Source: a virus
Taxonomy: Duplodnaviria > Caudoviricetes
Length of the DNA stretch: 64,000 bases
IMG/VR virus record: IMGVR_UViG_3300028591_000090
Location: 1-64,000 of that record
Reading direction: 5' to 3' (one strand)
This document shows, one piece after another, positions 1-64,000 of the stretch. A program made the position numbers and the translations under genes. The notes beneath the pieces were generated by a model. That model worked only from the letters and a program-made list of their open reading frames with translations, did not search any database and had not been told where the DNA came from. Position 1 is the first letter of the stretch. The number at the start of each line of letters is the position of its first letter.

Positions 1-10
1 TGTTAAAATA

Positions 11-44
11 CTTGTATATGTCAAAAAATATGTTTATATTTGCA
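11..44 (+). promoter_or_regulatory. Bacteroidetes primary-sigma promoter (-33 TTG/TTTG, -7 TATATTTG); representative of ~25 copies
   Basis: tttatatttgc motif upstream of cassettes at ~33, 1083, 2506, 3967, 5678, 5999, 8562, 11488, 13110, 13722, 15195 (+) and ~27832, 29391, 34781, 36815, 41347, 42439, 43796, 47510, 51721, 53839, 54774, 56651, 57884, 59569, 63180 (-); matches TAnnTTTG consensus. Confidence 0.85.
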
Positions 45-68
45 CAGTTAAACATTTAATTAAAGGTT

Positions 69-518
69 ATGGAAAAAATAGTAATGTTGAGTATTTCAGT
101 ATCAGTTGTGTTAGTATTTATTTTATTGTTGTATGTTTTTGATTGTTGCAGTCATGGATATAAATTTAAAGATATGATAAAATTTATAACTATGTTTAAG
201 GCATCATTTTTTTGTGATGAGAAAGCAAAAGAGAAATTAGAAAAGTTTAAGGATTTTTATGATAGCCAACGAGAATATGATAATCAAATGATGCAAACGA
301 AAGAAAAAACACGTGTAGCGTTGGAGTCTGCATTAAATACAATGAGATATATAAAAGAGGCAGACAATCAAATAAGACAAAAGAGAGAAGAAATGTTAGG
401 TGTAGCAATGGAGGCTGTTGTATTAAATACAATAAGATGTATAGAAAAGATAGAAGAAAAGGAAAAATATAAAAATATTAAACCAGAAATATATGTAGAT
501 TATTCAAAATATTTGTAG
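69..518 (+). CDS. hypothetical membrane-anchored protein
   Basis: ORF after promoter; N-terminal hydrophobic helix. Confidence 0.7.
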   Translation: MEKIVMLSISVSVVLVFILLLYVFDCCSHGYKFKDMIKFITMFKASFFCDEKAKEKLEKFKDFYDSQREYDNQMMQTKEKTRVALESALNTMRYIKEADNQIRQKREEMLGVAMEAVVLNTIRCIEKIEEKEKYKNIKPEIYVDYSKYL

Positions 519-603
519 AGTTAAACATATAAAACGATATAAGTTATGTTAAAGATATGTAATATTACTGGAGCGGAATTTAAAATATAAAGGAAAATAG
601 TAT

Positions 604-1056
604 ATGTATAAGTTAGAGATTACAATAGGATATGGAGAGTATTGTGATGATATGTTCACACGGTCATATCTGGAGATAGACGATGAGAAAGCGTTAAGGT
701 ACAAGAATCTGACTGACGAGGAATCGAATGAGTTGGGTTGGGTAGAGTTATCGAATTTGAGTCATTGTATAACAAAAGAGTTAGCGGAGAAGATAGAAAA
801 GTTTTTCAATTCATTATGGGAAAGGGAGACAGGGAAAGGTTATAAGGTGAATCATATTTTATTAAATTACGATTGTGATAGATATTGGTGGATAGAAGAG
901 GGTTGTATGACGGAGGAGGAGTTTGAGTGGTTTAGTGATATATATGATAATTATAATATGTTATTTTGTCCGCAAGTTGGGTGGAACTGGTATGGAGTTG
1001 TAGGGGCGAGGATTGTGTATGAAGATGAGAAAGGGAATATGAGTTATGTTATGTAA
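604..1056 (+). CDS. hypothetical protein
   Basis: 150 aa ORF. Confidence 0.7.
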   Translation: MYKLEITIGYGEYCDDMFTRSYLEIDDEKALRYKNLTDEESNELGWVELSNLSHCITKELAEKIEKFFNSLWERETGKGYKVNHILLNYDCDRYWWIEEGCMTEEEFEWFSDIYDNYNMLFCPQVGWNWYGVVGARIVYEDEKGNMSYVM

Positions 1057-1119
1057 AAAATTTGTATATGTCAAAAATTTTATTTATATTTGCGAAGTTG
1101 AATAATAAAAGATAAAGAT

Positions 1120-1644
1120 ATGAAAAAGTTTAGTGAATTAAAATTTGGTGATTATATATATAGAGTGTATTATAGTGGTGTGGGAGATGGATTATATGCA
1201 GAGGCGGTAAGAAATAATCGAGAGAATGTAGTATTTGACACTTTGCGTTATCTGGGAGAAGAAGACGTACCTTGGTTTGATATTAAGGATAGGAGCAATA
1301 TGGGTTATAAGTGTTATATAACGACGGATTTAAACGATGCGATAGAGAAGTATGCAGAGAAGTTTGATATAAAGCCAGAGAAGATAAAAGTTATTATGTA
1401 TGATGAGCATGGTAATAAAAGTGAGAAGGAGATGAGTCTTTATGATTTTCGTAATGTATTGGTAGTAAAGAACTATGTTGCGTTTATGAAAGAGAATATG
1501 AATGTATTAAATTCAGACGAAGATAAGTTGGCGACAGAGATACATGTAGATGATTTATGTGTAAAAGCACCGAGTGGGTATATGATTGGTAATGTAACGC
1601 CAACTGGTAATGGATATTTGGTAGAGTATAGAAAAAAGGAATAA
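1120..1644 (+). CDS. hypothetical protein
   Basis: ORF after promoter. Confidence 0.75.
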   Translation: MKKFSELKFGDYIYRVYYSGVGDGLYAEAVRNNRENVVFDTLRYLGEEDVPWFDIKDRSNMGYKCYITTDLNDAIEKYAEKFDIKPEKIKVIMYDEHGNKSEKEMSLYDFRNVLVVKNYVAFMKENMNVLNSDEDKLATEIHVDDLCVKAPSGYMIGNVTPTGNGYLVEYRKKE

Positions 1645-1648
1645 AAAT

Positions 1649-2092
1649 ATGGGAATGTACACACACTTCGTAATAGATGGTGTTGTAAAAGAAGAATTTC
1701 GCAACATCATAAAAGAACTATATGATATAAATAGAAATCATCATGATATATTAAAAGAAGTCATGGATTTCAGATTAGTGGTAGAAAAATTTAATTTCAA
1801 GCCATTTCAAGACTTCGCTTATCGAGAAAGGACGACATTGTTCTTCTATGGAAGTCAATGTGAAGATGATTTAGAATACGATGAACAGAGTGGTTATTGG
1901 CATTTAGAGTGTGAAATAAAAGACTATGCAGAATGTTATGAAGGCAAAGAAAGAACACGAACATCAGAATGTTTCATAGCATCAATGCCAGACATATTCG
2001 AAGAAGGTGCAACATACAGCAAGCAGTATGAAGAGTCTGATGCTCCAAGAAAATACATATTGAAAGATGGAAAATTAATTGAATTAAATTAA
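1649..2092 (+). CDS. hypothetical phage protein
   Basis: tightly packed ORF. Confidence 0.75.
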   Translation: MGMYTHFVIDGVVKEEFRNIIKELYDINRNHHDILKEVMDFRLVVEKFNFKPFQDFAYRERTTLFFYGSQCEDDLEYDEQSGYWHLECEIKDYAECYEGKERTRTSECFIASMPDIFEEGATYSKQYEESDAPRKYILKDGKLIELN

Positions 2093-2098
2093 ATAGAT

Positions 2099-2458
2099 AT
2101 GAGAAGAAAATTTAGTGAAAACATAGAGAAACGCTCTGAACTCAAAAAGCAAAGAGATGAACTTTGGGATGAAAATCTTGCAAGTATCAAGAGATATTAC
2201 GAGCGTTTAAGAGAAGTTGGTAAAATAAAAGAAGAGCGATTTGTTAGATATTGGAGTGTCGTATTACCACCATATGTTCCAGACGATGGGTATGTGTATA
2301 TTCATGTTCAATACGACATACAAGGCGATGGGCGTATTAAAAACGAAATAATAAAAGTCGATGACATTGACAACTTTCTCAACTATGAACACACAGAACG
2401 TCGATTTAAGATTGCAGATGAACTTTTTAATGATAATCAACAGAGAGATATTTGGTAG
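2099..2458 (+). CDS. hypothetical protein
   Basis: tightly packed ORF. Confidence 0.7.
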   Translation: MRRKFSENIEKRSELKKQRDELWDENLASIKRYYERLREVGKIKEERFVRYWSVVLPPYVPDDGYVYIHVQYDIQGDGRIKNEIIKVDDIDNFLNYEHTERRFKIADELFNDNQQRDIW

Positions 2459-2728
2459 AATATGTATTTTTTTATTTAATAATTTGCATATGTTAAAAAT
2501 AATGTTTATATTTGCATGGTTGAATAAATAAAATATAAAGATATGGGAAGAAAGAGAAAAAATATAGTTTCGGTGAATTATAAAAACACAAAGGTGTATT
2601 ATGAAGACAAAAAAGCAGATTATGATTATAAAGTATCATCATCTACGTTTTTGATTGGAGTTATTATATATATAATTCCTATTCTTTTTATTGTTGGTTC
2701 AATTGTTTCAATTTTATAATTGGTTATT

Positions 2729-3022
2729 ATGAAGAGTTTATATATAATATATTTCAGAATGTATAGTGGAGAAGAGATATACTATACGAAGAAGGTGTAT
2801 GAAAACAGTAGTGAGTATGTAATAGGTACGAAAGATATAAACGAAGCGAGTTTATATAAAGATTTGGTAACAGTAAGACAGATAGTAAGGGGGAAAAAGA
2901 AAATGGTCAAAATATGTACTGAAACGTCAGATAGATTGGGGAGATATGCAGAAGACTATAGAAAAGTGGAGAGTATAGGTATAAGGGAAGTATTATTACA
3001 ATTGGGGGATAAAGTTGAATAA
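2729..3022 (+). CDS. hypothetical protein, paralog of 15225..15524
   Basis: shared LY...M..G...YYT...GT.D...A..YK pattern. Confidence 0.7.
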   Translation: MKSLYIIYFRMYSGEEIYYTKKVYENSSEYVIGTKDINEASLYKDLVTVRQIVRGKKKMVKICTETSDRLGRYAEDYRKVESIGIREVLLQLGDKVE

Positions 3023-3038
3023 TAAAAGATATAGTATT

Positions 3039-3539
3039 ATGAAAGGAATAAATATTTCAGATGTAATAAAGAGAATAAAAGAGGGAGATAGGAACGATAG
3101 CAAGAGGGCGTTGCATGAATTGATAGATTTCTGTGAGCCAATAATTCAGAAGTATTATAATGAGATTTATATATATCTTGTAGAGGAAGAGGTTTACGAT
3201 AATGATAAAAATTTTTTATTAGGATTATTTGGTAGCGATTATAATAGTGACTATGATATAGATGATTTCATAGGCTATGATAAATCGGATAGGGAATTGA
3301 TTTTCTATTGTAGTAGTAGAGATATAAGGGTATGTATGCCAATAGATTGGTTAGATAGTAGTAGTTTTGATAGGAATATGGATAAGATAAGAGAGACGAT
3401 ATTGAAGAGCAGGATAGAATTTAATAAGGGTAAAATAAAAGAATATAAGAGCAAAATACTTTTATATAAAGAAGATACAGAAAAAATGAAAGAAAAGTTG
3501 GATGAGTTACAATTGCGTAGAAAATCTGATAATAAATAA
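3039..3539 (+). CDS. hypothetical protein
   Basis: ORF. Confidence 0.7.
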   Translation: MKGINISDVIKRIKEGDRNDSKRALHELIDFCEPIIQKYYNEIYIYLVEEEVYDNDKNFLLGLFGSDYNSDYDIDDFIGYDKSDRELIFYCSSRDIRVCMPIDWLDSSSFDRNMDKIRETILKSRIEFNKGKIKEYKSKILLYKEDTEKMKEKLDELQLRRKSDNK

Positions 3540-3561
3540 AGGTATAAAAAATAAAAAATAT

Positions 3562-3873
3562 ATGGATAAGAAATTTGGCAAACACGTTCCGTTGTTTGAA
3601 GAGTTTACAAAAGATGATTTCGAAAGAGAAGAATACTCCAAAAGACAAACAATATCAGATATGGTGTCTATAGTTGAACAAACTTGTACCGAATGGGTAG
3701 AAAATATGGATTCTATAGAAGATGAAGATAGTCAAGAATTTGTAGTAGCAAAAACCGTTGTTGATGTTCTTAGTGAAATAATAAGAGAGATGAGAAGTAA
3801 AGATTCTTCAAATGATATTGATGGTGGTTGGGAAAAGTATAATGATATTAAAAGAGCAATGAGACAAAATTAA
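3562..3873 (+). CDS. putative late/head-internal protein (VPLFEEF motif)
   Basis: TAAATAA upstream; CTS-like N-terminus. Confidence 0.65.
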   Translation: MDKKFGKHVPLFEEFTKDDFEREEYSKRQTISDMVSIVEQTCTEWVENMDSIEDEDSQEFVVAKTVVDVLSEIIREMRSKDSSNDIDGGWEKYNDIKRAMRQN

Positions 3874-3900
3874 TTCTCTATAAACATAAACTATATTAAG

Positions 3901-3933
3901 AATGGATATATAATTTTTATATATCCATTTTTT
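3901..3933 (+). terminator. intrinsic terminator
   Basis: aatggatatat/atatatccatt hairpin plus T-run. Confidence 0.7.
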
Positions 3934-3998
3934 TGTTTAAAAATTTGTATATGTTAAAAATATTGTTTATATTTGCACAGTCTTAAAAATTAAAGGTT

Positions 3999-5036
3999 AT
4001 GGAAAATATAGCAGAATTATTAAAAAATGCACCACAAGGTTTGGTGTTATACAGTCCTTTGTGTGGAGAGTGTAAGTTTGAATATGTATCAGAAGAGGAT
4101 GTAATACATGTAAATTCTGTTGATACAAACAAGGAGTTTATGTTTGATAAGTATGGAAGATACTTTTATTGTCAACAAGGTAATATAATGTTATTTCCAG
4201 AAAAAGATTGTGATTATTGGTTCTTGGATTCCGGGTTGCATCCAACCATAATAGAAAAAGAGTCTTGTTGTGGTGCTATTGTAAAAGATTTAAATACTGA
4301 AAAACTTTATATTGTTTGTAAAGATAAAGGTTCTGGCTATTTTACAAAACTATGCACACCACATAGTCAATTAAATTGTTCTTCTTTTGAGAACAAAGTG
4401 TTTGCAACTATAGAAGAGAAGGTTGTCTTTATAGAAGAACTTGTAAACAATGGTTTTCGTTATGATTCAAAATCAAAAGAGATTGTTTCTTCTGATGACA
4501 GATATGTCGCTGTTGATAAAAAAGACGGTGTAAGTTATGTATATAAGGTTATTTCAGGAGAAGATTTTATAAATGTAAAAGACCCATATAATCGTAAATC
4601 ATCACTAAACCTTTCTCAATACCGTGACGCAACAATAGAAGAAATACAATGGTTCAAAAATATTTCTAAAAAGTATAATTCTTATTATACTAACGAATAT
4701 TTATATCACAAGGTAATAACTTTTGAAGATGGTGTTCCAGAATGCCTAATGTTTGATAAAGAAGCATACAAGCATAATGCATATTCACAAACACACTATA
4801 GTCTTTTGGCTGAATTGATGGCAAAACACGTACACGATACTTGGATGGCACAAAGAGTTAAAAACGGTTGGAAATATGGTGAACATCGTGATGACAAAAA
4901 GAAAACACACCCTTGTATCGTGCCTTATGAAGAACTCCCAGAATCGGAAAAAGAATACGATAGACAAACGTCATTAGAAACAATTAATTTTTTGAGAGAA
5001 CAAGGTTTTAAAATTGTACAAGAAAATGAAGATTGA
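3999..5036 (+). CDS. RyR-domain-containing protein
   Basis: C-terminal HDTWMAQRVKNGWKYGEHRDDKKKTHPCIVPYEELPESEKEYDR. Confidence 0.85.
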   Translation: MENIAELLKNAPQGLVLYSPLCGECKFEYVSEEDVIHVNSVDTNKEFMFDKYGRYFYCQQGNIMLFPEKDCDYWFLDSGLHPTIIEKESCCGAIVKDLNTEKLYIVCKDKGSGYFTKLCTPHSQLNCSSFENKVFATIEEKVVFIEELVNNGFRYDSKSKEIVSSDDRYVAVDKKDGVSYVYKVISGEDFINVKDPYNRKSSLNLSQYRDATIEEIQWFKNISKKYNSYYTNEYLYHKVITFEDGVPECLMFDKEAYKHNAYSQTHYSLLAELMAKHVHDTWMAQRVKNGWKYGEHRDDKKKTHPCIVPYEELPESEKEYDRQTSLETINFLREQGFKIVQENED

Positions 5037-5364
5037 ATTTAAAGACTGTAATATCTCTTTGACAAGGAATAACTTGATAAAGATTTCAAAAGAAATCGGA
5101 GAAAGATTTTATGCAAAGACTATTGAAACTATTACGTATAAACGTTCTTGGTATAAAAAATATGATTCTGTAAGAAACAGAGTTGAACCAATTGAAGTGC
5201 ACAAGACTAACGGTGGCGGATACATTGTCATAAGAAGTAACAATTTTGAACATACACTCAAAAAAGAATTCGAGAATGACAGTTTCATAAAGAAGACTGT
5301 GATTGTCGGCTTGTGTCCGATTGAATTTGATGTGAATGAAGAAGAATGGAATATTAGCTTTTAA
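5026..5364 (+). CDS. hypothetical protein
   Basis: overlapping ORF. Confidence 0.65.
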   Translation: MKIEFKDCNISLTRNNLIKISKEIGERFYAKTIETITYKRSWYKKYDSVRNRVEPIEVHKTNGGGYIVIRSNNFEHTLKKEFENDSFIKKTVIVGLCPIEFDVNEEEWNISF

Positions 5365-5375
5365 AAAGAAAAAAT

Positions 5376-5669
5376 ATGAAAGAAATTAAATGGATAAAGT
5401 TTTCCGATAAGTTTCCGGAAACTGGTAAAAGGATTGTAGTTATTGAAGTAATAGGAGAAACAATCTGTCTTTATAATGATGCTCATTATGAAGAAAGGTC
5501 GAAAAAAGACTATGAAGAATGTTATATATATTACGATGACAATAGTAATTTTATTTCAACTCATAAATATTCATTAAAAAGTGAAGACTATTACTGGATA
5601 GACGGAGAAGAATTCGATAAATTTTTAGCGGAATCTATAAAAAAATCAACAAATACTTGTAATTGTTAA
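5376..5669 (+). CDS. hypothetical protein (DUF551-like WIK..DK.P start)
   Basis: N-terminal motif. Confidence 0.6.
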   Translation: MKEIKWIKFSDKFPETGKRIVVIEVIGETICLYNDAHYEERSKKDYEECYIYYDDNSNFISTHKYSLKSEDYYWIDGEEFDKFLAESIKKSTNTCNC

Positions 5670-6010
5670 AAATAATGTTTATATTTGCATAAACAAATTA
5701 GTAATAACATTAAAATTAATATGGTTATGAAAGTAGCATTAATGATAAATGAATCTAATTCCTGTCCGTATAAAAAGTTATTAACAAGAAAATCTGTTGA
5801 TACTAATACATTAAGGGCATTGGCTGTTAAATATAATAGACAAATTTCAAATGAATTGGGTTATGGAGCTTATTATATTGTAATTATAGATGAAACTAAA
5901 GTTCCTAAAAATATACCGTCTAAATTTTTAGATTAATTTAATTTTTTAGCGGAATCTATAAAAAAATCAACAAATACTTGCAATTGTTAAAAATAATGTT
6001 TATATTTGCA
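5621..6010 (+). repeat. ~69 bp direct repeat (5621-5689 and 5942-6010) containing a promoter, flanking one ORF
   Basis: tttttagcggaatctataaaaaaatcaacaaatacttgYaattgttaaaaataatgtttatatttgca twice. Confidence 0.9.
5721..5936 (+). CDS. hypothetical protein
   Basis: ORF between direct repeats. Confidence 0.6.
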   Translation: MVMKVALMINESNSCPYKKLLTRKSVDTNTLRALAVKYNRQISNELGYGAYYIVIIDETKVPKNIPSKFLD

Positions 6011-6031
6011 GAGTCTTAAAAATTAAAAGTT

Positions 6032-6235
6032 ATGGAAAATAATGCTAAAAAAACAAATGTAGACACTACAGCACTGGCTCTACTTCTATTGGCGAAGGTA
6101 ATAGCACGCTCTTCGAAAGTAAAACTAACGAAGAAAGAAAAATATGCATTCGCACAAATTGCTAGCATGACAGGCAATATTTTACCAGCATTTGGTGAAA
6201 TGCCTTTGAATGATAATGAAGAAATCGACTTATAG
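6032..6235 (+). CDS. hypothetical protein
   Basis: ORF after promoter. Confidence 0.6.
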   Translation: MENNAKKTNVDTTALALLLLAKVIARSSKVKLTKKEKYAFAQIASMTGNILPAFGEMPLNDNEEIDL

Positions 6236-6261
6236 AAATGTAGATTTAAAAAAATAAAGTT

Positions 6262-6699
6262 ATGAAAAACAAAATAGCGACAACGATAGAACAATCAAAG
6301 AAACTCATTGAGTTAGGTATTGATTTGAATACTGCGGATATGACTTGGGAAAAAGTGGCTAAAAGTCTTACAGAAGATTCTTATTGGAAACTTATAATAG
6401 GTTTAGATATATCTATTAAAAACAACTTATTTTCATATAGGAATGGTTATGTTTTTCCTGCTTGGAGTCTTTCAGCACTTTTAAGTTTATTGCCAATATC
6501 TGTATCAAAGGAAAAAGGTTATCCCTATTATCTCGAATGGCAATTTTGGAATGATAATTCATTGAGATATGTTAATCCATATTCGGATAAGAGAGAATGT
6601 CTTGTGGATATTTATTCGGACCACGATGAAAAACTAAAGGATTATATTGATACAGCATTTGAAATGATATGCTATCTTAAAGAAAATAAATTGATATAA
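6262..6699 (+). CDS. Bacteroidetes-phage family protein, paralog of 7145..7609
   Basis: EQSKKL.ELGID..TADM, PAWSLSAL, YLKENKLI shared. Confidence 0.8.
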   Translation: MKNKIATTIEQSKKLIELGIDLNTADMTWEKVAKSLTEDSYWKLIIGLDISIKNNLFSYRNGYVFPAWSLSALLSLLPISVSKEKGYPYYLEWQFWNDNSLRYVNPYSDKRECLVDIYSDHDEKLKDYIDTAFEMICYLKENKLI

Positions 6700-6716
6700 A
6701 ACTAAAATAATATAAT

Positions 6717-6929
6717 ATGGAAATAACGCTTTCAATATTAGGTCTTGCATTATTAGTTTTAATTGTGCTTGCATTTTCGGATTCACTTGGTGAAATAATT
6801 CTTATCATTATTGTTGCATTTTTTATTGCATATAAATGTAGTGATGATGTAAAAAAGGAAGTATCAGATGGGCATATCGAGATAAAGATAGATACAGCAT
6901 CGAATAGTAAACTTATTAACGTAAAATAA
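6717..6929 (+). CDS. small membrane protein
   Basis: two hydrophobic segments. Confidence 0.6.
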   Translation: MEITLSILGLALLVLIVLAFSDSLGEIILIIIVAFFIAYKCSDDVKKEVSDGHIEIKIDTASNSKLINVK

Positions 6930-7144
6930 TTATTAGATTATGGAAAGTAAAAAGTATGTTTATGTAGTGGTTAGTCATCCGTTGAACTTAGAATCTGATG
7001 TTATTGCTGTATTTGAATCAAAGAAAGATGCAGAAGATTATTGTGATAGAGCCAAGAAAGAATATAAGCCAGTATCTTTCACATATCATAAAGTTGAATT
7101 TAATAAGAAATAGGTTATAATGACTGAATTAAATAATAATTAGT

Positions 7145-7609
7145 ATGGAAAGTAAGATAGCAACAGACTTAGAACAAAGTAAAAAACTGCTTGAGTTAGG
7201 AATAGATGCTGATACGGCAGACATGCACTGGGAGTCAATATCCGATGATGATCATAGATTAGGTTTATTTACAGCTAAAGAAACAAAAGAAAGCCTTGAA
7301 AGAATGCAATATACATTAAAAACTACGTTTAATGTAAAATTAAGTCCAGCATGGAGTCTGTCGGCATTGATGAATCTTTTGCCTTCTGAACTATCATTGC
7401 CAGATATGTATGGAGGAACTATCAAGTATGAAATCCGTATAAGAAAATATAGTCATACAAATGAACTATACTTGTATCAAATTGCTTATGCTACTAATCA
7501 GGGGCTTTCCAAAAGCTGGCATGATATGGTCAATACTTCTGAACAAGAAGACTTGCTTGATACAGTATTTGAAATGATTGTTTATCTTAAAGAAAATAAA
7601 TTGATATAA
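7145..7609 (+). CDS. Bacteroidetes-phage family protein, paralog of 6262..6699
   Basis: same motifs as 6262..6699. Confidence 0.8.
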   Translation: MESKIATDLEQSKKLLELGIDADTADMHWESISDDDHRLGLFTAKETKESLERMQYTLKTTFNVKLSPAWSLSALMNLLPSELSLPDMYGGTIKYEIRIRKYSHTNELYLYQIAYATNQGLSKSWHDMVNTSEQEDLLDTVFEMIVYLKENKLI

Positions 7610-7613
7610 GATT

Positions 7614-7859
7614 ATGACTATTAAAGAATTTTTACAAATACCAGAAGACTATAAAATAAAACTTATCAATGAGTATGGTTCTGTTTGTTTTTACAAAGGA
7701 GAAAAAAGACAAGAAGATTTTGATGACGGAGTACCAAATTATATGAATGGACCAGATAGTTTTCTTTTCTTCTTATCTAATAAGAAAATTGATAAATCGT
7801 ATTTACACCCAACTTTAAAAGAAGTTGAAAATTTTGTTCAAAATTACAAAGTAATATGA
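7614..7859 (+). CDS. hypothetical protein
   Basis: packed ORF. Confidence 0.6.
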   Translation: MTIKEFLQIPEDYKIKLINEYGSVCFYKGEKRQEDFDDGVPNYMNGPDSFLFFLSNKKIDKSYLHPTLKEVENFVQNYKVI

Positions 7860-8239
7860 TAAACATGGGAAAACGTGATTTAAAATTTGAAGATAGAATA
7901 TTTTCTGGTGAGCTAGACTTAAAGTCTGGAAAGAAATTAAAGATAAGATTGCTTGTTGGTGGTTTTAATACTAACAATCCGACGGAGTATATGAATAATG
8001 TAGTTAAGAGATTCGGTGAGCGGGAGTTTGAAGGGAAGTACAATGAGTTCATAGACGGCACGCTTGACAACCCTTGGGTTAGACTACTCATATCGGACAT
8101 CAACGACATAACTGACGATGACTACGAGACTCTCAAAGAAAAGATTGATAAAGCCGACGACATCATAAAAATGATAAAGGATGCCGACAATGAGACTCTT
8201 GTTAAGATTGAACAATACATTAAGAAACTGAAAAAGTAA
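7856..8239 (+). CDS. hypothetical protein
   Basis: ATGA overlap. Confidence 0.7.
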   Translation: MINMGKRDLKFEDRIFSGELDLKSGKKLKIRLLVGGFNTNNPTEYMNNVVKRFGEREFEGKYNEFIDGTLDNPWVRLLISDINDITDDDYETLKEKIDKADDIIKMIKDADNETLVKIEQYIKKLKK

Positions 8240-8246
8240 TAGTAAT

Positions 8247-8498
8247 ATGACAAACGAAGAAAAACAACAATATGCATATGATTATGCAAAATGTGTCGAT
8301 GTGGTAAATTCGTGCAAGACAGTCGACCAGTTAATTTCTGCAGGAAACTTTATTTGGTTGTTTTATGATAAATGGGATGACAAAGCGGACGATGTAAACG
8401 AGAGATGGGGTTCGCTTGATAGAATAAGGCTCAAAAAACTGAACGACGTAAATCAGATTAATAAACGAATACGCAAACGACGGATTCAAACAAGATAA
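8247..8498 (+). CDS. hypothetical protein
   Basis: packed ORF. Confidence 0.6.
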   Translation: MTNEEKQQYAYDYAKCVDVVNSCKTVDQLISAGNFIWLFYDKWDDKADDVNERWGSLDRIRLKKLNDVNQINKRIRKRRIQTR

Positions 8499-8609
8499 AG
8501 GAAAAGGTAGAAAAATAATTTCATTTTTTATAAAAAAATTTGGAAATGTCAAAAAATATGTTTATATTTGCAATGTCAATTTAAGTTAAACAATTAAATA
8601 TTAAAAGTT

Positions 8610-8882
8610 ATGGAAAATTTGATAAATGAACAAAAAGCATTGGAACTTGCAGAATTAACATCTATAAATGACGATGAGAGATATTATCAACCCCATAAAT
8701 GTGAAATCTATGATAAATGCCTTGAAATGGCTAAATGGAAGGAAGAACAACTTATTGGCAAGGCTTGCGATACAATCGAAAATTTGCTTAGTGGATATAT
8801 TATTAGGAATTTTCATTTTGGAGATTCTTATGATGAGGATAAATTAATTGAGGATTTCAAACAAGCAATGAAAGGAGAATAA
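8610..8882 (+). CDS. hypothetical protein
   Basis: ORF after promoter. Confidence 0.7.
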   Translation: MENLINEQKALELAELTSINDDERYYQPHKCEIYDKCLEMAKWKEEQLIGKACDTIENLLSGYIIRNFHFGDSYDEDKLIEDFKQAMKGE

Positions 8883-8886
8883 AACT

Positions 8887-9333
8887 ATGACAAACGAAGA
8901 AAAAAAACTTTTAAAAAAGAAAGATTTATTGGTAAGATTGCCGTATGGAGTTAAAGCCACAACCACCTCGAATGGGTGGAGTGGTGTTTATGCCGTGTCT
9001 GGGTGTAAAGATGATAGAATTTATCTGGATTGCCCAATCTATGACGAAGGTGATGATGAATGGTTGATTGAATCTGTAAAGCCTTTTCTCCGCAAAATAT
9101 CAAGTATGACGGAGGAAGAAAAAATTGAATTTTCTAATATCTTTAGTAAGTGGTTTGATGAAGAATTGTTCATCTTATCAGAAGAAACTTTTTTGGAGTA
9201 TGCTTTATCTCAGATAAACTATTCAATTAGTCATGAATTATTTGATTGGCTAAACGCTCATCACTTTGACTATCGTGGCTTGATTGAAATGGGTCTTGCT
9301 ATTGAGGCACCAGAAGGAATGTATAATTTTTGA
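8887..9333 (+). CDS. Bacteroidetes-phage family protein
   Basis: RLPYGVK...SSMTEEEK...DWLNAHHFDYRGLIE motif. Confidence 0.75.
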   Translation: MTNEEKKLLKKKDLLVRLPYGVKATTTSNGWSGVYAVSGCKDDRIYLDCPIYDEGDDEWLIESVKPFLRKISSMTEEEKIEFSNIFSKWFDEELFILSEETFLEYALSQINYSISHELFDWLNAHHFDYRGLIEMGLAIEAPEGMYNF

Positions 9334-9340
9334 AAACAAA

Positions 9341-9598
9341 ATGTATATGAAAGATATTAGCACGAATCATAGAAAAATAATACAAGACGCTTTGAACACT
9401 CATAGTTTAGAATCGTTTGTAGGTGCATTAAACAGAGTATTACGTATACCTCCAAACAAAGCGATAGTTGCTGTGTTCAACAATAACGATGATGATGAGG
9501 TAAGGGGATATGCTTTAGTATATGTAGACGAGGAAAAAAGAAAGAATCAAAAGATAGAAGTACTTGATTTGGATACGTTATTTGAAAAATATTATTAG
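9341..9598 (+). CDS. hypothetical protein
   Basis: packed ORF. Confidence 0.6.
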   Translation: MYMKDISTNHRKIIQDALNTHSLESFVGALNRVLRIPPNKAIVAVFNNNDDDEVRGYALVYVDEEKRKNQKIEVLDLDTLFEKYY

Positions 9599-9600
9599 TT

Positions 9601-9789
9601 ATGACAAAAGAAGAATGTATGAATCTTATAAGAAAGAGAATTAAAAAATGTGAGAGTGATTGTAACAACCACGTCGGCTATACAGGAAACTGCAATGATT
9701 GGTTTGCTGGCGTTTCTCGTGGATTGAAAGACGCACTTGAACTTGTAGGAATGATAGATAGTAATAATAATAAAACTAAAAAGATATGA
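9601..9789 (+). CDS. hypothetical protein
   Basis: packed ORF. Confidence 0.55.
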   Translation: MTKEECMNLIRKRIKKCESDCNNHVGYTGNCNDWFAGVSRGLKDALELVGMIDSNNNKTKKI

Positions 9790-10112
9790 GTAATGTTTTT
9801 GGAGCAATAATAACAATAGTTGGTTTAGCACTAATTATTTTCTGGGTCTATATAATTTCAGAAAGACCAATGTGGGCGTTTCACAAATGGAGAATTATAA
9901 AGAACGTCCATAAAAATGGGAAATGTGATTATACTTTACAAAGAAATGGCTTTTGTGGTTTACCGTTTTTATATTGTCGTGACAATATGTTTTGGGATAA
10001 AACGGAGAATTTTACATTAGAAAGAGCAAAAGAATTATTTTCTAGAAGAACACAAATATATATGGATACGATTGGAGAAAAAATACAGAAAAGGGAGGTA
10101 GTAGAACTATGA
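9786..10112 (+). CDS. membrane-anchored protein, tandem paralog 1
   Basis: TM plus FHKWRI..NGK.DY...NGF...PFLY.RD. Confidence 0.75.
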   Translation: MSNVFGAIITIVGLALIIFWVYIISERPMWAFHKWRIIKNVHKNGKCDYTLQRNGFCGLPFLYCRDNMFWDKTENFTLERAKELFSRRTQIYMDTIGEKIQKREVVEL

Positions 10113-10429
10113 TTTTTGTTTTTATTAATGGTATATTATTTGGTCTTTTGTTTATTGCATGGTTAATTCTTGCAATTTTAAGACCAATACACATATTTCA
10201 TAAGTGGAGAATCGTTGAAATCGTCCATAGAAATGGAAAAATTGATTATAAAGTAGAACAAAACGGATTTTTAGCAATGCCGTTTCTTTATGATAGAGAT
10301 GATACCTTATTTGGTAGTTGTGAAGAATTATCATTAGAAGAAGCAAAAAACTATATAAAAAGATGTGAAGAAGAATATAAAAAAGTAATGGGTGAAAAAA
10401 TTGAACGAACAAAAATAATTGAGTTATGA
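10109..10429 (+). CDS. membrane-anchored protein, tandem paralog 2
   Basis: same motifs as 9786..10112. Confidence 0.75.
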   Translation: MIFVFINGILFGLLFIAWLILAILRPIHIFHKWRIVEIVHRNGKIDYKVEQNGFLAMPFLYDRDDTLFGSCEELSLEEAKNYIKRCEEEYKKVMGEKIERTKIIEL

Positions 10430-10662
10430 CAAAAGAAGAATTTTCAAGATTACCGTTAGAGACACAATTCGTATTAATTAACGAATATGCAAAAGAAGTA
10501 TTCAAAGAAGGCGAAGAATCTGCAAATGCTTTTGAATATGGTCGTCCTTGTGAAACAGAACCTACTACATTTGAAGGTTATCTTGCTGGATTTGGAGAAT
10601 TTGACCATCTTCCAAAAGAAGTGGTTGATTCTTGGCATAAAGAAACATATAAAAGACATTAA
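10426..10662 (+). CDS. hypothetical protein
   Basis: ATGA overlap. Confidence 0.6.
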   Translation: MTKEEFSRLPLETQFVLINEYAKEVFKEGEESANAFEYGRPCETEPTTFEGYLAGFGEFDHLPKEVVDSWHKETYKRH

Positions 10663-10663
10663 A

Positions 10664-10909
10664 ATGAAAGACTGGTTGAAAGATATTGACATGATTGTGG
10701 CAAGGCACAACTTTAAAGACTATGATGTTGCACTTGACATCGAACATGGCTGGAAGCCCATTAAAGGACTTGGAGAAGATGAAGCAATCCAATATATAAG
10801 GAAGCACTTGATTTCTATAGCAAATATGCCAGACAGACCAACTGGTCTAATAACAACAGGCTTCGAATTCATATATAAAGATGGAACAAATAAAATTTTT
10901 AAATTATGA
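10664..10909 (+). CDS. hypothetical protein
   Basis: packed ORF. Confidence 0.6.
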   Translation: MKDWLKDIDMIVARHNFKDYDVALDIEHGWKPIKGLGEDEAIQYIRKHLISIANMPDRPTGLITTGFEFIYKDGTNKIFKL

Positions 10910-11457
10910 AAAATGTTAGTGAAATAGAAAAATTAGAGAAAAAACTTGAAAAACTCGAAGAAAAGGATAAAGCGTATAGAGATAAGATATTTGAGAAAAA
11001 GTGTGAATTACGTGATAAAATAGAGTCTTTACAAGAAGACGAGGCAAAGAAGAAAGTTGGGGAAAAGTTCTATAATAAGGTAGTGCATATAACTAAGACG
11101 ATACCATACTGGGAACGAACCGAACATTATATTGGTGTGATAAATCCAGACACTATATGTTCACAAGGATTTTACATGTATAAATACGCATTATACGTGC
11201 GAATAGAAAATAATGTTATAGAGACTCTCTTTCTTTACGAACATGATGGTTGCGGTGTAGATAATGTAAACCCAAATGAATTATTTAAAAATGAAACAGT
11301 CACATATGGTAATAAAGAGAAATGTATATTCACAATAAAACTAGCATCAAAGAAAGACAGTGAGTTTATACAACAAGTATTTGAAACAAAAAAGAAACAA
11401 GATAATGCAAAAATGGACAAATTGAGAGATTTTTGCATTTCGATGTTCAATCATTAA
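10906..11457 (+). CDS. hypothetical protein
   Basis: ATGA overlap, coiled-coil N-terminus. Confidence 0.7.
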   Translation: MKNVSEIEKLEKKLEKLEEKDKAYRDKIFEKKCELRDKIESLQEDEAKKKVGEKFYNKVVHITKTIPYWERTEHYIGVINPDTICSQGFYMYKYALYVRIENNVIETLFLYEHDGCGVDNVNPNELFKNETVTYGNKEKCIFTIKLASKKDSEFIQQVFETKKKQDNAKMDKLRDFCISMFNH

Positions 11458-11525
11458 TTAAAAAATTTGCAAAAATTAAAAAGATTGTTTATATTTGCAG
11501 AGTTAAATTTAAATGTAAAAGAACG

Positions 11526-11705
11526 ATGAAAGTTAAAATAAGACATAGAGAAGATATTAGTACAGAATGTATTTACATTGAGGTAAAGAACAAGGAATAT
11601 CAGATAAAAGAGTGTGTTGATGGTCTTAAAATTATTGAAATATCAAATAATAAAGACCTAAATATTCGCCCTCACAGCGGAAATTCTATTGTTTTAGTAG
11701 ATTAA
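11526..11705 (+). CDS. hypothetical protein
   Basis: ORF after promoter. Confidence 0.55.
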   Translation: MKVKIRHREDISTECIYIEVKNKEYQIKECVDGLKIIEISNNKDLNIRPHSGNSIVLVD

Positions 11706-11716
11706 AATATAAAATT

Positions 11717-12016
11717 ATGGAAATAGCAAAAGAAAAATATAAAATTATGGAAATAGCAAAAGAAGATGCAGAAAATATGGAACATGAAATATATTTTTCA
11801 TTAAAAATTGAGTACAATAACAAAACAAAAACTTTTTTGTGTAGCAGTAGAGTAAATCAGTTTCTTGGTGTTAATAATCCAGAAATGATGTACTGTTTAG
11901 TAACACCAGAACTGTATTACAGATTTCATATGCACGAATTTTGGGATGATTTTACGGAAATGACTGGTGAGGAATGGGCTAAGGTAGCAACTGAATTATT
12001 AACAAATTTTAATTAA
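11717..12016 (+). CDS. hypothetical protein with 30-bp duplicated start
   Basis: aaatataaaattatggaaatagcaaaagaa x2 at 11705-11764. Confidence 0.65.
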   Translation: MEIAKEKYKIMEIAKEDAENMEHEIYFSLKIEYNNKTKTFLCSSRVNQFLGVNNPEMMYCLVTPELYYRFHMHEFWDDFTEMTGEEWAKVATELLTNFN

Positions 12017-12029
12017 ATTATTAAAAATT

Positions 12030-12728
12030 ATGGCAAAAGAAAGAAAACTAAAAATCGGAAATTTTGAAATTGTGTGTTGGAAGGATTTTCCTTGCTTTAG
12101 ACTAACATTTGCAAAATGTGGATATTTTGACGGAAGACCAGAAATAAAACTCGGCATTATTTTTTGGACTGTTATTATAAAACTTCCGTTTATAAACAAA
12201 GAATGGCAAAATGAATGTGACCCACCAGAATATGGCATCGCAATACATAGTAATTCGTTCTGGTTGTATTATGGTGGCGAAGGCAATATGCACGGTGGCA
12301 CAAAATGGATTGCGTGGGATATTCCGTTTGTCACTCGTTGCTTTTACAAGCATGAAGTTTGGGGTTGTCATGGTTGGATTGATGTTACAGATAGAGATGT
12401 GTATCAAAGCAGAGTTGGGTACTTGAACTACGAAGATAGAGATGAATCGACAGATGCTATGGTATTTCATGGCATTTGGAAAGACTTTGATGGGGAAGAA
12501 GTTCCTGCAATCTATCGTCTTGAAAGAAGGACATGGAGACGCAAATGGTTGATGTGGACTAATTTGTTTGACCATCAACGTACTGAAATAGAAGTTTCAT
12601 TTAAGTCTGGTGTAGGGAAAGGCAAGGGTTCTTGGAAAGGGGGAGTATATGGTACGGGTTTTGAGATTAAACCAAAAGAATCCCCTCAAGAATGCTTTGA
12701 AAGAGCAAATAGAGAAAATCGTCTATAA
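12030..12728 (+). CDS. conserved phage protein (Trp/Gly-rich)
   Basis: 232 aa, GKGKGSWKGG motif. Confidence 0.75.
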   Translation: MAKERKLKIGNFEIVCWKDFPCFRLTFAKCGYFDGRPEIKLGIIFWTVIIKLPFINKEWQNECDPPEYGIAIHSNSFWLYYGGEGNMHGGTKWIAWDIPFVTRCFYKHEVWGCHGWIDVTDRDVYQSRVGYLNYEDRDESTDAMVFHGIWKDFDGEEVPAIYRLERRTWRRKWLMWTNLFDHQRTEIEVSFKSGVGKGKGSWKGGVYGTGFEIKPKESPQECFERANRENRL

Positions 12729-12780
12729 TCATTAAATCATAAACAATTTCCATTTAATTGATAAAACAAAATTAAAAAAA

Positions 12781-13062
12781 ATGAAAATGATAAAAACAAT
12801 ATTAAAACCATTTTTGCGTATTATTGCTTGTTTAATGTATATTCCATTGGCAATACTAACATTATTATTTACAACTATATTTTTTATCTTTTTATGTGTT
12901 CTTGCATTATTCGGTTTTATTTTTACTGGAGATATTTACACTTATACAGATAAACTTATTGATAAATTAGATAAATATTTAGGTTGGTTTATATTAGACG
13001 AAAACGCAAGTCTTATCTTAAATTATAATGATATGGTGTTTGATAAAATAAATGAATGGTAA
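12781..13062 (+). CDS. membrane protein
   Basis: long hydrophobic stretch. Confidence 0.6.
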   Translation: MKMIKTILKPFLRIIACLMYIPLAILTLLFTTIFFIFLCVLALFGFIFTGDIYTYTDKLIDKLDKYLGWFILDENASLILNYNDMVFDKINEW

Positions 13063-13070
13063 TATGAAAT

Positions 13071-13363
13071 AATTATTGTAGAAAATAATTGAATATTTTA
13101 ATAGTTTTCGTATATTTGCAAATAAATAAAGAAAAGTACATTGACAAATTGGTAACGGTTTTGCATAAAATCTTATGCAAGTAAAACCTAAAAGTAATTT
13201 CAAAGTAGATTTGCTGATTTATTCAGCAAATGCGAAAAAATATTTTTTATTTTTCAAAGCATTTCCAAAAGTTTTTGCTGATGGAATAGAGGGTGTTGTA
13301 GTTCACCCAGTAATTGTTAAATTATAAACAAAATCTATATTTTTCTATAGATTTTGGAACTAT
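13071..13363 (+). mobile_element. non-autonomous tnpB-IS derivative / omegaRNA-like locus
   Basis: 13256-13363 near-identical to tnpB 3' end/right end at 61907-62015; left part resembles IS left end and carries promoter. Confidence 0.75.
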
Positions 13364-13644
13364 ATCAGAATTGGAACAAAAATTCTGCTGAAAGAATTGA
13401 AACAAATGCATATTATGTAGATGGGTTCACAATTACAGAACTCAAATTCAAAGGAGATGCCGTTTTTACATATAATGGAAATGTTATAGCTATTGACGGA
13501 TTTAATATAGAAAAGTTGTTTTTCTATAAGCGTCAAGCAGAAAGATTTATTGCAGAAAGATGTGTGTACTTTCTTGCTGGACACGATTTCTTAAAACTTG
13601 AAGAATCAAAAGAACTTAAAAACAAAATAAAAGAGAGACATTAA
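13354..13644 (+). CDS. hypothetical protein, 5' end apparently split by the element
   Basis: removing 13071-13363 joins ATG at 13064 in frame (MKYQNWNK...). Confidence 0.5.
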   Translation: MELYQNWNKNSAERIETNAYYVDGFTITELKFKGDAVFTYNGNVIAIDGFNIEKLFFYKRQAERFIAERCVYFLAGHDFLKLEESKELKNKIKERH

Positions 13645-13941
13645 CGCCTCTCTTTTATTATAGTAAACAATCCAAATATTTCAAAAAAAAGTAAAAACTC
13701 TTGCATAAGTTAAAAAATATGTTTATATTTGCACCGTTGAAATTTTAAAAATCAAGAGTTATGGAAGTTATAAAGAACAATTCAAAAGAAAAAGAAGATT
13801 GGAACATTGTGTGTCCTCATTGTGATTCAATTTTGAATTACAGTAAAAAAGATGTAATAATTAAAGAATCTTATTTCTTTTATCTGCATTACATTAAATG
13901 TCCTTGCTGTGAAAAAAGTGTAGATGTAAAACATTGGTAAC

Positions 13942-15192
13942 ATGAAGATAGATTTATCAAAATACGGAGAAGAAGTACAAACAGGAGCAAGATTATGTTC
14001 TCAAATAATGTCATTTAACTTTGAGGCATACATTGTTGGTGGTTGTGTTAGAGATATGGTTATGGGTAATATCGACATTCACGATGTTGATATTGCAACC
14101 AATATGCCTATAGACTTGTTAAAAACACATTTTGATTGTGCAGATAATAACGGAGAAAAACACGGTACTATTCTCGTTAAATATGATGGTTTTGTCTTCG
14201 AGGTAACACAGTTCAGAACAGACGGAGATTATTCTGATGGTCGTCACCCAGATAATGTTATTTTCACTAAAACTCTTAAAGAGGATATGGCACGTAGAGA
14301 TTTTACTATCAATGCTATGGCTATTAATTGTCATGGATTACTGATAGATTATTTTGGTGGAGAGGAAGATTTACAGTCTTTAACATTAAGAACTGTTGGA
14401 GATAGCCAACAAAGATTTGATGAAGATGGTCTTCGTATTCTTCGTGCTATTCGTTTTGCTTCACGATTCAAAATGGAGATACATAAAGATACGTGGAATG
14501 GCATCACAAAAAAGAAAGAAAATCTAAAGAAAATTGCACGAGAAAGAATAGGTGATGAACTATACAAGACTGCACAATATGGTAAAGATGCTTTTACTCG
14601 TATGATTCAGTTAATTATAAACTTACACATTGATGAAGTTATTGATGGTCAACAAATAATTGACTGGCGTTTTGCACTTACTTTATTAAACAACGTAAAA
14701 GAAGAAACAGATACGAAATTCTTATTCGCTGTATTATTCTATAATTGTAAAGACCTAAAAGAATCAATTAAAATGTTTAGGTTCGATAATGATTTATATA
14801 AAACATTGAAGTTTGTTTATGACAATATAAACGTCTTTACTGATATAGAAACAGCAAAAGATTTAGACAAACAATTACAAGTTTATACACACAAGGATTT
14901 CGATACGTTGAATAATATGATGATACTTCTTCAAAAGAATTATTTACACGAAACAGAAAGAAAAGAATTTGATATACTTGTAAAAAATGTTTGGTGCGAT
15001 AATAAAATGTTGAGCGAAGTTCTTCTTGAATATGGTAATGTTGGTGGAAAAGATTTCGGTAGTGCGTTAAAAATATTAAGAAATACTTATTATCTGTATT
15101 ACCGTTATCATAATGAAAAGATAAGCAAAGAACAAATTATTGAAACAGTAAAGAAATTTTTTGGTGAAAATATTTGCAAGTGTGAAAAATAA
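13942..15192 (+). CDS. cca: class II CCA-adding tRNA nucleotidyltransferase
   Basis: VGGCVRD, DVDIAT, RRDFTINAM, EDGLRILRAIRF; window tRNAs lack encoded CCA. Confidence 0.92.
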   Translation: MKIDLSKYGEEVQTGARLCSQIMSFNFEAYIVGGCVRDMVMGNIDIHDVDIATNMPIDLLKTHFDCADNNGEKHGTILVKYDGFVFEVTQFRTDGDYSDGRHPDNVIFTKTLKEDMARRDFTINAMAINCHGLLIDYFGGEEDLQSLTLRTVGDSQQRFDEDGLRILRAIRFASRFKMEIHKDTWNGITKKKENLKKIARERIGDELYKTAQYGKDAFTRMIQLIINLHIDEVIDGQQIIDWRFALTLLNNVKEETDTKFLFAVLFYNCKDLKESIKMFRFDNDLYKTLKFVYDNINVFTDIETAKDLDKQLQVYTHKDFDTLNNMMILLQKNYLHETERKEFDILVKNVWCDNKMLSEVLLEYGNVGGKDFGSALKILRNTYYLYYRYHNEKISKEQIIETVKKFFGENICKCEK

Positions 15193-15224
15193 TGTTTATA
15201 TTTGCAAAGTTAAATTTAAGAGTT

Positions 15225-15524
15225 ATGAATTTGTATGCAGTAAAATATTCAATGAAAGACGGAAAAACCGTTTATTACACAACTGATAGAAAGTGGTCAC
15301 AAGACACATTTTTAGGAACTTATGACCTGAAACTTGCGAATTTTTACAAGAAAAAAGGTGTGGCAAAAAATGTAATGTTAAAAGAAAAAGAGATAACACA
15401 ATCTTTTTATAAAAAACCAGACGATATGTGTAAATATGCAATAGAACGAAGAAACATTAAGTCTATTAGTGTCGTAGAATTAAAAATATCAGAAGGAGAT
15501 ATTGTTTGCAAAGAAAATATTTAA
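15225..15524 (+). CDS. hypothetical protein, paralog of 2729..3022
   Basis: shared motif. Confidence 0.7.
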   Translation: MNLYAVKYSMKDGKTVYYTTDRKWSQDTFLGTYDLKLANFYKKKGVAKNVMLKEKEITQSFYKKPDDMCKYAIERRNIKSISVVELKISEGDIVCKENI

Positions 15525-15535
15525 ATTTAAGAGTT

Positions 15536-15757
15536 ATGGATTCAATAGCAATTGTTCAACTTATCTTGATAATGATTTACCTTTTCTTTATAGTAAAGAA
15601 TCTTGGTGAAATAATGAGTGCTGATTATTATTTTATTATGTCAGCACTTGCTGTTATTATTGCAGGTCTTCATTATATTACTAATGACATTGGGTTATTT
15701 TTAATATGGATGGCTTGTGGAGTTTTAAATTTTATACTTTATAGAGACAGAAGATAG
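15536..15757 (+). CDS. small membrane protein
   Basis: hydrophobic. Confidence 0.6.
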   Translation: MDSIAIVQLILIMIYLFFIVKNLGEIMSADYYFIMSALAVIIAGLHYITNDIGLFLIWMACGVLNFILYRDRR

Positions 15758-15758
15758 T

Positions 15759-15986
15759 ATGGAAATTGATGATGTTAAAAATGTGGTTTATTGCAAGGAT
15801 TGTATGTACAGAAAATCTGGTATGCTTGATGCAGACGAATGTACAGCACAAATACTTCATGTAAATTATGTAGACGGAGATATAACATATCACGATTGTA
15901 TCGACATAAACCGTTTTGGTGATTGTGAATATTTTAAAAGAAAAGAAACATTTAAAGAAAAAATAAAAAGATGGTTAAACATTTAA
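15759..15986 (+). CDS. Cys-rich small protein
   Basis: CKDC...C...C...C. Confidence 0.6.
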   Translation: MEIDDVKNVVYCKDCMYRKSGMLDADECTAQILHVNYVDGDITYHDCIDINRFGDCEYFKRKETFKEKIKRWLNI

Positions 15987-16282
15987 AAGCATATAAAATA
16001 AGACATAAACAAACTGGTTTGTATTACAGACCAGGGTCCGGAAATAGTCTCAATGAAGAAGGTAAACTTTATTTCAAAAAGCGTCCATCTCTTAATATGA
16101 TTTGTTTTATACAAATGTCATATAAACAGATAAAAGAACTTGAAGAAAAAGGTATTAAAGTTTGTTATACAGATGAGCATAAACCATCTTGGATGACAAC
16201 ATCAACATTTCTTTCTTTTGACGCAAACGACCTTGAAATAGAAGAATACGATTGCGAAATGAAACTAACAAAAATAAATTAA
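15971..16282 (+). CDS. hypothetical phage protein
   Basis: YKIRHKQTGLY motif. Confidence 0.65.
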   Translation: MVKHLKAYKIRHKQTGLYYRPGSGNSLNEEGKLYFKKRPSLNMICFIQMSYKQIKELEEKGIKVCYTDEHKPSWMTTSTFLSFDANDLEIEEYDCEMKLTKIN

Positions 16283-16284
16283 TT

Positions 16285-16680
16285 ATGTATAAATATACAA
16301 AGTTTACAGAAGCAAAAACATTAAAAGAATTTTACGCTCTTGAAAATGCTAAATTTGAGAGAGGTGAAAATCCTTACAATGGTGAAGCAATCAGTTTCTT
16401 TGTCGATTCAGACGAAAAAATTGAAGAGGTAATGAAATATGTTAAAGAAAGAAAAGAAAATGCTTCTGACGAAAAAGATTATAAAAGTTTAGAAAATATA
16501 GAATATGTTGTTAAAGAACTAAAAGAAAATAAAGGGAAAAAGATAAAAGATTTGGGCGATATAACTGGCATTTTCGAGGCAATTGAAATAACTTGTGAAG
16601 ACCTTTATTACGTTATAAGAAAAGACGATGGCAAGAAAGTTTGTTCCTCTTGCGTTGGTTCGATAAAAATAATAGAATAG
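16285..16680 (+). CDS. hypothetical protein
   Basis: packed ORF. Confidence 0.7.
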   Translation: MYKYTKFTEAKTLKEFYALENAKFERGENPYNGEAISFFVDSDEKIEEVMKYVKERKENASDEKDYKSLENIEYVVKELKENKGKKIKDLGDITGIFEAIEITCEDLYYVIRKDDGKKVCSSCVGSIKIIE

Positions 16681-16682
16681 AT

Positions 16683-17087
16683 ATGGAAGATATTAAATTA
16701 GAAAAAGCAGAAAAATTTGAGAAATCAATATTAAACAATGTCCCTTTTGAGGATATTGATAAAATGGTAAGAGAAGACTTGGGCAAATTTAACCAAGTAA
16801 ACAAAGCACCAAAAAGTCTTACATGTATCTTTTCAAAAGATCCTTCTCTTCCACAAGACATTAGACATTACGAATTGGCAGATGAAGTTATCGGTTTCGT
16901 TGTTATTGTAAGAATAGATAAAACATTAGGTAAATATGTTTCTTTTATATCGGAAGTACACGAAGACGATGGTAATTGGTTTGCTCCGTCAAAACCAATT
17001 TATATGACTTCTAAATATATTCCAGATATGCAAGATTGTTTAGACCGTATCAATAAATGGTTACAATTAAAAGAAAAAGAAGTTTAA
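16683..17087 (+). CDS. hypothetical protein
   Basis: packed ORF. Confidence 0.7.
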   Translation: MEDIKLEKAEKFEKSILNNVPFEDIDKMVREDLGKFNQVNKAPKSLTCIFSKDPSLPQDIRHYELADEVIGFVVIVRIDKTLGKYVSFISEVHEDDGNWFAPSKPIYMTSKYIPDMQDCLDRINKWLQLKEKEV

Positions 17088-17106
17088 CCTTTAAATTATT
17101 AAAGAT

Positions 17107-17403
17107 ATGAGAAAGTTATTGTTTTTATTATCGGTATCAGTAATTGCATTGGCATCTTGTTGTTCTGATTGTGATGGTATACCAGAAATTCGAGAGAATC
17201 AAATCAGACACATTGCAACCTATAAAGGTACTGTATTCGATGTTGTTGTAATAGATTCTTGTGAATACATAGTAGAAAATTATCGTTTTGCACACAAAGG
17301 TAATTGTCGTTTTTGTGAAGAAAGAAAAAAGAAAAAAGAAAATTCTTTGAGTCTTGATGTTTTCGATACACAACAAGAAGAATCCTCTTCTATTTGGAAC
17401 TAA
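17107..17403 (+). CDS. lipoprotein
   Basis: lipobox LASC; IDSCEY...HKGNC. Confidence 0.7.
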   Translation: MRKLLFLLSVSVIALASCCSDCDGIPEIRENQIRHIATYKGTVFDVVVIDSCEYIVENYRFAHKGNCRFCEERKKKKENSLSLDVFDTQQEESSSIWN

Positions 17404-17404
17404 A

Positions 17405-18196
17405 ATGATTGAGTTAAACAATATTTATAATGTGGATTGTCTGGACGGTTTTAAGAACATTCCAGACAATTTTATTGATATGGTGGTAACTTCTCCACCA
17501 TACGATGATTTACGCAAATACGGCAATGAAAAATCAACGTGGAATGAAAATACCTTTAGAAGCGTTGCAAAAGAATTATTTCGTGTTATTAAAGATGGTG
17601 GTGTTGTTGTTTGGATTGTAAATGATAAAACAGAAAAAGGTAGTAAAACACTCACGTCTTTTCGTCAAGCATTATTTTTTCAAAGCATAGGTTTCCTTGT
17701 AAATGATGTAATGATTTGGGAGAAGACAAATGCAATGCCTACAATTAGACAAACACGATATGCCGATGTATTTGAATATATGTTTGTCTTTAGCAAAGGT
17801 AAACCCAAAACATTTAATCCAATAATGATTCCTTGTAAATGTGCAGGGCAAAATTATAATTCTACTTGCAAAAATATGGGTGGGGAAAATGGAAGAACGC
17901 ATAAAACATTTAATATCAATAAAGAAAAAGTAAAAGGAAACATTTGGGAGATTGCTATAGCACAAAATAAAACGAAGCACCCTGCTGTTTATCCTTATAA
18001 AATTGCATATGACCATATTTTATCTTGGAGTAATGAAGGAGATGTTGTTCTGGACCCGTTTATGGGAAGTGGAACAACTGCACTTGCTTGTATAAAAACA
18101 AATAGAAAATTTATTGGTTTTGAGATAAATGAAGACTATGTAAATATATGTAATAAAAGAATTTTAGAAATAAATAAAGAAAAAACTTTATTTTAA
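17405..18196 (+). CDS. beta-class N4/N6 DNA methyltransferase
   Basis: TSPPY precedes DPFMGSGTT; HPAVYP. Confidence 0.92.
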   Translation: MIELNNIYNVDCLDGFKNIPDNFIDMVVTSPPYDDLRKYGNEKSTWNENTFRSVAKELFRVIKDGGVVVWIVNDKTEKGSKTLTSFRQALFFQSIGFLVNDVMIWEKTNAMPTIRQTRYADVFEYMFVFSKGKPKTFNPIMIPCKCAGQNYNSTCKNMGGENGRTHKTFNINKEKVKGNIWEIAIAQNKTKHPAVYPYKIAYDHILSWSNEGDVVLDPFMGSGTTALACIKTNRKFIGFEINEDYVNICNKRILEINKEKTLF

Positions 18197-19596
18197 TGGG
18201 AATGAACGATACTTATAACAATGATTATGTTGAATATCTACCATCTTTTAAAGGAGTTGGTGAAGTTTCTTCAACAGATAATGAATCAAAAATAAACGAA
18301 GGGTGGAATGCTCTTCAACCTCAGAGTCAAGATGATTTAGATGACGAAGCAAAAGAATGGTTGAAAAGTGTAAAAGATGTTCATATACAAAGAAGCCAAG
18401 GTTATAATCCGGAAAAATTACAAAAATTCTTCAATAGCGATAGAGCATGTGTAAGAGTTGCCGCAAATCAAATTAGACATAAACAAGATTTATTTGTCCA
18501 AGGTAAAGCAGGCTGGGGAAAAACAAGTATTCTTACAGAAATCGGTTTGGCTTGTGGTTATGACGTTATAACTCTTTATCTTGATAAAGCAGATGCAGAA
18601 GAATTAGGCGGTATCCCGACAATAGAAGATTCTAAATTCAAAAGTTTAAAACGTACAGAAAAAACTGTACCTGAATGGGCAAGTGAAATGATATTACACT
18701 CACCGCAAATAATGAAAGGAAACGCAAGATATTATATGTTATTCTGTGATGAATTTAATCAAGCAAGCCCAAAAGTAATGGATGCAATGATGCCTATCAT
18801 ACGTCAAAAGACAGTTGCAGGAAGACAATTAAATAATTTTTTTGTTGTAGCAGCAGGAAACTATCGAGAAGAAAACAAAAAGGGAGTAAGTGATTTTAGT
18901 GTTCCTTTAAAGAAAAGAATGCAAATGGTTAAGTGGGACGAAAACTGGCCAGAAGCAATAGCATTTTTGGAAGAAAAATATTCTAGTGTAGATGGTGCAA
19001 GAGAATTGTTTAAAGTATTAAAGAAAAATATTGGAAATGGTTTACATAACTATGATTTGTTTTATGCACCTCGTGATATTGAAATGGTTGTGGAAAGATT
19101 ATTTGATTATAGTGAGGATGATAAAGATATGGCTCCAGTAAGATCTGAAGATATACTAATGTTATTAGACAGTTGGTTAGATGATAGTCCTTATAGAAAA
19201 TCACCTACTTTTAAAGAAGATTTAGAAAATTTAAGTAATGATTGTTGGAATTATGTTAAGGGTTATGGTGATGTTAAAACAGAAGAAAAAGATAAGAAAC
19301 AACAATTAAGACAAGAATGGGATGTAAATAAAAAGAAAAAATTTGCCGATGGTCTTGTAGCAGGATATTTCGTTGGAAAGAAGAAAGATGGTGCTAAAAG
19401 TTTTGCACCTGTAGTATTAGACCAAGTAATGAATCAAGTTGCAGAGACAGAGTTGTTTGATAAAGTTAAAATGACACAAACAACTATTCGAGAAATGGCA
19501 GAAAAAGGTGGCGGTATAAGATTTCAAAATTTAGATGAATTCTATAAAGAATATCCTAATTTTGATAAAGATCCTGAATGTGTATTAAAAAACTAA
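18196..19596 (+). CDS. MoxR-like AAA+ ATPase
   Basis: GKAGWGKT, LFCDEFNQA, AAGN, Arg finger. Confidence 0.88.
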   Translation: MGMNDTYNNDYVEYLPSFKGVGEVSSTDNESKINEGWNALQPQSQDDLDDEAKEWLKSVKDVHIQRSQGYNPEKLQKFFNSDRACVRVAANQIRHKQDLFVQGKAGWGKTSILTEIGLACGYDVITLYLDKADAEELGGIPTIEDSKFKSLKRTEKTVPEWASEMILHSPQIMKGNARYYMLFCDEFNQASPKVMDAMMPIIRQKTVAGRQLNNFFVVAAGNYREENKKGVSDFSVPLKKRMQMVKWDENWPEAIAFLEEKYSSVDGARELFKVLKKNIGNGLHNYDLFYAPRDIEMVVERLFDYSEDDKDMAPVRSEDILMLLDSWLDDSPYRKSPTFKEDLENLSNDCWNYVKGYGDVKTEEKDKKQQLRQEWDVNKKKKFADGLVAGYFVGKKKDGAKSFAPVVLDQVMNQVAETELFDKVKMTQTTIREMAEKGGGIRFQNLDEFYKEYPNFDKDPECVLKN

Positions 19597-19601
19597 TATA
19601 A

Positions 19602-19859
19602 ATGAATATACAAGAAGATAAAATTATAATATTTAATGATGACGACGAATTTTTTACGTTCGTCGTCAATCCTAATCTTATAGTTAAAAAAAATCCTTTA
19701 GGTATATTATATCATACTTGGGATTATACAGACGATTATAAAAACGCTATCCTAAACGGAATGTATTTTAAAATACTTGATCCAAAATCAAGAATGAAAT
19801 ATAGAAATAATATAACCTACAAACTTGTTCCTAAAAAAATACAGAACATTATATGTTAA
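19602..19859 (+). CDS. hypothetical protein
   Basis: between AAA and VWA genes. Confidence 0.6.
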   Translation: MNIQEDKIIIFNDDDEFFTFVVNPNLIVKKNPLGILYHTWDYTDDYKNAILNGMYFKILDPKSRMKYRNNITYKLVPKKIQNIIC

Positions 19860-22072
19860 AATATTACGAAAATTATATAAAGGGAGAATATATTTACTCA
19901 AGACTTGATGATAGTATCTGTAAACAAAAAGATGATTGTTATGAGTTTCGTAAAGAAATTGTAAATTATGTCTACAATTACGAACAAGAATCATCATGTA
20001 AAGAATTGTTAAAGTTTCTTCCTTTAGTATTATTTTTATATAACAATAATAAAGATGTTGCATTTACAGATGATAAAATTGATATATACTTAAATCCAAA
20101 TTATTTTAGAAGTAAAATTTCTTCTATTGAAGAATGGGAATTTATTTTCTGTCATGAATGTTATCATCAAATATGGGATACTTTTGAAGTACAAAAAAGA
20201 ATTGGTAAGGAATTAGGTGGTTGTTATTCAAAGGTGTTAAATATAGCTTCTGACTGTATCATAAATGAAATGTTAAGGGCATCTAATAGAAAAATTCCAC
20301 CTATGGTTGTAACAGCAGAAACAATTAAAAGAGATTTTGATGTTGATTATGAAGATTATGATACTCAATATTCTCTTTATATGAAGATAATAAATTCTGA
20401 TAAGTTCAAACAAAAACAAGAAGAACAAAAACAGAAGCAACAACAAGGTGGTGGTAATCAACAACAACAACAAGGTGATAACCAACAACAACAGCAGGGT
20501 GGAGATAATCAACAACAACAACAAGGTGGTGGTAATCAACAACAACAAGGAAGTAAAGAAAATTCTGAAGATCAAACAGAATTAGATGATAATAATTCCG
20601 GTAACGGTGATAATGATAATAAAGAAGACGATGACGATGTAGACGAAAACTACACTGAAGATTCTGATTTTGAAGATAACGAAGACGATGACGATGTAGA
20701 CGAAAATTACTCAGAAGACGCAGATCTTGAAGACGATGACGATGACGAAGAACAAGATGAACCTTTAACAGACGATGGTTCTTTATTTGATTACGATGAC
20801 TATTCAGATAGTGAAAACGATAAAGATGGTAAAGAAGATGGTAAAGAAAGTAATCAAAAAGGTAGTCAAAAAGATAGTCAAGAAGGTAATCAAAAAGGTA
20901 GTCAAAAAGATAGTCAAGAAGGTAATCAAAAAGGTAGTCAAGAAAATGAATCAGGAAAAGGAAATGAATCTGAATCTGAATCTAAATCTAACCAAAATGG
21001 TAATAAAAGTGGAGAAGATGAGGGAGATAAAGATGGTTATAGCCGTGGTGGAACAGATAAATTATCTGAAAGAAAAATTATTTCAAGAGAAGAACTTGAA
21101 AAAATACACGAACAAGCAATAGATATATGTAAAAATAAACTTGGCGGTCTTACAAGTAAGTTTATAGAAAAATGCAATAGTTCAAGTAGACTTGAGAACC
21201 CTAATTTAAATCAAGCAAAAATAAAACAATCTTTTGGTGGTTCTGGTAGTAAGTGGGACGATGAACTATTTGATATTGTGACAAACTATATGGATGAAAT
21301 GCTTTATGATCCATATCCAGACACAAGACGCTCTTACTATAAACCTAATAGACATATGTACGACGTAAAAAGACGTAGTGGTGGAAAAATATTAATACCT
21401 GGTGAGAGAGTAGAAGATAAAACTCTACACGTTAAATTTGCATTCTTTTTAGATGGTTCTGGCTCAATGACTGGACAAAGAATTCAAGGTGCTTCTTTGG
21501 CTGCTAATGCTATCGCTAATGTAATTGATAAAAAATATGGTGAAGATTTAAACGATTACAAAGAAGATGAAGATGAAATTGCATTTGAAATGTATGCGTT
21601 TTATAATGATGTTGTATATGATGATGAAACATATCGTAAATATAACGTAAGAAAAATGCCTCCTATTGCAAAAATAGAACGAAATACGATTCCTTATACA
21701 GGTGGAGGAACAATGTCTTATAAAAACTTATTTAACAATTTCAAAAAGTACGGGACTGATTGTTTGATAAATCTAATTTTTACAGATGCAGACCAACCAA
21801 TCGAAAATGGAGATGAAGAATATTTAAAAAATTTTATTGAAGAAAATGATGGATTAATTGTTTATCTTGCTTGCGAAGATAAGAATCAAGAATTATTACA
21901 AAGATTAGCAGATGAAAACGAAGGAAAATTCTATTATATTTTATCTGATGATAATTTTCTTGTTGAAAACGAGGAACTTATAAACGCTAAAAATCAAACA
22001 AACGAATCAAGATTTAACATAAAAAAACTTGATTTTATTCCTCTATTTGAAGAATATTTCTACAAAGAATAA
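19853..22072 (+). CDS. DUF2201-like metallopeptidase-VWA protein with Q/G and acidic low-complexity linker
   Basis: HECYH; MIDAS DGSGS; GGGT; FTD. Confidence 0.85.
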   Translation: MLKYYENYIKGEYIYSRLDDSICKQKDDCYEFRKEIVNYVYNYEQESSCKELLKFLPLVLFLYNNNKDVAFTDDKIDIYLNPNYFRSKISSIEEWEFIFCHECYHQIWDTFEVQKRIGKELGGCYSKVLNIASDCIINEMLRASNRKIPPMVVTAETIKRDFDVDYEDYDTQYSLYMKIINSDKFKQKQEEQKQKQQQGGGNQQQQQGDNQQQQQGGDNQQQQQGGGNQQQQGSKENSEDQTELDDNNSGNGDNDNKEDDDDVDENYTEDSDFEDNEDDDDVDENYSEDADLEDDDDDEEQDEPLTDDGSLFDYDDYSDSENDKDGKEDGKESNQKGSQKDSQEGNQKGSQKDSQEGNQKGSQENESGKGNESESESKSNQNGNKSGEDEGDKDGYSRGGTDKLSERKIISREELEKIHEQAIDICKNKLGGLTSKFIEKCNSSSRLENPNLNQAKIKQSFGGSGSKWDDELFDIVTNYMDEMLYDPYPDTRRSYYKPNRHMYDVKRRSGGKILIPGERVEDKTLHVKFAFFLDGSGSMTGQRIQGASLAANAIANVIDKKYGEDLNDYKEDEDEIAFEMYAFYNDVVYDDETYRKYNVRKMPPIAKIERNTIPYTGGGTMSYKNLFNNFKKYGTDCLINLIFTDADQPIENGDEEYLKNFIEENDGLIVYLACEDKNQELLQRLADENEGKFYYILSDDNFLVENEELINAKNQTNESRFNIKKLDFIPLFEEYFYKE

Positions 22073-22073
22073 C

Positions 22074-22107
22074 AAAAAAATCCAATCAAAATGATTGGAT
22101 TTTTTTT
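22074..22107. terminator. bidirectional terminator at the strand switch
   Basis: A-run tccaatca aaa tgattgga T-run. Confidence 0.85.
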
Positions 22108-22114
22108 GTTTACG

Positions 22115-23143
22115 TTATTTTTGGATTTGGTCTCCGAGAAATGCTTTGATTTTTATTTTACTTAATGGAGTTTTATCAAAAGCACCTTTATTGTCAGTTA
22201 TTTGTTCTGGGTGTATAAGTTGAGGTAAACGCATATTTTCTAATTCTTTACAACCATTACACATATTTCTTATATTTGTTACCTTATTAAAATTAAATTT
22301 TTTCAAATCTATACCTGTTAAGTTTTCACAACCAGCAAACATAGATTTTACTGTTATAATATTATTAAATGTCGTTGTATTAAATATTACTGAATAAAGA
22401 TTTTTACAACCAAAGAACATATTTTCTGTTGTTTCAACCATTGATACGTTCATATCAGAAAAACTTACAGATTTTAGATTAGTACAACCAGAAAACATTT
22501 CTTTCATACTTTTGAGTTCTTTAGTAAATAAAGAAACCTCAACGCTCAATAATGTCGTATCATCTTTAAACATTCCTGATAAATCTTGAACTGCTTTATC
22601 AGGATACCAAAGAAACTCACCATTTGGTTTTACATAATTAGGTTTTATTTCTCTAAAATCATTTTCTCCTACATATTTTACATAAAACTTAAAAGAGTCG
22701 AAATTATAATTGTATTCTTTAGCATTGCTATCTATAACCCCTTTTACATAATTTGTATCTTGAGCAATATCTGAATAATCTACAGAATCTTCGTGTTCAA
22801 CCTCTTCTTCTTGTTTTTCTTTTTCAGTTTCTTTCTTTTCATTATCATCTTGTACAAAATCAGAATAATCTATTGTCTGTTTTGGTTGTTGCGATTGCGG
22901 TTGAGATTGTACAGAAGTTTCTTCTTCTTCTGTTTCTTCATTATCTTCGTTATCAAAATCAAAACCAGAATAATCAATAGATGTTTTTTTAGAATCGGTA
23001 TTTTCTGTTTTTGTTTCTTTTTCTTTATCTGTTTTGTCTTCTTGTTTTTGAGTCTTTTCATCTTCATCACCGAACTCAAAATCATCATACAAACCTTCTT
23101 TCAAAAGATAGTCGTAAATATTTATAATCTTTTTATTTTTCAT
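22115..23143 (-). CDS. BspA/DUF285-type LRR protein with acidic N-terminus
   Basis: repeated M..MF.GC.NL..V. Confidence 0.8.
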   Translation of the reverse strand: MKNKKIINIYDYLLKEGLYDDFEFGDEDEKTQKQEDKTDKEKETKTENTDSKKTSIDYSGFDFDNEDNEETEEEETSVQSQPQSQQPKQTIDYSDFVQDDNEKKETEKEKQEEEVEHEDSVDYSDIAQDTNYVKGVIDSNAKEYNYNFDSFKFYVKYVGENDFREIKPNYVKPNGEFLWYPDKAVQDLSGMFKDDTTLLSVEVSLFTKELKSMKEMFSGCTNLKSVSFSDMNVSMVETTENMFFGCKNLYSVIFNTTTFNNIITVKSMFAGCENLTGIDLKKFNFNKVTNIRNMCNGCKELENMRLPQLIHPEQITDNKGAFDKTPLSKIKIKAFLGDQIQK

Positions 23144-23148
23144 AATTA

Positions 23149-23811
23149 TTAAACATTTTGATTATTATTGTTGTTATTGTTATTATTATTGTTATTTATT
23201 TGTTGCTGATTTGTATTAGCATTATTATTTACTTGTTGTTGATTATTATTGTTGTTTACTTGTTGCTGATTATTGTTGTTATTAACATTTGCTTGTTGCT
23301 GATTGTTATTATTTGCATTAGCATTATTATTATTGTTGTTGTTATTGTTATTATCAGTAGAACTCTTCATTGTTCCTAATTGCACTCTACTAAAGTTTCC
23401 ATCTTTGTAAACAACTTTTGCAACGTCTTTTGTATTATCTTTTGGTAGAATCCAAATCTTCCACAAATTATTTGCTTTTTCATATTCCATTTTAACGGCT
23501 CTATATTCTGGTAGATTCTGTTCAAATGGTGAATAAATGTCTCCACTTAATTGTACGTTACCAATAGGTGTTTTTTGTAATTGATTGTTGATTTTCATTA
23601 TTTCAACACCTTTTATGGTTTTATTCTGTATATTTATACCAATAGAAGCCTTTTCTGCATTTGGAGATATGATACCATCGAATACCATATTTTGTTGGAA
23701 TTGTTTTAATACATCAACAACTCTTTTACCAATATCTTTTTTCTGAACGACATCGTTCATATTTACATCATTTGCTTCTCTCAATAAGTAATTTAAAAAA
23801 TAGTTTTCCAT
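23149..23811 (-). CDS. putative head-internal protein with poly-N/Q tail
   Basis: NYFLNYLLRE start; N/Q tail. Confidence 0.7.
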   Translation of the reverse strand: MENYFLNYLLREANDVNMNDVVQKKDIGKRVVDVLKQFQQNMVFDGIISPNAEKASIGINIQNKTIKGVEIMKINNQLQKTPIGNVQLSGDIYSPFEQNLPEYRAVKMEYEKANNLWKIWILPKDNTKDVAKVVYKDGNFSRVQLGTMKSSTDNNNNNNNNNNANANNNNQQQANVNNNNNQQQVNNNNNQQQVNNNANTNQQQINNNNNNNNNNNNQNV

Positions 23812-23826
23812 TATTATTGTTATTTT

Positions 23827-24375
23827 TTAATATAAGTTTCTTTGTTTATTAAATGTTTCTTTCGTAACGCTACTTTCAATAGACATTTTATATGTTACAC
23901 CATTATATATTAAATTTTCTCCATTTGTTATTTCTCCCTCAACGTACATATATTCATTTGGATTTTGTGGATAAAATTTAAATTTCTCATTCGATAAAGA
24001 ATTATTAGGGTCTTCTTCCATCCATAACTCTAATTTTTGATAATGAGGCATTACATCTAAAAAAATGTTATACAATTGAACGCTATACTCGTTACTTACT
24101 ACTGCCCCAGGTCCACCTGGTCCTGGTGAGTTTATTGTCATATTATTGCTATCAAAATCAAAAGTAACAACAGATTTACCATATTGAGGATGTTCTTGTC
24201 CCAATAAAGCACATTCACGTATTGCTTTTATAAGCCAAAAAACAACTCTTGCTCTTTTCTCACCAATAGCCAACCCACCTTTAACATTGGCATTATTATT
24301 ATTGTTATTATTATTGCCATTGTTATTACCTCTATTATTCTTTTCGAGTAAATATTGTAAAAAATAATTATTCAT
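23827..24375 (-). CDS. putative head-internal protein with poly-N
   Basis: NYFLQYLLE start. Confidence 0.7.
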   Translation of the reverse strand: MNNYFLQYLLEKNNRGNNNGNNNNNNNNANVKGGLAIGEKRARVVFWLIKAIRECALLGQEHPQYGKSVVTFDFDSNNMTINSPGPGGPGAVVSNEYSVQLYNIFLDVMPHYQKLELWMEEDPNNSLSNEKFKFYPQNPNEYMYVEGEITNGENLIYNGVTYKMSIESSVTKETFNKQRNLY

Positions 24376-24377
24376 AT

Positions 24378-24785
24378 TTAAAATTTAATTGTTTCTTCTG
24401 TACCCTCCATTTTGAATACCTTTGTTTCTACGTTTATACTACCAGTAACTTTAACAAAGTTTTCATTTGTTGGATTTATTTCAAAATTTAACACGTTATT
24501 ACTTGCTGTTACTAATTTAACGGATTTATAGTTCTTAAAGTTTTGATTTAACAAATCAAATAATTTATCACAGCCTGCTATTCGTATATCACTACTTGCT
24601 TGCTTACCATCAAAAACAACCGTTTTCTTGATTACTCTGCTCTTAAAATCAACAACAGACATTGCTTTCTTATTATTGTTAGTAAAACTAATAAGATATT
24701 GAAACAAACCAACAGTTTGTAACATTTTCATTGTCGTTTTTAATAAAGTAACTCTTTGTTTTATAATATCTTTTTCGTCAGACAT
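24378..24785 (-). CDS. hypothetical protein
   Basis: first gene after late-type promoter. Confidence 0.7.
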   Translation of the reverse strand: MSDEKDIIKQRVTLLKTTMKMLQTVGLFQYLISFTNNNKKAMSVVDFKSRVIKKTVVFDGKQASSDIRIAGCDKLFDLLNQNFKNYKSVKLVTASNNVLNFEINPTNENFVKVTGSINVETKVFKMEGTEETIKF

Positions 24786-24802
24786 CGTTATTGAATTTGT
24801 TT

Positions 24803-24823
24803 TAATTATTTATTTATAAATAA
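24803..24823. promoter_or_regulatory. divergent T4-like late promoters (TATAAATA/TAAATAA)
   Basis: attatttatttataaataaaa between divergent genes; similar at ~3531, 18170, 36846, 38149-38175. Confidence 0.6.
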
Positions 24824-24841
24824 AAGAAAAACAACAAACTC

Positions 24842-25162
24842 ATGGATTTAAATGTTCCTACATTCTTACAATTTATAAACGAAGACTTTGATAATAATAA
24901 TATGCCTAAAATGACAGATGAAGATTTCCAAACTTTCTCAAGTATGGAAGGCGATATAAGAAGTCTTGTGAGCCAATTAAAGAATAAGATAGGTAATGTA
25001 CTGCCAACAAACGAAATCACGTCAGATAAGACAAAATACATTAAATCTAATAAGTTATGTAACATATTAGATAGATTATCTCAAGAACTTGACCAAGAAA
25101 AGAAGGCAAGAGAACAACGTAAAGTGGCACAACAACAACCTAAACAACCAGACGAATTATAA
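24842..25162 (+). CDS. putative head-internal protein
   Basis: VPTFLQFINE start. Confidence 0.7.
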   Translation: MDLNVPTFLQFINEDFDNNNMPKMTDEDFQTFSSMEGDIRSLVSQLKNKIGNVLPTNEITSDKTKYIKSNKLCNILDRLSQELDQEKKAREQRKVAQQQPKQPDEL

Positions 25163-25678
25163 TATTCTTCCTAAAAACAGTCCAATTATCATATATGAGA
25201 TTGATACAACCTCAATCCAATAAACCGTATGTCCAGTATTTTTCTTTATGTTTATAAATGCTGTAATAGACAAAGATAATATCTCTGCTAAAACAATCCA
25301 CCATAAACCAAAGCATAATCCTATTCCTAAAGAAGCAAGTGTTATAGCACCAATAGCACCAATAAGGTGCGGGATAAAATACACATTGCCTCTGTTTATT
25401 GTTGGATTGCAAGTCATTATTGAGAATAATGCACATACTATCATATAAAGCCAATTCTGACCTATTAAACCAATACAAGCAATACTTGCCCACATAAACG
25501 CTTGAAATAACCAACGTGGTTCTACTGCATAATAACTAATACTTATTGATTTTAATATACCTTTAGTTTGATATACACCAAGAAGATATGTTAAGAATAC
25601 ACCTATACCAAATATGAACCCAATAATTCCTGCTGTATAACTATAAGTCCAAGGAAAACTACATAACCAATCTAACAT
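25157..25678 (-). CDS. multi-pass membrane protein
   Basis: 5-6 TM segments. Confidence 0.75.
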   Translation of the reverse strand: MLDWLCSFPWTYSYTAGIIGFIFGIGVFLTYLLGVYQTKGILKSISISYYAVEPRWLFQAFMWASIACIGLIGQNWLYMIVCALFSIMTCNPTINRGNVYFIPHLIGAIGAITLASLGIGLCFGLWWIVLAEILSLSITAFINIKKNTGHTVYWIEVVSISYMIIGLFLGRIL

Positions 25679-25699
25679 AAATAACAGATTTTTTCTCTG

Positions 25700-26128
25700 T
25701 TATTTATGTTCGGTTATTTTTTCGTACATACTATCTGCTATATCAGAATAACCAATTCTTCGTAAGAGTTGTTGTAGTTCATGAAAATATCTTACTTTTA
25801 GTGTTACTTGAAACATTCCTTTATCATAAGATAAAACATAGTAATTATTATCATATTCTTTGATAGTAAGATTGTCATCAAAGCGATAAAATATACCAGT
25901 AAAACCTTCTATTTTTCTAAAACCATATGCTTCTGGAGAAAATCTATGCAATGATACAGGATAAAAACAATCATTTTCTCCACAAATAATATCTTCTCCA
26001 TTTCCAATTTTAGATAGTTCTATGTCTTTTATTGGAACGTATTCGTCTTCGATAAAACAATTAGGATCATAATAAACAACATCGTTTATCATCAAATCCT
26101 TTGGTTCTAATGTGTCATTATTTCTCAT
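25700..26128 (-). CDS. hypothetical phage protein
   Basis: DLMIND.V...YFHELQQLLR motif. Confidence 0.7.
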   Translation of the reverse strand: MRNNDTLEPKDLMINDVVYYDPNCFIEDEYVPIKDIELSKIGNGEDIICGENDCFYPVSLHRFSPEAYGFRKIEGFTGIFYRFDDNLTIKEYDNNYYVLSYDKGMFQVTLKVRYFHELQQLLRRIGYSDIADSMYEKITEHK

Positions 26129-26561
26129 CTTTCTTATAATTTTCGTTAATAAAATCAACCATTGAATTTCTAATATATGAAGCACATTCTGTTACATCAA
26201 AAAAATCTTTAGTAGTGTCCCACTTATCATTCATATTGTTGTATACATCGCTTGACAATGGAGCACAATTATATACTGTACACAAATCAAACACAACAAG
26301 ACAAATAGCATCTGAATTTCTATGTTCGTAAACAGCATAGTTTCTTTGTTCTATACCTTTTTTTGTTGGGACAACAATAGAAAAGATATAACCTTGTTCT
26401 CGACAGTTTTCATATCTACCGACGTTGATACGTGCTTCGTGCTCTCCTGTTTCATCATTAAATGTATCATCAACAATTTGTTCATACCAGCCTTTCACTA
26501 AACACATAACTGCTTGTGCTTGATAATTTGCACCGTCTTCTAAATAATCTTCTAACTTCAT
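26118..26561 (-). CDS. hypothetical phage protein
   Basis: NCREQGY, YEHRNSD. Confidence 0.75.
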   Translation of the reverse strand: MKLEDYLEDGANYQAQAVMCLVKGWYEQIVDDTFNDETGEHEARINVGRYENCREQGYIFSIVVPTKKGIEQRNYAVYEHRNSDAICLVVFDLCTVYNCAPLSSDVYNNMNDKWDTTKDFFDVTECASYIRNSMVDFINENYKKDEK

Positions 26562-26568
26562 AATTCTA

Positions 26569-26868
26569 TTATCTTTTTTGTTTCTTAATAAATTCTTGCA
26601 AGGCTTCTATTTTCTTCCAATCAACTTTTGTTTTAAGGAACTCAATTCCTTCTTTAAGTTCTTCAACTGTTTTTATGTCATCTACACAAATATCTTCAAT
26701 TGCAAATCCTCTCGTAATTTGTGCTCCCCAAGTATCTTTATTCACCTTATAGACAAGAATCGCATCTTTATAATAATAATCAAATGCCTCATCGTCATAA
26801 AAACGATAACCATTGTCTTTGAGATATTTTTTTATTGCGTCCATAGTATTACTTTGTTTCGTTACCAA
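26569..26868 (-). CDS. hypothetical protein
   Basis: packed ORF. Confidence 0.65.
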   Translation of the reverse strand: MVTKQSNTMDAIKKYLKDNGYRFYDDEAFDYYYKDAILVYKVNKDTWGAQITRGFAIEDICVDDIKTVEELKEGIEFLKTKVDWKKIEALQEFIKKQKR

Positions 26869-27280
26869 ATCCTGCGTTATTTACCATATTGTCACAAATC
26901 TCTTTGTAAATTTTCAAGAATTCTTCTTTTGAGATTTCAGAAATTATGTTTATCCCTTCAATAAATCTTATTGTATTTTTATAAATATGAATATCTTTTT
27001 CTTCAAATGTTTCAATTAAATCACACAATATTTGTATGCCAATAATTCCTCTTACGTATATATAAGAAACACCATGAAATGCATTTATTTTATAATATTT
27101 TCCAACAGTATCTTTAAATTTTATATTACATTCAAGTTCTTGTAATTCTTTTTTATAAAAATTTATCTCATTTTCTATTGTCTCTTTTATTGGACTAATT
27201 TTAGATGCTGGTTGTTCAAGAAGTTTTCTAAGATTCTTAATTTGTGTTCTAAGTTTTTCTATTTTTTCGTTTGTCTCCAT
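26849..27280 (-). CDS. hypothetical protein
   Basis: packed ORF. Confidence 0.7.
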   Translation of the reverse strand: METNEKIEKLRTQIKNLRKLLEQPASKISPIKETIENEINFYKKELQELECNIKFKDTVGKYYKINAFHGVSYIYVRGIIGIQILCDLIETFEEKDIHIYKNTIRFIEGINIISEISKEEFLKIYKEICDNMVNNAGFGNETK

Positions 27281-27298
27281 AATATTTATCTTTTTAAA

Positions 27299-27805
27299 TT
27301 AACAATATACTTTTGTAAATGCACTAGTTGCACTTGCAATATAGCCGTTAAGAATTTTCTTTATGGCATATTCGTGAGCATCAAGTATCTTTTTGTTTTC
27401 CGGATTATCCATGAATTCGTCAAGTTCATTAACCGATTTCGGGATATACATCGGAACAAACATCGGTTTTTTGATTTTTTCAATTTCTTTTACGAGCACT
27501 TGATAAGTTAATGATATGCGAAGTTCAGGCATATAGCATTTTGATTCTGCTATTTTCTCTATGTCTATCGCAGTATCTTGAAGTTTAGTTTCTTCTTTTT
27601 CCAAACCTTTAATAAGGTCTGAAATCTTCACTTGCTCTACTATGAAATCACGTAAATCTTGGCAAAAATTACACTCACCTCTTGTCTCCACGATTTTCTG
27701 GTTATATCGAAGTTCTTTCTTATATACATCATATAAGTTAATAAGAACTGTATCGTCTTTCTCTAATCTTTGTTTTAACAATTTTAATGCCTTTGATTTT
27801 GTCAT
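27299..27805 (-). CDS. hypothetical protein
   Basis: ORF after promoter. Confidence 0.7.
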   Translation of the reverse strand: MTKSKALKLLKQRLEKDDTVLINLYDVYKKELRYNQKIVETRGECNFCQDLRDFIVEQVKISDLIKGLEKEETKLQDTAIDIEKIAESKCYMPELRISLTYQVLVKEIEKIKKPMFVPMYIPKSVNELDEFMDNPENKKILDAHEYAIKKILNGYIASATSAFTKVYC

Positions 27806-27869
27806 TGTCTTTACCTTTTAAAATTTAACAATGCAAATATAAACATTATTTTTAACAAATGCAAATTTT

Positions 27870-28226
27870 TTACCAAGAAAATTCTTCCATACAAGTTTCA
27901 TAACTTTTTTGAAAATTTTTAAAAAACTCTTCTGCTGACATTGGAATAATATCTCCAAAGATTTTAACAAGAAAATCACCTCTTGTAACACATACATCAC
28001 ATCTTTTTGATTTTAAGGTAATGGAAATATAATCATCTGCACCAAAACAAGACATACCTGTACGAAAAATACATTGAAGAATAGACTCTCCTTCTTCGTT
28101 TTTACAAAAATCTTTCAAATCTTCAAGATTTCTACCAGTCCATTGAATTGCTTCAACTTCAATATTGCTTGAGATATATTTTTTTACCTCTTCACTTTCT
28201 ATTTTCCCTATAACATCATCTATCAT
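27870..28226 (-). CDS. conserved phage protein (EAIQWTG...GDFLVK...F family)
   Basis: motif pattern. Confidence 0.7.
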   Translation of the reverse strand: MIDDVIGKIESEEVKKYISSNIEVEAIQWTGRNLEDLKDFCKNEEGESILQCIFRTGMSCFGADDYISITLKSKRCDVCVTRGDFLVKIFGDIIPMSAEEFFKNFQKSYETCMEEFSW

Positions 28227-28825
28227 TATTGTAACAATTTAAATTCATAAACAATAACATAAGGATTTATATTCCTATGTTCTTTTTTACTTATTAGATT
28301 AAGTAAATTTAAAAAAGCATCTTTTGCTGTTTTGTATTTAAAAAAATGACACCTTTCTCCGCTTATTTCAGAAAAATAAAATTCTTTAATAGCACGTGAA
28401 ATGCCTTCTTTAAAACAATCTTCTTCCGATATATCTTGCAGTCGTTCAAGTCGAACATCTACAATTTGTATTCTGTGAGGCATAAGTCTTGCTTTTACAA
28501 ACATTTTATTCTTCCAACCTTTTGTATCCTCTACAATTGCATTTCGATAGTCTGCATATATATCTGCCCAATAATCTCCATCGTCTGCTTCGTTAAATAT
28601 AGATAAATATGATTGTGCAACAGCAACAATTTCACCAACACCAAACCGACTTGTATGAATTGGTTTTTCTACACCATTTTGATAACATACAAGTTTACCT
28701 TTATAATTTATCTTTGTTTCAAGCGGACCATCGCAATCAAACTCTTCTCTTCTTGTTTGAGTTTTTATGCCATTCAGTACAGCATATTGCATTCCATATA
28801 ATTCGTTAAATAATATTTTTTGCAT
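28226..28825 (-). CDS. ASCH-like protein
   Basis: GIKTQTRR...VRLERLQDISEEDC..EGI...NPYV. Confidence 0.75.
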   Translation of the reverse strand: MQKILFNELYGMQYAVLNGIKTQTRREEFDCDGPLETKINYKGKLVCYQNGVEKPIHTSRFGVGEIVAVAQSYLSIFNEADDGDYWADIYADYRNAIVEDTKGWKNKMFVKARLMPHRIQIVDVRLERLQDISEEDCFKEGISRAIKEFYFSEISGERCHFFKYKTAKDAFLNLLNLISKKEHRNINPYVIVYEFKLLQ

Positions 28826-28827
28826 AA

Positions 28828-29376
28828 CTATTGATTTAAGTAAGAATCACAACTATCACAAGTACCATTTAGATACTCTCTTTCGTTTGCACCATCACTT
28901 GAACAATGTGGTAAATCACTAAAACCAACATCTTCTTGTGATAACCAATTATAACACGTTTTACAAAGTTCTCTTGGTTTACATATTTTAGGTAAATTTT
29001 CTTCTTCTTTTATTTTTTCAAAATAAAACTTACCGTCCCATCTTTTTACTTCTATCATTTTATATTTCAAAGCAAGCCGGAAAATAAAACTCTTTTGTAA
29101 TCTATCAATAATTCCTTTTAATTTCCAGTTTCTAAACTCTTCTATTGTCGAAGTCCCTTTATAGAAATTACACATACGACAAGCAGGATTAAGATTTTCT
29201 AATTCATCTTTATCCATATCACCTTTACCCATCTTATGACTTCTATTTTCATATTCATATTGAGCAATAATATGGTCAACTTGCATTTCTTTTAGTGTAA
29301 TCGGGTCCCCACAATATGCACAACGACCATCGTATTTCGCATACACAATTTCACGTATCTTTTTACTTATTGCCAT
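28828..29376 (-). CDS. HNH endonuclease
   Basis: CAYCG...VDHI...NLNPACRMCN. Confidence 0.88.
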   Translation of the reverse strand: MAISKKIREIVYAKYDGRCAYCGDPITLKEMQVDHIIAQYEYENRSHKMGKGDMDKDELENLNPACRMCNFYKGTSTIEEFRNWKLKGIIDRLQKSFIFRLALKYKMIEVKRWDGKFYFEKIKEEENLPKICKPRELCKTCYNWLSQEDVGFSDLPHCSSDGANEREYLNGTCDSCDSYLNQ

Positions 29377-29423
29377 ATTTTTATTTTTCGACAAATATAA
29401 AACAATTATTTGTAAAATGCAAA

Positions 29424-29768
29424 TTAATCTTCATCTATTTCTTCTAACTCTTTCATATCAATATAGTATTCGAACTCACCTCGAAGATTGTTTTCATAAA
29501 TCTTAAAATTCTTTCTTCCAACAAAAGACTCGCCCTTTTCTACTATGATTGGCTTCCCAACTACTGGAGGATTGTTTACTCCATACTTCTTATTGAACTT
29601 CCTTATTTCCTCGTTCACCTTCATCTGGTCAATCATCTCGTCTTGATGCTCAATGAAGAAGTCTATTTCAATGTTGTTTCTTATTTGCTCAATAGTCACC
29701 TCACCAGATTTTAGCTTGGTGTCAAGTTCCTTACGCATCTCTTTTGTCAAAAATATGAATTTTCTCAT
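29424..29768 (-). CDS. hypothetical protein
   Basis: ORF. Confidence 0.65.
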   Translation of the reverse strand: MRKFIFLTKEMRKELDTKLKSGEVTIEQIRNNIEIDFFIEHQDEMIDQMKVNEEIRKFNKKYGVNNPPVVGKPIIVEKGESFVGRKNFKIYENNLRGEFEYYIDMKELEEIDED

Positions 29769-29779
29769 TGCTAGTATTG

Positions 29780-30622
29780 TTAGTTTTCAAGTTCAACTTC
29801 TTCGTTATCTTCAAGAATAGATTTAGTCTTATGAATATTGCCGACAATTTCAAAGTATTGAGCATCTGCGATTCCTGTAATTTTATAGTTATTATATTTC
29901 CCTTCCGATAGATTTAGATTTCCTTTTTCATCCACATAACCAGTTCCTTGCTTGTATAATAGTTTTCGATAACAACCATTTAAACACACGTAAACACCAG
30001 CATTTTCTGATAATTTATAAAGAGAAAACATACTTTCATAGATATTGTTGTGAACAAAGAAAATATCACCGTCGAAAACTTTTATTCTTTTTCTTTCTAA
30101 TCCATCTCTTATTTCTATATCATCTACATATTTTGCACAACCTATATATTCTAAATCAGTTCTGTTCTTTAAGATTTCAGAAAGAGACATTATATCACCA
30201 GCAAAAGAAAGGTCAATGATAAACTCTTCAAATTCTCCTTTTTCATTTTTATAGAAATATTTACGAATATCTTTTTCTTCTTCGTTATAATCATAATCTG
30301 TTGACCGTGATATATCAATAGTATTGCAAATGTTGTCATATACATCTACAGCAAGATTAAATGCCTCTGGAAATCTATGAGCATTTTGAACTCTTTTAAT
30401 ATTAAATTCTTCGTATTGATAATTACGAAAGTTCGCATTAAGACCAGAAGCGAAGATAGCAAATAACTTATCTGCTTCGTCTCTTTTGTAACCTTTAGAT
30501 CTTGCATATAAAGTAAATCTCTCATACGTTACATAAGATTTCATCGTAATGTATTGGTCTTGTACATTAGACATTTTATCAAAAAAGTCTAAATCTATTT
30601 TTATTAACTTTGTCTTTTCCAT
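29780..30622 (-). CDS. YopX-like domain protein
   Basis: FDGDI...FEIVGNIH. Confidence 0.6.
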   Translation of the reverse strand: MEKTKLIKIDLDFFDKMSNVQDQYITMKSYVTYERFTLYARSKGYKRDEADKLFAIFASGLNANFRNYQYEEFNIKRVQNAHRFPEAFNLAVDVYDNICNTIDISRSTDYDYNEEEKDIRKYFYKNEKGEFEEFIIDLSFAGDIMSLSEILKNRTDLEYIGCAKYVDDIEIRDGLERKRIKVFDGDIFFVHNNIYESMFSLYKLSENAGVYVCLNGCYRKLLYKQGTGYVDEKGNLNLSEGKYNNYKITGIADAQYFEIVGNIHKTKSILEDNEEVELEN

Positions 30623-30623
30623 A

Positions 30624-30881
30624 TTATTTTTCTTTACAAACTATTATACCGCCAGATAACACTATTCTTTTATGATTCTCATCTTCAAAGTAAATTGAAG
30701 CACCACTATCAGAAGTAATGTACTTTGTGTTAAATTTTTCAAGAGTGTCTCCATTATAATTCATTAAAATAACTTCCCTTGGAACGCTACCAAAATCTGC
30801 TTGTATATTTTTTACATCTCGAAGTACTGATTCACAACTTGCAAGGCAGAATATACCAAATAAAATTAAAATCTTTTTCAT
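30624..30881 (-). CDS. lipoprotein
   Basis: lipobox LASC. Confidence 0.7.
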   Translation of the reverse strand: MKKILILFGIFCLASCESVLRDVKNIQADFGSVPREVILMNYNGDTLEKFNTKYITSDSGASIYFEDENHKRIVLSGGIIVCKEK

Positions 30882-30882
30882 G

Positions 30883-31371
30883 TTATTCTTGATTTTTTAA
30901 TTCTTCTATTTTTTTATTGATTTCTAATAAAAGAGCATCTATGTTTTCGTTCATAGTTAAAATACTCAAACTACTCAAAAAAGATAGAAATTCTTTATTT
31001 TTTAACTTTGCCATATTCCTTGCTGATATTTCACATTCGTTTGATTCAAACTCAGAATAACCATTCAAATATTTACGAACAGCATTTTGTTCTTTTTCTG
31101 ATAGAAACCAAGATTCATTTATATCAGTTGCAAAAGAATCTATTTGTTTCTTTAATGATTTGCGAATTTCATGTAATTGTGATATTTCACAAAGTTCCAC
31201 ATCTTTAAGAGATTTTTCCGTATCTAATATATCAAATAACATTTTTTCAAGGTCTGATTTTATTGAAGATACTACTGCTATAGCCATACGGCATCTTTCT
31301 AATTGAATATACTGATTTGCTATATTCATTTTATTACTACAAGTTTCTTCTACGTTATTTTTCATCGTCAT
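30883..31371 (-). CDS. hypothetical protein
   Basis: packed ORF. Confidence 0.65.
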   Translation of the reverse strand: MTMKNNVEETCSNKMNIANQYIQLERCRMAIAVVSSIKSDLEKMLFDILDTEKSLKDVELCEISQLHEIRKSLKKQIDSFATDINESWFLSEKEQNAVRKYLNGYSEFESNECEISARNMAKLKNKEFLSFLSSLSILTMNENIDALLLEINKKIEELKNQE

Positions 31372-31585
31372 TTGAATTTAATTCTACAATATTTTTCAAC
31401 CCTCTTGCAAAGATACGAAATCCTTCTCTTGCATGGTCGGTATAAGCATCACAATCGTAATATTGTAACACTTCATCAATTTTCTTTAGAAAATCTTCGT
31501 CTTTGATTTTACACGTTGCTGCAATAATATGATTATATGGATTACTACACTCAGCAACAGTTCTTATTATGTCTTTATTTGTCAT
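31355..31585 (-). CDS. hypothetical protein
   Basis: packed ORF. Confidence 0.55.
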   Translation of the reverse strand: MTNKDIIRTVAECSNPYNHIIAATCKIKDEDFLKKIDEVLQYYDCDAYTDHAREGFRIFARGLKNIVELNSNDDEK

Positions 31586-32273
31586 TTTTATATTGTTTTT
31601 TACGTTTGTATTTCTTTTTAACTGATTTTTGTTCGTCAAACAAACTGCCTAATTCATTTGCTTTATTTTTAATAAAGTTATTATACAGCCTTCTTTTAAT
31701 CATATGTTCATAACAAACGATTGGTTTAGAACGAGCAAATTTATTTTCATTTTCTTTTATACTTGTTTCAACATAAGAAAAAGCCATTTTTGAATAATTC
31801 AAAATATCTTTCTTTTGTTCTGGATATTTTTTTAATAATTTCTTTACATATTCAGTAAGACCATCTATTGTTAAACACATACTCAATTCAAAGGTAACTG
31901 TCTGTTCGTTAAAGTGATAAATAGTATTCCAATGAACATCTGAATGTGTTTTATCGTTGAATTCTTTATATTCTAAATTCATTACCTCAATATATTTTTC
32001 CAATATTTCATCGAGGTAACGACTTTCAAACTTTTCATTATAAAAAACTCTTTCTGCTTCAAAGCCATCAAAAAATACTTCACTTACATAAAATTTTCCA
32101 TCATAAAATGTTTTAACATACAAAGTTAATGTTGTAACACCAAAAGAAACATCATCAACAACAACTACTATAGACAAATTGTTTGATTGAAAATATTTAT
32201 TGATTCTTTCTTCAAAAGCCTCAATATCTTTTTTATACCACCATTTCTTAAACTTATTCATATCTTTTACCAA
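31575..32273 (-). CDS. hypothetical protein
   Basis: 232 aa ORF. Confidence 0.7.
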   Translation of the reverse strand: MVKDMNKFKKWWYKKDIEAFEERINKYFQSNNLSIVVVVDDVSFGVTTLTLYVKTFYDGKFYVSEVFFDGFEAERVFYNEKFESRYLDEILEKYIEVMNLEYKEFNDKTHSDVHWNTIYHFNEQTVTFELSMCLTIDGLTEYVKKLLKKYPEQKKDILNYSKMAFSYVETSIKENENKFARSKPIVCYEHMIKRRLYNNFIKNKANELGSLFDEQKSVKKKYKRKKQYKNDK

Positions 32274-32839
32274 TTATATTCACAAATATCTTTTTCTTCA
32301 CCACAACCAGTACATTTAACGCTTATAGCATCTCCAATTGGTCCTGGAGTAATTATATAAGAAACCAAACCTTTACAATCTTTATGTTTTTCTTCAAAAG
32401 CACAACATGCTTTTGTTTCATCTACACTCATTTCATATTTTATAGTTTTCGGTTCAATAATATCTTCTTTTTCTTGATAGAAATCTATAATATCAACTAA
32501 AGAAAAATATGGTAATTCTCTTTCAATAGAATCTTCTTCTATTAAAACTTTAACATCTGTATTAATAAGAAAACCACGAACAATTCCCTTATGATTATAC
32601 CAAGTTACTTTATAACCAAGATATTTATTTAGAAATGATTTAAAAGCATAAAGATTTGTTGTTCTGAATAACATTACTGGAATAACATTCACACAATTAT
32701 CCATATATGTTTCAAATATATCCCACTCTTCTATACTACAAATTCGCAATTGTGGTATTTTATCAGAAAAATTTACGACATATTCTGAAAGAACTTTTAA
32801 ATTTTTTTCTACTTCTTTTTTATATTCTTCTACCACCAT
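32267..32839 (-). CDS. hypothetical protein with C-terminal Zn-ribbon
   Basis: HKDC...CTGC. Confidence 0.7.
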   Translation of the reverse strand: MVVEEYKKEVEKNLKVLSEYVVNFSDKIPQLRICSIEEWDIFETYMDNCVNVIPVMLFRTTNLYAFKSFLNKYLGYKVTWYNHKGIVRGFLINTDVKVLIEEDSIERELPYFSLVDIIDFYQEKEDIIEPKTIKYEMSVDETKACCAFEEKHKDCKGLVSYIITPGPIGDAISVKCTGCGEEKDICEYNW

Positions 32840-33393
32840 AAGTCACTAAAATATTTTATGAATAATTCTTTTGCTTCTTGTACTTTTTTATTATAATTAT
32901 CATGCCATTTATCGTATTTTTTTCTTTCTGTACGAATATCATACGGACATTCTGCACCATAATTATCAAACCAATAAAGCATCTTATCAAGGATTTCATT
33001 CCATTGTTCTTCTGTTAGTCCCATTGGACAACCACCGTGATTTTCTCTAAAATCGTGTAAACGAGGTCTAATAAACTCAACAATAGTATTATCAAGATTC
33101 CACATTTCACTATAATCAAACCCACGTTCTAATCGTTGCTGTCTTGCTTCTTCCCAACGGTCATCTGTTGGTTCTATATGAGAGAAATTAACATTTTTTA
33201 TTCCATAAGGATCTTTTGCGTCTTCCTTACGTATTTCATATCTCCACATATCTCTTTTATCTTTACCAACAGCATCTACTGCCGCAACGCCATAATCAGT
33301 CCAAGCGTCAGGAAAATTTTCGTGAAATCTCGCAACGGTTACAACCGAACCAGCCTCTGGTTTTTCATCTTTAAAATAGTGCCACACTTTCAT
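32830..33393 (-). CDS. conserved phage protein
   Basis: WNLD.TI..FI.PRL..F...W.EILDKM...LWW. Confidence 0.75.
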   Translation of the reverse strand: MKVWHYFKDEKPEAGSVVTVARFHENFPDAWTDYGVAAVDAVGKDKRDMWRYEIRKEDAKDPYGIKNVNFSHIEPTDDRWEEARQQRLERGFDYSEMWNLDNTIVEFIRPRLHDFRENHGGCPMGLTEEQWNEILDKMLYWFDNYGAECPYDIRTERKKYDKWHDNYNKKVQEAKELFIKYFSDLWW

Positions 33394-33418
33394 AATATTT
33401 GTTATTAATTATTTGTTA

Positions 33419-34765
33419 TTAATTTTCATCTTCAATATTTGATTCTCCTGCCTCAAGTTCTTTCGTTTCTTTCTCATAAAAACGTGTTGACTTAACTTTA
33501 TAGGATTCAATACCATTGATTTCCTTTCTTACAACACAGCCCTCTTCTGGTTCGCCATTTTGACAAATATAACAATCTTTTTCGTTATAATCATCTTTAA
33601 GGAATTGCAAGAAAGCCTCCTCAAACTCGATTTCAGTCATATCGTGACAAACTCCACCAATATGGTCTGGATAATGTTTGTCAATATATTGTTCTGCTGT
33701 ACCATAGAATAACAAAGGAACAGCATTCAATCCATATTCTTTACAGAAATCTTGTACTTGTTTCATAGAGAATTCAAATACTTGACCATCTACATTTGTG
33801 TATGTGATTCGATAAATGTAAATCTTATGTTCGTTTGGTTGGCAACCATAAGGATAACCCTTTTGAATACAACCACCATCTTTTAGATAGCCTGCAATTT
33901 CATAATAGAACGTCATACCTTTTTTAAGAAATGGTTTCAATTCTTCATTTGCAATCTCCCAAATGTTTTCTCCATAGAAATCGTGACGCTCTCTGTCTTC
34001 GTAAGCAAACTCATTTTTTACAACTTTACGAGATGCATAAACATAGTCATAATCAACAAACGTCTTATTGAATAACTTCTTTTGTAATTTTTCAAACCAA
34101 GATAGGTTTGTTCTATTGCAAAGAATATAAGAAGAGATACCAGATGTACCGTGAATCTTATATGTAACAGAAATCAAATCATCTCTATGAATCTTTGATA
34201 GGTTACGATACAACATTTGCGTATCAATATGGAATCTAAATTGATTATCTACAAGTCTTGATATTCTTTTTAGTTTTCTATTGCTTTTTGATTCTCTAAA
34301 ACCATTAGAACTTTGCTGATGTTTAACAACATATTTACGACAGATTTCATGTCCGTTAATATTATCAAATTGAACACCAATTTCAAGTTCTTCGTCTTCT
34401 GGACGCATAAACCATTTGATTGTTTCCATTCCGACAAACAATCCCTCTGATTCATTACCACGAAGTTTTACACAACGAACAAGACCATTCTTACCGAAGT
34501 AACCTTTTACGTTTGTATCTTCGTTCATTTCTGCTTTTGAATACATATTATTCTTAAACAAAAATGCATTATCCATTTGTGTACCAACAGGGAAAAATAT
34601 ACCTTTCGTTCCTGCTTCTACATCTTTAGTAACAATAACTTTATTACCAAAAATGATAGCGTGACGCAAATTATCACAATTTGGTAAATCTACTAGATGT
34701 TCAATAGTACAAACAATACCACAATAATTTGAATTTACAACTTCTTTAATAACTGCCTTTCCCAT
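33419..34765 (-). CDS. RNA ligase (Rnl2/DRB0094-type) with N-terminal OB-like domain
   Basis: KIHGTS, YEIAG, EGCVVR, KVKS nucleotidyltransferase motifs. Confidence 0.85.
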   Translation of the reverse strand: MGKAVIKEVVNSNYCGIVCTIEHLVDLPNCDNLRHAIIFGNKVIVTKDVEAGTKGIFFPVGTQMDNAFLFKNNMYSKAEMNEDTNVKGYFGKNGLVRCVKLRGNESEGLFVGMETIKWFMRPEDEELEIGVQFDNINGHEICRKYVVKHQQSSNGFRESKSNRKLKRISRLVDNQFRFHIDTQMLYRNLSKIHRDDLISVTYKIHGTSGISSYILCNRTNLSWFEKLQKKLFNKTFVDYDYVYASRKVVKNEFAYEDRERHDFYGENIWEIANEELKPFLKKGMTFYYEIAGYLKDGGCIQKGYPYGCQPNEHKIYIYRITYTNVDGQVFEFSMKQVQDFCKEYGLNAVPLLFYGTAEQYIDKHYPDHIGGVCHDMTEIEFEEAFLQFLKDDYNEKDCYICQNGEPEEGCVVRKEINGIESYKVKSTRFYEKETKELEAGESNIEDEN

Positions 34766-34799
34766 ATCTTTATTTTTTTTGCAAATATAAACAATTTTT

Positions 34800-35174
34800 T
34801 CATGAAAAACAATAAATCATTCTACAATTTTTATCAAAACCAATCATTTTTTTAATTAATGACCGTAACATAATAGCATCTGTGACTGTATCTGTTTCAA
34901 AATTCCATTCTTTTTTTTCGTCTTGAATTATTTCTCTTAAATAGTCCATAATATCCTGACTAAAGAATAAACAACCTTTACCATACGTAGACTCTGATAG
35001 CATTTCTTTCGCTTCGTCGGTAATATCATCTGGAAATTTTATTTCACAATATTTATCCAACCAATTAGATATATTACAATCGTGAATATTATCCATTCGT
35101 GATTCAGATACGGCAACCCATTTCTGTTTATCAGAATCGTATTTTTCTCTTATTGTTTTTATATAGCAACCCAT
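34800..35174 (-). CDS. phage protein related to 54220..54753
   Basis: PDD...R.IY.F pattern. Confidence 0.6.
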   Translation of the reverse strand: MGCYIKTIREKYDSDKQKWVAVSESRMDNIHDCNISNWLDKYCEIKFPDDITDEAKEMLSESTYGKGCLFFSQDIMDYLREIIQDEKKEWNFETDTVTDAIMLRSLIKKMIGFDKNCRMIYCFS

Positions 35175-35178
35175 AATT

Positions 35179-35826
35179 TTAATAATCAGTATCAGAATCA
35201 AGAATAATTTTTATATTTAAGTCACAACCATCGTAGACTTCCTTTACTCCATCAAGTTTATCAAATCCTTCAAGTTTGTAATAAATGTTTGCATACACAA
35301 ATAGACTACCACATTCGATAAAACCTTGAAATGTTTTAATATTTTCGTTAATTTGATAAATGCCATGATTAAAAGATTCCTCTACACAACGTATAGCATC
35401 CACTAAACAAGCATATGCACTTTTCTTTAAATCTTCTATTGACTCGTATGGAAAACAATAGAAATCTTTTTCTCCATCACATAATGTTTTATTGTTGATT
35501 TCAAATAGTTTTAATAAGTCTGGTTGGTTAAACCGTTCCGAATTTGTTTTCTTTAACAAATCACAAACAATAAATACTCTTTCCCAATTTATTAAACTAT
35601 CATTATCATTAAGAATCTCTTTCAGTCTAAATAACATTGCATCATCCCAAGGTTGTCTGTATGGTCTCTTAAAGACTTTATAATGTTCACTATTTATATC
35701 AACAACAAAATCTTTGTCGCAATTTCCATTAGTTTTTGAGACAATATTTTCTAAATTTGACACTCTCTCTTCAATAGTATCAATACGTTCATTTATACGC
35801 TTTAATGTTTCTGATACACTACTCAT
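35179..35826 (-). CDS. hypothetical protein
   Basis: ORF. Confidence 0.7.
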   Translation of the reverse strand: MSSVSETLKRINERIDTIEERVSNLENIVSKTNGNCDKDFVVDINSEHYKVFKRPYRQPWDDAMLFRLKEILNDNDSLINWERVFIVCDLLKKTNSERFNQPDLLKLFEINNKTLCDGEKDFYCFPYESIEDLKKSAYACLVDAIRCVEESFNHGIYQINENIKTFQGFIECGSLFVYANIYYKLEGFDKLDGVKEVYDGCDLNIKIILDSDTDY

Positions 35827-35833
35827 ATCTATA

Positions 35834-36109
35834 TTATAATTTGTTTAATTTTACATATTCAATTCCTGGTAAATTTTTCAAAAATGTAACAATACTTACA
35901 ACGGCAATACAATCTCCTATTGTTGGAACGTAAGGAATATTGGTTATAAGATTTAATGGTAATGTTAAAAGATATATTCCAAATCCCCAAACCAATCCAA
36001 TAACAACTGAACCAATTATAGTATTACACAAAAGTATAAATGCCTTTACTCCCTCAAGTAAAATCTTTAAAAAGACATCTGATATTTTATCTAAAAATTT
36101 GTTGTTCAT
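35834..36109 (-). CDS. membrane protein
   Basis: hydrophobic. Confidence 0.6.
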   Translation of the reverse strand: MNNKFLDKISDVFLKILLEGVKAFILLCNTIIGSVVIGLVWGFGIYLLTLPLNLITNIPYVPTIGDCIAVVSIVTFLKNLPGIEYVKLNKL

Positions 36110-36465
36110 AGTAAAGTAACATTAATTAAATTTTTATCAATACAAATAAGTATTCTTTCAAATGCATCTTCCATACGATAAGTTACATCTTCTTCTTTTG
36201 AATATATATATGTCATACCGTATTTTGTTGGAACAACATAATCAATTCCAGAAATAGTTTCTGTATGTTCTTCAACTTTAAATGGAATACCTATTTCAAA
36301 ATGATATGATATTACACCAGTTGACGGATTTTGTGCTGATTTCAATGTTATAGAAAAACCAGTCTGTTCTATGAAAAATTGAAGAGCATCATCAACAGTT
36401 AATGTTTCTCTATGCCTAATAATTTCATAAATATTTTTTATTTTTCCCTTGTCTATTAATTTCAT
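36106..36465 (-). CDS. hypothetical protein
   Basis: packed ORF. Confidence 0.65.
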   Translation of the reverse strand: MKLIDKGKIKNIYEIIRHRETLTVDDALQFFIEQTGFSITLKSAQNPSTGVISYHFEIGIPFKVEEHTETISGIDYVVPTKYGMTYIYSKEEDVTYRMEDAFERILICIDKNLINVTLL

Positions 36466-36799
36466 TTCTCAATAATCTTTTTAATATCTTTAATTCTTTT
36501 TTATAATCGTAATTGTTATCCTCATAACAATCATCTAATATATCAACGTAAATTCCTTTACTTCTTCTATAAAACTTATAACAAAGTTCATCAACACAAA
36601 TTTCTTTACAACCACATTTTTTTATATCTAAAAGAATGCAATTGATATTATCCAATGCTTCGGTTTCTGTTGCACCAAATTTTACACCATTTATAGAATA
36701 AAAACCACCAACTTTATATCTTTCGTGGTTAATTAAATTTTGGCTCATTGTAAACACAGAAGCCAAAATCAGCGTTAATATTACAAAAACTCGTTTCAT
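36425..36799 (-). CDS. secreted/membrane-anchored protein
   Basis: signal-like N-terminus after promoter. Confidence 0.6.
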   Translation of the reverse strand: MKRVFVILTLILASVFTMSQNLINHERYKVGGFYSINGVKFGATETEALDNINCILLDIKKCGCKEICVDELCYKFYRRSKGIYVDILDDCYEDNNYDYKKELKILKRLLRNEINRQGKNKKYL

Positions 36800-36871
36800 G
36801 TCTTTATATTTTGTGCAAATATAAGTAATTTTTCCACAAAATCCAAATAAATAATAAAAAAAATAAATTAT

Positions 36872-37648
36872 ATGGCTCATATTCCAAGTTTTGAAGAATT
36901 TGTTCAAGGTCAAGAAGAAGTAGAAATTACAGAAGGATTCAAATCTAAATTGGCTGGTACTTTAGGTGGTGCTTTATTGGCTGGTGGATTAAATGCCTCT
37001 CCAACAGACAATCCCGGTGACGAAGACAAATATAACTTTAATAAAACAGAACAATATGTAGATACTCTTCCAAGTAGTTATACTGGCAAACAAGTAGATA
37101 AATACAAACAAGAAAGAGCATTTAATAGTTACAAAGATGTTAGTGACTATGAGAAAGAACATACTCATTCTGTTCCAGTCCCTGTTTGGGATAAACGAAA
37201 TAAAAATATTAGATTAGGTAACATATATACAGGAAACTATAATATTACTGGTGACGCTGACGAATTCTTTGATAACGACGACTTATTATATCTTTACAGT
37301 AAAAACCCAAATATTAATGCAAAAATTGGTGAATTACAAGATAAAGTAAAAAACAATAAAGTTGATTTTGATGACCCGTATTTTTCTTTTAAGATAATTA
37401 AACGTGGACCAAAGAATAAAGACGGTTATATCATTAATGACGCTCTTGGTATCAAACTTACAGTTAGAGATGTGGATAAATTTTTACAAAATATAACAAA
37501 CAAATATACTGTAACAAAAGCTGGAGATACACAAAAGAAAAAAGATAATGAATTATTCCAAAACAAAGATATGACAGAATGGTTTAATATAGTACCAAAG
37601 GGAAGTGTAAGAAGACTTACCTCTACAAAATCAAAAATCCAATTCTAA
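36872..37648 (+). CDS. putative head-internal protein
   Basis: IPSFEEF...ITEG; late promoter. Confidence 0.75.
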   Translation: MAHIPSFEEFVQGQEEVEITEGFKSKLAGTLGGALLAGGLNASPTDNPGDEDKYNFNKTEQYVDTLPSSYTGKQVDKYKQERAFNSYKDVSDYEKEHTHSVPVPVWDKRNKNIRLGNIYTGNYNITGDADEFFDNDDLLYLYSKNPNINAKIGELQDKVKNNKVDFDDPYFSFKIIKRGPKNKDGYIINDALGIKLTVRDVDKFLQNITNKYTVTKAGDTQKKKDNELFQNKDMTEWFNIVPKGSVRRLTSTKSKIQF

Positions 37649-37665
37649 TTGAATTGGATTTTTTT
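37634..37665. terminator. bidirectional terminator
   Basis: aatccaattc/gaattggatt. Confidence 0.8.
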
Positions 37666-37667
37666 AT

Positions 37668-38132
37668 TTACATTTTAAAATCACCGAAACTTGGAATCTT
37701 TATAAAACCTTTACTTTCTGCAAGTTCTTTATACTTATACAATGTAGAATCAATCAATCCAAGAATATCGTCACCATCTGATTTCAATTCTGATTCTTTA
37801 CAATACAATTCCACACCAACACGAACAATCTTTGCTAACTTTTCAAGATAATCAACGACATTTAAATTTTCAACAATAAGAACATTATCAAAAGATTTTA
37901 CTTTTCCGTGTACTCCAAACCAATGTTCAACGAGAGAATCAACTTTTTCTATTACTTCATCGTAAAAATCGTTTAAAATTACGTGTTTTGTATAATCATC
38001 TGTAAGTAAGTGTTGTTTCCATATTTCCAAAGAACTATGCATTAAAGTACCTAAAAATTGTTCTATCGTGAGCATATCACCACCAACTTCTGCTGACATT
38101 TGTATAGTGTTTAATCCTAATTGAATATCCAT
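37668..38132 (-). CDS. ferritin/Dps-like protein (DUF5856-type)
   Basis: H..T..Y..H..L..FY......D.LVE...G. Confidence 0.75.
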   Translation of the reverse strand: MDIQLGLNTIQMSAEVGGDMLTIEQFLGTLMHSSLEIWKQHLLTDDYTKHVILNDFYDEVIEKVDSLVEHWFGVHGKVKSFDNVLIVENLNVVDYLEKLAKIVRVGVELYCKESELKSDGDDILGLIDSTLYKYKELAESKGFIKIPSFGDFKM

Positions 38133-38189
38133 GTCTTATTGTTTTTTTTATTATTTATGCGAGAAATAAATAATAAAAAGATTTATCTT

Positions 38190-40007
38190 ATGCCTAGAGT
38201 AATTAAAAAGAAATACACTTTCAAGTTAGAATTTGATTCTGAAAATACAATATCTGCATCTGGTAATTATAGAATTTTTACAGTTGAAGATACAATGCTT
38301 AATGTAATGAACATATCTAAAATTGTAGATGTTGTTAAAGTATCAGAAGATATAGAAGATAAGTCTTTTTTGGATAATTTAAAGAAATATGTTAGATATT
38401 CTAAAGATGGTAATATATGGTCTATGTGGTATGATTTTACCAATATAGATTTTGAAGACCCAGCAAATATTATTTCTACATTAGAGTTTGACCCAGACGA
38501 TGAGTTTTATATTTCTTTCAAATACGAATATAACAACAACGAAGACTTTGACGAAATAGATACAATCACTATTGAATCTATCGAAACACAACTTACATTA
38601 CGTGAGGTAAAGATTCCACTTGCTCTTAATGCAAAAGTAAATGCTTCTTGTTCTCCAGAATCATGTCCAGAGGCTTTATTCGATAGAAACTCAAAACTTG
38701 ATTTGTATGACATTGGTAATTTAGGAGATGTATACCTTTCTATGTCATATTCAACACAATTATTGGCAGGACTTCCAGTATTGTATTTTCAAACAGCACC
38801 AGAAGAAAGTGGTACTGATTATGTGTTTAGGGAATATACTCTATACAATGTAATACAAAGAAAGTGTGTTAAAGGCGTTGTGAATGGAAATAAATTTCCT
38901 GACGCTTCGTTTATTTATAACAGTACAGATATGAATTATCAAGGACCATTTGAAATTCATTTTGATAGAAAATATTTTGAAGCAATGTTTGGTTCTGGAA
39001 AAGAACCACGTAAAAAAGATTTCCTTTATCTACCAATAATGAACCGTATGTACGAAGTTCAAGACGTTGAAATGGTTCGTGGTCTTATGATGATGCCTGT
39101 CTATTGGAAACTATCTCTTATTAAATTTCAACCAAATATTAATTATCTGCAATCACAAGAAGAAGCAGAATTTCTTGATAATATGATTCTTGACAGCGAA
39201 GAACAATTTGGTAAAGAAGCGAAAGAACAGATTGCAGACGCTACAATGTCAGAACAATTCTCTACTGCTTCAAAGAAAAAAGATGAGGTAAGAACTTATC
39301 TTGATAGGGCTGTTGTTGTCGGAGAAGAAGAAGTAAATTATAATTATACAAGAATGATTTACTACTACTATAATATGAAAGCAACTGGTTATGAAAACGA
39401 AAATTGTGTTATCTATGACCAACCAACAGAAATATCTGTAAACAATGACGCAACTTTCTCTTTCGATTTTAAGATACAAGATGTGTCTGATAAAAATATT
39501 ATAATGCTATCTTCAACAAAACATGATTCTATGTTTGAAATAGGATTAAATATAGGAAAATATATTAATAACAAATATCAAAAATCATATTTATATATTA
39601 AAATAAATGGTTTGGTACAAAAGGTTGTTCTCGATAATATTCTACAAAAAGACACTTGGTATGGCGTTATTATTGGTGTATCGCCAACATACAAACAACT
39701 TGAAATGTATGTTTATTCTTTAGTTAAAGATGAGTTTGATGGTAATGTAACTGGATTCAAAAGAGAAAATTCTTTATTGCTTCCAATCCCATCAGAAGAA
39801 ATTTCTATAAACGAAACAGAAGATACTTTCTGCTTAAAAGCAGGAGATTATTTCATATCAAATGTGAGAATATTTAATAGAAATATGCCAATAGAAAAGC
39901 ATGAATTCATTCTTTCACAATTATTCATAAAAGACGAATCCATGCTTAATGTTATTGATAATTGCAGACCACAATTGGGTATGCCTTATCTTATGAAGAA
40001 ATACTAA
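38190..40007 (+). CDS. T4 gp14-like neck/head-completion protein with C-terminal LamG-like domain
   Basis: EPRKKDFLYLP..NRMYEV...YWKL; late promoter. Confidence 0.65.
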   Translation: MPRVIKKKYTFKLEFDSENTISASGNYRIFTVEDTMLNVMNISKIVDVVKVSEDIEDKSFLDNLKKYVRYSKDGNIWSMWYDFTNIDFEDPANIISTLEFDPDDEFYISFKYEYNNNEDFDEIDTITIESIETQLTLREVKIPLALNAKVNASCSPESCPEALFDRNSKLDLYDIGNLGDVYLSMSYSTQLLAGLPVLYFQTAPEESGTDYVFREYTLYNVIQRKCVKGVVNGNKFPDASFIYNSTDMNYQGPFEIHFDRKYFEAMFGSGKEPRKKDFLYLPIMNRMYEVQDVEMVRGLMMMPVYWKLSLIKFQPNINYLQSQEEAEFLDNMILDSEEQFGKEAKEQIADATMSEQFSTASKKKDEVRTYLDRAVVVGEEEVNYNYTRMIYYYYNMKATGYENENCVIYDQPTEISVNNDATFSFDFKIQDVSDKNIIMLSSTKHDSMFEIGLNIGKYINNKYQKSYLYIKINGLVQKVVLDNILQKDTWYGVIIGVSPTYKQLEMYVYSLVKDEFDGNVTGFKRENSLLLPIPSEEISINETEDTFCLKAGDYFISNVRIFNRNMPIEKHEFILSQLFIKDESMLNVIDNCRPQLGMPYLMKKY

Positions 40008-40008
40008 T

Positions 40009-40479
40009 CTATTTCTTATTGAATTTCGACATAAAGGAGAATACAAGATTTGTTTTGCTTGTTTTCTTTGCTTTAGAAATTTCTCCTGTTTCTTCGTCGA
40101 TATAACCAGTTTTCTTCATACAGTCTTCGACAACCTTTCGGTTATTAGCAATCACATCTTCTTGCTGTTTTAATTGATTCCAACGAGGGCAAGATGTGTA
40201 ATCGTACTTAATACCAGTTTCTTGAACCTTGATATTGACATTACGATAAATGAAGTTTGTTCCATAATTCATTGATTCGTTTACGGACTGGTCCACCAAC
40301 TTATCTATTGCAGCGTTAATAACCTCTGAAAGAACTTTAAGTTCGTAACGCAAATCCAATGCCGTTCTTTCACCTTTTTCAACACATGCAACAATATCAT
40401 TTGCTTGTGCTTCAATTTCTTCTTTTGAGACTGTGTTATCAGTCAAGCACTTCTCGATTAATTTTAATTCTATAGCCAT
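40009..40479 (-). CDS. Bacteroidetes-phage conserved protein
   Basis: ETGIKYDYTSC..W. Confidence 0.7.
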   Translation of the reverse strand: MAIELKLIEKCLTDNTVSKEEIEAQANDIVACVEKGERTALDLRYELKVLSEVINAAIDKLVDQSVNESMNYGTNFIYRNVNIKVQETGIKYDYTSCPRWNQLKQQEDVIANNRKVVEDCMKKTGYIDEETGEISKAKKTSKTNLVFSFMSKFNKK

Positions 40480-40954
40480 CTGTTATCTTTTTAAATAATT
40501 TCACATCAAAATTTTCAATAGACGTTTTTATTAAATCATAATAAAAAGCGTCCTTCGTTACAACCATATTCTCTATTGTTTTAAGAGAGTGAATTACTGT
40601 TGCGTGATTCTTGTTAAATGACTTACCAATTGCTTTTAGTTGTCGGCAACATACAAATCGCAATATGTAGAAGATAATGCAACGAGCAACAACAACATCT
40701 TTTTCTCTCGTTTCAGACATTACAGATTCTTTCGTTACATTCATTTTTTGACAAACAAAATTAGTAACTTCGTCTGTTGAATAATGATACAAACTCCTAT
40801 CTACATAATAGTCATTTCCTGCAAGTTCACGAATCTGCTTGATGTCATTTTCATCAAGCAGAGTGTAACCTTTTTCTCTATATGCGTGTGCATTTTCTTC
40901 TTTGCACAATACAAAATTTTTAACTTTTTCGTCTTTCTTAATCGCTATATACAT
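40439..40954 (-). CDS. DnaA domain IV-like HTH protein
   Basis: R..DVVVAR.I..YILR......IGK.F.KNHATVIHS. Confidence 0.8.
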   Translation of the reverse strand: MYIAIKKDEKVKNFVLCKEENAHAYREKGYTLLDENDIKQIRELAGNDYYVDRSLYHYSTDEVTNFVCQKMNVTKESVMSETREKDVVVARCIIFYILRFVCCRQLKAIGKSFNKNHATVIHSLKTIENMVVTKDAFYYDLIKTSIENFDVKLFKKITDGYRIKINREVLD

Positions 40955-40979
40955 AATATATAAATTTAAAAATTCAATC

Positions 40980-41318
40980 TTATTTTTTTGCCCAATCTTC
41001 CATGAAATCAACAACGTCCTCTCTTATAAAAAGCATATCTCCGCTTCCGTCTCCCCACCAATCAGAACAATGAGAAAAGAACTCACCTATTATTTTTTTA
41101 TACATAGAACGGAACATTGCAGATATTTTTCGTCCACTAAAATGTCCTGCGTCTTTTGCCTCATTAGTGCAGTACCCATACATACCACGAGTTTCAATTT
41201 TACCATCTATAAGAAATTCTTGATCTCCATCACCCCAAGACCCGAAATTAATCGTATCTTTTAATAATTGTTTTTGCTCATCCGTCAATGTGTCTAAAAG
41301 TTGAACTAATTTTTCCAT
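40980..41318 (-). CDS. hypothetical protein
   Basis: ORF after promoter module nearly identical to 10-78. Confidence 0.75.
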   Translation of the reverse strand: MEKLVQLLDTLTDEQKQLLKDTINFGSWGDGDQEFLIDGKIETRGMYGYCTNEAKDAGHFSGRKISAMFRSMYKKIIGEFFSHCSDWWGDGSGDMLFIREDVVDFMEDWAKK

Positions 41319-41395
41319 AACCTTTAATTTTTAAATGTTTAACTGTGCAAATATAAACATTTATTTTAACATATGCAAATTTTTTAAGAAAAATT

Positions 41396-41875
41396 TTACT
41401 TTACTTGTTCAATTTTTTTGAAAATAATACTTCTGACACCAAATCCTTCTGCCAAACACATCTGCGATAAATGGTAGAAAGCAACACATTTTGCGGCAGC
41501 CAAACCTCTTGCAAGAAAAATAACATTAGCATCTTCAAGTTTAATAATCTGTCCCTCTTCGCCATATATAAATATGTCATAATAAGCAATAAACTTGAAA
41601 TACTTTGACGGGTCCACGTATTCTCCCTTTTCAACTAAATCTGCTCTATCGTGGATAATATCTTCTTCTTTTTTTGAAAATTCAACTTCGACTTTTTCTG
41701 GATTATCAATGAATTTTTGCATTAATTTCTGTTTAATGATTGCCATTACCTCATAATAATCCAATCCTGTACCGGCAATAAGTGCGTTTAATGCCGTGGC
41801 AATTGCTTCTATCTTATAGTTTTGTGATCTCTCACAAACATCTAATACCTTGTCTGCTAATTCTTCCCTTGACAC
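41396..41875 (-). CDS. hypothetical protein
   Basis: ORF. Confidence 0.7.
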   Translation of the reverse strand: MSREELADKVLDVCERSQNYKIEAIATALNALIAGTGLDYYEVMAIIKQKLMQKFIDNPEKVEVEFSKKEEDIIHDRADLVEKGEYVDPSKYFKFIAYYDIFIYGEEGQIIKLEDANVIFLARGLAAAKCVAFYHLSQMCLAEGFGVRSIIFKKIEQVK

Positions 41876-42426
41876 TCTGTTGTTCTTATTTTTTGTACGT
41901 GATAACTAATTTCTTTGATAAACAAATCAAATAAATCTTTCTTATTCTCTATGTCAATAATTTCTTTTAACTCGGAATCTTCTTCCATATTATTAAGAAC
42001 ATAGTTTCGTGTAAATTCTTCTATCTTATCATCTTCTAATCCGTCTGGCATTTTCTCCAATACAAATGTCGCCATAAAAGATAACGTCTTCGCATTGAGA
42101 TTAAGTTGTTCTACATCTTCTTTCATTATATTCATTGCAGAAATGAATTTCCACGCAACAATAACTAATCCAATAACAAAGAATATGTTTACAATTGGAA
42201 TAAATACATTCTTCTGCATATTATCTTCCATTACATCTAATTCTGACGATATGACATCAACAGCCTTTTTCCATTGATTGATTCTTTTCATATCATAACT
42301 ATCATACTTGTTCATTTCATCTAATAGACTATTGAACTTATTATATATAAGTGTTATCAATATTTTAGATATAACCCAACTAATAATAATGCTCGATAAC
42401 CAAAATAAAATTAAACCTTTTCCCAT
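41857..42426 (-). CDS. membrane protein
   Basis: two TM segments. Confidence 0.7.
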   Translation of the reverse strand: MGKGLILFWLSSIIISWVISKILITLIYNKFNSLLDEMNKYDSYDMKRINQWKKAVDVISSELDVMEDNMQKNVFIPIVNIFFVIGLVIVAWKFISAMNIMKEDVEQLNLNAKTLSFMATFVLEKMPDGLEDDKIEEFTRNYVLNNMEEDSELKEIIDIENKKDLFDLFIKEISYHVQKIRTTECQGKN

Positions 42427-42472
42427 ATCTTTTTTTTTTACAAATATAATGAATTATCTCATAACTTCCAAA

Positions 42473-43201
42473 TTATAGAACAAATAATTTTTCTATTGGT
42501 CTATATGTATTTTTGGTCGACATAGCATTTGTTACCTCTTTTTGCCATATGCACTTAAAATCGTCTGGCATTGAATATTCACTCACAAATAGTCTACATC
42601 TATCTTTTATTGAATGACACCAATTATAAAATCTATCGTAATCAAAGTTTGTAGAATTGCCATATTGTTTTGTGTTGCGATATGGGATGTCGCAATAAAC
42701 AACTGCACCGTCTGGAAATTTTACCTTTTCATAATCAGATGAACAGAAAGTTATTCTTTTTGTACTCAACATATCTACTTGACCAAGTGTATTTCTTATT
42801 TGTTCTCCAATATAATCTCTACCATTTACATTGTGACCACTATATCCACCATCATAGAACCTACCATTATAACTTCCCATAAAACCTACCCAACCAATAA
42901 GACCATCACTATACAGATATTGTTCATAATTTTTACCACTACGTGCACAATTATAAGCGTTACGAACTTCTGAATAAAATTCTCTTGTGATTTCTTGTGG
43001 ATATTGTTCACCAGCGAGTATTCCCTCCCACATTGCAATAAGATATTTATTTAAATCGTTTGCAATAATATCTTTTGTGTTTGCCACTTGTGTGACAGAT
43101 AAAGAGCCACAAAACATATCAACAAAAACATCTGTTTCTTTTACGTCCATTACTGCAAGAATATCTTTTGCTATCTTGCGTTTATTACCCATATACTTCA
43201 T
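42473..43201 (-). CDS. D12/Dam-like N6-adenine DNA methyltransferase
   Basis: KYMGNK, DMFCGS, NDLN, YCDIPY. Confidence 0.88.
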   Translation of the reverse strand: MKYMGNKRKIAKDILAVMDVKETDVFVDMFCGSLSVTQVANTKDIIANDLNKYLIAMWEGILAGEQYPQEITREFYSEVRNAYNCARSGKNYEQYLYSDGLIGWVGFMGSYNGRFYDGGYSGHNVNGRDYIGEQIRNTLGQVDMLSTKRITFCSSDYEKVKFPDGAVVYCDIPYRNTKQYGNSTNFDYDRFYNWCHSIKDRCRLFVSEYSMPDDFKCIWQKEVTNAMSTKNTYRPIEKLFVL

Positions 43202-43205
43202 ATTT

Positions 43206-43769
43206 CTAAAATTTTATCTCTGATAATTCAGTTTTCTTTTTATCAAGTCTCTGCTTAACGTAATCGTCATATTTTATAAACCACTCGTTTATCATTTTCT
43301 TTACATCATCAAGTGAACTAACAACATGGAACGTCGTCAAGCCTTCATAAATTCTATTCATATCCAAAGTGATGCATGATGTGTTTAACGTATTCTTATC
43401 AATGTTAAAACTGATAAAATCATCTTTTTTCTTCTTTGTGATTATAAAAGACTTATCAAAGTAAATTTCAGCATTACCTCGGATTTGAGATAAATAACTA
43501 TATATATCATACTCATCATCATCATCATCATTGATATTAATGCTGTATTTTCTAGGCTTGCCAATATCAAATAATGTAATGTCGTTTTCTATTCCACAGT
43601 TATGTTGTTGAATCAATAAATATGCTCCGTCGTCAATTGATTTCTGTACGGGTTCAAATGCACGCATTACAACATCTTTTTTAAGTTTAATTAATTCAGA
43701 AGAAGCAGTTTGCGTTTTTTTTTGAAATTCCTCAACCTCTTTTATTTTTTGCTCTATAATATTTTCCAT
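43206..43769 (-). CDS. hypothetical protein
   Basis: ORF after promoter. Confidence 0.7.
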   Translation of the reverse strand: MENIIEQKIKEVEEFQKKTQTASSELIKLKKDVVMRAFEPVQKSIDDGAYLLIQQHNCGIENDITLFDIGKPRKYSININDDDDDEYDIYSYLSQIRGNAEIYFDKSFIITKKKKDDFISFNIDKNTLNTSCITLDMNRIYEGLTTFHVVSSLDDVKKMINEWFIKYDDYVKQRLDKKKTELSEIKF

Positions 43770-43831
43770 AATTTTTATCGTTTAAATTTAACAATGCAAA
43801 TATAAATATATTTTTTAACAAATGCAAATAT

Positions 43832-45388
43832 TTACAATATAATTTTTTCTGTTGTTATTTCATAATTTTGTTTCTTGTATATTTCTTCTCGTGAATCATA
43901 TTGTTTTTGCGTATGCTTATATGCATTATCAACAAAATCAATAATGGTTACTGCCTTTTTATTTTTAAAATTTCTTAAACCTCTACCAATAGATTGACCA
44001 ATAAGAATAGGCGACTTGTACGATTCTGCAAAAACAATATAGTGAACATTCTTTAAGTCAATACCAGTTGAGAAAGTACCAAAAGAAGCAACAAGATTCA
44101 TATCACTTTTTTCTATTTCTTTTATATATAAACTTCTTTCAAGATTATTTGTACCACCAAAGATATATTTTGTTGGTTTATATTCATTCATTTTTTCTGC
44201 AAGTCTTTTACCAAACTCACCTTTGACATCGTTAAACAATACCAACACGTTCTTCTTTAGTGAACTCACATATTTAACTATTGCATCTGTACGTTGTTCG
44301 TCAGAAGTTATCATATCTCTTTCTAACTTATACAATGCTTTAAAATACTCCAACTCTTCTTGAGAACCTTTACTTGGTCTATTATTATAAAATTCCAAGT
44401 ATTCATTAAATTCTCCACTATTGATTCTTTTAGCATAATCAATTACTACCTTACGTATCTTTACCGTTGGTGCAAAACCATCTTCTATTAAATTTTTAGG
44501 ATTATAGATAAAAGTAATTGGTCCAAGCATTGATAAATTTTCATAATAATCTGCATAGCCAGTACCAACCATTATCGTTCCAGACAATCCAAAACGATAA
44601 CTTAATGGCATAGATAAACGAATAGCACGTTTTATCGAGTCTGTTTTTGCAGTATGTGCTTCATCTACATTTATTACTCTTATACGTTTAAATATATCAT
44701 TTTGAAGCGTATTAAGACTTTGAAATGTTGAAATAATCACTTCTGATTCATTAAAAGTTTTTTCGTCATATTTATAGTCTCCTCCAATACCCATAACTTT
44801 TAATGGATATTTTTCATTATAATAATCAACAGTAAACTTTTCAATTGTTTGTCCAACCAAATCTTTACGTGGAACAATCATTAAAAATTTCTTCTCTACA
44901 GAAATATTACCCATTTTCTTTAAGTATTGAGCAACAGAATATGATATAAGTGTTTTTCCTGCTGCTGTTGATACTTGTTGTGCAGAATATCTATATTTAA
45001 GTATCTTAAAAATTGATTCATACTGATACCAACGAATTTTTATCTCTGGTTCTACGCCAATAAAAAGATTATCAACAAAAGCAGATATATCTTCCAATGT
45101 AATAGCATTGTTAATAAAATGTTCCATACCTTTGATTTCCAACTCGAATCCTCTATCAGTACAATATTTTTCTAATTCTCCCCACAATCCTATAGGTAAA
45201 CAATTTCTCACAAAAAAACTTGTACACCCATCGGAATATCCATTACGTACAGCAGGCTCCATATATGCATTCTTTCTTTTCTTCCTAAAAAATGTCTGCA
45301 TATTATAATATTCAATTTCAGATGGGGCAAATAAACACTCTATAAAGTGTAAATTATTCTGTATTTGAAAAACAAATTTATTAAACAT
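43832..45388 (-). CDS. uvsW: UvsW-like SF2 helicase
   Basis: TAAGKT, DEAH, GLSGT, FSTGID, QSIGRGLR. Confidence 0.92.
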   Translation of the reverse strand: MFNKFVFQIQNNLHFIECLFAPSEIEYYNMQTFFRKKRKNAYMEPAVRNGYSDGCTSFFVRNCLPIGLWGELEKYCTDRGFELEIKGMEHFINNAITLEDISAFVDNLFIGVEPEIKIRWYQYESIFKILKYRYSAQQVSTAAGKTLISYSVAQYLKKMGNISVEKKFLMIVPRKDLVGQTIEKFTVDYYNEKYPLKVMGIGGDYKYDEKTFNESEVIISTFQSLNTLQNDIFKRIRVINVDEAHTAKTDSIKRAIRLSMPLSYRFGLSGTIMVGTGYADYYENLSMLGPITFIYNPKNLIEDGFAPTVKIRKVVIDYAKRINSGEFNEYLEFYNNRPSKGSQEELEYFKALYKLERDMITSDEQRTDAIVKYVSSLKKNVLVLFNDVKGEFGKRLAEKMNEYKPTKYIFGGTNNLERSLYIKEIEKSDMNLVASFGTFSTGIDLKNVHYIVFAESYKSPILIGQSIGRGLRNFKNKKAVTIIDFVDNAYKHTQKQYDSREEIYKKQNYEITTEKIIL

Positions 45389-45393
45389 AATAT

Positions 45394-45654
45394 CTAAATA
45401 TTACCCAAAGATATTTTTTCTCTTGTTAAAGATTTTATATCTTCTAATTTAACTTTATATACAAAGGTAACATTACTATACCCAGGAGATGGTCGTTCAA
45501 ATTTTAGATATGGTACATTATCTTTATCACAAAACCCATAACAAAATTTTGCATTCTCCATTGTAAACAATAAAATATGTTTACCCTCTTTCATTTCGAT
45601 AGTAAAATACTCGCCCTCTCTCGGACATATCCATCTAAACTCTTGTAACGTCAT
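45394..45654 (-). CDS. hypothetical protein
   Basis: packed ORF. Confidence 0.6.
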   Translation of the reverse strand: MTLQEFRWICPREGEYFTIEMKEGKHILLFTMENAKFCYGFCDKDNVPYLKFERPSPGYSNVTFVYKVKLEDIKSLTREKISLGNI

Positions 45655-45659
45655 ATCTA

Positions 45660-46136
45660 TTAACAGTCTAATTGTTTTTGTACCTCTACACGATTCTTCA
45701 TATTGTAAATAATACCGTCTAATGTTTTACGGCTTTCATCAAGAAAATTAATATGATTGTTAAACAAATCCAAAAACAACTTTGTTTGTGCAACATTAGT
45801 GTTTCCGTCAATCAATATCATTTTCTCTTGCGAAGACTTAAAATTAAAATTAGAAGAAGCCTCATTAACAATACCACTCAATACCGAAGATTTATATATT
45901 TCCAATGAATTTTGAAATACTATCATCCTATTCATATATTTGTGAATAGAAGATATGATTTGTTGTCTCTTTGAATGAAAAAACAACTCACAATTAATAT
46001 ATTCCTTTATGTCTGCCATACGGTGAATATATTCTTCTATCTCTTTCGTTATCTTTGCTTCTTCATCTTCAAACTTCTTGTGAAACTCTTCAAAGTTCAA
46101 ACTCGTTACATTAATTACTTGTGCCATATTACCCAA
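45660..46136 (-). CDS. uvsY: UvsY-like recombination mediator
   Basis: helical ~155 aa next to uvsW; KTLDGIIYNMKNRVE tail. Confidence 0.5.
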   Translation of the reverse strand: MGNMAQVINVTSLNFEEFHKKFEDEEAKITKEIEEYIHRMADIKEYINCELFFHSKRQQIISSIHKYMNRMIVFQNSLEIYKSSVLSGIVNEASSNFNFKSSQEKMILIDGNTNVAQTKLFLDLFNNHINFLDESRKTLDGIIYNMKNRVEVQKQLDC

Positions 46137-46482
46137 TATTATTATTTTTACATATAATCAAACAAAGTTCATCATTATCTTTTATATCTTTGAAACGCAA
46201 AGATAAATCATTTTTTATAATATCCAAATTTTCAGTACTTATTTTTGAATGAGAATCCAAATCTTTATACATCACTTTATCTGTATCTATTATCTTAAAT
46301 AATCCCAACGGAACTATTTCTATTTTGTCTTTTTCTTCACAATCTGGACAATAATTCTCATAATGTAAATGAATATAATCACCAGTCTTGTAATTGTCTT
46401 TCTTATCAACAAAAACAATAAATTCTTGTCCTAAAAAGACATAACAGAAATTTCTTACATTTAATTTAGTACACCCTCGCAT
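46129..46482 (-). CDS. hypothetical protein
   Basis: packed ORF. Confidence 0.55.
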   Translation of the reverse strand: MRGCTKLNVRNFCYVFLGQEFIVFVDKKDNYKTGDYIHLHYENYCPDCEEKDKIEIVPLGLFKIIDTDKVMYKDLDSHSKISTENLDIIKNDLSLRFKDIKDNDELCLIICKNNNIG

Positions 46483-47020
46483 GAATCTCTTTCATTAAAT
46501 TATTTCTAAAACGCATACATTGAACTTTAATGGTATCAACTTTTTTATCCGTCTCCAATGATATATCTTTTAATGATTTACCGTTAATGTAATACTCAAT
46601 AAAAGAATTCTTGTTTATATTATCATTTAGGTTATAAATTATATCCTCAACACGAATATGTATATCATTTGCAGACGGCTCTCTATATATCTTATCTTCT
46701 ACATCTATACTATATGTCTTAATACTTTTCTTTTGCTTTTGCAATTTAGTACAGCATACAGAATTGATTATAGTATTCAACCACGTTCTAAATACCTTCT
46801 CTTCTTTTCCTACACCCTTGAAATTCTTTACACTATACAACAACTTAATAAATACCTCTTGTGCCATATCTTCCGAATCTTCGACATTCTTTGTATAGGA
46901 ATAACATTTCCATTTAATGTATTCATTATACAATCGAAAATATTTATTAACAGTTTTATTATCTTGTTCTACCAAACCCTTATACTCTTCCTGCGTCATC
47001 TTTAATGTATTTAATCCCAT
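46466..47020 (-). CDS. ECF-type sigma-70 factor
   Basis: DSEDMAQEVFIKL, FRTWL..I..; region 4 HTH. Confidence 0.82.
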   Translation of the reverse strand: MGLNTLKMTQEEYKGLVEQDNKTVNKYFRLYNEYIKWKCYSYTKNVEDSEDMAQEVFIKLLYSVKNFKGVGKEEKVFRTWLNTIINSVCCTKLQKQKKSIKTYSIDVEDKIYREPSANDIHIRVEDIIYNLNDNINKNSFIEYYINGKSLKDISLETDKKVDTIKVQCMRFRNNLMKEIHARVY

Positions 47021-47495
47021 TTACCCAACCATACTCAAGTGCATCTTGCACAACCTTACGGAAGTCATTATCCATTTTCAAAATAATATCAGCATTGGTT
47101 GTTGTAAACTCTTTTTTCATATTATTAAGAGCGTCCATTTCTCCTAAAAGATTGTCTGCATTGTCTATTATGTTTGCAATGTGTTGTGTTTTATCACTAA
47201 ATTTTAACGATCCATTCTTACACAACTCAATTGCTTTCTCTATCATTGCAGTTTGTGTTTTCAATACGGTATCATATTGATTTTCTTTGTCAAAAAAGAT
47301 TACATTAAAAAATTTATCATACACAACAAAACCATAATTAACCCTATTCTTTATGTCTCTTTTTTCAGTTAATTTCATATATATACCCAATCGCTTTCTT
47401 AAAAAAGCAAGAATAGACGATACATTATTGTCTTTCTCATTGAAATCTGGAAATAATTCTTTTATTTCCTTAATCAAATCTTCACTTATAACCAT
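46980..47495 (-). CDS. hypothetical protein
   Basis: ORF after promoter. Confidence 0.7.
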   Translation of the reverse strand: MVISEDLIKEIKELFPDFNEKDNNVSSILAFLRKRLGIYMKLTEKRDIKNRVNYGFVVYDKFFNVIFFDKENQYDTVLKTQTAMIEKAIELCKNGSLKFSDKTQHIANIIDNADNLLGEMDALNNMKKEFTTTNADIILKMDNDFRKVVQDALEYGWVNGIKYIKDDAGRV

Positions 47496-47539
47496 ATCTT
47501 TATTTTTTTGCAAATATAAAATAAAAATATGAGAAAAAC

Positions 47540-47576
47540 AAAAAAAAGGAGAAACTTTTTAAACAATTCCTCCTCT
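47540..47576 (-). terminator. terminator of RNA operon
   Basis: aggaggaatt/agtttctcct plus T8 on - strand. Confidence 0.6.
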
Positions 47577-47729
47577 ATCTCTTCTTGACTTATCGTCAAG
47601 TAACGCTAAACATAACGCTATCGCATCTGATTGTGATAATTTCTTATTACCAACCTGACAACGTACATTAACAACAATATTTTCCAAATGTTCTTTTGGC
47701 ACGGGAAAAAGATTATTTTATGCTTTTTG

Positions 47730-47805
47730 TGTGTTAGGTTGGATTCGAACCAACGACCTTCTGCTCCACAAACAGACGTTCTAAACCAACTGAACTACTA
47801 ACACC
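47730..47805 (-). tRNA. tRNA-His(GTG)
   Basis: cloverleaf, G-1. Confidence 0.9.
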
Positions 47806-47810
47806 ATGTG

Positions 47811-47884
47811 TTGTTGCGAAGGGACTCGAACCCCTAACGTCCAGAATCAAAATCTGGCATTCTAACCAGTTGAATTACGCAACA
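47811..47884 (-). tRNA. tRNA-Gln(TTG)
   Basis: cloverleaf. Confidence 0.9.
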
Positions 47885-48033
47885 ATAAAAACGGCTTCAC
47901 GTACCGTTTTGTGGGCTTCAATTAGAATACCACGGAAGTTCATGGTGTGTGTGCACCTAACTTCTCTCACCATAAATCCACACAATTAGTGAGACCTAAA
48001 TCATATAATGCTCCAAATAAGGAGACTTCTTTG

Positions 48034-48107
48034 TGGGAACGGAGAGATTCGAACTCTCACTACATAGATTCTAAGTCTATTGCCTCTACCAATTGGGCTA
48101 CGTTCCC
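48034..48107 (-). tRNA. tRNA-Leu(TAG), short variable loop
   Basis: cloverleaf. Confidence 0.88.
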
Positions 48108-48166
48108 ATGTGCCCCATACGGAATCCTCACGCTGGGGCTATGATGACAAGCGTTTTTTATTTAGG

Positions 48167-48248
48167 TGCTTTGAGACAAGTTGGGACTCGAACCCAAATC
48201 CGAGGTTTTATTTTAGACCCCGTGTCTTAACCATTAGACGACAAGCAT
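48167..48248 (-). pseudogene. aberrant tRNA (10-nt anticodon loop, broken acceptor)
   Basis: intact D and T arms. Confidence 0.6.
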
Positions 48249-48263
48249 GAAACACATAAATTG

Positions 48264-48335
48264 TGTTCCGAAAAGGAATCGAACCTTTATTGTCTGCTTA
48301 GAAGGAAGATGTTCTATCCATTGAACTATCGGAAC
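48264..48335 (-). tRNA. tRNA-Arg(TCT)
   Basis: cloverleaf. Confidence 0.88.
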
Positions 48336-48339
48336 TTTT

Positions 48340-48562
48340 GCACACCTAACAGCACTCCTATGGAATTACCCAATGGTCTGTTGCCTTTACTGGCTCAGGG
48401 ACTCTGGTTTGTGTGCTCTACTATAGTCCCTTTTTCGTTAAAATTTGGACGCCTGAAGATGCTTCCCTGCGTGGATACTCACGTCCTCGTTCTTACTTCG
48501 CTACTCACGCTTTTAGTCGACATATTAAACGCTTTTGCTTTTCTGACTCAGTTCATTGCTAG
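48340..48562 (-). ncRNA. unassigned structured RNA ~220 nt
   Basis: GC-richer spacer; ggacg/cgtcc, agggact/agtccct, closing stem. Confidence 0.5.
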
Positions 48563-48564
48563 TG

Positions 48565-48639
48565 TCGTGCATAGGGGATTTGAACCCACTAATTTCTTCC
48601 TTGAAGGGGAAGCGACTTAACCAATTCGTCTAATGCACG
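48565..48639 (-). tRNA. tRNA-Glu(TTC), C33
   Basis: cloverleaf, loop CCTTCAA. Confidence 0.78.
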
Positions 48640-49443
48640 TTTTTTTAATTTATTATAAATCATTCCTTTACCAGCACAACTTCGTGAACAATAAAATGTT
48701 CCAGTTCTAAATTTACCATGTCTATAAAATAATTTACCACAAAAAGCACATTCATAATTATTATCATAACTATTATCATATAGTTCTTCTAAATGTTTTA
48801 CATTATATTTGTCTTTGCAATAATTTATATAAAATAACATATCATCATAATATAAAACTTTAGAATTTTCTGGTAAATGTTTTAATTTTTCTTCTGTTAT
48901 ATTTGTTTTAAAACCTTTTATTTCATATATTATACCATCTATTTCAAAATCTGGATTATAAAAATGTTTTTCTCCATCAAATTCATATTCTAATTTTTTA
49001 TCACATCTTTTTATGTTTGAATTGTTATCAAGATGATAAATAAGAAATGCAAGTTCCCAAGTAGAATCTAAAAAGAAACCTTTATAAAAACCTTTATGTC
49101 CTCTACCACTACCTTTTCTATATCCTCCATACTTAACATTTTCTTTCAACCATTTTTCTTTACATTCTTCTGAACAATATTTAGAATTTCTCTTTCTTAA
49201 ATCAAATTCAGTACTGCAATATTTACATTTTTTAATTTTTGGTATTTTGGCTTTTTCTCTTCTAATTTCGTTATTAAAAGGGACCCATTTACCACCATGC
49301 ATTAAAGTGTAACCAATTTTCTTTTTTGTTTCTTCTGAATGGTGTCGTGTATTTGCACAACTTTTAGAACAAAATCTTCCAGAACCATAATTCCCATTAT
49401 GTTCTTTTCCACAATTTTCACAAATAAAAATTTGATTTTCCAT
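48589..49443 (-). CDS. free-standing PD-(D/E)XK homing-endonuclease-like protein with Zn fingers and NUMOD3
   Basis: STWE...YNPDF...EIKG; HSEETKKKI; CxxC...FCSxSC. Confidence 0.8.
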   Translation of the reverse strand: MENQIFICENCGKEHNGNYGSGRFCSKSCANTRHHSEETKKKIGYTLMHGGKWVPFNNEIRREKAKIPKIKKCKYCSTEFDLRKRNSKYCSEECKEKWLKENVKYGGYRKGSGRGHKGFYKGFFLDSTWELAFLIYHLDNNSNIKRCDKKLEYEFDGEKHFYNPDFEIDGIIYEIKGFKTNITEEKLKHLPENSKVLYYDDMLFYINYCKDKYNVKHLEELYDNSYDNNYECAFCGKLFYRHGKFRTGTFYCSRSCAGKGMIYNKLKKRALDELVKSLPLQGRN

Positions 49444-49580
49444 AATTATTTTTATCTTTTTTTATAGGTTATTGGTAGTAACCTTTATTTTATTTAGTTT
49501 TAAAAAATAGTAGTTAGATAAAACTATGGATAATTTTATCAATTGGCTACCAACCAGATGTCCTACTATTTTTATAGTTT

Positions 49581-49663
49581 ATGCTTGTGTATGATAGGCT
49601 TCGAACCATATGCCTCTCTATCTCTATAGATTGTTCTGCCATATTAAACTACAACACAAGCAT
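49581..49663 (-). pseudogene. aberrant tRNA-like RNA
   Basis: extended acceptor, T-loop, no proper anticodon loop. Confidence 0.55.
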
Positions 49664-49783
49664 TTCGTTTTACTAAAAACTCTACGACTTTGCAAAACTA
49701 CTCCGTGGAAAACGATACACGTTTCATTTACTTAAACCATCCATTGAGACCGGATGCAGTCTCATTTAAGCGTGTGAATTTTG

Positions 49784-49860
49784 CGGTGACAGTAGGATTC
49801 GAACCTACGACCCAGGGATTAACAGTCCCTTGCTCTAAAAACCAACTGAGCTATGTCACC
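49784..49860 (-). tRNA. tRNA-Asn(GTT)
   Basis: cloverleaf. Confidence 0.92.
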
Positions 49861-49864
49861 ATAA

Positions 49865-49937
49865 TATTTAAGTTTGGAATCGAACCAAAGCCTTTCTCAA
49901 TACATGGAGAAGATGCAGACCACTACACTACTTAAAC
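49865..49937 (-). pseudogene. aberrant tRNA (8-nt anticodon loop CATGTATT)
   Basis: acceptor, D and T arms intact. Confidence 0.6.
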
Positions 49938-49938
49938 G

Positions 49939-50012
49939 TGGACCAGACTGGGCTTGAACCAGTGACCTCCTGATTATGAGTCAGTTGCTCTGACCAACTG
50001 AGCTACAGGTCC
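49939..50012 (-). tRNA. tRNA-Ile2/Met(CAT)
   Basis: cloverleaf. Confidence 0.88.
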
Positions 50013-50031
50013 AAAAAAAGTGGTAGAAGGA

Positions 50032-50142
50032 ATAGTTTCAAATCCATAGAAAAACATGGAAATTGTTTATAATTTAATAATTACTGGGTGAACTACTACA
50101 CCCTCTATCCCATTGTTGAAAACTTTTGAGAATACTTTTCTA
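50032..50142 (-). ncRNA. orphan tnpB right-end / omegaRNA-like copy
   Basis: near-identical to 61907-62017. Confidence 0.75.
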
Positions 50143-50159
50143 ATTAATAACTACCACTT

Positions 50160-50286
50160 AAATCTTCGCCGTGCTGACCTTACACCTATGATTGCTACTC
50201 TTACACATATTAGTTGTACACCTAAATATGTGATATGGTGCACCGTTTCACAACCACGCAGACTCGAACTGCACCTGCGACATGCT
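50160..50286 (-). ncRNA. YrlA-type Y RNA (permuted tRNA mimic)
   Basis: order T arm, closed acceptor, D arm; 3' GGCGAAG motif. Confidence 0.7.
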
Positions 50287-50292
50287 TTTTTG

Positions 50293-50363
50293 CTCGGTCG
50301 AAGGGACTCGAACCCTCATACGCCCCCGTCAATGGGGCTGTTCTACCGTTAAACTACAACCAA
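50293..50363 (-). tRNA. atypical tRNA (loop ATTGACG, nominal TGA on class I body)
   Basis: full cloverleaf, non-canonical loop. Confidence 0.55.
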
Positions 50364-50458
50364 GAAACACATTCTAACGCTGCAACATTATTATGTGCCA
50401 ATGGACATAAATGCTTTAATCGTTTGCAGACAATCTTTGCATTCGCCAATCCATTTAG

Positions 50459-50530
50459 AACAAGAAATGAGAATCGAACTCACATATCCAGTTTTGAAGA
50501 CTGGAGCACTAACCGTTGTGCTATTCTTGC
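50459..50530 (-). tRNA. opal suppressor tRNA (TCA), Gly-like body
   Basis: CCAGT-CTTCAAA-ACTGG. Confidence 0.85.
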
Positions 50531-50539
50531 ATTTTTATG

Positions 50540-50626
50540 TGGCTCAAATCGGACTCGAACCGATACGAGCATTTCTGCCCCTGGGATTTTAAGTCCCATG
50601 CGTACTACCAATTTCGCCACTGAGCC
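50540..50626 (-). tRNA. tRNA-Leu(TAA)
   Basis: class II cloverleaf. Confidence 0.92.
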
Positions 50627-50634
50627 AAAATTTG

Positions 50635-50751
50635 AGTCGCCAACTGGATTCGAACCAGTATCTCCAATGTGATTTAGGAAAATCTTACGTATTGTACAGA
50701 ATGAGGCTGTACCGACCTCAAATACGTTGGCACCTATTAGACGATGGCGAC
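50635..50751 (-). ncRNA. tRNA-like RNA with pseudoknot insertion
   Basis: perfect acceptor and T arm, ~45 nt insert. Confidence 0.65.
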
Positions 50752-50757
50752 AAAAAG

Positions 50758-50860
50758 TTGTGTTAGATGGATTCGAACCAACAATGTATGCTATTCTACA
50801 TGCTTATTTACATACTCCTACCACAAATGTAGGTGGGTTTACCATTTCCCCTATAACACG
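50758..50860 (-). pseudogene. atypical tRNA (TTG loop, oversized variable arm)
   Basis: D, anticodon and T arms present. Confidence 0.55.
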
Positions 50861-50867
50861 AATTTTG

Positions 50868-50939
50868 TTGCGAGAGAGGGATTCGAACCCACGACCTACA
50901 GCTTATGAGGCTGCCGAGCTACCTCTGCTCTATCTCGCA
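50868..50939 (-). tRNA. tRNA-Met(CAT), initiator-like
   Basis: cloverleaf. Confidence 0.85.
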
Positions 50940-50952
50940 ATATATTTTATTG

Positions 50953-51026
50953 TGGTCGTTCTACGACTCGAACGTAGGACTTCTTCGGTATCAGCGAAGT
51001 ACTCTAACCAACTGAGTTAAACGACC
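50953..51026 (-). tRNA. tRNA-Ile(GAT)
   Basis: cloverleaf. Confidence 0.88.
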
Positions 51027-51029
51027 AAG

Positions 51030-51435
51030 AATAATCAAAACTAAAAAGTGTGTTTAATCATTAAGTAACATTATAGTAAACACAGATTATTGTCTACATC
51101 CGTAACACGGCTTTCGTTACTAATCACTTTGCAAGCAAAGGCAACAATAATCTTTTACTTTTTTACAAACTCTTTTTCTGTTCGATGGCGAGTTTATTTA
51201 TGGTCCATTTCCGTTGCCAAGTAACATAATTCATAGCAAACAATCACGGAAACCTACGATGAGTTGTTGAGTAACAAACAAAAGTTGCTATATCAAGGAC
51301 GACATATATATAATCGGCTAAATGACCGACTTTCAGAACCTTGTTCTGCTATCCGAGATTATCTTACCTTGATTTAAGATAGATACAAATTCATTGTATC
51401 TCTTGGAGAGTTTAGGCAGTAGTTGTCTTTCTACT
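51030..51435 (-). ncRNA. unassigned large structured RNA ~400 nt
   Basis: no ORF; many hairpins. Confidence 0.55.
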
Positions 51436-51437
51436 TG

Positions 51438-51511
51438 CGGGTAGTACGAGATTCGAACTCGTGAACTCCTCATAGACAGTGAGGAATGATAGACCGCTTC
51501 ACCAACTACCC
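51438..51511 (-). tRNA. tRNA-Asp(GTC)
   Basis: cloverleaf. Confidence 0.9.
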
Positions 51512-51629
51512 AAATTTGAGGTTATTTTTATACGTATGGCTCGTAAACTTATTCTGTCTTTCTTATGCGTTCTGCTGTTACACATTAGTCTAAAGAAGTA
51601 ACATCTATAAGTATATTTACGATTTCCAT

Positions 51630-51730
51630 TTCACCTCAAGCATCATTTGTTTAAATGCTTACGTTTACATCTTTTTCCTTTTCCCGTATGTCAAAGAACT
51701 CGTTTGTTTTATTTAACGATGCAAATATAC
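51630..51730 (-). promoter_or_regulatory. internal promoter plus boxA-like leader 2
   Basis: gtatatttgc; gttctttgacatacgggaaaa shared with 53775-53796. Confidence 0.75.
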
Positions 51731-51785
51731 AACAATGTTTTGAAACAACCAAATAAAACAACAACTTTTTTTTATTTTTTTTTTG

Positions 51786-51871
51786 CGGAGATTGTAGGAC
51801 TTGAACCTACACGTCTTACGACTACTGACAGTTTAGCAAACTGCTCCCTTACCAATTAGGGTTAAATCTCC
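51786..51871 (-). tRNA. tRNA-Ser(GCT)
   Basis: class II cloverleaf. Confidence 0.9.
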
Positions 51872-51881
51872 ATATTATATG

Positions 51882-51954
51882 TACTCGTGCAGAGACTCGA
51901 ACTCCAATCTTCAGATCCGTAGTCTGATATTCTAATCCATTGAACTACACGAGC
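51882..51954 (-). tRNA. tRNA-Arg(ACG)
   Basis: cloverleaf. Confidence 0.9.
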
Positions 51955-51959
51955 AGTTG

Positions 51960-52031
51960 AGCACTCTATTGGAGTCAAACCAATTTATACGGTTTTGCAG
52001 ACCGCCACCTAAATCGTCCGGTACAGAGTGC
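51960..52031 (-). tRNA. tRNA-Cys(GCA)
   Basis: cloverleaf, somewhat divergent. Confidence 0.8.
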
Positions 52032-52195
52032 AAAAATGTGTTGGAAAATCCTCGTGCAACACCACACGCCAACTCAACGATTTGGCTCCATCTCGTAAGA
52101 TGCTACTTTAGAAAGTTTTCCCAAAGCATTCACACAATTAGTGTGAGAGACGTTTCGATCCTACTTTTAACATGTATTATATGTAGGCTATAATG

Positions 52196-52267
52196 AGCAG
52201 ATAAAGAGAATCGAACTCTCATCTCCAGAGTGGAAGTCTGGAGCACTAACCATTGTGCTATATCTGC
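52196..52267 (-). tRNA. tRNA-Gly(TCC)
   Basis: cloverleaf. Confidence 0.9.
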
Positions 52268-52272
52268 ATAAA

Positions 52273-52512
52273 TTATCTTAATTCAATTAATTCTTCTTTT
52301 TCTATTGCTTTACGAATCCAACGCATCAAAATAATTGCTTTATCATAATGGCACATAAACGTAGCAGTTTCTCCTACATCGTGTGTGTCTGCCAAATTGA
52401 TTTCCAATTGATATTTTTTACCACTTTCTGACGTTAATTCATAAATTGCAACACCGCCTGCTTTAACGCAAACCATATCTGCATTTCCTTTAATAATATC
52501 TTTCAAATCCAT
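52273..52512 (-). CDS. conserved small phage protein inside tRNA array
   Basis: DVG.TATF....KAI.LMRWIRKAI. Confidence 0.75.
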   Translation of the reverse strand: MDLKDIIKGNADMVCVKAGGVAIYELTSESGKKYQLEINLADTHDVGETATFMCHYDKAIILMRWIRKAIEKEELIELR

Positions 52513-52531
52513 AATATATGTATTATTTTTG

Positions 52532-52604
52532 TCTGGGTAGCAAGACTCGAACTTGCGACCTGATGGTCCCAAACCACCCGTTCTACCAACTGAACTATAC
52601 CCAG
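52532..52604 (-). tRNA. tRNA-Pro(TGG)
   Basis: cloverleaf. Confidence 0.9.
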
Positions 52605-52613
52605 TTTATTTAG

Positions 52614-52686
52614 TGACTCCGATGAGGTTCGAACTCATGACCCCATCCTTAAAAGGGATGTGCTCTCCCAACTGAGCTACGAAGTC
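52614..52686 (-). tRNA. tRNA-Lys(TTT)
   Basis: cloverleaf. Confidence 0.92.
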
Positions 52687-52954
52687 ATGTGCTAATATCG
52701 TATGTTCTTCGTTTTGTTTGTTCTGGGCGGTTAAAAGAGAACAACAGATTTGGTAGTCTTTTCAATCTTAGCATTTTCTGAAAAGAATCGTTCCGCACCT
52801 ACGTCTAACTTTTGTACTATTCACCACGAGTTTACGATGACCTTGAGTCTGTTTACGATTACCAGTCGTTCCAGAAGTCCATCTACATAGTTACTTTGGC
52901 AAGTTTCGTCTATGCCAGCGTTTGTTTATAACCTCAACGCAATTTGGTATTTTG

Positions 52955-53029
52955 TGGAAGCGATGGGACTTGAACCCACGACTTTCTGCGTGCAAGGCAG
53001 ATGTTCTAGCCAAACTGAACTACACCCCC
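52955..53029 (-). tRNA. tRNA-Ala(TGC)
   Basis: cloverleaf, G3:U70. Confidence 0.9.
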
Positions 53030-53261
53030 ATAAAAGAATCTTGACGTATTTCTTATGAGAATTCCTTCAACGGATTATTTAGTGCCATTAAATAACCATT
53101 CCTTTGATTTTGTCTGTTATGCATAAATGAACTTATGCACTCTAACCATATGTCATATACGTTAGAATGTTTTCCCGACAAATCGTGAAGGTTAAGGCTC
53201 AAAGTACTAAGTTTACCTTTTCTTCACGACTGCTATGATATAGCGTCAGGCTGCAATTGCG

Positions 53262-53346
53262 TGGGAGAGGAGGGATTCGAACCCCCTGTGTTTCTATGTG
53301 CTGGTTTTACAGACCAGTGCTACTCCACCATCGTAGCCGCTCTCCC
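53262..53346 (-). tRNA. tRNA-Tyr(GTA)
   Basis: class II cloverleaf. Confidence 0.9.
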
Positions 53347-53352
53347 AAAATG

Positions 53353-53439
53353 CGGAGAGGGAGGGATTTGAACCCCCGGTGCTTTTTAGGGCACGACGGT
53401 TTTCAAGACCGTTGCAATAAGCCTCTCTGCCACCTCTCC
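53353..53439 (-). tRNA. tRNA-Ser(TGA)
   Basis: class II cloverleaf. Confidence 0.92.
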
Positions 53440-53452
53440 GAGTAAAATTTTG

Positions 53453-53526
53453 TTGGCTTAGTGAGACTCGAACTCACACTTTATAGGTTTTGAATCTATT
53501 TCCTCTACCGATTGGGATACAAGCCA
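53453..53526 (-). tRNA. tRNA-Leu(CAA), short variable loop
   Basis: cloverleaf. Confidence 0.85.
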
Positions 53527-53533
53527 ATGTTGT

Positions 53534-53587
53534 CTATCTAGTGTGATTCGAACACACGTGCTCATGTTTCTAATGCAGGCCTAGATA
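53534..53587 (-). pseudogene. D-armless tRNA remnant
   Basis: TATCTAG/CTAGATA and GTGTG-TTCGAAT-CACAC. Confidence 0.55.
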
Positions 53588-53601
53588 ATGATAAAATTAA
53601 G

Positions 53602-53674
53602 AGCTCCCACACGGATTTGAACCGCAGTCCCCTGATTACAAGTCAGGTATAATAACCAACTATACGATAGGAGC
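53602..53674 (-). tRNA. tRNA-Thr(TGT)
   Basis: cloverleaf. Confidence 0.9.
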
Positions 53675-53713
53675 GTAAGAAGGTTTTTGTTGTTACACAG
53701 GTGGATAAACCAC

Positions 53714-53850
53714 TTCACCTTTAGCATCATTTAATAAATGCTTCTGCGTTTGTTTGAATTTTGCTCTATAATCTTTTTCCCGTATGTCAAAGAACTTTTG
53801 GATTATTTGTTGTCGGTTTATCCATTCCGATTTTTTTTGCAAATATACAC
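53714..53850 (-). promoter_or_regulatory. promoter plus boxA-like leader 1 of RNA operon
   Basis: gtatatttgc; aagttctttgacatacggg. Confidence 0.75.
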
Positions 53851-53864
53851 AATATTTTTAAATT

Positions 53865-54027
53865 AAAAAAGGCTTTTGAATTTTTTTTATGTTCAAAAGC
53901 CTTTTCGATATATATATTGTGTATTGATTTCTACCTAAAAGACTTTTGAACATAAACGAGGGGCACTTTCGCAATTTTTATGTTGCGAATACAATGTTGT
54001 TCCTGCTATGTTAAAAATCTTTTTCAT
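53865..54027 (-). promoter_or_regulatory. putative leader-peptide attenuator (30-aa ORF 54027..53935)
   Basis: mutually exclusive 1:2 and 2:3 hairpins with T-run. Confidence 0.6.
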
Positions 54028-54219
54028 TTTTTTTATTTATTATTAAATTTTTATTTCTTTTTAAATTTTAAATTTTGGTAAACATTCATCATTTTCTTTT
54101 TTTAATTTTTCTAAATCACTCTTATATGGTTTTCTACCATTTTTTTGATTTTTCTTTAATCTTCCACCACCAATAAGAGGGATTCTTTTTCCAACATAAA
54201 ATCCCATAATTTTTAAATT

Positions 54220-54753
54220 TTAATCAAACCAATAAATTATTCTAATATTTTCTGTTTCTAAATGAAATCCTTCTTCATTACATGATAGGTCAGATTGATA
54301 TACTTGACCTAAAATTTCGTGAAAGAAAGAATGTAAATTCACATAATCGTTAAATGCAGAAAACTCATCTTCCAATATTGCATTTACATCTTTTCTTTCG
54401 AGGTCATCAAAAGATTTATCTTTTAGTAAACCTCTACATATTTCGTATTCATTATAATGACAGAAAGCATTTAGTTCATTATGCAATCTTCCATAGTGGA
54501 AATCACCCAATTGTGATATTTCTGCTAAAGTTGCCCAAGATTGTCCATAACTATTTTTTGATTGTGCAAAACTATTTACTTTTGCAGTACAATCTTTTGG
54601 CAAACCTCTTTTTTCAAATGGTCTTTCCTCGAAACTATTAGCAGAAAACATATCACGTATTCTACCTTGTTTCCATTGTGGACGTTTAGAAATTAATTTC
54701 CAAGTACCATCTGAATATTTTGCTTCTACTATGTAATTAAAATATGAACTCAT
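54220..54753 (-). CDS. conserved phage protein
   Basis: RGLPKD...SWATL.E...RIIYWFD. Confidence 0.75.
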   Translation of the reverse strand: MSSYFNYIVEAKYSDGTWKLISKRPQWKQGRIRDMFSANSFEERPFEKRGLPKDCTAKVNSFAQSKNSYGQSWATLAEISQLGDFHYGRLHNELNAFCHYNEYEICRGLLKDKSFDDLERKDVNAILEDEFSAFNDYVNLHSFFHEILGQVYQSDLSCNEEGFHLETENIRIIYWFD

Positions 54754-54828
54754 TTTCTATTTCATTTACGGTGCAAATATACAAATAATTTTTTAATTTG
54801 CAAAATATTTTTTAATTTTTTTTTGAAA

Positions 54829-55284
54829 TTATTTTCCAGTTGAACCGAAACCACCATCTCCACGTTCTGTTTCAGACAATTCTTCTGCAACGACAAATTG
54901 AATTTCTGGGATTGGAACAATCATCAACTGACCAACTCTATCACCAACAGAATATTCAGTACAGATTTTTTTAACGCTACTTGATGTATTGATTTGTTTT
55001 ACGTGTCTATTATATTTGAAAATAATTTCACCTCTATAACCAGAATCAATAACGCCAACGGAATTACATAGAGATAAGTCTGTTTTTGATACAGAACTTC
55101 TTGGGAACAATAATGCAACGTGTCCTTTAGGTACTTCAATAGCAAGACCAGTTCCATAGGCAACAACTTCACCGTTCTTTTCTTCTGTTCTACTTGTTGC
55201 TACCAAATCAACACAAGCATCACCATCTTTTGCATATGCAGGAATAACTGCATCTTCGTTTAACTTTTTAATTTTTACTTCCAT
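54829..55284 (-). CDS. dut: dUTPase
   Basis: FPRSS, GVIDSGYRGEI, RGDGGFGSTG. Confidence 0.96.
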   Translation of the reverse strand: MEVKIKKLNEDAVIPAYAKDGDACVDLVATSRTEEKNGEVVAYGTGLAIEVPKGHVALLFPRSSVSKTDLSLCNSVGVIDSGYRGEIIFKYNRHVKQINTSSSVKKICTEYSVGDRVGQLMIVPIPEIQFVVAEELSETERGDGGFGSTGK

Positions 55285-55287
55285 ATT

Positions 55288-55572
55288 TTAAATATTATTT
55301 TTTTTCTCTAAATAATCATTAGCTACGAATTTCAAACTATATAGCACATCCGTTTTTCTATAATAGATATTCACGGGGTCTTGCACTTGCTCGCACGACC
55401 AACCTATTCCTGCCTCAAAAGCACCTATAAAAACATCAATCGCATTTTTTACAAAAGCATCTCTTTCTTCTTTTTGAGATTCATTAGGATAATATTCTAA
55501 CGCCTTATCTTTTAAAACATCAATAAATGTTTTATTTTTTTGTTCGTTTAACTTTTTAATTTTTACTTCCAT
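55288..55572 (-). CDS. hypothetical protein sharing dut N-terminus MEVKIKKLNE
   Basis: ~35 bp direct repeat with dut start. Confidence 0.65.
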   Translation of the reverse strand: MEVKIKKLNEQKNKTFIDVLKDKALEYYPNESQKEERDAFVKNAIDVFIGAFEAGIGWSCEQVQDPVNIYYRKTDVLYSLKFVANDYLEKKNNI

Positions 55573-55577
55573 ATTTT

Positions 55578-56027
55578 TTATAAATTATTTTCTAATTTTT
55601 CAAGTTCTTCTACCAATTTGATTTGCGAAAAGAAACATTTCTTTTTTGCTTCTTCCAAAGTAAAAAATGTTGGATTGCAAACCTCTGGAATTTCAACATC
55701 TTTATCATTTACTTTTATGATGCACGTATTTGATTTGAAATTATCAAAATCAAACTCACCATGTGCTAAAAATATTTTAAGATATTTTTTATTAACGGTT
55801 GTAATATGTTCGTTATTCTGGTCCTCATCATAAACAAGATAAATATCTCCGTTTATTTTATTATTTGTTTCTTCAAAGAACTCTCTTCTTGCACACTCTT
55901 CAAAATCTTCTCCCTCATTAACAACACCTTTAGGAACACCAAAACATCTTTCACGATTATTCCCTGTTGCTTGAACAAAAAGATATTTTCCGTCTTTATT
56001 TCTTAATGCAATTCCACAACTTACCAT
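55578..56027 (-). CDS. Nudix hydrolase
   Basis: PKG.....E....CARREFFEETN. Confidence 0.9.
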   Translation of the reverse strand: MVSCGIALRNKDGKYLFVQATGNNRERCFGVPKGVVNEGEDFEECARREFFEETNNKINGDIYLVYDEDQNNEHITTVNKKYLKIFLAHGEFDFDNFKSNTCIIKVNDKDVEIPEVCNPTFFTLEEAKKKCFFSQIKLVEELEKLENNL

Positions 56028-56031
56028 AATA

Positions 56032-56250
56032 TTAATCTCCTATAGAACAAATTTCATCAAGAACGAACATATATGAATCCTCGACAGAATCTAATGCATC
56101 TAACCAGAAATCTTCAAAATCGCCTTTGATTACATATCTAACAACTGATACTAAAGTTGCACCAGTTAAAAAAAACAGAATAGTTGTTATCATAAAACAA
56201 AAAAATAAGATAACCAACAAAATAACTAAAAGTCTTTTAAGATATTTCAT
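56032..56250 (-). CDS. small membrane protein
   Basis: hydrophobic. Confidence 0.6.
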   Translation of the reverse strand: MKYLKRLLVILLVILFFCFMITTILFFLTGATLVSVVRYVIKGDFEDFWLDALDSVEDSYMFVLDEICSIGD

Positions 56251-56410
56251 AAATTAATAAAATTTTTTATCGTCAACAAATATTTTACCACAATGCTTAC
56301 AAGCGTATACACGATGAAGTTCTTTTAGGTATTCTTTTCTGTCTGTATACTCAAAATAGTAAGACTTATCTTCATTTAGAAGCTCCCACTCATGTTTGCA
56401 AAATAATTTT

Positions 56411-56623
56411 TCAAATATTTTTTTCATAGTTAGTATATTTTTCTTGTGAACACGAACAACTGTCTATATTTTGCTTTTCTAATATTTCAACCTTAATTAA
56501 TTCTAAAGCATCACATTGATGCTCAAACATCAAGACATCTTCTCTTGTCAATAGACTAATTAAGCCTCCAGTAATTAATCCACCAATAACTACACCGAAT
56601 AAAAAACATTCTAACTGTTTCAT
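56411..56623 (-). CDS. small membrane-anchored protein
   Basis: ORF after promoter. Confidence 0.55.
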   Translation of the reverse strand: MKQLECFLFGVVIGGLITGGLISLLTREDVLMFEHQCDALELIKVEILEKQNIDSCSCSQEKYTNYEKNI

Positions 56624-56670
56624 AACCTTTACTTTTTATAATTTAACTCTGCAAATATACAAAATAAAAA

Positions 56671-56922
56671 TCAATTAACCAAATTATTTTCATATTTTTG
56701 TTTATCGACATTATAAGACACCCAAGTAGTATAATCGCATTTAGGACAGTCATATCCTCTACCACCTTGGCTATCTGTATCAAATAATTTCAATTTATTT
56801 CCACAACAAGGGCATATTCCATTGTTGTAGGATTTCTTTTCTCTATTATAAGCAATCAAAAAAATTGCTATCCAAATGAGGATAACAATTGCCATTAAAA
56901 TATAAAATAATATACAACACAT
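56671..56922 (-). CDS. TM plus Zn-ribbon protein
   Basis: CPCC...DSQGGRGYDCPKC. Confidence 0.7.
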   Translation of the reverse strand: MCCILFYILMAIVILIWIAIFLIAYNREKKSYNNGICPCCGNKLKLFDTDSQGGRGYDCPKCDYTTWVSYNVDKQKYENNLVN

Positions 56923-56950
56923 AATTTATTTTTTTTTAGTTTTTTTTAAA

Positions 56951-56971
56951 AAAAAGGGTTTGTGAAACCCT
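56951..56971 (-). terminator. intrinsic terminator
   Basis: agggttt-cac-aaaccct plus T-run. Confidence 0.75.
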
Positions 56972-57520
56972 ACCACACTATGTTACCATAGATAAACAAC
57001 GCCTTTCACTAGTATACTTGGCATCAATCGTAATATGAGTTTATATCTCATGTTCTCTAACTAGTATAACGAGGGTTTCCCTTAGCCGCAGCACCCACGA
57101 TGATATAGTTGTTTGTTGTGGTCTTGACTGCTTTACCATATTGAAATTCTTGCAAGTAAGTTTGTTTTGAATATATGTAGGATTTCATACCTACAACTTC
57201 CTACAGCCTAGTAGTCCTCTGATTCTTGACGGTAATATATTCTCAAACCAATTTCAACTTAGGTATCTCCTTTTCAGTCTACACGATTATAAGAATCTTT
57301 TATCCAGTGCAATGGGCTGTCTTCTTCCATTTTATTGACAGCATCTTCTCATTTTCGCTCGGAATAATCCTTACACATTATTAGTTAGTGTTACAAATGT
57401 AATAGATTCACCATACAATGCCTACGGCTTACTCTTATGCCTTTACCAAGGCAGCTATTACATTAAGGATTTCCCGAATTTAGGAGATTCTACATAGGGA
57501 TTTCTCGCCTATGCACACAA
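56970..57520 (-). ncRNA. free-standing group I intron-like RNA
   Basis: P3, P4, P5, P6, P7, P8, P9.0 pairings identifiable. Confidence 0.8.
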
Positions 57521-57560
57521 AATTATTTCAAAGAACTCTTTAATAAATTTTGGAGGTTAT

Positions 57561-57857
57561 TTATCCTTCAAATTCCTCTTTCATTTTGTGAATATTGTAT
57601 TCTTCATCATCCTCCATAAATTTTTTAATATTATCAAATTTTACTTTCAATCCATCTTCACCTAACATATCTCTAAATGATAGCAAATCTCTTTTTGCAC
57701 GGTCTCTTTCTTCTGGATAATCACGGTCATCTGCCATATAGGAACAGAATACTTTCATGTTGTAACTATGAATTTCTTTGTAAATAAGTTCTGTTACTTC
57801 GAGATTTAATTCAAATTTCTTTGAAAGTTTTTCAATGTATGCTTCATATCTTTTCAT
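57561..57857 (-). CDS. hypothetical protein
   Basis: ORF after promoter. Confidence 0.7.
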   Translation of the reverse strand: MKRYEAYIEKLSKKFELNLEVTELIYKEIHSYNMKVFCSYMADDRDYPEERDRAKRDLLSFRDMLGEDGLKVKFDNIKKFMEDDEEYNIHKMKEEFEG

Positions 57858-57903
57858 AACATTACATTTTTTAATTTAACTCTGCAAATATACAAAATAA
57901 AAA

Positions 57904-58296
57904 TCAATTAACCAAATTATTTTCATATTTTTGTTTAAGTCTTAAATATTCTTGATATTCTTTTTCTCTTACTTTCTCAACGGATTTCTTTAATGCTTCC
58001 TTGTAATCGGAAATACGTTTTTTTACCTCTCTTGTGAAAACATCATCATCTAAAAGCCCTTCAAATGAAAAATTACAACTACTATTTAAATATTCATCTT
58101 CAAAACAAAAACCTTTCAAAGGTAATTTAATTATCGAATCTTGAATATGACATCCAAATACTTGGTTATCAGAGACTTCTTCAAATTCACATAGGTAGAG
58201 TGCTATCTTTTTCAATTCTAAAGCTCTTCTATTTATTTTTTCTTGAATCTTCGCACATTGTGTTAGTTCTTCTTTTGTTATCAATTTGTCGCTCAT
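57904..58296 (-). CDS. hypothetical protein
   Basis: EY.EYLRLK.KYE tail. Confidence 0.7.
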   Translation of the reverse strand: MSDKLITKEELTQCAKIQEKINRRALELKKIALYLCEFEEVSDNQVFGCHIQDSIIKLPLKGFCFEDEYLNSSCNFSFEGLLDDDVFTREVKKRISDYKEALKKSVEKVREKEYQEYLRLKQKYENNLVN

Positions 58297-58313
58297 ATCT
58301 TACTTTGTTTTAA

Positions 58314-58703
58314 TCACCACACTTTCAAAAATTTCGTAGTACGTCTCCTCGGTTCAGCAACATAGTCATAATAAGGAGTCCAGTCACTCCAGTACCCAGC
58401 CATCAGCCTTTTGTTGTGTGGTCCGTGGATTCGTTCGTCTACAACTGTATATACATTGTCTTTCAATGTGACACGTATCGTCTTTTGCCCAAATAGAAAC
58501 TCATGATTCCCGTTTGACATCAAGAATCTTTTGATGTATGGAAATAAATCGTAGAAGTTCTTCCACACTTTCTTGCTTCTCTTCAATGACGGAACTCTTA
58601 CTGTTATGCCGATGGTGTCATTCCACTTGTGTCCTTGATTGACATAGCGTTTGTTGTCCCTATGGACAATTCTTGGCATTTTATGATATTCTATTCCTCT
58701 CAT
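58314..58703 (-). CDS. phage protein, paralog of 59200..59541
   Basis: RVPSLKR.KK.W.NFY...RTTK.LKVW. Confidence 0.78.
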   Translation of the reverse strand: MRGIEYHKMPRIVHRDNKRYVNQGHKWNDTIGITVRVPSLKRSKKVWKNFYDLFPYIKRFLMSNGNHEFLFGQKTIRVTLKDNVYTVVDERIHGPHNKRLMAGYWSDWTPYYDYVAEPRRRTTKFLKVW

Positions 58704-59155
58704 AAATAATCTTTTTCCTTTAAAGCTTCGAATAATTCACTTTCAATTCTTGCTATCTTATCAAATCTTTCCTCCTTGGCTTTCATTCTGTCTTTTTCTT
58801 CTAAGATAGCTTCATACGCAATACGGCTTAATCTTAAATATAGTTCATCTTTATCTTCAACGGAATCATATTCATAGACAAAATAGTTTTCTTCATAACT
58901 GCACCATAGTTCTTCAAGCGTGCCTTTGCCATATTTCGCTTCAAGCGATTTTAAGTAATTGCAGACATCCTCAATGGATTTTCCAAACAGCATGTCACGA
59001 GAAATCTCGATTCGTTTCCTTACACTTTTGATATTGTAATCGTCATCGGATAACGTTCTGTCTATTACAGAAGCGACAGTATCCCTTGTAATGCCTAAAC
59101 ACTCATAAGTTTCAAACATATCATCGATAAGATCTTTTCTAATCAAATTCTCCAT
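58700..59155 (-). CDS. hypothetical protein
   Basis: packed ORF. Confidence 0.7.
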   Translation of the reverse strand: MENLIRKDLIDDMFETYECLGITRDTVASVIDRTLSDDDYNIKSVRKRIEISRDMLFGKSIEDVCNYLKSLEAKYGKGTLEELWCSYEENYFVYEYDSVEDKDELYLRLSRIAYEAILEEKDRMKAKEERFDKIARIESELFEALKEKDYL

Positions 59156-59199
59156 GATTCTACTTAATATTTGTAATTGTATCGTTTGTTATAATCACA

Positions 59200-59541
59200 T
59201 TACCACACTTTCAGATATTTTGTCGTTCTAATTCTGTAGTCTGGTCCATGTAACTTAAACCATCCGCCATGTATTCTTTCTTCTCTTACTGTGTATATGT
59301 TGCCATCTAAAGTGACAGTTCCGCAGTATCTGCCGGCATGCTGTTCACCCATTGACATCAGATGCTCTTTAATCCAAGGATATAGTTTGTAGAAGTTCTC
59401 CCATGTTTTCTTGTTTCTTTTGAGAGACGGGACTCTTATCTTGTAGCCGCAGCTACTGCTCCAACCTTTCGTTTTTATATTATATGCTCCTTTATTATCT
59501 CTGTAGACTGCTTTTGGCATTTTTCTGTAATCTATTTTCAT
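59200..59541 (-). CDS. phage protein, paralog of 58314..58703
   Basis: same motifs as 58314..58703. Confidence 0.78.
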   Translation of the reverse strand: MKIDYRKMPKAVYRDNKGAYNIKTKGWSSSCGYKIRVPSLKRNKKTWENFYKLYPWIKEHLMSMGEQHAGRYCGTVTLDGNIYTVREERIHGGWFKLHGPDYRIRTTKYLKVW

Positions 59542-59737
59542 AACTTTACCTTTTTTTAATTTAACTCTGCAAATATAAACAAAATTTTTAATAAATGCAA
59601 ATATTTTGGCAAAAAAAATGGAGAAGAGTTACTATTTTTCACCTTCTCCGTTGTCGTAGCCCTCTAATATCATTGTAATTAAAAATGCAATATCGGCTAC
59701 GAGCATAACACTACATAATGCATCCATTTTATAAAAA

Positions 59738-61885
59738 TTATTTTGTAATATATCTTAGTTCACCATTATGAACACGTATATTTGAATTTTTATCTGAATA
59801 TTGACCTAATATATTTGCTCTTAAAAATTGTTGTCTTTGTTGTTCTGCTTTATAAGATTTAACAATTATATCAGAATAAGAAAAATTACCATCATAATCA
59901 ACTTGTTTTAATCTAAAATAAGAAAATAAAGAACCACTAATATCAATTATCGGTTCTGCTGTATATGTATAACCAGTTGTCGAAGCAGATGAAATTTGAT
60001 ACGTACATTCGGTAAAATCCGTTCCATTGCTTGAATATTCAACTACAAAAAAATCATTGTTCGTTTCTGATTCAGTCTTCCACTCGAATTTGTTGCCGTT
60101 GATTTTGAAATATGTTAGTGAGATTGGGAGAAATATTGCCATATTTTTTTCATTCATACAATCTTCATATGAAGAATATGCTGCTATTGCACTTTTCGCT
60201 TTTAAAGCGTTCCCATTGTTTTGATTATTACGTACATCATAATATGGATTTTCTCTTATTACATTATCATTTATGTCAGATTCATCTTCTGGAGTCCATT
60301 CGTTATCCCAACCTGTATCACTATTAGTTAAATATAAAAGAATACCTAAGCAAAATCCCATATTATCTGCATTATTCGCAATTAATAATTTTGAATTATT
60401 TTCCCACGTATTTGATTCATATAATTCTCTATTTGATTTATTAGGATTATAACACAAATTCATTATTGATTTTTTAGTAACAACATATTTAATATTGTTA
60501 CTAATACTACCACCAATAGTTAATATGCCACTTGTATTATTTTCCTCATCATCTGACACTACCATTGTTTTTGATGAAATAACTTCATCCGCTATGATAT
60601 GACCATATATTTTAATATTGTTTATATTACCATCTATTTGTAAAGTATCAACATTAACATAAGAACAAGCATCAAAAACTAAATTTCCAGAATATAAATA
60701 CCCTTGACCATTATACATTGTTAATTTACTGGATGATATTTCTCCATTCATTTTAAAAGATGGCTCATTTGTACTTAATCTGACTGTATCCGCAGTAATA
60801 GAACTTCCACAATTAAGAGTTAAATAACTTTTATTTCCTTGCGACTGACCAGTCATATATAAATTAACCTCATCTCCTTTAATATCACCAGCATTATAAA
60901 ATAATACATCTCCATGATTAGATACGTATCCATAATTAAACGTGAATTTTGAAACATCTATTTCACCATAATTATATATTAAACCTTTGGATATATTATT
61001 CTCTTCTGTAAGAGTCAATTTTGCACCATTTTCAACAATCAATGTTGCCCCATAATCTAAATTCAAAAAGCAATACTCTTCATCCTCTGAAACGATATAT
61101 GTTTCATTAAAGCCGATATTTAATGTCTCACAATCATATTCTACAGTTATTGCGTGTTCTATATCAGCAATCGTTATTGATAGTTCATTTTCTTCGAGTT
61201 CGTATGTCTCAACATCATCAATAACACTTTGTGCATCAACATGCTTTGTTTGGCTACTATTACCATTATCTTTATATATTGGACCAGTTGTTGTTCCAAA
61301 CACATAAAAATCACTATTACCACTTGTTTTTAATCTAACAACCGCATTAGAATTATACTGATAAGATCCCCACTCTCTTCGTGACCAATAAGACACTAAA
61401 TTTTTCTCAACAACAATATTAGAGTTATTATCTTGGTTAAATCTAACATACCAATAATTATCGGCAATATCATGTGTAACCAAATTTCCCTTTATATATA
61501 AATTTGCATTCTTACCCAAATAAACATCCGAACAATCTCCTATGTCAAAATCTCCATTTATTATTAGTATTGAATTGTCATCTACATATAAATTACCCCA
61601 ATTTAATAAATTTAAATCACCATCAAGGCGAACATATCCTGATATATGAAGATTTGTACTATATGAAACATTAAACTCATCGAAGTTATTAGAATTATTA
61701 TCATTTGATATTGTAAATGGAGTATGCCCTGTCCAATTTGATATAGTCTCAAATTCTTTACCAGGATTTGTTCCACCATTTATATAAGCATCATATATAG
61801 CCCCCTTCGCCTCAATAATATTGGCAAAAAACAGTATTATAAATAATATAACAATCAACAATATTCCTTTACTTTCTCGTTTCAT
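59738..61885 (-). CDS. secreted beta-rich protein with T9SS-cargo-like C-terminus
   Basis: signal peptide; LPISLTYF...W.T.SE.NN.FF.VE.S..G..F...YFRLKQVDYDG.FSYS. Confidence 0.8.
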   Translation of the reverse strand: MKRESKGILLIVILFIILFFANIIEAKGAIYDAYINGGTNPGKEFETISNWTGHTPFTISNDNNSNNFDEFNVSYSTNLHISGYVRLDGDLNLLNWGNLYVDDNSILIINGDFDIGDCSDVYLGKNANLYIKGNLVTHDIADNYWYVRFNQDNNSNIVVEKNLVSYWSRREWGSYQYNSNAVVRLKTSGNSDFYVFGTTTGPIYKDNGNSSQTKHVDAQSVIDDVETYELEENELSITIADIEHAITVEYDCETLNIGFNETYIVSEDEEYCFLNLDYGATLIVENGAKLTLTEENNISKGLIYNYGEIDVSKFTFNYGYVSNHGDVLFYNAGDIKGDEVNLYMTGQSQGNKSYLTLNCGSSITADTVRLSTNEPSFKMNGEISSSKLTMYNGQGYLYSGNLVFDACSYVNVDTLQIDGNINNIKIYGHIIADEVISSKTMVVSDDEENNTSGILTIGGSISNNIKYVVTKKSIMNLCYNPNKSNRELYESNTWENNSKLLIANNADNMGFCLGILLYLTNSDTGWDNEWTPEDESDINDNVIRENPYYDVRNNQNNGNALKAKSAIAAYSSYEDCMNEKNMAIFLPISLTYFKINGNKFEWKTESETNNDFFVVEYSSNGTDFTECTYQISSASTTGYTYTAEPIIDISGSLFSYFRLKQVDYDGNFSYSDIIVKSYKAEQQRQQFLRANILGQYSDKNSNIRVHNGELRYITK

Positions 61886-61906
61886 TTCTCAATTAAATCA
61901 TTTTAT

Positions 61907-63246
61907 ATAGTTTCAAAATCCATAGCAAAATATGGAAATTGTTTATAATTTAACAATTACTGGGTGAACTACAACACCCTCTATCCCATCGTTGAAAACT
62001 TTTGGGAATGCTTTTCTCATGATGTTATAGCTTCCGTTTACATCTGCGTTTATCTTGTTCCCATTTTCTGAAATAAACAAGCCACGGCGAACACGCTTGC
62101 CTTTATAAACATCATGCTTTTTAATTTCTTCCAAATCAAGGAAACTGCATTTAGATGTGTAGTTTTCCTCGTTTGTAATTACTTTTATCCCCACCTTTTC
62201 GCATTTGTATGAAATCATTTCAACAAATCTACTGTGGGGTATTTGTATGAAGTTCTGATTGTTTTTTGAACCGATGTTACAGTCTTTCTTCCATCCGTCG
62301 TTCTTTCCAATAACCAGAACAGATATATTCTTGTCTTTTAAATCATTGACTATTCTCTTACTTGCACGATGCAAGTAGTTGTCTACTTTATTATTCCTTT
62401 TATTTGTGAGCCTTCTTGTCCTATGCGAATGCTTTTTCTTATTGACTTTTTCTAATTTAGACTTATGTTTCGCAAGTTCCTTATTATAGAACTGGTTCAT
62501 CGATTTCAAAGGTTTTCCGTTTATTATAACTGGCTGTTCTCCATACGAATATGTTACCGTAGCAAGGTTATTAACGCCTAAATCAATTGAGGCAATTCTT
62601 TTATTGAATTTTACTTTTTCTACATCATCTATTGTATAGATTACCTCAATTACATATTGCTCGATTCTTGGAACAATCCTTACACAATTTATTGATTTAA
62701 AGTCGTTTATTTTTGTATAAAATTCTATGTTTACTTTTGATAGTTTAATTTTATGGGACTTATCAAATACTTTTTTTGAGATAGTCTGATTGTTGAATAC
62801 TGTAACATATCTTCCATCTTCTTTGTGTAAGAATTTTGGAAACTTGATGTTTTTATTATCAACATTATTTGAACGAATCATTCCGAAAAACGAGTTGCAA
62901 GTCGCATGAACAGCACGAAGTGTCGCCTGAGCAACCTTCTGCGGAAGTCGCTTGAAGCATTCATCGTTCTTCATATATAAATACGAATCATTCAATACAT
63001 TATATGTTTTGCTTTCTTCATATTCCTTTCGTATCAGATATAATGTCCTGTTATATATGTTTTTTGAAGAAAAACACAGCGAATCACATTCCTTATATAA
63101 GGAATGATTTCTATTAATAATATGTCTTTCTACCAATTGCATTTCTGTATAATAATACAGTTTCTTTTTATTATTTATTTGCAAAAATAATTGATTTTTT
63201 TTGTCAAATAAATTGTATTGTTTCCATAAATTTTCTATAATGTTAT
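61907..63246 (-). mobile_element. IS200/IS605-family (IS1341-like, tnpB only) element
   Basis: excision restores TAT AAA ATG ATT TAA stop of upstream gene; TTTAT left flank. Confidence 0.75.
61943..63142 (-). CDS. tnpB: TnpB RNA-guided nuclease (rearranged RuvC type)
   Basis: MQLVERHII, SIDLGVNNL, VIGKN..WK, EENYTSK, NADVNGSYNI. Confidence 0.92.
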   Translation of the reverse strand: MQLVERHIINRNHSLYKECDSLCFSSKNIYNRTLYLIRKEYEESKTYNVLNDSYLYMKNDECFKRLPQKVAQATLRAVHATCNSFFGMIRSNNVDNKNIKFPKFLHKEDGRYVTVFNNQTISKKVFDKSHKIKLSKVNIEFYTKINDFKSINCVRIVPRIEQYVIEVIYTIDDVEKVKFNKRIASIDLGVNNLATVTYSYGEQPVIINGKPLKSMNQFYNKELAKHKSKLEKVNKKKHSHRTRRLTNKRNNKVDNYLHRASKRIVNDLKDKNISVLVIGKNDGWKKDCNIGSKNNQNFIQIPHSRFVEMISYKCEKVGIKVITNEENYTSKCSFLDLEEIKKHDVYKGKRVRRGLFISENGNKINADVNGSYNIMRKAFPKVFNDGIEGVVVHPVIVKL

Positions 63247-63973
63247 ATAAAAATAATACAGACAATAAACTTGCTGGAATATTTTCATAAGTGAAATAAC
63301 AATTTTTAATATTCATTGCTGTATCTTTATATATCTTAATATTATTTAATTTATTTAAATTTATTTTAAAAACAACATATTGTTTAAGTCCAAGACTATC
63401 TGCCAATTCTGATAATTGTTCATCTATTGTACTAAAATCACTTGTTGAATATAAAAAAATCTTTTCTGGATAATATCTATATTCTGCACTTCGGCAACGT
63501 AATCCTTTTTTCATAATAAAGTTATAGTTTCTTTTATTTGTTATATGGAAACAAATTCCTTTATTTTCATTAAAGATTATATCCGTTGCATCTGTTGTAT
63601 AAACTGGTTCTATATATAATGTATCATCATCATTATAAGTAATATAATAATTAAAAAAATCTAATATATTTTTAAAATGTTCATTTAACAGTATTTCTAT
63701 TTTCCTATCTTTATTTTTACATTTAATTTCAAGGTTTGTTTTATCATCACTTGTTATCTTATTATATTCAACATCATCTGCAACATATTGTTTTAATTTT
63801 GCAATAAGAGAGTCTATATTATGAGATTGTAACATTTCACCTATAAAATCATATCTCCAATCTTCATTAAATTTTTCTTCAATCAATGAAAAGTCATTAC
63901 CGAAGAAATCTTTCAAAAATTTCTTTTTCTCGCAACATTTACAATATTCGTCAAACAGTAATACTTTTTTCAT
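63247..63973 (-). CDS. ART/Tpt1-like fold protein whose stop was displaced by the IS (reads into tnpB)
   Basis: FHIT...I.KKGL...IFL...NIP..L; LLFDEY start. Confidence 0.55.
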
Positions 63974-64000
63974 TTCTTTACTTTGTTTAATTTATGATTA

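Follow-up and report, generated by a model that had tools for sequence, protein, structure and literature searches.

Arrays of tRNA genes are common in phages and have been linked to codon usage, recoding and anti-defence. To our knowledge, no study has yet dealt with the question of how a phage transcript of several kilobases that is not translated escapes Rho and the hairpins within it. Further, we know of hardly any studies of Nus antitermination or of the rRNA-style end pairing machinery in Bacteroidota. A tRNA block in the window (the whole stretch of 64,000 nt that was analysed) raises this question for a sheep-gut phage. It is well established that rRNA operons use boxA/Nus antitermination and RNase III leader-trailer stems, and a first-pass annotation had proposed that the phage co-opts this arrangement.

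Judged from its sequence, the block has the layout of an rRNA precursor, with a host-type boxA at the front and end-to-end pairing, because a 23S-type signal opens it and the bases after this signal pair behind the last tRNA. We consider it probable that the tRNA/ncRNA operon (6.3 kb) of this Bacteroidota-infecting phage copies the framing of the host rRNA precursors, most closely that of pre-23S. Four observations point to this: the match to the host boxA sequence, a shared register from boxA to helix, conservation in related strains, and recurrence in other phages with compensatory pair changes. No description of a boxA and closing-helix design for phages was found in the literature.

Layout of the operon

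The features of the operon are listed in Table 1. The two predicted promoters, P1 and P2, have an extended block ATTG(T)TGTATATTTGCA in common, and their -7 elements (motif only) lie 45 and 23 nt ahead of two identical 21-mers. The first tRNAs follow 101 and 168 nt past these 21-mers. Apart from the 21-mer, the two leaders share the blocks AGGUGAA(G/A)UGG and GUGUAACA as well as a similar hairpin, in agreement with the predicted internal promoter, leader and hairpin described in the first-pass annotation. The full motif behind a promoter occurs at two sites only in the 183.6-kb record.

There is no terminator ahead of P2, and therefore transcripts from P1 should read through. Close to the end of the array there is a terminator-like hairpin that transcription of the array has to pass. 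A gene for an HNH homing endonuclease also sits in the array. In an Rfam search over the region only tRNAs were found.

Table 1. Features of the RNA operon and its borders, in window coordinates.
Feature	Position	Strand	Remarks
Intrinsic terminator of upstream transcript	53867..53905	-	14-bp perfect hairpin (14/14), then T run; directly before P1
Promoter P1, Bacteroidota-type -7 element TATATTTG (TAnnTTTG)	53840..53847	-	motif only, predicted
Helix leader strand	53768..53810	-	blocks 53810-53807, 53802-53797, 53795-53789 (boxA core), 53784-53768 (17 bp)
Leader 1 boxA-like 21-mer GTTCTTTGACATACGGGAAAA	53775..53795	-	19/21 to host pre-23S boxA region
Leader 1 hairpin AGCAU...AUGCU (AGCAUUU...AAAUGAUGCU)	53723..53742	-	common to leader 2
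tRNA array	47729..53674	-	24 tRNAs (ARAGORN), further weak tRNA-like matches, long non-coding spacers, two ORFs
Internal promoter P2 (TATATTTG)	51722..51729	-	motif only, predicted
Leader 2 boxA-like 21-mer, same as in leader 1	51679..51699	-	pairs with the same trailer, 13 + 7 bp, -26 to -29 kcal/mol
Leader 2 hairpin AAGCAU...AUGCUU	51638..51660	-	counterpart of leader 1 hairpin
Terminator-like hairpin and T run inside array	47888..47910	-	precedes last two tRNAs (Gln, His); kept in L178, L179
Helix trailer strand	47670..47716	-	13 nt after tRNA-His; 47716-47700, loop 47699-47697, 47696-47690, bulge 47689, 47688-47683, 47677-47670
Intrinsic terminator of array transcript	47545..47576	-	12-bp stem and T8; about 95 nt beyond trailer strand
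Promoter (TATATTTG) of next protein-coding gene	47511..47518	-	marks end of RNA operon; motif only, predicted

The leader-trailer helix

The leader strand lies between the promoter and the first tRNA, and the trailer strand between the last tRNA and the terminator. The first-pass annotation had reported 16 perfect base pairs and an imperfect stretch between leader 1 and the trailer, and all its sequences and coordinates could be reproduced. The inverted-repeat arms at 47701-47716 and 53768-53783 are complementary at 16/16 positions and separated by 6,051 nt. With RNAduplex the predicted helix has 17 bp (16 Watson-Crick and one G-U) between 53784-53768 and 47716-47700, then an internal loop (GACA / CCA) and 7 bp of GUUCUUU (53795-53789), boxA core included, with AAAGAAC (47696-47690). 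After a 1-nt bulge it continues with 6 bp (53802-53797 with 47688-47683) and with 4-8 bp more. The 17 contiguous pairs, together with these 7, 6 and 4-8, give the more than 17 bp of complementarity expected of an rRNA-type leader-trailer helix. The energy is -38.8 kcal/mol on segments of 71 x 61 nt and -46.9 on wider segments.

When leader 1 was scored against 3,197 same-strand tiles of 61 nt from the 64-kb window, no partner did better than the trailer (-38.7; next -25.2; mean -12.0, sd 3.5). For leader 2 the trailer ranks first too, at a smaller margin (-28.8; next -26.4), in line with the earlier suggestion that both transcripts could close on one trailer. Compared with 1,000 shuffles of the trailer, leader 1 has a z-score of -10.3 and leader 2 one of -6.7. 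In local folds boxA is unpaired or weakly paired in the leaders, with low ensemble support and z-scores of -2.3 and +0.3.

Similarity to host rRNA precursors

In Bacteroidota, 16S leaders carry GTTC[A/T]TTGA[A/C]A 96-220 nt ahead of 16S, and the phage GTTCTTTGACAT agrees with this consensus. The position is also that of a boxA: a transcribed leader, shortly behind a predicted promoter and ahead of stable-RNA genes. However, the nearest host sequence to the 21-mer is not in the 16S leader but in the 16S-23S spacer just ahead of 23S (GTTCTTTGACATATTGGAAAA, identical at 19/21 positions; bases 14-15 differ, CG versus TT). All nine exact copies of the host boxA 16-mer in five genomes (9/9) lie 60-140 nt before 23S, and none of them is at another tRNA operon. 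Six boxA-like copies in one genome (G076) were rejected, as they head a repeated element that is neither rRNA nor tRNA.

The register of the helix is host-like as well. For host 16S precursors 44 loci were compared, and in most of them the first G of boxA is followed at +12..+17 by the start of the longest leader/spacer helix, whose sequence differs among taxa. In two host pre-23S helices the 3' half of boxA and the following bases take part. The phage helix starts at +12/+13. The boxA match and the helix register are thus comparative data that favour the proposed co-option of rrn-type framing by the phage.

The 21-mer could instead be a site for a phage-specific or another host factor, or a stability element of the 5' end, its likeness to boxA being due to common descent or chance and not connected to Nus-dependent antitermination. 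Two phage lineages that otherwise show no relationship have the same 3' part, ACGGGAAAA, as does the 5'UTR of one protein gene; this is more identity than a boxA core of about 12 nt needs, and the exact 21-mer has no copy in 185,579 reference genomes. However, the agreement at 19/21 positions is with a bona fide rrn spacer element and includes the GGAAAA part, and the exact host form is found in viral contigs, many times ahead of tRNA arrays (see below). Further, the 183-kb phage record, which is 69% complete, yielded neither a NusB nor an RNase III gene, while the Bacteroides control genome has one for RNase III; host factors are therefore the simplest partners. Taken together we regard such another factor as quite unlikely, and a host-type boxA remains the preferred reading of the 21-mer.

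Conservation in strains and recurrence in other phages

In two related strains (L178 and L179), whose neighbouring protein is 87-88% identical, every paired base of the trailer is kept, and substitutions within the paired stretch are confined to the 3-nt internal loop; this comparison covers the trailer side. In L179 an extra tRNA-like gene is inserted and the array is still closed by the trailer. Conservation within the lineage is not specific to the helix, as the next 130 nt beyond the trailer are conserved to the same degree. Among the differences listed for two relatives (X4 and X5), the leader differs at 53762 and 53803 only, both of which are unpaired in the model. A search of IMG/VR for relatives via the flanking proteins found none.

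A sheep-gut metatranscriptome is the only RNA library with the sequence. It has exact contigs over 51220-51810 and 53741-54100, which show neither RNA ends nor RNA origin, as carry-over of DNA is possible. Among the sequencing data matched to the region, tRNA cross-matches from other organisms dominated.

The host-type boxA 16-mer is present in more than 113 IMG/VR contigs, and in 32 of these a tRNA array starts at most 250 nt from it. Another 16-mer, GTTCTTTGACATACGG, has 31 matches in IMG/VR, all in coding or other contexts except that in L003. The tRNA array of Cellulophaga phage phi4:1 has no boxA.

To search for closing helices we used a rank test on ungapped helices, which replaced RNAduplex on 150-nt windows; the latter permits long loops and therefore failed to tell trailers from controls. 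In this phage and in three other arrays (L188, L278 and L247), the best complement to the region from boxA to +40 lies behind the last tRNA and ranks above every control window. In L293 it is near the top of the controls, and over 16 arrays the Fisher p-value is 0.005, with a clear ungapped helix in only about five of the 16 tested. Phage proteins are carried by L188, L278 and L293.

These five arrays, i.e. this phage and four unrelated ones, all pair boxA +13..+22. The pairs differ among them at +14, +15 and +18-22 and match mutually in each case, which suggests covariation at the level of the class. Covariation in related phages, which had been put forward as a check on the helix, is however seen in part only: the five arrays have different matching pairs, but the trailers of the two strains are invariant at the paired bases, and one lineage (L003/L182), with the identical 21-mer ahead of a tRNA array, has no trailer complement. 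BoxA would therefore matter even without the helix, which would be an optional extra.

The arms could also be an inverted repeat at the DNA level (left over from an inverted duplication, from recombination or from the ends of a mobile cassette), or the trailer an antisense boxA, with no role for an RNA helix. The arms do flank the entire cassette, and the homing endonuclease gene lies within it. However, arms of 15-17 bp fall below the length that homologous recombination needs, the register relative to boxA is the same as in host pre-rRNA helices, and different phages carry different, mutually matching sequences. A DNA repeat is thus highly improbable. The antisense boxA was rejected, since the plus strand has no TAnnTTTG promoter upstream of the trailer, and in L188 and L278 the complementary stretch omits the boxA core and therefore cannot be an antisense boxA.

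Possible function

If the framing is used as in rRNA operons, boxA behind each of the two promoters would recruit a host antitermination complex, nucleated by NusB/NusE, on the nascent RNA. RNA polymerase could thereby transcribe the roughly 6 kb of RNA, untranslated and rich in hairpins, and pass the one at 47910-47888 as well, with neither Rho nor an intrinsic terminator stopping it. The trailer, emerging 13 nt past the last tRNA, would then pair with the boxA core and the bases immediately 3' of it. As has been proposed for rrn operons, boxA held on the polymerase may keep the leader close to where the RNA exits, so that it is at hand once the trailer has been made. A helix of about 30 bp would close the operon end to end, probably as a substrate of RNase III (a double-strand-specific RNase) or possibly as a clamp that protects the ends. 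Nus-factor binding and RNase III cleavage in this phage are what we infer from the sequence features.

BoxA is necessary and sufficient for assembly of the rrnTAC, 30S biogenesis in E. coli cannot do without a leader-trailer helix longer than 17 bp, and formation of this helix has been proposed to be promoted by the boxA tether (PMC10250234). Some points speak against the mechanism outlined for the array. RNase P should sever the leader from the first tRNA well before transcription gets to the trailer, and therefore an intramolecular helix needs a tether, which is unproven, or the strands pair in trans. Further, maturation of the array tRNAs, which have no encoded CCA, needs no RNase III.

Alternatively, the helix may be a switch and not a processing site. 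The emerging trailer would pair with the boxA core (GUUCUUU/AAAGAAC) and adjacent bases and strip off NusB/NusE, so that the polymerase becomes competent for termination again just before the terminator at 47576-47545. This strong terminator follows about 95 nt past the trailer, the boxA core is within the pairing in this phage and in L238, L274 and L293, and the 3' half of boxA is paired in a host pre-23S. NusB/NusE bind boxA in its single-stranded form (PMC2800207 and PMC3177189). However, the helix of L188 and L278 begins only at +7/+10, so that GTTCTTT stays unpaired, and a switch is compatible with RNase III cleavage and does not exclude it. Overall a switch in place of processing seems unlikely; we know of no experiment of this kind.

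A wider proposal is that boxA and a closing helix form a general, transferable module for long untranslated stable-RNA transcripts, which phages of several phyla would have copied from host pre-23S/16S for their tRNA arrays. In it the trailer would double as an anti-boxA, pairing with the boxA core and thereby releasing the Nus complex and re-arming termination at the end of the operon. We find this doubtful; if it were true, the anti-boxA logic would extend to Bacteroidota rrn operons, whose trailer likewise pairs with the 3' half of boxA.

For the narrower and preferred reading, in which the phage copies the rRNA-precursor framing, a host-type boxA with a closing helix would be a concrete, testable answer to the problem of passing Rho and hairpins. 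Nus-factor antitermination, together with end pairing of the rRNA type, would then reach transcripts of a new class as well as the Bacteroidota. Phage tRNA arrays, with small and easily measured products, would then be a natural system for the boxA-tether model of the leader-trailer helix, and the boxA of the host phylum could serve as a sequence handle for phage host prediction.

Comparison with known systems

The closest likeness is to the rrn operons of Bacteroidota. Apart from boxA, the leader strand of the pre-23S helix starts in or right after boxA and its partner lies just behind the mature RNA, and tRNAs precede or follow the unit within one transcript. In contrast, the phage helix encloses 6 kb with 24 tRNAs, spacers and two ORFs where the host has one 2.9-kb rRNA, two promoters and two boxA leaders share one trailer, and the elements are phage-encoded.

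The E. coli rrn operon, with boxB-boxA-boxC and the rrnTAC (PMC10250234), also has a boxA behind the promoter, leader-trailer pairing over more than 17 bp and an untranslated transcript that has to escape Rho. However, its boxA is outside the helix, with boxC inside it 18-19 nt downstream, while the phage helix borders on boxA and takes it in; neither a boxB nor a boxC was identified in the phage. The rrn arrangement also serves ribosome assembly, and tRNAs have no equivalent of this.

At lambdoid nut sites (boxA-boxB and the N protein) a phage transcript likewise uses a host-type boxA to modify the host RNA polymerase. In this phage no pair of boxB hairpin and N protein is evident, and the target is a stable-RNA operon while there it is mRNA; the nut sites are without a long-range helix and the host phylum is another.

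The tRNA cluster of T4 resembles the array in having a polycistronic precursor and homing endonuclease genes among the tRNAs. We know of no boxA or leader-trailer helix described for it, and RNase III has been implicated in processing of the T4 tRNA precursor.

The tRNA array and its transcription units

The record containing the window is linear, 183.6 kb long and 69% complete according to CheckV (IMG/VR). The DNA of the window is nearly complete in one sheep-gut metagenome run and partial in further runs from gut samples, among which sheep, goat and bovine labels occur several times.

The promoter octamer TATATTTG, a TAnnTTTG -7 element of the Bacteroidota type, repeats ahead of genes all over the window; the array region has three copies on its minus strand. 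From P1, P2 and the array terminator a transcript of ~6.3 kb starting at P1 is therefore predicted, with a nested one of ~4.2 kb starting at P2.

Features of the tRNA array region, in window coordinates
Feature	Position	Strand	Description
P1	53847-53840	-	octamer TATATTTG, immediately 3' of a 14-bp terminator hairpin
21-mer of leader 1	53795-53775	-	GTTCTTTGACATACGGGAAAA
tRNA array	53674-47729	-	24 tRNA genes (ARAGORN); a few extra weak tRNA-like matches (Rfam)
P2	51729-51722	-	octamer TATATTTG, within the array, no preceding terminator
21-mer of leader 2	51699-51679	-	GTTCTTTGACATACGGGAAAA
Terminator of the array	47576-47545	-	12-bp stem and T8
Promoter of the next protein gene	47518-47511	-	octamer TATATTTG

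The interior of the array holds noncoding spacers of 150-400 nt and two ORFs. The HNH-endonuclease-like one (284 aa, 48589-49443, minus strand) matches phrog_1271 with E = 6e-11 and is likely a homing endonuclease; its final ~50 nt overlap tRNA-Glu (48564-48639). Two tRNAs at 50458-50530 and 52195-52267 (minus strand), one with the anticodon UCA, which reads UGA, and the other the array tRNA-Gly(UCC), are 84% identical over 67 nt, and the former looks like a suppressor descended from tRNA-Gly. Between tRNA-Met and tRNA-Asn, ARAGORN predicts a tRNA with a four-base anticodon, tgta (49865-49937, minus strand; Rfam 42 bits).

Comparison with the boxA of Bacteroidota rrn operons

Antitermination that depends on boxA and Nus factors, as well as leader-trailer helices, are textbook features of rrn operons, and boxA is also known from lambdoid nut sites. 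In E. coli one point mutation of boxA, in the region that corresponds to the conserved U-tract of GUUCUUU, is enough to abolish rrnTAC formation. In Bacteroidota, represented by 120 16S loci gathered with a 16S-specific pattern, the 16S leaders contain GTTC[A/T]TTGA[A/C]A 96-220 nt before 16S. When 401 Bacteroidota genomes are searched with the phage 21-mer, allowing up to three mismatches, multi-copy matches such as GTTCTTTGACATATTGGAAAA (two mismatches) are found in the 16S-23S spacer, 3' of the spacer tRNAs and shortly 5' of 23S. The exact sequence GTTCTTTGACATATTG sits just before 23S in 9/9 copies in five genomes, and no copy was found at any other tRNA operon in those five. Of the host boxA copies, the pre-23S one is thus the nearest to the 21-mer. 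The first-pass annotation had read the leaders as boxA leaders of the rRNA operon kind, and the comparison with host rrn leaders bears this out: the 21-mer matches the Bacteroidota boxA, differing from the pre-23S copy at two positions, and judged by its sequence it is the rrn boxA of the host phylum.

Predicted pairing of two leaders with one trailer

The 21-mer is identical behind both promoters. As the first-pass annotation had noted for the internal promoter, the two leaders (the RNA 3' of P1 and P2) also have a hairpin in common, AGCAUUU...AAAUGAUGCU. Two more conserved blocks are shared as well.

Leader 1 had further been described as complementary to the trailer, the strand 3' of the last tRNA (tRNA-His), over 16 perfect base pairs and an imperfect part. 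An inverted-repeat search recovers 16/16 Watson-Crick pairs, starting 13 nt 3' of the last tRNA. In RNAduplex the helix consists of 17 bp including one G-U, an internal loop, and 7 bp containing the boxA core (GUUCUUU/AAAGAAC), while the outer part adds a bulge, 6 bp and 4-8 further pairs, for a total of -38.8 to -46.9 kcal/mol. Ranked against 3,197 tiles of the same strand across the 64-kb window, the trailer is the top partner of leader 1 (-38.7 vs -25.2 for the next). It again ranks first for leader 2, by a narrower margin (-28.8 vs -26.4); both leaders could pair with the one trailer. Controls with shuffled trailers give z = -10.3 for leader 1 and -6.7 for leader 2; pairing of leader 1 with the trailer by chance is excluded.

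The register of the helix is also that of host pre-rRNA. Counted from the first G of boxA, the longest complement between leader and spacer starts 12-17 nt downstream in most of the 44 host pre-16S loci compared. Its arms vary by taxon and always match each other, for example ATTGAATTGACAGCG / TGCTGTTAATTTAAT, AAGAAACAGCAAG / CTTGTTGTTTCTT and GTAGAAATAGCGAAAT / ATTTCGCTATTTCTAT. For pre-23S, two host precursors have a trailer complementary to the 3' half of boxA and to the bases next to it on the 3' side. The phage helix starts at +12/+13 from the first G of boxA and, past a loop, includes the boxA core too. Further, the layout of the array is the one used by the published rrnTAC model, where NusB-bound boxA tethers the leader close to the RNA exit channel up to the emergence of the trailer (PMC10250234). 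30S formation in E. coli strictly requires a helix longer than 17 bp (PMC10250234).

Related strains and other boxA-led arrays

Two Logan contigs represent close strains, with 87-88% identity in the downstream protein. The comparison covers the trailer side of the helix in these strains. As to conservation of the complementarity in relatives, which the first-pass annotation had made its test, both strains keep all paired trailer bases, with differences in the paired stretch confined to the 3-nt internal loop, but the next 130 nt are equally conserved, so the paired bases are not singled out. In contigs of two other runs the leader differs at two positions only, both unpaired. One of the close strains (L179) has an extra tRNA-like insert of ~70 nt 3' of tRNA-His (L179:1700-1790, plus strand), absent from the window and from the other strain, L178, and its trailer still lies behind the last gene.

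The ~130 nt between trailer and terminator (47545-47672, minus strand) are nearly invariant in the three strains and fold as three small hairpins; another small RNA or a short ORF may lie here.

In another phage lineage (L003/L182) the identical 21-mer is immediately preceded by a terminator and a TATATTTG promoter and immediately followed by an array of eight tRNAs. A trailer complement to its 21-mer leader was sought and not found, which argues that boxA has a function of its own.

In general, boxA-led arrays form a larger class. More than 113 IMG/VR contigs, a lower bound, contain the exact boxA form of the Bacteroidota pre-23S spacer, a 16-mer; 32 of the matches listed for it have the start of a tRNA array, with up to 19 genes, no more than 250 nt away. 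In Cellulophaga phage phi4:1, boxA was looked for at the tRNA array and not found.

For 16 non-redundant arrays with ends inside the DNA analysed, the best ungapped complement to boxA..+40 within 300 nt behind the last tRNA was ranked against control windows. It beats every control in the window (17 bp) and in three IMG/VR contigs: L188 (15 bp, 5 nt after tRNA 18), L278 (15 bp, 1 nt after tRNA 9) and L247 (18 bp). In a fourth, L293, an 11-bp complement 2 nt after a tRNA is near the top of the ranking. Over the 16 arrays the rank test gives a Fisher p = 0.005. PHROG phage proteins are carried by L188, L278 and L293. All five arrays pair leader positions +13..+22, with different pairs at +14, +15 and +18-22, which at the sequence level is compensatory variation between independent phages. 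Covariation, which the first-pass annotation had proposed as a check, is thus seen as far as the comparison between lineages goes, in ~5/16 arrays; the closing helix is recurrent, not universal. In two further arrays (L238, L274) the boxA core itself is paired.

In L247 (minus strand of the locus), a terminator-like hairpin ~3.1 kb after boxA has a T run that is immediately followed by the 18-bp trailer strand, so that this trailer would be transcribed only upon read-through.

Possible roles of the helix

A full-text literature search found no description of boxA or of a leader-trailer helix at phage tRNA arrays. The architecture is known from RNA operons, and the phage tRNA array is a new genetic context for it. 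We infer that nascent boxA would recruit host NusB/NusE along with the remainder of the antitermination complex; no NusB or RNase III gene was found in the 183.6-kb, 69%-complete phage record. Antitermination would shield the long untranslated transcript from Rho and would carry polymerase through internal hairpins, e.g. 47910-47888. The tethered leader would pair with the trailer on its emergence, and the duplex would be cut by RNase III or protect the ends. RNase P should separate leader and first tRNA long before transcription reaches the trailer; therefore the helix needs the tether, or the two strands pair in trans. The array tRNAs themselves do not need RNase III. As an alternative or additional role, the helix may turn antitermination off at the end of the operon, given that the boxA core is among the bases paired by the trailer and that a strong terminator follows ~95 nt later.

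Other boxA-like contexts

A third boxA-like motif in the window, GTTCTTTGAAAT (57536-57525, minus strand), immediately follows the stop codon of a protein gene and opens a noncoding stretch of ~590 nt (56950-57536, minus strand) that ends in a GC hairpin and T run near 56950, and where no Rfam family was found. The exact 21-mer is also present ~50 nt before the ATG of a protein gene, with no tRNA nearby, in L183, a contig from a JGI metagenome (match 2978-2998, minus strand of the locus). Leaders of the boxA type may also serve mRNAs.

Genome G076 has five copies of GTTC[T/A/C]TTGACATA[G/A]CGGAAAA at two loci (L174 and L175, contigs C42 and C43) and a sixth on contig C2. The five copies at the two loci are spaced by ~1.6 kb, each is followed by the same conserved ~100 nt, and Rfam finds no rRNA or tRNA there.

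Finally, a DUF2693-FD RNA motif of Rfam (RF02926, 75 bits) at L192:5097-5172 (plus strand) immediately precedes a host-type boxA, and ~10 similar IMG/VR contigs have the same arrangement; boxA is followed by ~1 kb without an Rfam match and then by a tRNA. This is the second setting in which boxA recurs in Bacteroidota phages.

What the first reader, a model, noticed from the sequence alone, without database searches (positions are those of the whole stretch)
49717..50751. Recurrent covarying pseudoknot module, once free and once grafted into a tRNA body
Copy A (50687-50727): ACGUAUU [UGAGGU-CGGUACA-GCCUCA] UUC UGUAC AAUACGU, inserted in the D loop of a tRNA-like RNA with perfect acceptor and T arm. 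Copy B (49717-49775): GCUUAAA [UGAGAC-UGCAUCCG-GUCUCA] AU GGAUG G UUUAAGU. Both share the UGAG/CUCA hairpin. The outer stem and the loop-downstream pairing (GUACA/UGUAC vs CAUCC/GGAUG) differ in sequence but both pair. I do not recognise this motif. It could be a protein-binding decoy (for example an RNA-antitoxin mimic) delivered by tRNA processing.
Basis: partly seen in the sequence, partly recalled or inferred. Interest (0 to 1): 0.7.

Follow-up and report, generated by a model that had tools for sequence, protein, structure and literature searches.

The report
Twice-used knotted RNA module, phage tRNA operon
A rumen phage's tRNA operon holds two diverged copies of a small stem-closed RNA hairpin whose loop pairs with its own 3' bulge; one copy sits in a non-decoding tRNA look-alike, I found no relatives elsewhere, and its job is unknown.

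Summary
On the minus strand, the sense of the 24-tRNA operon, two 41-42-nt modules (50727->50687 and 49771->49730) share one plan. Each has a 7-bp outer stem, a 6-bp UGAG..CUCA hairpin and a 5-bp Watson-Crick match between the hairpin loop and the 3' bulge.

All 18 pairs form in both copies, and 8 differ on both sides. Chance is unlikely: the strict descriptor gives 0.3 hits per shuffled genome, and loop-bulge pairing has p about 0.015 per copy.

Three corrections:
- Copy A's host RNA (50751->50636) has a perfect acceptor stem and T arm but is not a decodable tRNA. Whether the insert sits in the D loop, replaces the anticodon loop (Rfam's alignment), or ends a rod is unresolved.
- Copy B is not free. 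It is the main arm of a 93-nt RNA closed by an 8-bp stem that starts at the discriminator base of tRNA-Asn.
- With linkers this short, all three helices fully formed look strained. Two near-isoenergetic alternative hairpins fit equally well.

No third copy, Rfam family or outside homolog turned up, though close relatives could not be reached.

The closest known things are the function-unknown stable RNAs in the T4 and T5 tRNA clusters. A type III antitoxin reading fails its tests. The scan has noted similar tRNA-framed knotted RNAs on other phage DNA, but no sequence look-alike of this one.

The parts
50636..50751 (-). RNA A: a 116-nt non-decoding tRNA look-alike that carries module A. It lies about 5 nt after the previous tRNA-like gene and about 9 nt before tRNA-Leu(UAA).
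   Evidence: Sequence. ARAGORN does not call it. The Rfam tRNA model scores 30.8 bits (gathering 29), and only in a small-window search, with a 59-nt local insert.
50745..50751 (-). Acceptor stem, 5' strand GUCGCCA. It pairs with 50636-50642 (UGGCGAC). The discriminator U is at 50635, and no CCA is encoded.
   Evidence: pair probabilities 0.74-1.0.
50643..50659 (-). T arm ACUGG-UUCGAAU-CCAGU.
   Evidence: pair probabilities 0.83-0.98.
50687..50727 (-). Module A (41 nt). P0 is 50727-50721 with 50693-50687. S1 is 50720-50715 with 50707-50702. The loop is 50714-50708. The S2 3' strand UGUAC is 50698-50694 and pairs with loop GUACA.
50671..50684 (-). Small second hairpin GAUUU-UCCU-AAAUC, 2 nt after module A.
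   Evidence: It is present in the better-scoring global folds, but its pair probability is low (0.16).
49692..49784 (-). RNA B: a 93-nt unit closed by an 8-bp terminal stem (GCAAAAUU/AGUUUUGC). The first base of that stem is the discriminator G of tRNA-Asn. The unit holds module B and a second hairpin.
   Evidence: terminal-stem pair probabilities 0.79-1.0.
49730..49771 (-). Module B (42 nt). P0 is 49771-49765 with 49736-49730. S1 is 49764-49759 with 49750-49745. The loop is 49758-49751. The S2 3' strand GGAUG is 49742-49738 and pairs with loop CAUCC.
47690..53800 (-). The surrounding tRNA operon: 24 ARAGORN tRNAs, several weak tRNA look-alikes and an HNH endonuclease gene (48589-49443). A terminator-like hairpin lies at 47576-47545.

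Best explanation
A and B are two diverged copies of one structured RNA domain, made as part of the phage's long tRNA precursor.

Each copy is a stem-closed hairpin whose loop can pair with the 3' bulge of its own stem. That gives either a compact pseudoknot, with the A-U-rich top of the outer stem frayed, or two alternative hairpins of nearly equal stability.

Each copy is the main arm of a small non-decoding RNA. A (116 nt) rides on a tRNA-like acceptor stem and T arm. That frame should make it a substrate for RNase P, 3' trimming and the phage's own CCA-adding enzyme. B (93 nt) starts at the discriminator base of tRNA-Asn, so 3' processing of that tRNA sets it free.

I infer that the released RNAs are stable trans-acting RNAs whose conserved part, the UGAG/CUCA-based knot, is bound by a protein of the phage or the host. 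In that view they act as a natural tRNA-scaffolded aptamer or decoy.

Shown here: the anatomy, the compensatory changes, the operon context and the failure to decode. Inferred: processing, stability and a binding partner.
For: - The structure is kept through 8 double-sided changes with none broken, and loop-bulge pairing has p about 0.015 per copy.
- The descriptor is rare in shuffled genomes: 0.3 hits per genome against 2 hits within 1 kb of the array.
- G-U pairs fit the tRNA-sense strand only.
- A has a perfect acceptor stem and T arm, but no cloverleaf is called even after the module is deleted.
- B's 8-bp closing stem starts at G73 of tRNA-Asn.
- No internal terminator lies near either copy.
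- The phage encodes a CCA-adding enzyme and an ATP-dependent RNA ligase.
- Precedent exists. The T4 and T5 tRNA clusters hold annotated stable and tRNA-like RNAs of 106-144 nt with unknown function, next to homing endonucleases.
Against: - There are only two copies, both in one genome.
- No homolog appeared in about 54 whole IMG/VR records, about 330 loci, INPHARED or GTDB. The structure therefore rests on paralog comparison alone.
- No expression data are available.
- No partner protein is identified.
- The global fold of A is ambiguous. Three models score -24.9 to -30.4 kcal/mol against an MFE of -32.4, and the outer stem has a pair probability of only 0.2 in the nested model.
- In B's 93-nt context the nested model gives S2 a pair probability of about 0.01, because S1 can extend to 8 bp.
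Confidence: 0.4

Rival explanations
1. The modules are cis-acting precursor elements. They would act as folding insulators or ribonuclease sites that help the 6-kb polycistronic tRNA precursor fold and be cut correctly, with no role once released.
For: - Both lie within the operon directly against tRNA ends.
- B's closing stem includes the discriminator of tRNA-Asn, so it could affect 3' processing.
- The two alternative hairpins are near-isoenergetic, as expected for a folding switch.
Against: - A sits inside its own tRNA-like frame rather than in a spacer.
- Most other spacers of the array are a few nucleotides long and need no such element.
- Selection on an internal loop-bulge pairing is not obviously needed for an insulator.
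Confidence: 0.2
2. These are decaying tRNA genes that picked up a small palindromic insert, either a mobile hairpin element or an intron-like insert of the kind reported in Lak megaphage tRNAs. The pairing would be kept for the element's own propagation or by recent common descent, not for a phage function.
For: - The array holds at least five other defective or odd tRNA look-alikes and an HNH homing endonuclease.
- The genome carries a TnpB-like gene.
- Unexplained inserts in phage tRNA genes are on record (PMC6784885).
- All pairs of A are Watson-Crick except one, so A fits the descriptor on both strands.
Against: - The outer stems differ in sequence (3 of 7 pairs changed on both sides, 1 on one side), unlike transposon terminal repeats.
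- There are only two copies in 184 kb, with no target duplication or shared flank.
- Removing the module does not restore a callable tRNA.
- G-U pairs point to RNA-level constraint.
Confidence: 0.2
3. The module is a conformational switch or small aptamer. The two exclusive hairpins (S1 against S2), or the knotted state, would respond to a ligand, temperature or protein and change the fate of the RNA.
For: - S1 and S2 states differ by only 1.7-1.8 kcal/mol in both isolated modules.
- Pair probabilities are 0.56 against 0.43 in A.
- The size and topology resemble minimal pseudoknot riboswitches.
Against: - There is no downstream expression platform and no regulated ORF.
- No match to any riboswitch family at E up to 10.
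- In B's full context S1 extends to 8 bp and dominates.
Confidence: 0.1
4. The resemblance is chance in a stem-rich, AT-rich region.
For: - The descriptor was written after seeing both copies.
- No third copy or outside homolog exists.
- TGAG..CTCA alone is not enriched.
Against: - The strict descriptor is expected about 0.005 times in a 6-kb single strand.
- The joint loop-bulge probability is about 2e-4.
- Both copies share the UGAG/CUCA base, the same register and the same strand.
Confidence: 0.07

Closest known systems
Stable RNAs of the phage T5 tRNA region: RNA1 and RNA2 ('tRNA-like stable RNA with unknown functions') and RNAI and RNAIII ('stable RNA with unknown functions'), from the NC_005859 annotation
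   Same: - They lie in the tRNA cluster on the tRNA strand and abut tRNAs. RNAIII starts the base after tRNA-His.
- They are 106-144 nt long, and HNH endonucleases lie among the tRNAs.
- RNA1 and RNA2 keep an acceptor stem and T arm with extra material in the middle, as A does.
- RNAI and RNAIII are closed by a long terminal stem, as B is.
   Different: - There is no sequence similarity.
- No stem-closed loop-bulge module was found in the T5 locus on the tRNA strand; the only relaxed-descriptor hits lie on the opposite strand.
- Their function is also unknown, so the comparison gives a class, not a mechanism.
Phage T4 rnaC (species 1) and rnaD (species 2) small stable RNAs (NC_000866 annotation)
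   Same: - They sit at the end of the tRNA cluster, are co-oriented with it, and are 119-139 nt long.
- rnaC carries a T arm (CCGGG-UUCGAAU-CCCGG).
- The homing endonuclease segB lies inside the cluster.
   Different: There is no sequence similarity.
Type III antitoxin RNAs (ToxI, CptI, TenpI) and phage pseudo-ToxI
   Same: They are small pseudoknotted RNAs, and phages are known to carry mimics (own knowledge).
   Different: - Those are tandem direct repeats of 34-45 nt next to an endoribonuclease toxin gene, and the toxin cuts them into units.
- Here there are two dispersed copies 1 kb apart, each closed by its own outer stem.
- There is no tandem array and no Rfam hit.
Engineered tRNA scaffolds for RNA expression (Ponchon and Dardel) and natural tRNA-linked RNAs cut out by RNase P or Z (MALAT1 mascRNA, MHV68 tRNA-miRNA units); own knowledge
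   Same: In each case a tRNA-shaped part supplies processing and stability for an attached structured RNA. That is what the anatomy of A, and B's junction with tRNA-Asn, suggest.
   Different: Those are eukaryotic or artificial systems. Nothing here shows that processing or stabilisation happens.
'Enigmatic' inserts in Lak megaphage tRNA genes (Devoto et al. 2019, PMC6784885)
   Same: They are unexplained short inserts in tRNA genes of gut and rumen phages, and they match no Rfam family.
   Different: Lak inserts split otherwise normal tRNAs at the anticodon loop. Here, removing the module leaves no callable tRNA.

Membership tests
Canonical tRNA (Rfam RF00005) | 7-bp acceptor stem and a T arm with a UUCRANY loop | tested here: met
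   GUCGCCA/UGGCGAC and ACUGG-UUCGAAU-CCAGU.
Canonical tRNA (Rfam RF00005) | Anticodon arm with a 5-bp stem and a 7-nt loop with U33, so that the RNA can decode | tested here: not met
   - The best candidate is UCCUA-AAUCACA-UUGGA, with a U-U mismatch and no U33.
- ARAGORN makes no call, and with the module deleted gives only a poor call at a relaxed threshold.
- Rfam replaces the loop by a 59-nt insert.
Canonical tRNA (Rfam RF00005) | Model score above the gathering threshold | tested here: inconclusive
   There is no hit in the whole-window or 6.7-kb searches. A 131-nt search gives 30.8 bits against a gathering score of 29.
Type III antitoxin RNA (ToxI-like) | Tandem direct repeats of the unit | tested here: not met
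   Tandem Repeats Finder finds no such array in 47400-54300. The two copies are about 950 nt apart.
Type III antitoxin RNA (ToxI-like) | An adjacent endoribonuclease toxin gene (ToxN, AbiQ, CptN or TenpN) | tested here: inconclusive
   The neighbours are tRNA genes. The only protein gene in the array is an HNH endonuclease. The rest of the genome was not screened for ToxN-like genes.
Type III antitoxin RNA (ToxI-like) | Similarity to a catalogued antitoxin RNA | tested here: not met
   No Rfam hit at E up to 10 on either stretch.
tmRNA | tRNA-Ala-like end with G3-U70, a tag reading frame and several pseudoknots | tested here: not met
   ARAGORN finds no tmRNA. Position 3-70 is C-G, and a 116-nt RNA has no room for a tag frame.
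Small pseudoknot riboswitches and self-cleaving ribozymes in Rfam (preQ1, SAM-II, fluoride, twister, pistol, hatchet, hammerhead, HDV-like) | A match to the family covariance model | tested here: not met
   No hit at E up to 10 in small-window searches.
tRNA intron (group I, or Lak-type insert) | Removing the insert restores a normal tRNA | tested here: not met
   ARAGORN run on the module-deleted sequence gives no call at the default threshold. At 41 nt the insert is far too short for a group I intron.
Stable RNAs of phage tRNA clusters (T4 rnaC and rnaD; T5 RNA1, RNA2, RNAI and RNAIII), a class defined by position rather than homology | A non-tRNA structured RNA of about 100-145 nt inside the tRNA operon, on the same strand, abutting tRNAs | tested here: met
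   A is 116 nt and B is 93 nt, and both are flanked by tRNA genes. Compare the T4 and T5 annotations.
Stable RNAs of phage tRNA clusters (T4 rnaC and rnaD; T5 RNA1, RNA2, RNAI and RNAIII), a class defined by position rather than homology | Accumulates as a discrete stable RNA in infected cells | not testable with these tools
   No expression data are available, and the phage is uncultured.
Miniature inverted-repeat or IS200/IS605-derived palindromic element | Many copies with conserved terminal repeats and a target-site signature | tested here: not met
   There are two copies only. The outer stems differ at 4 of 7 pairs, and the flanks share nothing.

The most novel reading that the evidence does not exclude
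The phage uses tRNA-processing enzymes to make a natural tRNA-scaffolded aptamer. The stem-closed knot would be a protein-binding decoy, for instance against a host tRNA-directed or RNA-directed defence nuclease. One copy is mounted on an acceptor/T-arm frame and the other is released from the 3' end of tRNA-Asn.
Probability: 0.15. Interest if true: 0.75.

Novelty: new variant of a known kind. Interest (0 to 1): 0.42.

Why it matters
Phage tRNA clusters have been known since the T4 and T5 era to hold stable, partly tRNA-shaped RNAs whose function is still unknown.

This case offers a small, well-defined module that recurs with compensatory changes in two such RNAs of one operon. It could serve as a handle for pull-downs, probing and mutagenesis to find out what this class of RNAs does.

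If the module is a decoy or sensor delivered by tRNA processing, it would add a new type of phage counter-measure and a natural counterpart of engineered tRNA scaffolds.

If it is only a decaying tRNA with a hairpin insert, it is a minor annotation point.

Tried and rejected
**Further copies or a known family**
- Rfam at gathering and E-value thresholds gave nothing but tRNA.
- A covariance model R1 built from A and B found no third copy in the window or genome. It hit only intrinsic terminators in 81 helicase-relative loci, and nothing in 54 whole IMG/VR records.

**Reaching relatives through the neighbouring UvsW-like helicase**
- The nearest reachable relatives are 51-55% identical.
- None has a tRNA array beside the helicase, and synteny ends one gene away.
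- The whole record of the closest IMG/VR relative holds a single tRNA.

**Sequence and pattern scans**
- Exact hairpins in IMG/VR gave none.
- Exact hairpins in GTDB genomes gave two chance coding hits for B and none for A.
- Short-query blastn against INPHARED gave chance hits only.
- TGAG..CTCA followed by a T loop returned mainly T arms of tandem tRNAs, with no module-like hit.
- TGAG..CTCA..GTAnnnTTTTCC returned what look like coding sequence families, judged by eye.
- The pattern for A's acceptor stem and T arm found one phage tRNA-Cys with the same acceptor, and an unrelated 116-nt element in two proviruses.
- A suppressor-tRNA anticodon-arm pattern gave four loci, none with a module.

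**Readings rejected**
- tmRNA, type III antitoxin, intron, transposon end and known ribozyme or riboswitch (see the membership tests).
- An apparent homology of the downstream 'UUUUCC' hairpins of A and B. B's ensemble prefers a different hairpin.
- Reading the loops as anticodon mimics (GUA, CAU). That property follows automatically from any 5-bp loop helix.

**Other**
- The earlier-findings index holds no sequence look-alike.
Full report
**Setting.** The window is the first 64 kb of a 183.6-kb AT-rich virus record that CheckV rates 69% complete.

Between about 47.7 and 53.7 kb the minus strand carries 24 tRNA genes by ARAGORN, and 23 pass Rfam's threshold. The array also holds:
- several weak tRNA look-alikes;
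- an HNH endonuclease gene at 48589-49443;
- a terminator-like hairpin at its 3' end, 47576-47545.

Elsewhere the window encodes a CCA-adding enzyme (13942-15192), an ATP-dependent RNA ligase (33419-34765), a UvsW-like helicase (43832-45388) and a large TnpB-like protein (61943-63973). The plus-strand ORFs that overlap the finding run across tRNA genes, and I treat them as spurious.

**The observation.**
- Copy A is 50727->50687, 41 nt.
- Copy B is 49771->49730, 42 nt.

Each has three helices:
- a 7-bp outer stem (P0);
- directly after it, a 6-bp hairpin (S1) that starts UGAG and ends CUCA, with a 7-8-nt loop;
- after 2-3 nt, a 5-nt stretch that is Watson-Crick complementary to loop positions 3-7 (S2), followed within 0-1 nt by the 3' strand of P0.

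Of the 18 pairs, 8 are the same in both copies, 2 differ on one side and 8 differ on both sides. None is broken. The G-U pairs (U-G closing S1 in A, G-U opening P0 in B) fit only the tRNA-sense strand.

**Is it more than chance?**
- A strict descriptor (7, 6 and 5 bp, at most two G-U pairs) matches four loci in the whole genome on both strands. Two are A and B, one is a terminator-like A/T hairpin, and one is an AT-rich site (159701-159744) whose context I did not examine. Ten shuffled genomes gave 0.3 hits on average. That is about 0.005 expected for one strand of the 6-kb array.
- Given a hairpin and an 8-nt bulge, a Watson-Crick run of 5 or more between loop and bulge arises in about 1.5% of shuffles for each copy, so about 2e-4 jointly.
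- The TGAG..CTCA word pair by itself is not enriched.
- A relaxed descriptor finds no further copy in the array.
- A covariance model built from A and B finds none in the genome.

I conclude that the two modules are related by descent and that their pairing has been kept. This rests on two paralogs only.

**Pseudoknot or switch?** Nested-model energies put P0+S1 and P0+S2 within 1.7-1.8 kcal/mol of each other in both copies. In the full RNA A, S1 and S2 have pair probabilities of 0.56 and 0.43. In B's full 93-nt context S1 can extend to 8 bp and dominates, with S2 near 0.01.

The linkers are very short: 0 nt between P0 and S1, 2 nt before S2, 0 nt between S2 and S1, 2-3 nt across S1, and 0-1 nt back to P0. 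From A-form geometry (my inference, not a computation), a coaxial S1-S2 pseudoknot cannot also be closed by a fully formed P0. It could form if the three A-U pairs at the top of P0, which are A-U in both copies, open up. Covariation cannot tell a knot from two exclusive hairpins, because both use the same pairs.

**The RNA that carries copy A (50751->50636, 116 nt).** It has a perfect 7-bp acceptor stem, a discriminator U, no encoded CCA and a canonical T arm. It sits about 5 nt after the preceding tRNA-like gene and about 9 nt before tRNA-Leu(UAA).

It is not a decodable tRNA. ARAGORN does not call it, with or without intron search, and with the module deleted gives only a poor call at a relaxed threshold.

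Three global folds compete:
It scores -24.9 kcal/mol.
- Rfam's tRNA model aligns a D arm GUCU-AAU-AGGU and an anticodon stem CCAA/UUGG, and puts 59 nt (the module plus a small hairpin GAUUU-UCCU-AAAUC) where the anticodon loop should be. It scores 30.8 bits against a gathering score of 29, and only in a 131-nt search. The fold scores -26.6 kcal/mol.
- A rod extends the acceptor stem by UC-UCUAAU/AUUGGA-GA and ends in the module and the small hairpin. It scores -30.4 kcal/mol.

The unconstrained MFE is -32.4 kcal/mol and holds only 4.5% of the ensemble. So 'inserted in the D loop' is possible but not established.

**Copy B is not free.** The stretch 49784->49692 folds into a unit closed by an 8-bp stem, GCAAAAUU/AGUUUUGC, with pair probabilities of 0.79-1.0. 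The first base of that stem is the discriminator G of tRNA-Asn. Inside are module B (P0 0.64-0.78; five of the six S1 pairs 0.99, the outermost 0.63) and a second hairpin.

A and B therefore look like two versions of one plan: a closing stem, the module, a small second hairpin, then the closing stem again. A's closing stem continues into a tRNA-like acceptor and T-arm frame. A finer homology of the second hairpins (both regions contain UUUUCC) did not survive the ensemble calculation for B.

**Search for relatives.**
- No Rfam family other than tRNA matches either stretch, even at E up to 10.
- Exact hairpin words are absent from IMG/VR. In GTDB genomes they occur only as two chance coding matches.
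- blastn of both regions against 50,697 phage records gave chance hits only.
- The relatives I could reach, at 49-55% identity, have no tRNA array nearby and share only one neighbouring gene.
- The model R1 found nothing in 54 whole virus records, and only terminators in helicase loci.
- Three structure-inspired pattern scans of IMG/VR returned tandem-tRNA T arms, what look like coding sequence families, or unrelated elements.

One useful by-product: a phage tRNA-Cys with the acceptor stem GUCGCUA/UGGCGAC and U73 (L336). The array here has no tRNA-Cys, so A's frame may descend from one. This is a lead only.

Tools that leave out very near records may hide close relatives. The negative result means 'none reachable', not 'none exist'.

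**What it most likely is.** Phage tRNA clusters are known to hold stable non-tRNA RNAs.
- The T4 record annotates rnaC (139 nt, with a T arm) and rnaD (119 nt) at the end of its cluster, which also holds the homing endonuclease segB.
- The T5 record annotates RNA1 and RNA2 as 'tRNA-like stable RNA with unknown functions', and RNAI and RNAIII as 'stable RNA with unknown functions'. They lie among tRNAs and HNH endonucleases, and RNAIII starts the base after tRNA-His.

A matches the RNA1/RNA2 type, with an acceptor and T-arm frame and a foreign middle. B matches the RNAI/RNAIII type, a rod closed by a terminal stem against a tRNA end. No sequence similarity links them, so this is a class by position and shape.

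My best reading (confidence 0.4) is that A and B are non-decoding RNAs cut out of the precursor by tRNA-processing enzymes, and that the recurrent module is their working part, probably a protein-binding surface. The rivals are:
- a cis-acting folding or processing element (0.2);
- decaying tRNA genes with a hairpin or intron-like insert, as reported without explanation in Lak megaphages (PMC6784885) (0.2);
- a conformational switch or aptamer (0.1);
- chance (0.07).

**The antitoxin idea.** Type III antitoxins are tandem repeats next to a toxin gene and are processed by it. Here there is no tandem array, the neighbours are tRNAs and an HNH gene, and no ToxI-type match exists. The membership test fails. 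A decoy function in general is not excluded.

**Earlier notes of this scan.** Notes on other genomes describe tRNA-framed pseudoknot RNAs and pseudoknot modules in tRNA regions of other rumen and gut phages. I used them as leads, to the T5 RNAs and to the Lak paper. No sequence look-alike of this stretch is in that index, and I could not test whether those modules share this fold.

**Verdict.** This is a real, recurrent, uncatalogued RNA module in two non-decoding RNAs of a phage tRNA operon. It is a new variant of an old, still unexplained kind. Evidence is limited to one genome, and the function is unknown.

Noticed in passing
window 50758-50860 (-): A tRNA-Gln(UUG)-like gene directly upstream of RNA A carries a 33-nt insert in the variable region. 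The Rfam tRNA model scores 38 bits and ARAGORN does not call it. The insert contains a 12-nt unit repeated 2.2 times (ATGCTATTCTAC on the + strand, 50788-50813).
   Followed up: partly
window 49865-49937 (-) and 50458-50530 (-): The first is a tRNA with a four-base anticodon call (tgta). The second is a UGA-reading tRNA (anticodon tca, which ARAGORN labels SeC). Both lie between the two modules.
   Followed up: no
window 48173-48248, 49586-49657 and 51961-52030 (-): Three sub-threshold tRNA look-alikes (Rfam 23-26 bits) in the same operon. Together with RNA A and the Gln-like gene, the array holds at least five non-canonical tRNA-shaped genes.
   Followed up: no
window 48589-49443 (-): An HNH homing-endonuclease gene lies inside the tRNA operon, as in the T4 (segB) and T5 (hegC, hegD) tRNA clusters.
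   Followed up: partly
window 13942-15192 (+) and 33419-34765 (-): The phage encodes its own CCA-adding enzyme and an ATP-dependent RNA ligase (PF09414). None of the array sequences I read (tRNA-Asn, RNA A) encodes CCA.
   Followed up: partly
window 61943-63973 (-): An unusually long (676 aa) TnpB-like protein with OrfB_IS605 and Cas12f1-like TNB domains confined to the C-terminal half.
   Followed up: no
L335 6642-6757 (+) and L334 (same element): A 116-nt element in two IMG/VR proviruses has the acceptor stem GUCGCUA/UGGCGAC, a T arm and a Gln-like anticodon arm, with about 40 extra nt in the D region. Neither ARAGORN nor Rfam calls it. Its fold z-score is -3.0.
   Followed up: partly
L336 9413-9485 (+): A phage tRNA-Cys(GCA) has nearly the same acceptor stem (GUCGCUA/UGGCGAC) and the same discriminator U as RNA A. 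The array in the window has no tRNA-Cys, Phe, Trp or Val.
   Followed up: no

Follow-up and report, generated by a model that had tools for sequence, protein, structure and literature searches.

A probable leader-peptide attenuator sampling the codons of a phage tRNA array

The window analysed here is the 64,000-nucleotide stretch formed by positions 1 to 64,000 of IMG/VR record IMGVR_UViG_3300028591_000090, a record of 183.6 kb in total. All of the tRNA genes of this record are found in one array on the minus strand of the window, comprising 24 tRNA genes and a number of weak tRNA-like genes. With a weak tRNA-Cys included, the array covers 17 amino acids; its distinct anticodons number 20. 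Read along the minus strand, the dUTPase gene is followed by a promoter motif (P1), a 177-aa ORF, a 48-aa ORF, a 30-codon ORF (hereafter the leader ORF), a terminator, a second promoter motif (P2) and then the tRNA genes (Table 1). Among the members of the array are a tRNA with the anticodon tca, which would read TGA (50458..50530), and a tRNA-like gene for which a four-base anticodon (tgta) was called (49865..49937). Further weak tRNA-like genes were seen by Rfam or by relaxed ARAGORN only.

Table 1. Features of the tRNA array and of the region leading into it (window positions).
Feature	Position	Strand	Remarks
Promoter P1, 12-nt TAnnTTTG-type motif	54772..54783	minus	motif only; putative start of the leader transcript
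Two-gene cassette between P1 and leader	54061..54753	minus	in window and L092, not in L090
177-aa ORF	54753..54220	minus	first gene of cassette
48-aa ORF	54207..54061	minus	second gene of cassette
Leader ORF, 30 codons	53935..54027	minus	ATG..TAG frame; TAG stop 53937..53935
Segment A, codons 2-8, pairs with B	54005..54024	minus	from minimum-free-energy folds
Inner hairpin, mid-ORF	53968..53989	minus	kept in both alternative folds
Segment B, last codons and first stop base	53936..53958	minus	pairs with A or C
Segment C, terminator 5' arm and first loop bases	53886..53905	minus	pairs with B or D
Segment D, terminator 3' arm and T-run	53865..53880	minus	C:D, then six T
Promoter P2, same 12-nt motif as P1	53838..53849	minus	starts 16 nt past the T-run
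boxA-like 21-nt motif in tRNA leader	53775..53795	minus	conserved; probe for other families
tRNA array, 24 tRNA genes and weak tRNA-like genes	47729..53674	minus	tRNA-Thr (53674) to tRNA-His (47729)
Weak tRNA-Cys	51959..52031	minus	one of the weak tRNA-like genes
boxA-like motif, second copy	about 51678..51698	minus	after internal promoter

Promoters of the TAnnTTTG type are known from Bacteroidota. The 12-nt motif was found in 21 copies in the window, compared with 1.04 expected, and in 23 copies in the whole record, and another consensus promoter is located inside the array at 51731..51720. A first-pass annotation, made from the letters of the window, had proposed a leader-peptide attenuator at this site with the caveat that a promoter also lies downstream of the terminator. 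That caveat was well founded, as the promoter at 53849..53838 carries the motif that is enriched in the window. P2 and the internal promoter, as predicted from their motifs, can drive the tRNAs without any read-through from upstream. With P1 and P2 equally strong, read-through would therefore at most approximately double transcription of the array.

The tRNA leader that follows P2 is approximately 160 nt long and contains the boxA-like motif. In 12 of the 21 loci of a metagenome scan this motif precedes a tRNA array by 5-30 nt, and the same holds for several IMG/VR contigs. No exact copy of the 21-nt motif was present in 185,579 cellular genomes and it therefore looks like a phage tRNA-operon signal; matches in cellular genomes to a 16-base form were mostly due to chance, with only two of approximately 80 adjoining tRNAs. 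The same tRNA leader contains 16 nt (53768..53783) that are perfectly complementary to 47701..47716, past the last tRNA and 6 kb away, and these two stretches could form a leader-trailer helix resembling that of rRNA operons. With respect to the cassette upstream of the leader ORF, the 177-aa protein has a close match only to itself, its distant relatives (27% identity) occurring in unrelated contexts that do not adjoin tRNAs.

The leader ORF is present as the first-pass annotation had described it, with 30 codons at 54027..53935 and 18 distinct amino acids. Such diversity is rare in this phage, at least 18 amino-acid types being found in only 0.8% of the 30-residue windows drawn from its long ORFs (p = 0.008) and 18 types being reached by 0.65% of all ATG ORFs of 28-32 codons. 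Also, 26 of the 30 codons are distinct (p = 0.003). As in leader-peptide attenuators, this short ORF stands behind a promoter, here recognised by its motif, and in this phage it is the third cistron of its predicted transcript, not the first. Its TAG stop is located at the 3' end of segment B, 30 nt ahead of segment C. The ORF is not called by any gene caller in public collections. Recoding of the TAG stop was considered and rejected, there being no TAG-reading tRNA in the array.

Folding of the region allowed four RNA segments to be defined. Three of them (B, C and D) are the segments 1, 2 and 3 of the first-pass annotation, and the alternative pairings of 1 with 2 and of 2 with 3 were found as it had described. 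Its attenuator logic stands but three segments do not suffice, as a fourth (A, 54024..54005) pairs with its segment 1. The A:B pairing is a hairpin spanning the ORF (-23.2 kcal/mol, z = -3.85). The B:C pairing, which is the antiterminator, joins 53955..53936 to 53905..53886 in an uninterrupted helix of 20 pairs that includes one G-U pair (-24.7 kcal/mol). The C:D pairing is the terminator hairpin, in which 53905..53886 pairs with 53880..53867 over 14-15 bp (-16.6 kcal/mol) with the T-run following. This intrinsic terminator (53905..53865) sits 190 nt ahead of the first tRNA. The minimum-free-energy fold of the whole region combines A:B with C:D (-40.4 kcal/mol, z = -6.3), and when A is masked this fold becomes B:C and the terminator is lost. 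The computed pairings are thus mutually exclusive, with an antiterminator strand that overlaps the end of the ORF, and the same layout was identified in five families of sequences (see below). An untranslated leader would be expected to terminate rather than to read through, because the A:B pairing leaves C:D free, as in the trp operon.

The strength of the competing duplex is unusual for this phage. Of 124 terminator-like hairpins in the 183.6-kb record, the one considered here has the strongest upstream competitor (-23.3), the median being -9.5 and the next best -18.1. Segment B is the best partner of the terminator 5' arm when compared to shuffles of the upstream sequence (p = 0.001), and the segment motifs are unique to this site within the genome.

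A permissive Rfam cmscan of window positions 47000..56000 and of five related loci returned only tRNA, tmRNA and chance matches, and the covariance models of the Trp, His, Leu and Thr leaders and of the T-box had no match in these sequences. This bears on whether the tRNAs could be sensed directly, with triplets of the leader pairing with anticodons in the absence of a ribosome in the manner of a T-box. While the leader does show triplets that are cognate to the tRNAs of the array, such sensing is highly improbable given that no T-box or other Rfam family was matched, that there is no T-box antiterminator bulge and that so many of the triplets are arranged in one reading frame from start to stop, as a ribosome would read them.

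Variants of the neighbouring proteins, taken from 90% clusters, led to two close relatives, L090 and L092. The sequence of L092 is almost the same as that of the window while L090 has approximately 90% nucleotide identity to it. The 177-aa and 48-aa genes are not present in L090, which has a clean absence of window positions 54068..54751 (L090 1830..1840). As a result the order in L090 is P1, 70 nt, leader ORF, terminator, P2, leader motif and tRNA-Thr, with nothing between the P1 motif and the leader ATG over those 70 nt, and the leader ORF is predicted to be the only ORF on the P1 transcript. L090 keeps the module without the two upstream genes, which indicates that the module belongs to the array and not to those genes. 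Conservation of ORF length had been suggested as a check by the first-pass annotation. In L090, 92 of the 93 bases of the ORF are identical to those of the window, compared with differences of approximately 7-10% in the flanks and approximately seven changes in the 30 nt of the spacer between B and C, and the further families described below have ORFs of similar length, at 27-34 codons. The sole change in the L090 ORF is non-synonymous and breaks a pair. In addition, segment C of L090 lacks 5 nt, and as a consequence of the broken pair and of this loss the B:C pairing (-14.5) is weaker than C:D (-17.0). The predicted weakening of B:C in L090 counts against a strictly thermodynamic switch. The order of the tRNA genes in the L090 array differs from that of the window, and a homing-endonuclease-like gene with NUMOD3/DUF559 matches is found between its tRNA genes (L090 3607..4332).

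Other routes to relatives were less productive. None of the 60 loci scanned, from 72 IMG/VR loci obtained by dUTPase synteny, had tRNAs nearby. Relatives of the helicase at approximately 50% identity had no tRNAs within 10 kb, and L082, a helicase relative at 95%, spans only the far end of the array. Neither IMG/VR nor the JGI metagenomes returned anything when scanned for exact copies of segment C or, with degenerate codons, for the leader. The first dUTPase matches had suggested a crAss-like label, which was rejected as the helicase is nearest to those of huge uncultured phages (35% identity) and the relatives have a T4-type portal.

More distant loci were chosen by the boxA-like motif and not by the presence of a leader, the metagenome scan providing 21 loci and IMG/VR scans adding more. 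The sequences with a leader were grouped into family 1 (the window, L090 and L092), family 2 (nine sequences, e.g., L105), family 2b (L132), family 3 (L093 and L119) and family 4 (L147). In the four families beyond that of the window, the small ORF has 27-34 codons and is accompanied by an intrinsic terminator and a TAnnTTTG-type motif. The distance from stop to terminator is 24-31 nt where it was measured (families 1-3), and the TAnnTTTG-type motif is at the place of P2 in four of the five families, L147 having a looser match only. In all families the ORF forms a single hairpin with the AUG and the stop codon at its base (z = -2.2 to -4.4). In each of eight sequences out of eight, the best upstream partner of the terminator 5' arm was the last codons of the ORF (p = 0.001-0.019 each), the site reaching to within 2-16 nt of the end of the stop codon. 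B varies along with the terminator stems, which are not the same in the different families. Its pairing extends into the first bases of the terminator loop in four of the five families, each of which uses base pairs of its own. From family 2 to L132, for instance, a G of B has become A and a C of the terminator loop has become U, a combination that, judged from the sequences, only the B:C pairing would explain. In L090, and likewise in families 2, 2b and 4, the terminator is stronger than B:C, so that control there would have to be kinetic.

Hairpin covariation, which had also been put forward as a check, was found in part. Within family 2, 95% of cells pair but no pair has changed on both sides, the sequences being too similar for this. 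When the families were aligned with one another by MAFFT, the result was out of structural register. A covariance model of family 2 finds the leaders of family 3 and reaches families 1 and 4 only faintly; covariation across families was therefore argued helix by helix and not counted formally. Not all arrays with the motif have a small leader. In the family of L094 and L103 there is none, and a 113-codon ORF ends before the terminator instead. In L106 (3641..3769), a member of family 2, a 19-nt deletion has removed six roster codons (those matching the downstream tRNAs) and shifted the frame, and the leader ORF still closes 16 nt before the terminator.

These comparisons are relevant to two other explanations of the locus. 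In one, the hairpin is simply an insulating terminator with a structured 3' end, such that transcripts from P1 end there and P2 alone drives the tRNAs. The hairpin would then stabilise the RNA or make a small RNA, the ORF would not be translated and the B:C pairing would be a by-product of a duplicated hairpin, A being like C and B like D. Features consistent with this are the match of P2 to the full consensus, the presence of at least one other terminator-then-promoter pair in the early region (terminator 47576..47545, promoter 47520..47509), the distance of approximately 220 nt from P1 to the T-run in L090, which is the size of a small RNA, and the conservation in L090 at the nucleotide level with no synonymous change. 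We nevertheless consider this explanation unlikely. Across five diverged families, and again in the second leaders described below, the frame spans the hairpin from base to base, the middles of the frames track the set of tRNAs downstream, for which a non-coding hairpin provides no reason, and the B:C pairing takes in bases of the terminator loop that covary with B.

The second explanation holds that the ORF encodes a small protein with its own promoter and terminator, and that the hairpins only tune its translation. In L090 the ORF does indeed have a promoter and a terminator to itself, and the ORFs are alike in length and in their first and last residues across the families. However, the parts of the peptide that are conserved are its two ends, and these correspond to segments A and B, where the RNA itself is under constraint, while the middle is swapped wholesale between families. 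The ORF of L106 ends before the terminator in spite of its frameshift, variable sites in family 2 are non-synonymous at least as often as synonymous, and public gene callers do not call the ORF. A small protein is thus very unlikely to be what is maintained here.

The codons in the middle of each leader were compared with the tRNAs downstream by scoring the longest run of residues belonging to the tRNA set, for which 200,000 windows taken from long phage ORFs served as the background. The leader of L093 has Gly, Cys, Asp, Trp, Gln, Gln and Glu consecutively (p = 0.002), and its array consists of exactly Gly, Trp, Cys, Gln, Glu and Asp. The leader of L132 has a stretch of 20 residues made up of exactly the eight amino acids of the first nine tRNAs (p = 5e-6). 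The longest such run had p = 5e-4 in the leader of L105 and p = 0.005-0.006 in that of L147. The latter leader runs Leu, Pro, Arg, Tyr, Asn ahead of an array starting Leu, Arg, Pro, Asn, Leu, Tyr, Met, and a fuller scan of L147 brought up further tRNAs (Thr, Gly, Ile, Asp and Cys), all of them absent from the first list but already named by residues of the leader. Every leader scores best on its own array except that of the window. The covariance model of family 2 also found, unasked, a second leader in L105, L097 and L132, and this second module stands ahead of a Val-Glu-Phe sub-array. The two leaders split the amino acids according to sub-array in record G003 (Fisher p = 2.9e-6) and in L105 (Fisher p = 6.5e-5). 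This split is an out-of-sample confirmation of the roster idea, that is, of leaders made up of the codons read by the tRNAs behind them.

Control codons matched to the tRNAs are therefore found in these leaders, the matching being strong in the relatives and modest in the window. Of the 20 distinct anticodons, 16-17 are sampled by the leader of the window (p about 0.015), the only exceptions being Asp, Arg(tct) and Leu(tag), and also Pro if wobble is treated strictly; the TTG codon of this leader matches tRNA-Leu(caa) and its CGT codon matches tRNA-Arg(acg). Three of the five leader residues for which ARAGORN called no tRNA belong to segment B (Cys26, Val29, Phe30), and for the two Cys residues only the weak tRNA-Cys is available. 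Membership counts of the leader against the array were not significant in the window, where coverage was 15 of 17 (p = 0.04). The match of leader to array is modest here (p about 0.015-0.04) because the array covers as many as 17 amino acids.

The breadth of the leader in the window had led the first-pass annotation to propose a pan-codon sensor of general translation failure. The breadth itself is confirmed, but leaders are narrow in relatives with small arrays and sample the roster of their own array rather than translation generally. The pan-codon appearance of the window leader follows from a near-complete array served by a single leader, as the roster rule predicts. In the version of the first-pass annotation, the translated ORF would sense general ribosome traffic or translation capacity, with slowing of any kind, for example by antibiotics, ribosome shortage or nucleases, leading to read-through. 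The window leader has 18 amino acids, 26 distinct codons and no run of a single codon, stalling from any cause would free segment B, and a cellular tRNA array of Anabaena is reported to be induced by impaired translation (PMC8421152). We regard a purely general sensor as improbable all the same, since the narrow leaders of the small-array relatives and the complementary pair of leaders within one phage point to codon-specific sensing. For an array as complete as that of the window, the general and the codon-specific readings merge.

Taken together, the locus is probably a leader-peptide attenuator of the trp/ilv type with a codon roster, which would add to the transcription of the tRNA array according to demand. 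The anatomy of the locus, its hierarchy of folding energies, its conservation and the matching of codons to tRNAs in the relatives are the observations on which this rests, and from them we infer that the leader is translated, that ribosomes stall within it and that this affects read-through. The proposal of the first-pass annotation, that a leader peptide attenuates the tRNA operon, gains from the conservation in L090, from the four further families and from the codon matching, and is revised in its segment logic and in the quantity that is sensed. In the proposed sequence of events, transcripts from P1 would carry the 30-codon leader ORF. If it were not translated, A would pair with B, C:D would form and RNA polymerase would stop at 53865. 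A ribosome travelling smoothly to the TAG would cover B, with the result that C:D would again form and transcription would stop. A ribosome stalled at approximately codons 2-19 by a scarce aminoacyl-tRNA would instead hold A open and leave B free, and the free B would pair with C once C had been made, so that no terminator would form. The polymerase would then continue past P2 and the boxA-like motif and transcribe the 24 tRNA genes. Since most of the array's anticodons are sampled by the leader, the switch would serve to sense demand, providing extra tRNA transcription over the basal flow from P2. On the evidence of the sequences, slow decoding of the roster codons probably leads the phage to make more tRNA. 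A link to host defences that deplete tRNAs is speculation.

Leaders of this general design are familiar from the amino-acid operons of enterobacteria, including trpL, hisL, leuL and pheL, and multivalent examples are those of ilvGMEDA, with Ile, Val and Leu codons, and of thr, with Thr and Ile codons. The pheST attenuator of E. coli applies leader-peptide attenuation to phenylalanyl-tRNA synthetase, with one amino acid sensed. For the multivalent attenuators see also PMC3082878 and PMC4046918. The module described here shares with the enterobacterial attenuators a short ORF in the leader transcript, four segments with exclusive 1:2, 2:3 and 3:4 pairings, a stop placed such that a terminating ribosome would mask the antiterminator strand and an intrinsic terminator before the regulated genes, and its control codons would likewise report the supply of charged tRNA. 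It differs in that the targets are phage tRNA genes where theirs are biosynthetic enzymes, and in that no single codon is repeated in a run, the leader instead listing up to 17 amino acids in correspondence with the array. The promoters are also of the TAnnTTTG type, there are a second promoter and a boxA-like motif downstream of the terminator, and no Rfam leader is matched. As with pheST, attenuation would act on a component of the translation apparatus and poor decoding would raise the supply of decoding machinery, but the product is the tRNA itself and many codons would be sensed, whereas pheST regulates a synthetase. T-box riboswitches are comparable in sensing tRNA status through a terminator/antiterminator switch upstream of genes for the decoding machinery, but they bind one uncharged tRNA directly, without a ribosome or an ORF.

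The closest parallel in terms of target is the L-array of Anabaena sp. PCC 7120, a long tRNA array spread by horizontal transfer which is reported to be switched on when translation is impaired (PMC8421152). This array is cellular and not of phage origin, and the text of the paper makes no mention of a leader, attenuation or a terminator; its mechanism may be a different one. In resistance leaders of the mef/mel type, a ribosome stalled on a short ORF blocks formation of a terminator (PMC4335068), but there it is a drug-bound ribosome that stalls on a particular peptide, and the targets are efflux or protection genes. In a full-text search of the literature, leader-peptide control of tRNA genes was not found described, although the coverage of this search was incomplete and prior publication is possible.

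A broader interpretation, to which we give somewhat less than even weight, is that these modules form a self-referential decoding homeostat, in which each array is gated by a test message written in its own codons and a shortage of any one of its tRNAs raises transcription of exactly the matching set. The shortage might arise from a mismatch in codon usage, from shut-off of the host tRNA supply or from host anticodon nucleases. The setting could be hosts with Bacteroidota-type promoters, and the single leader of this phage might watch nearly the whole genetic code. If the attenuator is confirmed, the questions of why phages have tRNA genes and how they time and dose them become directly testable, leader-peptide attenuation is extended from amino-acid supply to tRNA supply, the leader becomes a list, obtainable from sequence only, of the tRNAs that a phage treats as limiting, and compact codon-programmable sensors become available for synthetic biology in Bacteroidota. 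Natural variants for comparison are the L090 leader directly behind P1, the weak antiterminator of L090, the frameshift of L106 and the phage with two leaders.

A number of other features were observed in these contigs. Seven IMG/VR contigs from one metagenome (L123, L124, L126, L127, L131, L133, and L143) have a GC-richer variant of the motif, located 11 nt upstream of an odd tRNA-like gene with a two-base anticodon call, and no small leader ORF was evident in these seven contigs. Genes for tmRNA were identified in tRNA-array phage contigs, at 6987..7379 in L093 and at 5970..6382 in L094. Elsewhere in the window, the minus strand encodes a TnpB-like protein of 676 aa (61943..63973) possessing OrfB_IS605 and Cas12f-like TNB domains.

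Follow-up and report, generated by a model that had tools for sequence, protein, structure and literature searches.

Group I ribozymes are, to our knowledge, known almost only as introns, and a group I-like RNA that lies in no gene raises the question of what it descends from and what, if anything, it does. Such an RNA, about 570 bases long, is encoded on the minus strand (57537-56969) of the window, by which we mean the whole 64,000-nt stretch of DNA analysed here, part of a 183.6-kb IMG/VR virus record. The window is AT-rich and carries 24 tRNA genes. The RNA sits in an ORF-free gap between ORF98 (57857-57561) and ORF83 (56922-56671), both on the minus strand. The original prediction took it for a group I core put to a new use, as a trans-acting ribozyme, a G-binding RNA or a scaffold, a role that is hypothetical.

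The group I core of a stand-alone RNA

An unconstrained minimum-energy fold of the RNA already recovers P2 to P6, and 57 of the 58 core pairs in the window copy are standard pairs. The minus strand carries all of the helices originally named, P2 to P9, in canonical order; they include the P4-P6 domain and the P3/P7 pseudoknot, and the catalytic core is entire (Table 1). The covariation called for at the outset was found when 23 copies were aligned: standard pairs fill 95.1% of the cells, as compared to 31-42% when the partners are slid, and both sides have changed in 22 pairs as compared to 8.1 in shuffles, none of 500 shuffles reaching 22. Every helix is backed by covariation in this alignment; in P3, compensatory changes were seen at loci L027, L046 and L007.

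The predicted bulged A and G-C guanosine-binding pair of P7 correspond to A57280 and the candidate pair G57279-C57126, which occupy the same columns in the sequences of 28 of 30 true introns (described below). A terminal omega G had been placed at 56970; the G is there, one base away, since the residue that aligns with omega G in 30/30 true introns is G56969, within a run of three G. J8/7 is shortened as had been noticed, to 4 nt versus 7 nt in 29/30 true introns. The supposed loss of tandem A's from J5/4 turned out to be no anomaly, its sequence being normal for the intron family.

Table 1. Features of the window RNA and its surroundings (window positions; helices are given as 5' strand / 3' strand).
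Feature	Position	Strand	Remarks
Nearest upstream promoter	57862..57937	-	TTTG, ~19 nt, TAnnTTTG type
ORF98 (P0001)	57561..57857	-	complete
Leader GAGTTCTTTGAAA (GAGUUCUUUGAAA)	57526..57538	-	boxA-like; from A57537 homologous to the start of the L057 intron
Guide (IGS) region	57521-57516	-	UUUGUG; GUG 57518-57516 is the 3-nt guide of tRNA-Met(CAU) introns
P2 hairpin	57514-57508 / 57498-57492 (span 57492..57514)	-	conserved loop CGAGAAAUC
P3	57488-57482 / 57271-57265	-	covariation
J3/4	within 57351..57481 domain	-	AAA
P4	57478-57473 / 57363-57358	-	
P5	57469-57465 / 57372-57368	-	variable P5 extension 57464-57373
P6	57357-57355 / 57286-57284	-	3' strand followed by J6/7
P7	U57281, bulged A57280, 57279-57275 / 57130-57125	-	3' strand CAGUCA
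J7/3	in 57265..57290	-	AAA, between P7 5' strand and P3 3' strand
P8	57264-57250 / 57148-57135	-	receptor-like motif CCUAAG...UAUGG; variable 101-nt insert 57249-57149
J8/7	57134-57131	-	AAAG
P9.0	57122-57118 / 56976-56972	-	followed by P9a and a variable 111-nt insert
P9	56991-56978	-	GUAA hairpin
Terminal G	56969	-	end of P9 region 56969..57122
3' hairpin	56947..56971	-	AGGGUUU-CAC-AAACCCU then U8; terminator-like
AGTTCTTTGACATACGGGAAAA, boxA-like leader	53785-53797 and 51689-51701	-	after both tRNA-operon promoters of the window

Searches of the window with Rfam returned no match for the RNA, either at the gathering score or at E<=10, and thus no covariance-model match to group I, a result that the original prediction had named beforehand as counting against it. 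At E<=1, six loci with relatives likewise gave no group I match to the family copies, the only match being to a different small intron in L024. We give greater weight to the homology that links the RNA directly to spliceable tRNA introns; these too escape Rfam. The group I seeds of Rfam contain no bacterial intron (bioRxiv 10.1101/2020.01.27.920355). The Rfam models of ROOL and GOLLD also left the window unmatched at the gathering score and at E<=10. The RNA had no blastn match among GenBank phages, an exact 21-mer from P7-P3 had no match, and querying viral contigs with ORF98, ORF83 and the helicase did not retrieve relatives. A leader-plus-P2 pattern found only L059 and chance matches among viral contigs; among metagenome contigs it found L057/L058, a true tRNA-Met intron. 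RNase P RNA, tmRNA and TnpB guide RNA were dropped as identities for the RNA following Rfam, tRNA and ORF scans.

A family of introns in phage tRNA genes

Relatives were gathered by two exact-pattern scans of viral contigs, with the P2 loop and the P8 3' strand as patterns. The scans yielded about 70 distinct copies, on metagenomic phage contigs of up to 410 kb. Some 30 of these are flanked by tRNA halves, and joining the halves at the U and the terminal G produces canonical tRNAs. Each of these true introns has a U at position -1, 3/3 guide pairs including U.G, and an omega G, the guide being the 3 nt before P2. They split tRNA-Leu(UAA) at 34/35, tRNA-Met(CAU) at 36/37 and tRNA-Arg(UCU) at either 36/37 or 34/35, and they interrupt tRNA-Lys(UUU) and tRNA-Tyr(GUA) in the anticodon loop. 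The analysis documents a large family of group I introns that have five types of phage tRNA gene as hosts, with two different insertion sites in tRNA-Arg.

The core of the family consists of five blocks, 216 nt in all, that are 80-100% identical among copies. Block by block, the core of the window RNA is homologous to that of the introns that restore canonical tRNAs and, judged by this sequence evidence, the RNA is a genuine member of group I. The four peripheral inserts (in P5, P6, P8 and P9) show a likeness among copies that is no better than that of shuffled sequence. In two copies at different tRNA-Arg sites, L047 and L055, a 67-nt P8 insert is common at 99% identity while the other inserts are unrelated; inserts are thus exchanged as modules. 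The use of core-versus-insert identity as a clock was dropped, given this module exchange and the shuffled-level identity of inserts in every pair.

In L012, L014, L017, L020, L036, L046, L057 and some 25 further loci, the tRNA introns are about 460-830 nt long. The split tRNA genes are not recognised as such by ARAGORN and Rfam tRNA scans, and phage tRNA sets are therefore under-counted. One intron in tRNA-Leu(UAA) contains an ORF for a 201-aa LAGLIDADG_2 endonuclease (L019:2427-3032; 79 bits), placed between the P7 5' strand and the P3 3' strand, an unusual site for an intron ORF. The P8 insert of another intron splitting tRNA-Leu holds a tRNA-like gene (L011:8036-8102, minus strand; 43 bits), and T-arm-like hairpins of the form GGUUCGAnUCC occur in many inserts, for example in L007, L012, L013, L018 and L059. 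In a further form, found at L218 (~12430-13060), L219, L228, L245, L247 and L249, the core goes no further than the P7 3' strand and directly adjoins a tRNA-like gene; this form is without P9 and omega G and has a conserved element GGUCAGUGGUGGAGGACUGA...GUCAGCCCCUAACAA upstream. On a 410-kb phage contig, a separate small group I intron (L024:2032-2260; RF00028, 46.6 bits) lies just upstream of a family copy (from 2455) that has neither U nor guide between anticodon stem and P2. A permuted tmRNA match (L017:6425-6701, minus strand; 63.8 bits) adjoins an intron-bearing tRNA-Leu in a phage tRNA array.

Copies without exons, their leaders and their 3' hairpins

The window copy stands apart from the true introns in that no join of its flanks, of whatever kind, produces a tRNA, the nearest tRNA being 3 kb away. 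The homology to the tRNA-Met intron of L057 (CAU|AGUUCUUUGAAAG...) starts at A57537 and ends at G56969, and the base at the ancestral -1 position is G57538 and not U. Judging from this alignment, the nearest spliceable form of the RNA is the tRNA-Met(CAU) type with guide GUG. The expectation that no convincing P1 would be visible held for the upstream side, where pairing between an exon and the guide, with U.G at the 5' splice site, was not found; a P1-like partner does exist downstream, at the apex of the 3' hairpin (see below).

Nor does the RNA interrupt a protein gene. Relatives of ORF98 are 96-98 aa long whether or not the RNA follows, and in distant phages an ORF98 relative (47% identity) is directly followed by another gene, and ORF98 is therefore complete without the RNA. 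An intron splitting one gene into ORF98 and ORF83 was dropped on these grounds. Together with the ORF-free gap and the fruitless joins, this bears out the original claim that neither an ORF nor a tRNA is interrupted. A closer ORF98 relative, 90% identical, is present on two short contigs, L007 and L008, with an RNA variant at the same place. This variant is identical in its 5' part and reshaped in its interior, and compensatory changes are seen in its P3, P4 and P7.

These observations also bear on whether the RNA could be an ordinary cis-splicing intron with cryptic exons that are not tRNA, for example with a 5' splice site UAU|U after 57543 that pairs with GUG and with G56969 as omega G. Splicing of this kind would join the 3' UTR of ORF98 to the tail. 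The window, L029 and L007 all retain the guide GUG and the terminal G, and a UAU does lie 28 nt upstream of the guide. However, UAU is expected by chance in the AT-rich leader and its distance is not conserved in L029; the base homologous to the true 5' splice site is a G; relatives without the RNA have a complete ORF98; no coding sequences would be joined by the splicing, which would also destroy the terminator stem; and omega G is absent from other exon-less copies. We regard this explanation as improbable.

Besides the window copy, exon-less copies are found at L029, L215, L059 (two copies, a and b) and L007. Sister to the window copy is that of L029, which shows 97% identity in the core and has the same 3' hairpin; its neighbours on both sides are unrelated protein genes, and the helicase of its phage shares only 30% identity with that of the window phage. 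At L215, a promoter of its own is followed by 19 nt, the leader GUUCUUUGAAAAU, the RNA and a homologous hairpin with T6. The L059 copies stand in tandem between complete tRNAs, both with the leader and both without omega G. At L023, L038 and L048, promoter and leader are present, and the 3' end differs and abuts a tRNA; the tRNA after the exon-less RNA of L038 (~11400-11570) has an anticodon-loop insert of about 75 nt that holds a T-arm-like hairpin.

Standard pairs make up 97.1% of core pairs in the exon-less copies as a group versus 94.8% in the true introns, so that the exon-less helices show no decay. Pairing of U(-1) with the guide is absent in 6/6 exon-less copies examined, though L059b has a U there. 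Omega G is absent in L059a, L059b and L215, and the spacing is short in 3/4 exon-less copies. The G-pocket pair is G.A in L215 according to the tabulated test, and in L059a a reading of the sequence by eye, outside that test, gives G.U; the damaged G pockets of these two copies fit a loss of catalysis or decay.

The main alternative to a retained RNA is that the window copy is a stranded intron relic, left functionless and bound to decay after recombination in or near a tRNA array removed its tRNA-Met exons, and surviving owing to recent loss of the exons or to horizontal spread of such copies. We consider this account possible, though not probable. Intermediates of the required kind exist: a second copy in L018 (L018b) has lost only its 5' tRNA half; L044, L054 and L243 keep the acceptor strand and are without D arm and anticodon-stem 5' strand; and in L216 (~800-1460, minus strand) the copy breaks off just past the P8 3' strand, where a tRNA 3' half is joined directly to it. 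These loci resemble steps in the loss of exons or introns. The splice determinants are eroded in the exon-less copies. No partner protein or conserved neighbour travelling with the RNA was found in the loci compared, and a tree of the core neither supported nor rejected the exon-less copies as one lineage (AU p=0.48). Since the core is 80-100% identical across the family and insert modules have been swapped, the intact helices could reflect recent origin or spread and not selection, the core being so uniform that a short elapsed time would suffice. Against a relic stand the helices of the exon-less copies, as intact as those of the true introns, with the changes hitting splice-specific sites, and the promoters that the L215 and L038 copies have of their own.

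The leader of the window copy resembles AGUUCUUUGACAUAC, which is found 35-45 nt after both tRNA-operon promoters of the window, and a boxA-like leader also follows the L215 and L038 promoters. In bacteria, boxA is a GUUCUUUGA-type motif that occurs soon after rRNA and tRNA operon promoters and is bound by NusB/NusE; the leader matches what we take to be the boxA consensus of many bacteria. The prediction that the RNA follows a boxA-like motif thus holds, with the same motif behind the two tRNA-operon promoters of the window, but the boxA reading is weakened because the spliced intron of L057 starts with the same words and because the leader is degenerate in L029. A literature search with the boxA motif returned primer matches only.

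It had further been proposed that the RNA travels in a cassette bounded by 64-bp promoter repeats. The repeats in question, 76 nt long (57862-57937 and 56629-56704) and 97% identical, are copies of the general promoter of the phage, which the window contains in at least 25 places. The homology of L007, moreover, extends only 13 nt upstream of the ORF98 start codon, and L007 is without the promoter ahead of ORF98; we therefore do not retain the cassette. The TTTG / TAnnTTTG promoter type is presumably of the Bacteroidota kind. No phage-type promoter was seen between ORF98 and the RNA, which makes it likely, as far as promoter-like sequences tell, that the two are co-transcribed from the promoter near 57892, with ORF98 upstream. 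A 676-aa TnpB-like ORF with OrfB_IS605 and Cas12f1-like TNB domains (61943-63973, minus strand) precedes the RNA by 4 kb; other parts of the window encode a CCA-adding-type nucleotidyltransferase (13942-15192) and an RNA ligase (33419-34765).

At its 3' end the RNA runs at once into a terminator, as had been predicted: a hairpin of 7 pairs (56971-56955; -6.8 kcal/mol) followed by T8. The loop and upper 3' arm of this hairpin read CACAAA (56964-56959) and complement the guide region UUUGUG exactly, with 6/6 Watson-Crick pairs. In L215 the corresponding sequences are UGUGUG and CACACA, again 6/6, and compared with the window a U-A pair has become G-C, a compensatory change. Guide and hairpin form 6/6 pairs including one G.U in L029 and 5/6 in L007, and in L059 the guide region CAUUG faces a flanking CAAUG in a pairing that can be extended to 9-10 bp. 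In the 25 nt after omega G of 32 true introns, no six-base match reaches more than 4 Watson-Crick pairs. This position-specific Watson-Crick count replaced a test of the longest contiguous helix between guide and 3' flank with G.U allowed, which was not significant, most shuffles reaching the same length. A single guide match of 5-6 bp in AT-rich sequence is insignificant; the case is made by its position, its Watson-Crick content, the compensatory change and its recurrence in 3-4 lineages. In the tRNA-Met introns the guide region AUUGUG complements the spliced anticodon loop CAUAAU, so that the window hairpin resembles the ligated-exon product in tethered form. That the leader and a guide-complementary 3' hairpin are kept across very distant phages, with compensatory change, is a further point against a functionless relic.

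The same pairing could in principle serve as a fold-dependent terminator switch, in which the folded core, possibly with guanosine bound, lets the guide capture CACAAA and open three U-A pairs of the terminator stem, giving read-through into ORF83. The G pocket of the window copy is intact and, since CACAAA falls within the terminator hairpin, partly in its loop and partly in its 3' arm, the two pairings partly exclude each other. Yet the GGG/CCC base of the stem would stay paired, the L059 hairpin is not terminator-like and that of L029 is weak (T4), and no conserved downstream gene was found in the loci compared. A switch therefore seems to us quite unlikely.

Possible roles and known systems

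We are inclined, with confidence a little better than even, to see the window RNA as a non-splicing, self-docking derivative of a tRNA-Met intron that is expressed as a stable RNA. Its ancestors would be the roughly 500-nt group I introns in the tRNA anticodon loops of large phages with Bacteroidota-type promoters, and the exon-less RNA would be made on the ORF98 transcript, without splicing. Docking would bring its guide UUUGUG together with CACAAA in the apex of the RNA's 3' hairpin, itself a copy of the ligated tRNA-Met anticodon loop, to give a closed, product-like complex. Any chemistry would most likely fall on its own tail, either as guanosine-dependent cleavage after C56962 or as hydrolysis after G56969, and would trim the 3' end of the RNA. 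Group I chemistry prefers a U.G wobble at the cleavage site. The would-be site here carries a C, giving a C-G pair and not the wobble, which should favour docking over fast cleavage.

A broader reading is more tentative: the exon-less copies may represent a new class of stand-alone, group I-derived RNA genes in large phages, kept by selection for a job other than splicing. Members would share a promoter or operon position, a boxA-like leader, an intact fold and, on the guide, a 3'-tethered mimic of the spliced anticodon loop. One candidate job would be to trim itself to a stable RNA, one that engages the anticodon loops of tRNAs or host factors that target tRNAs, and another the fold-dependent or guanosine-dependent switching of its own terminator. 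If the RNA is indeed kept by selection, it would be one of the few instances of a ribozyme fold recruited to a different task, with its own expression signals and a product mimic built onto its guide, in viruses that invest heavily in tRNA biology.

Of the known systems, the group I introns of bacterial tRNA genes are similar in having the same core order, a 3-nt guide directly before P2 and an omega G. They have AAAUUCGG in J3/4-P4 in common with the window RNA, as well as GUAGAGACU..ACGG......CCUAAG across P7-P3-P8, a motif found in at least 120 bacterial genomes. A 218-nt tRNA-Leu(UAA) intron in a Bacteroidetes assembly (L106; RF00028, 54.6 bits) has a core colinear with the blocks of the phage family. 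In contrast to these introns, the window RNA is without exons and without a U.G splice site, is about 2.6 times longer owing to its P5, P6, P8 and P9 inserts, and has a short J8/7 and a guide-complementary 3' hairpin.

The introns of the T4 td/nrdB type and of Jug phages are likewise phage-borne group I ribozymes, some of them mobile via homing endonucleases, to which the LAGLIDADG ORF of L019 may be compared. Those introns interrupt ORFs, whereas the present family is found in tRNA genes and the window copy in no gene. Jug phages carry many introns in protein genes (PMC12880540), and a 2014 review noted that all phage introns then known were in protein genes, despite phage-encoded tRNAs (PMC3984707). 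Our literature search found no report of group I introns in phage tRNA genes or of exon-less copies. ROOL and GOLLD RNAs resemble the window RNA in size (~500-600 nt), phage origin and association with tRNA regions, but its fold is that of group I, and an Rfam match to either is absent.

A precedent for a group I-derived RNA that does not splice is the GIR1 lariat-capping ribozyme, which acts on its own transcript. Its core is rearranged, its product is a lariat cap, and its setting is a twin-ribozyme intron, in which it precedes a homing endonuclease gene. The window RNA would be similar in having a group I-like core that no longer splices and its own transcript as substrate, but a rearranged core, a twin-ribozyme context and a lariat cap are all unseen for it: an enclosing intron is absent, and the flanking ORFs contain no endonuclease domain.

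A parallel to the proposed docking is offered by the ribozyme-product complexes of the Azoarcus intron, in which the same guide GUG holds a CAU-type anticodon-loop strand via P1 and P10; recent structures present the ligated exon, or CAU, bound to this guide (PMC13168695). In the window RNA, by comparison, the strand that would be bound is encoded in the genome and tethered 4 nt after the terminal G, and it reads CAC, with a C-G pair taking the place of the U.G wobble.
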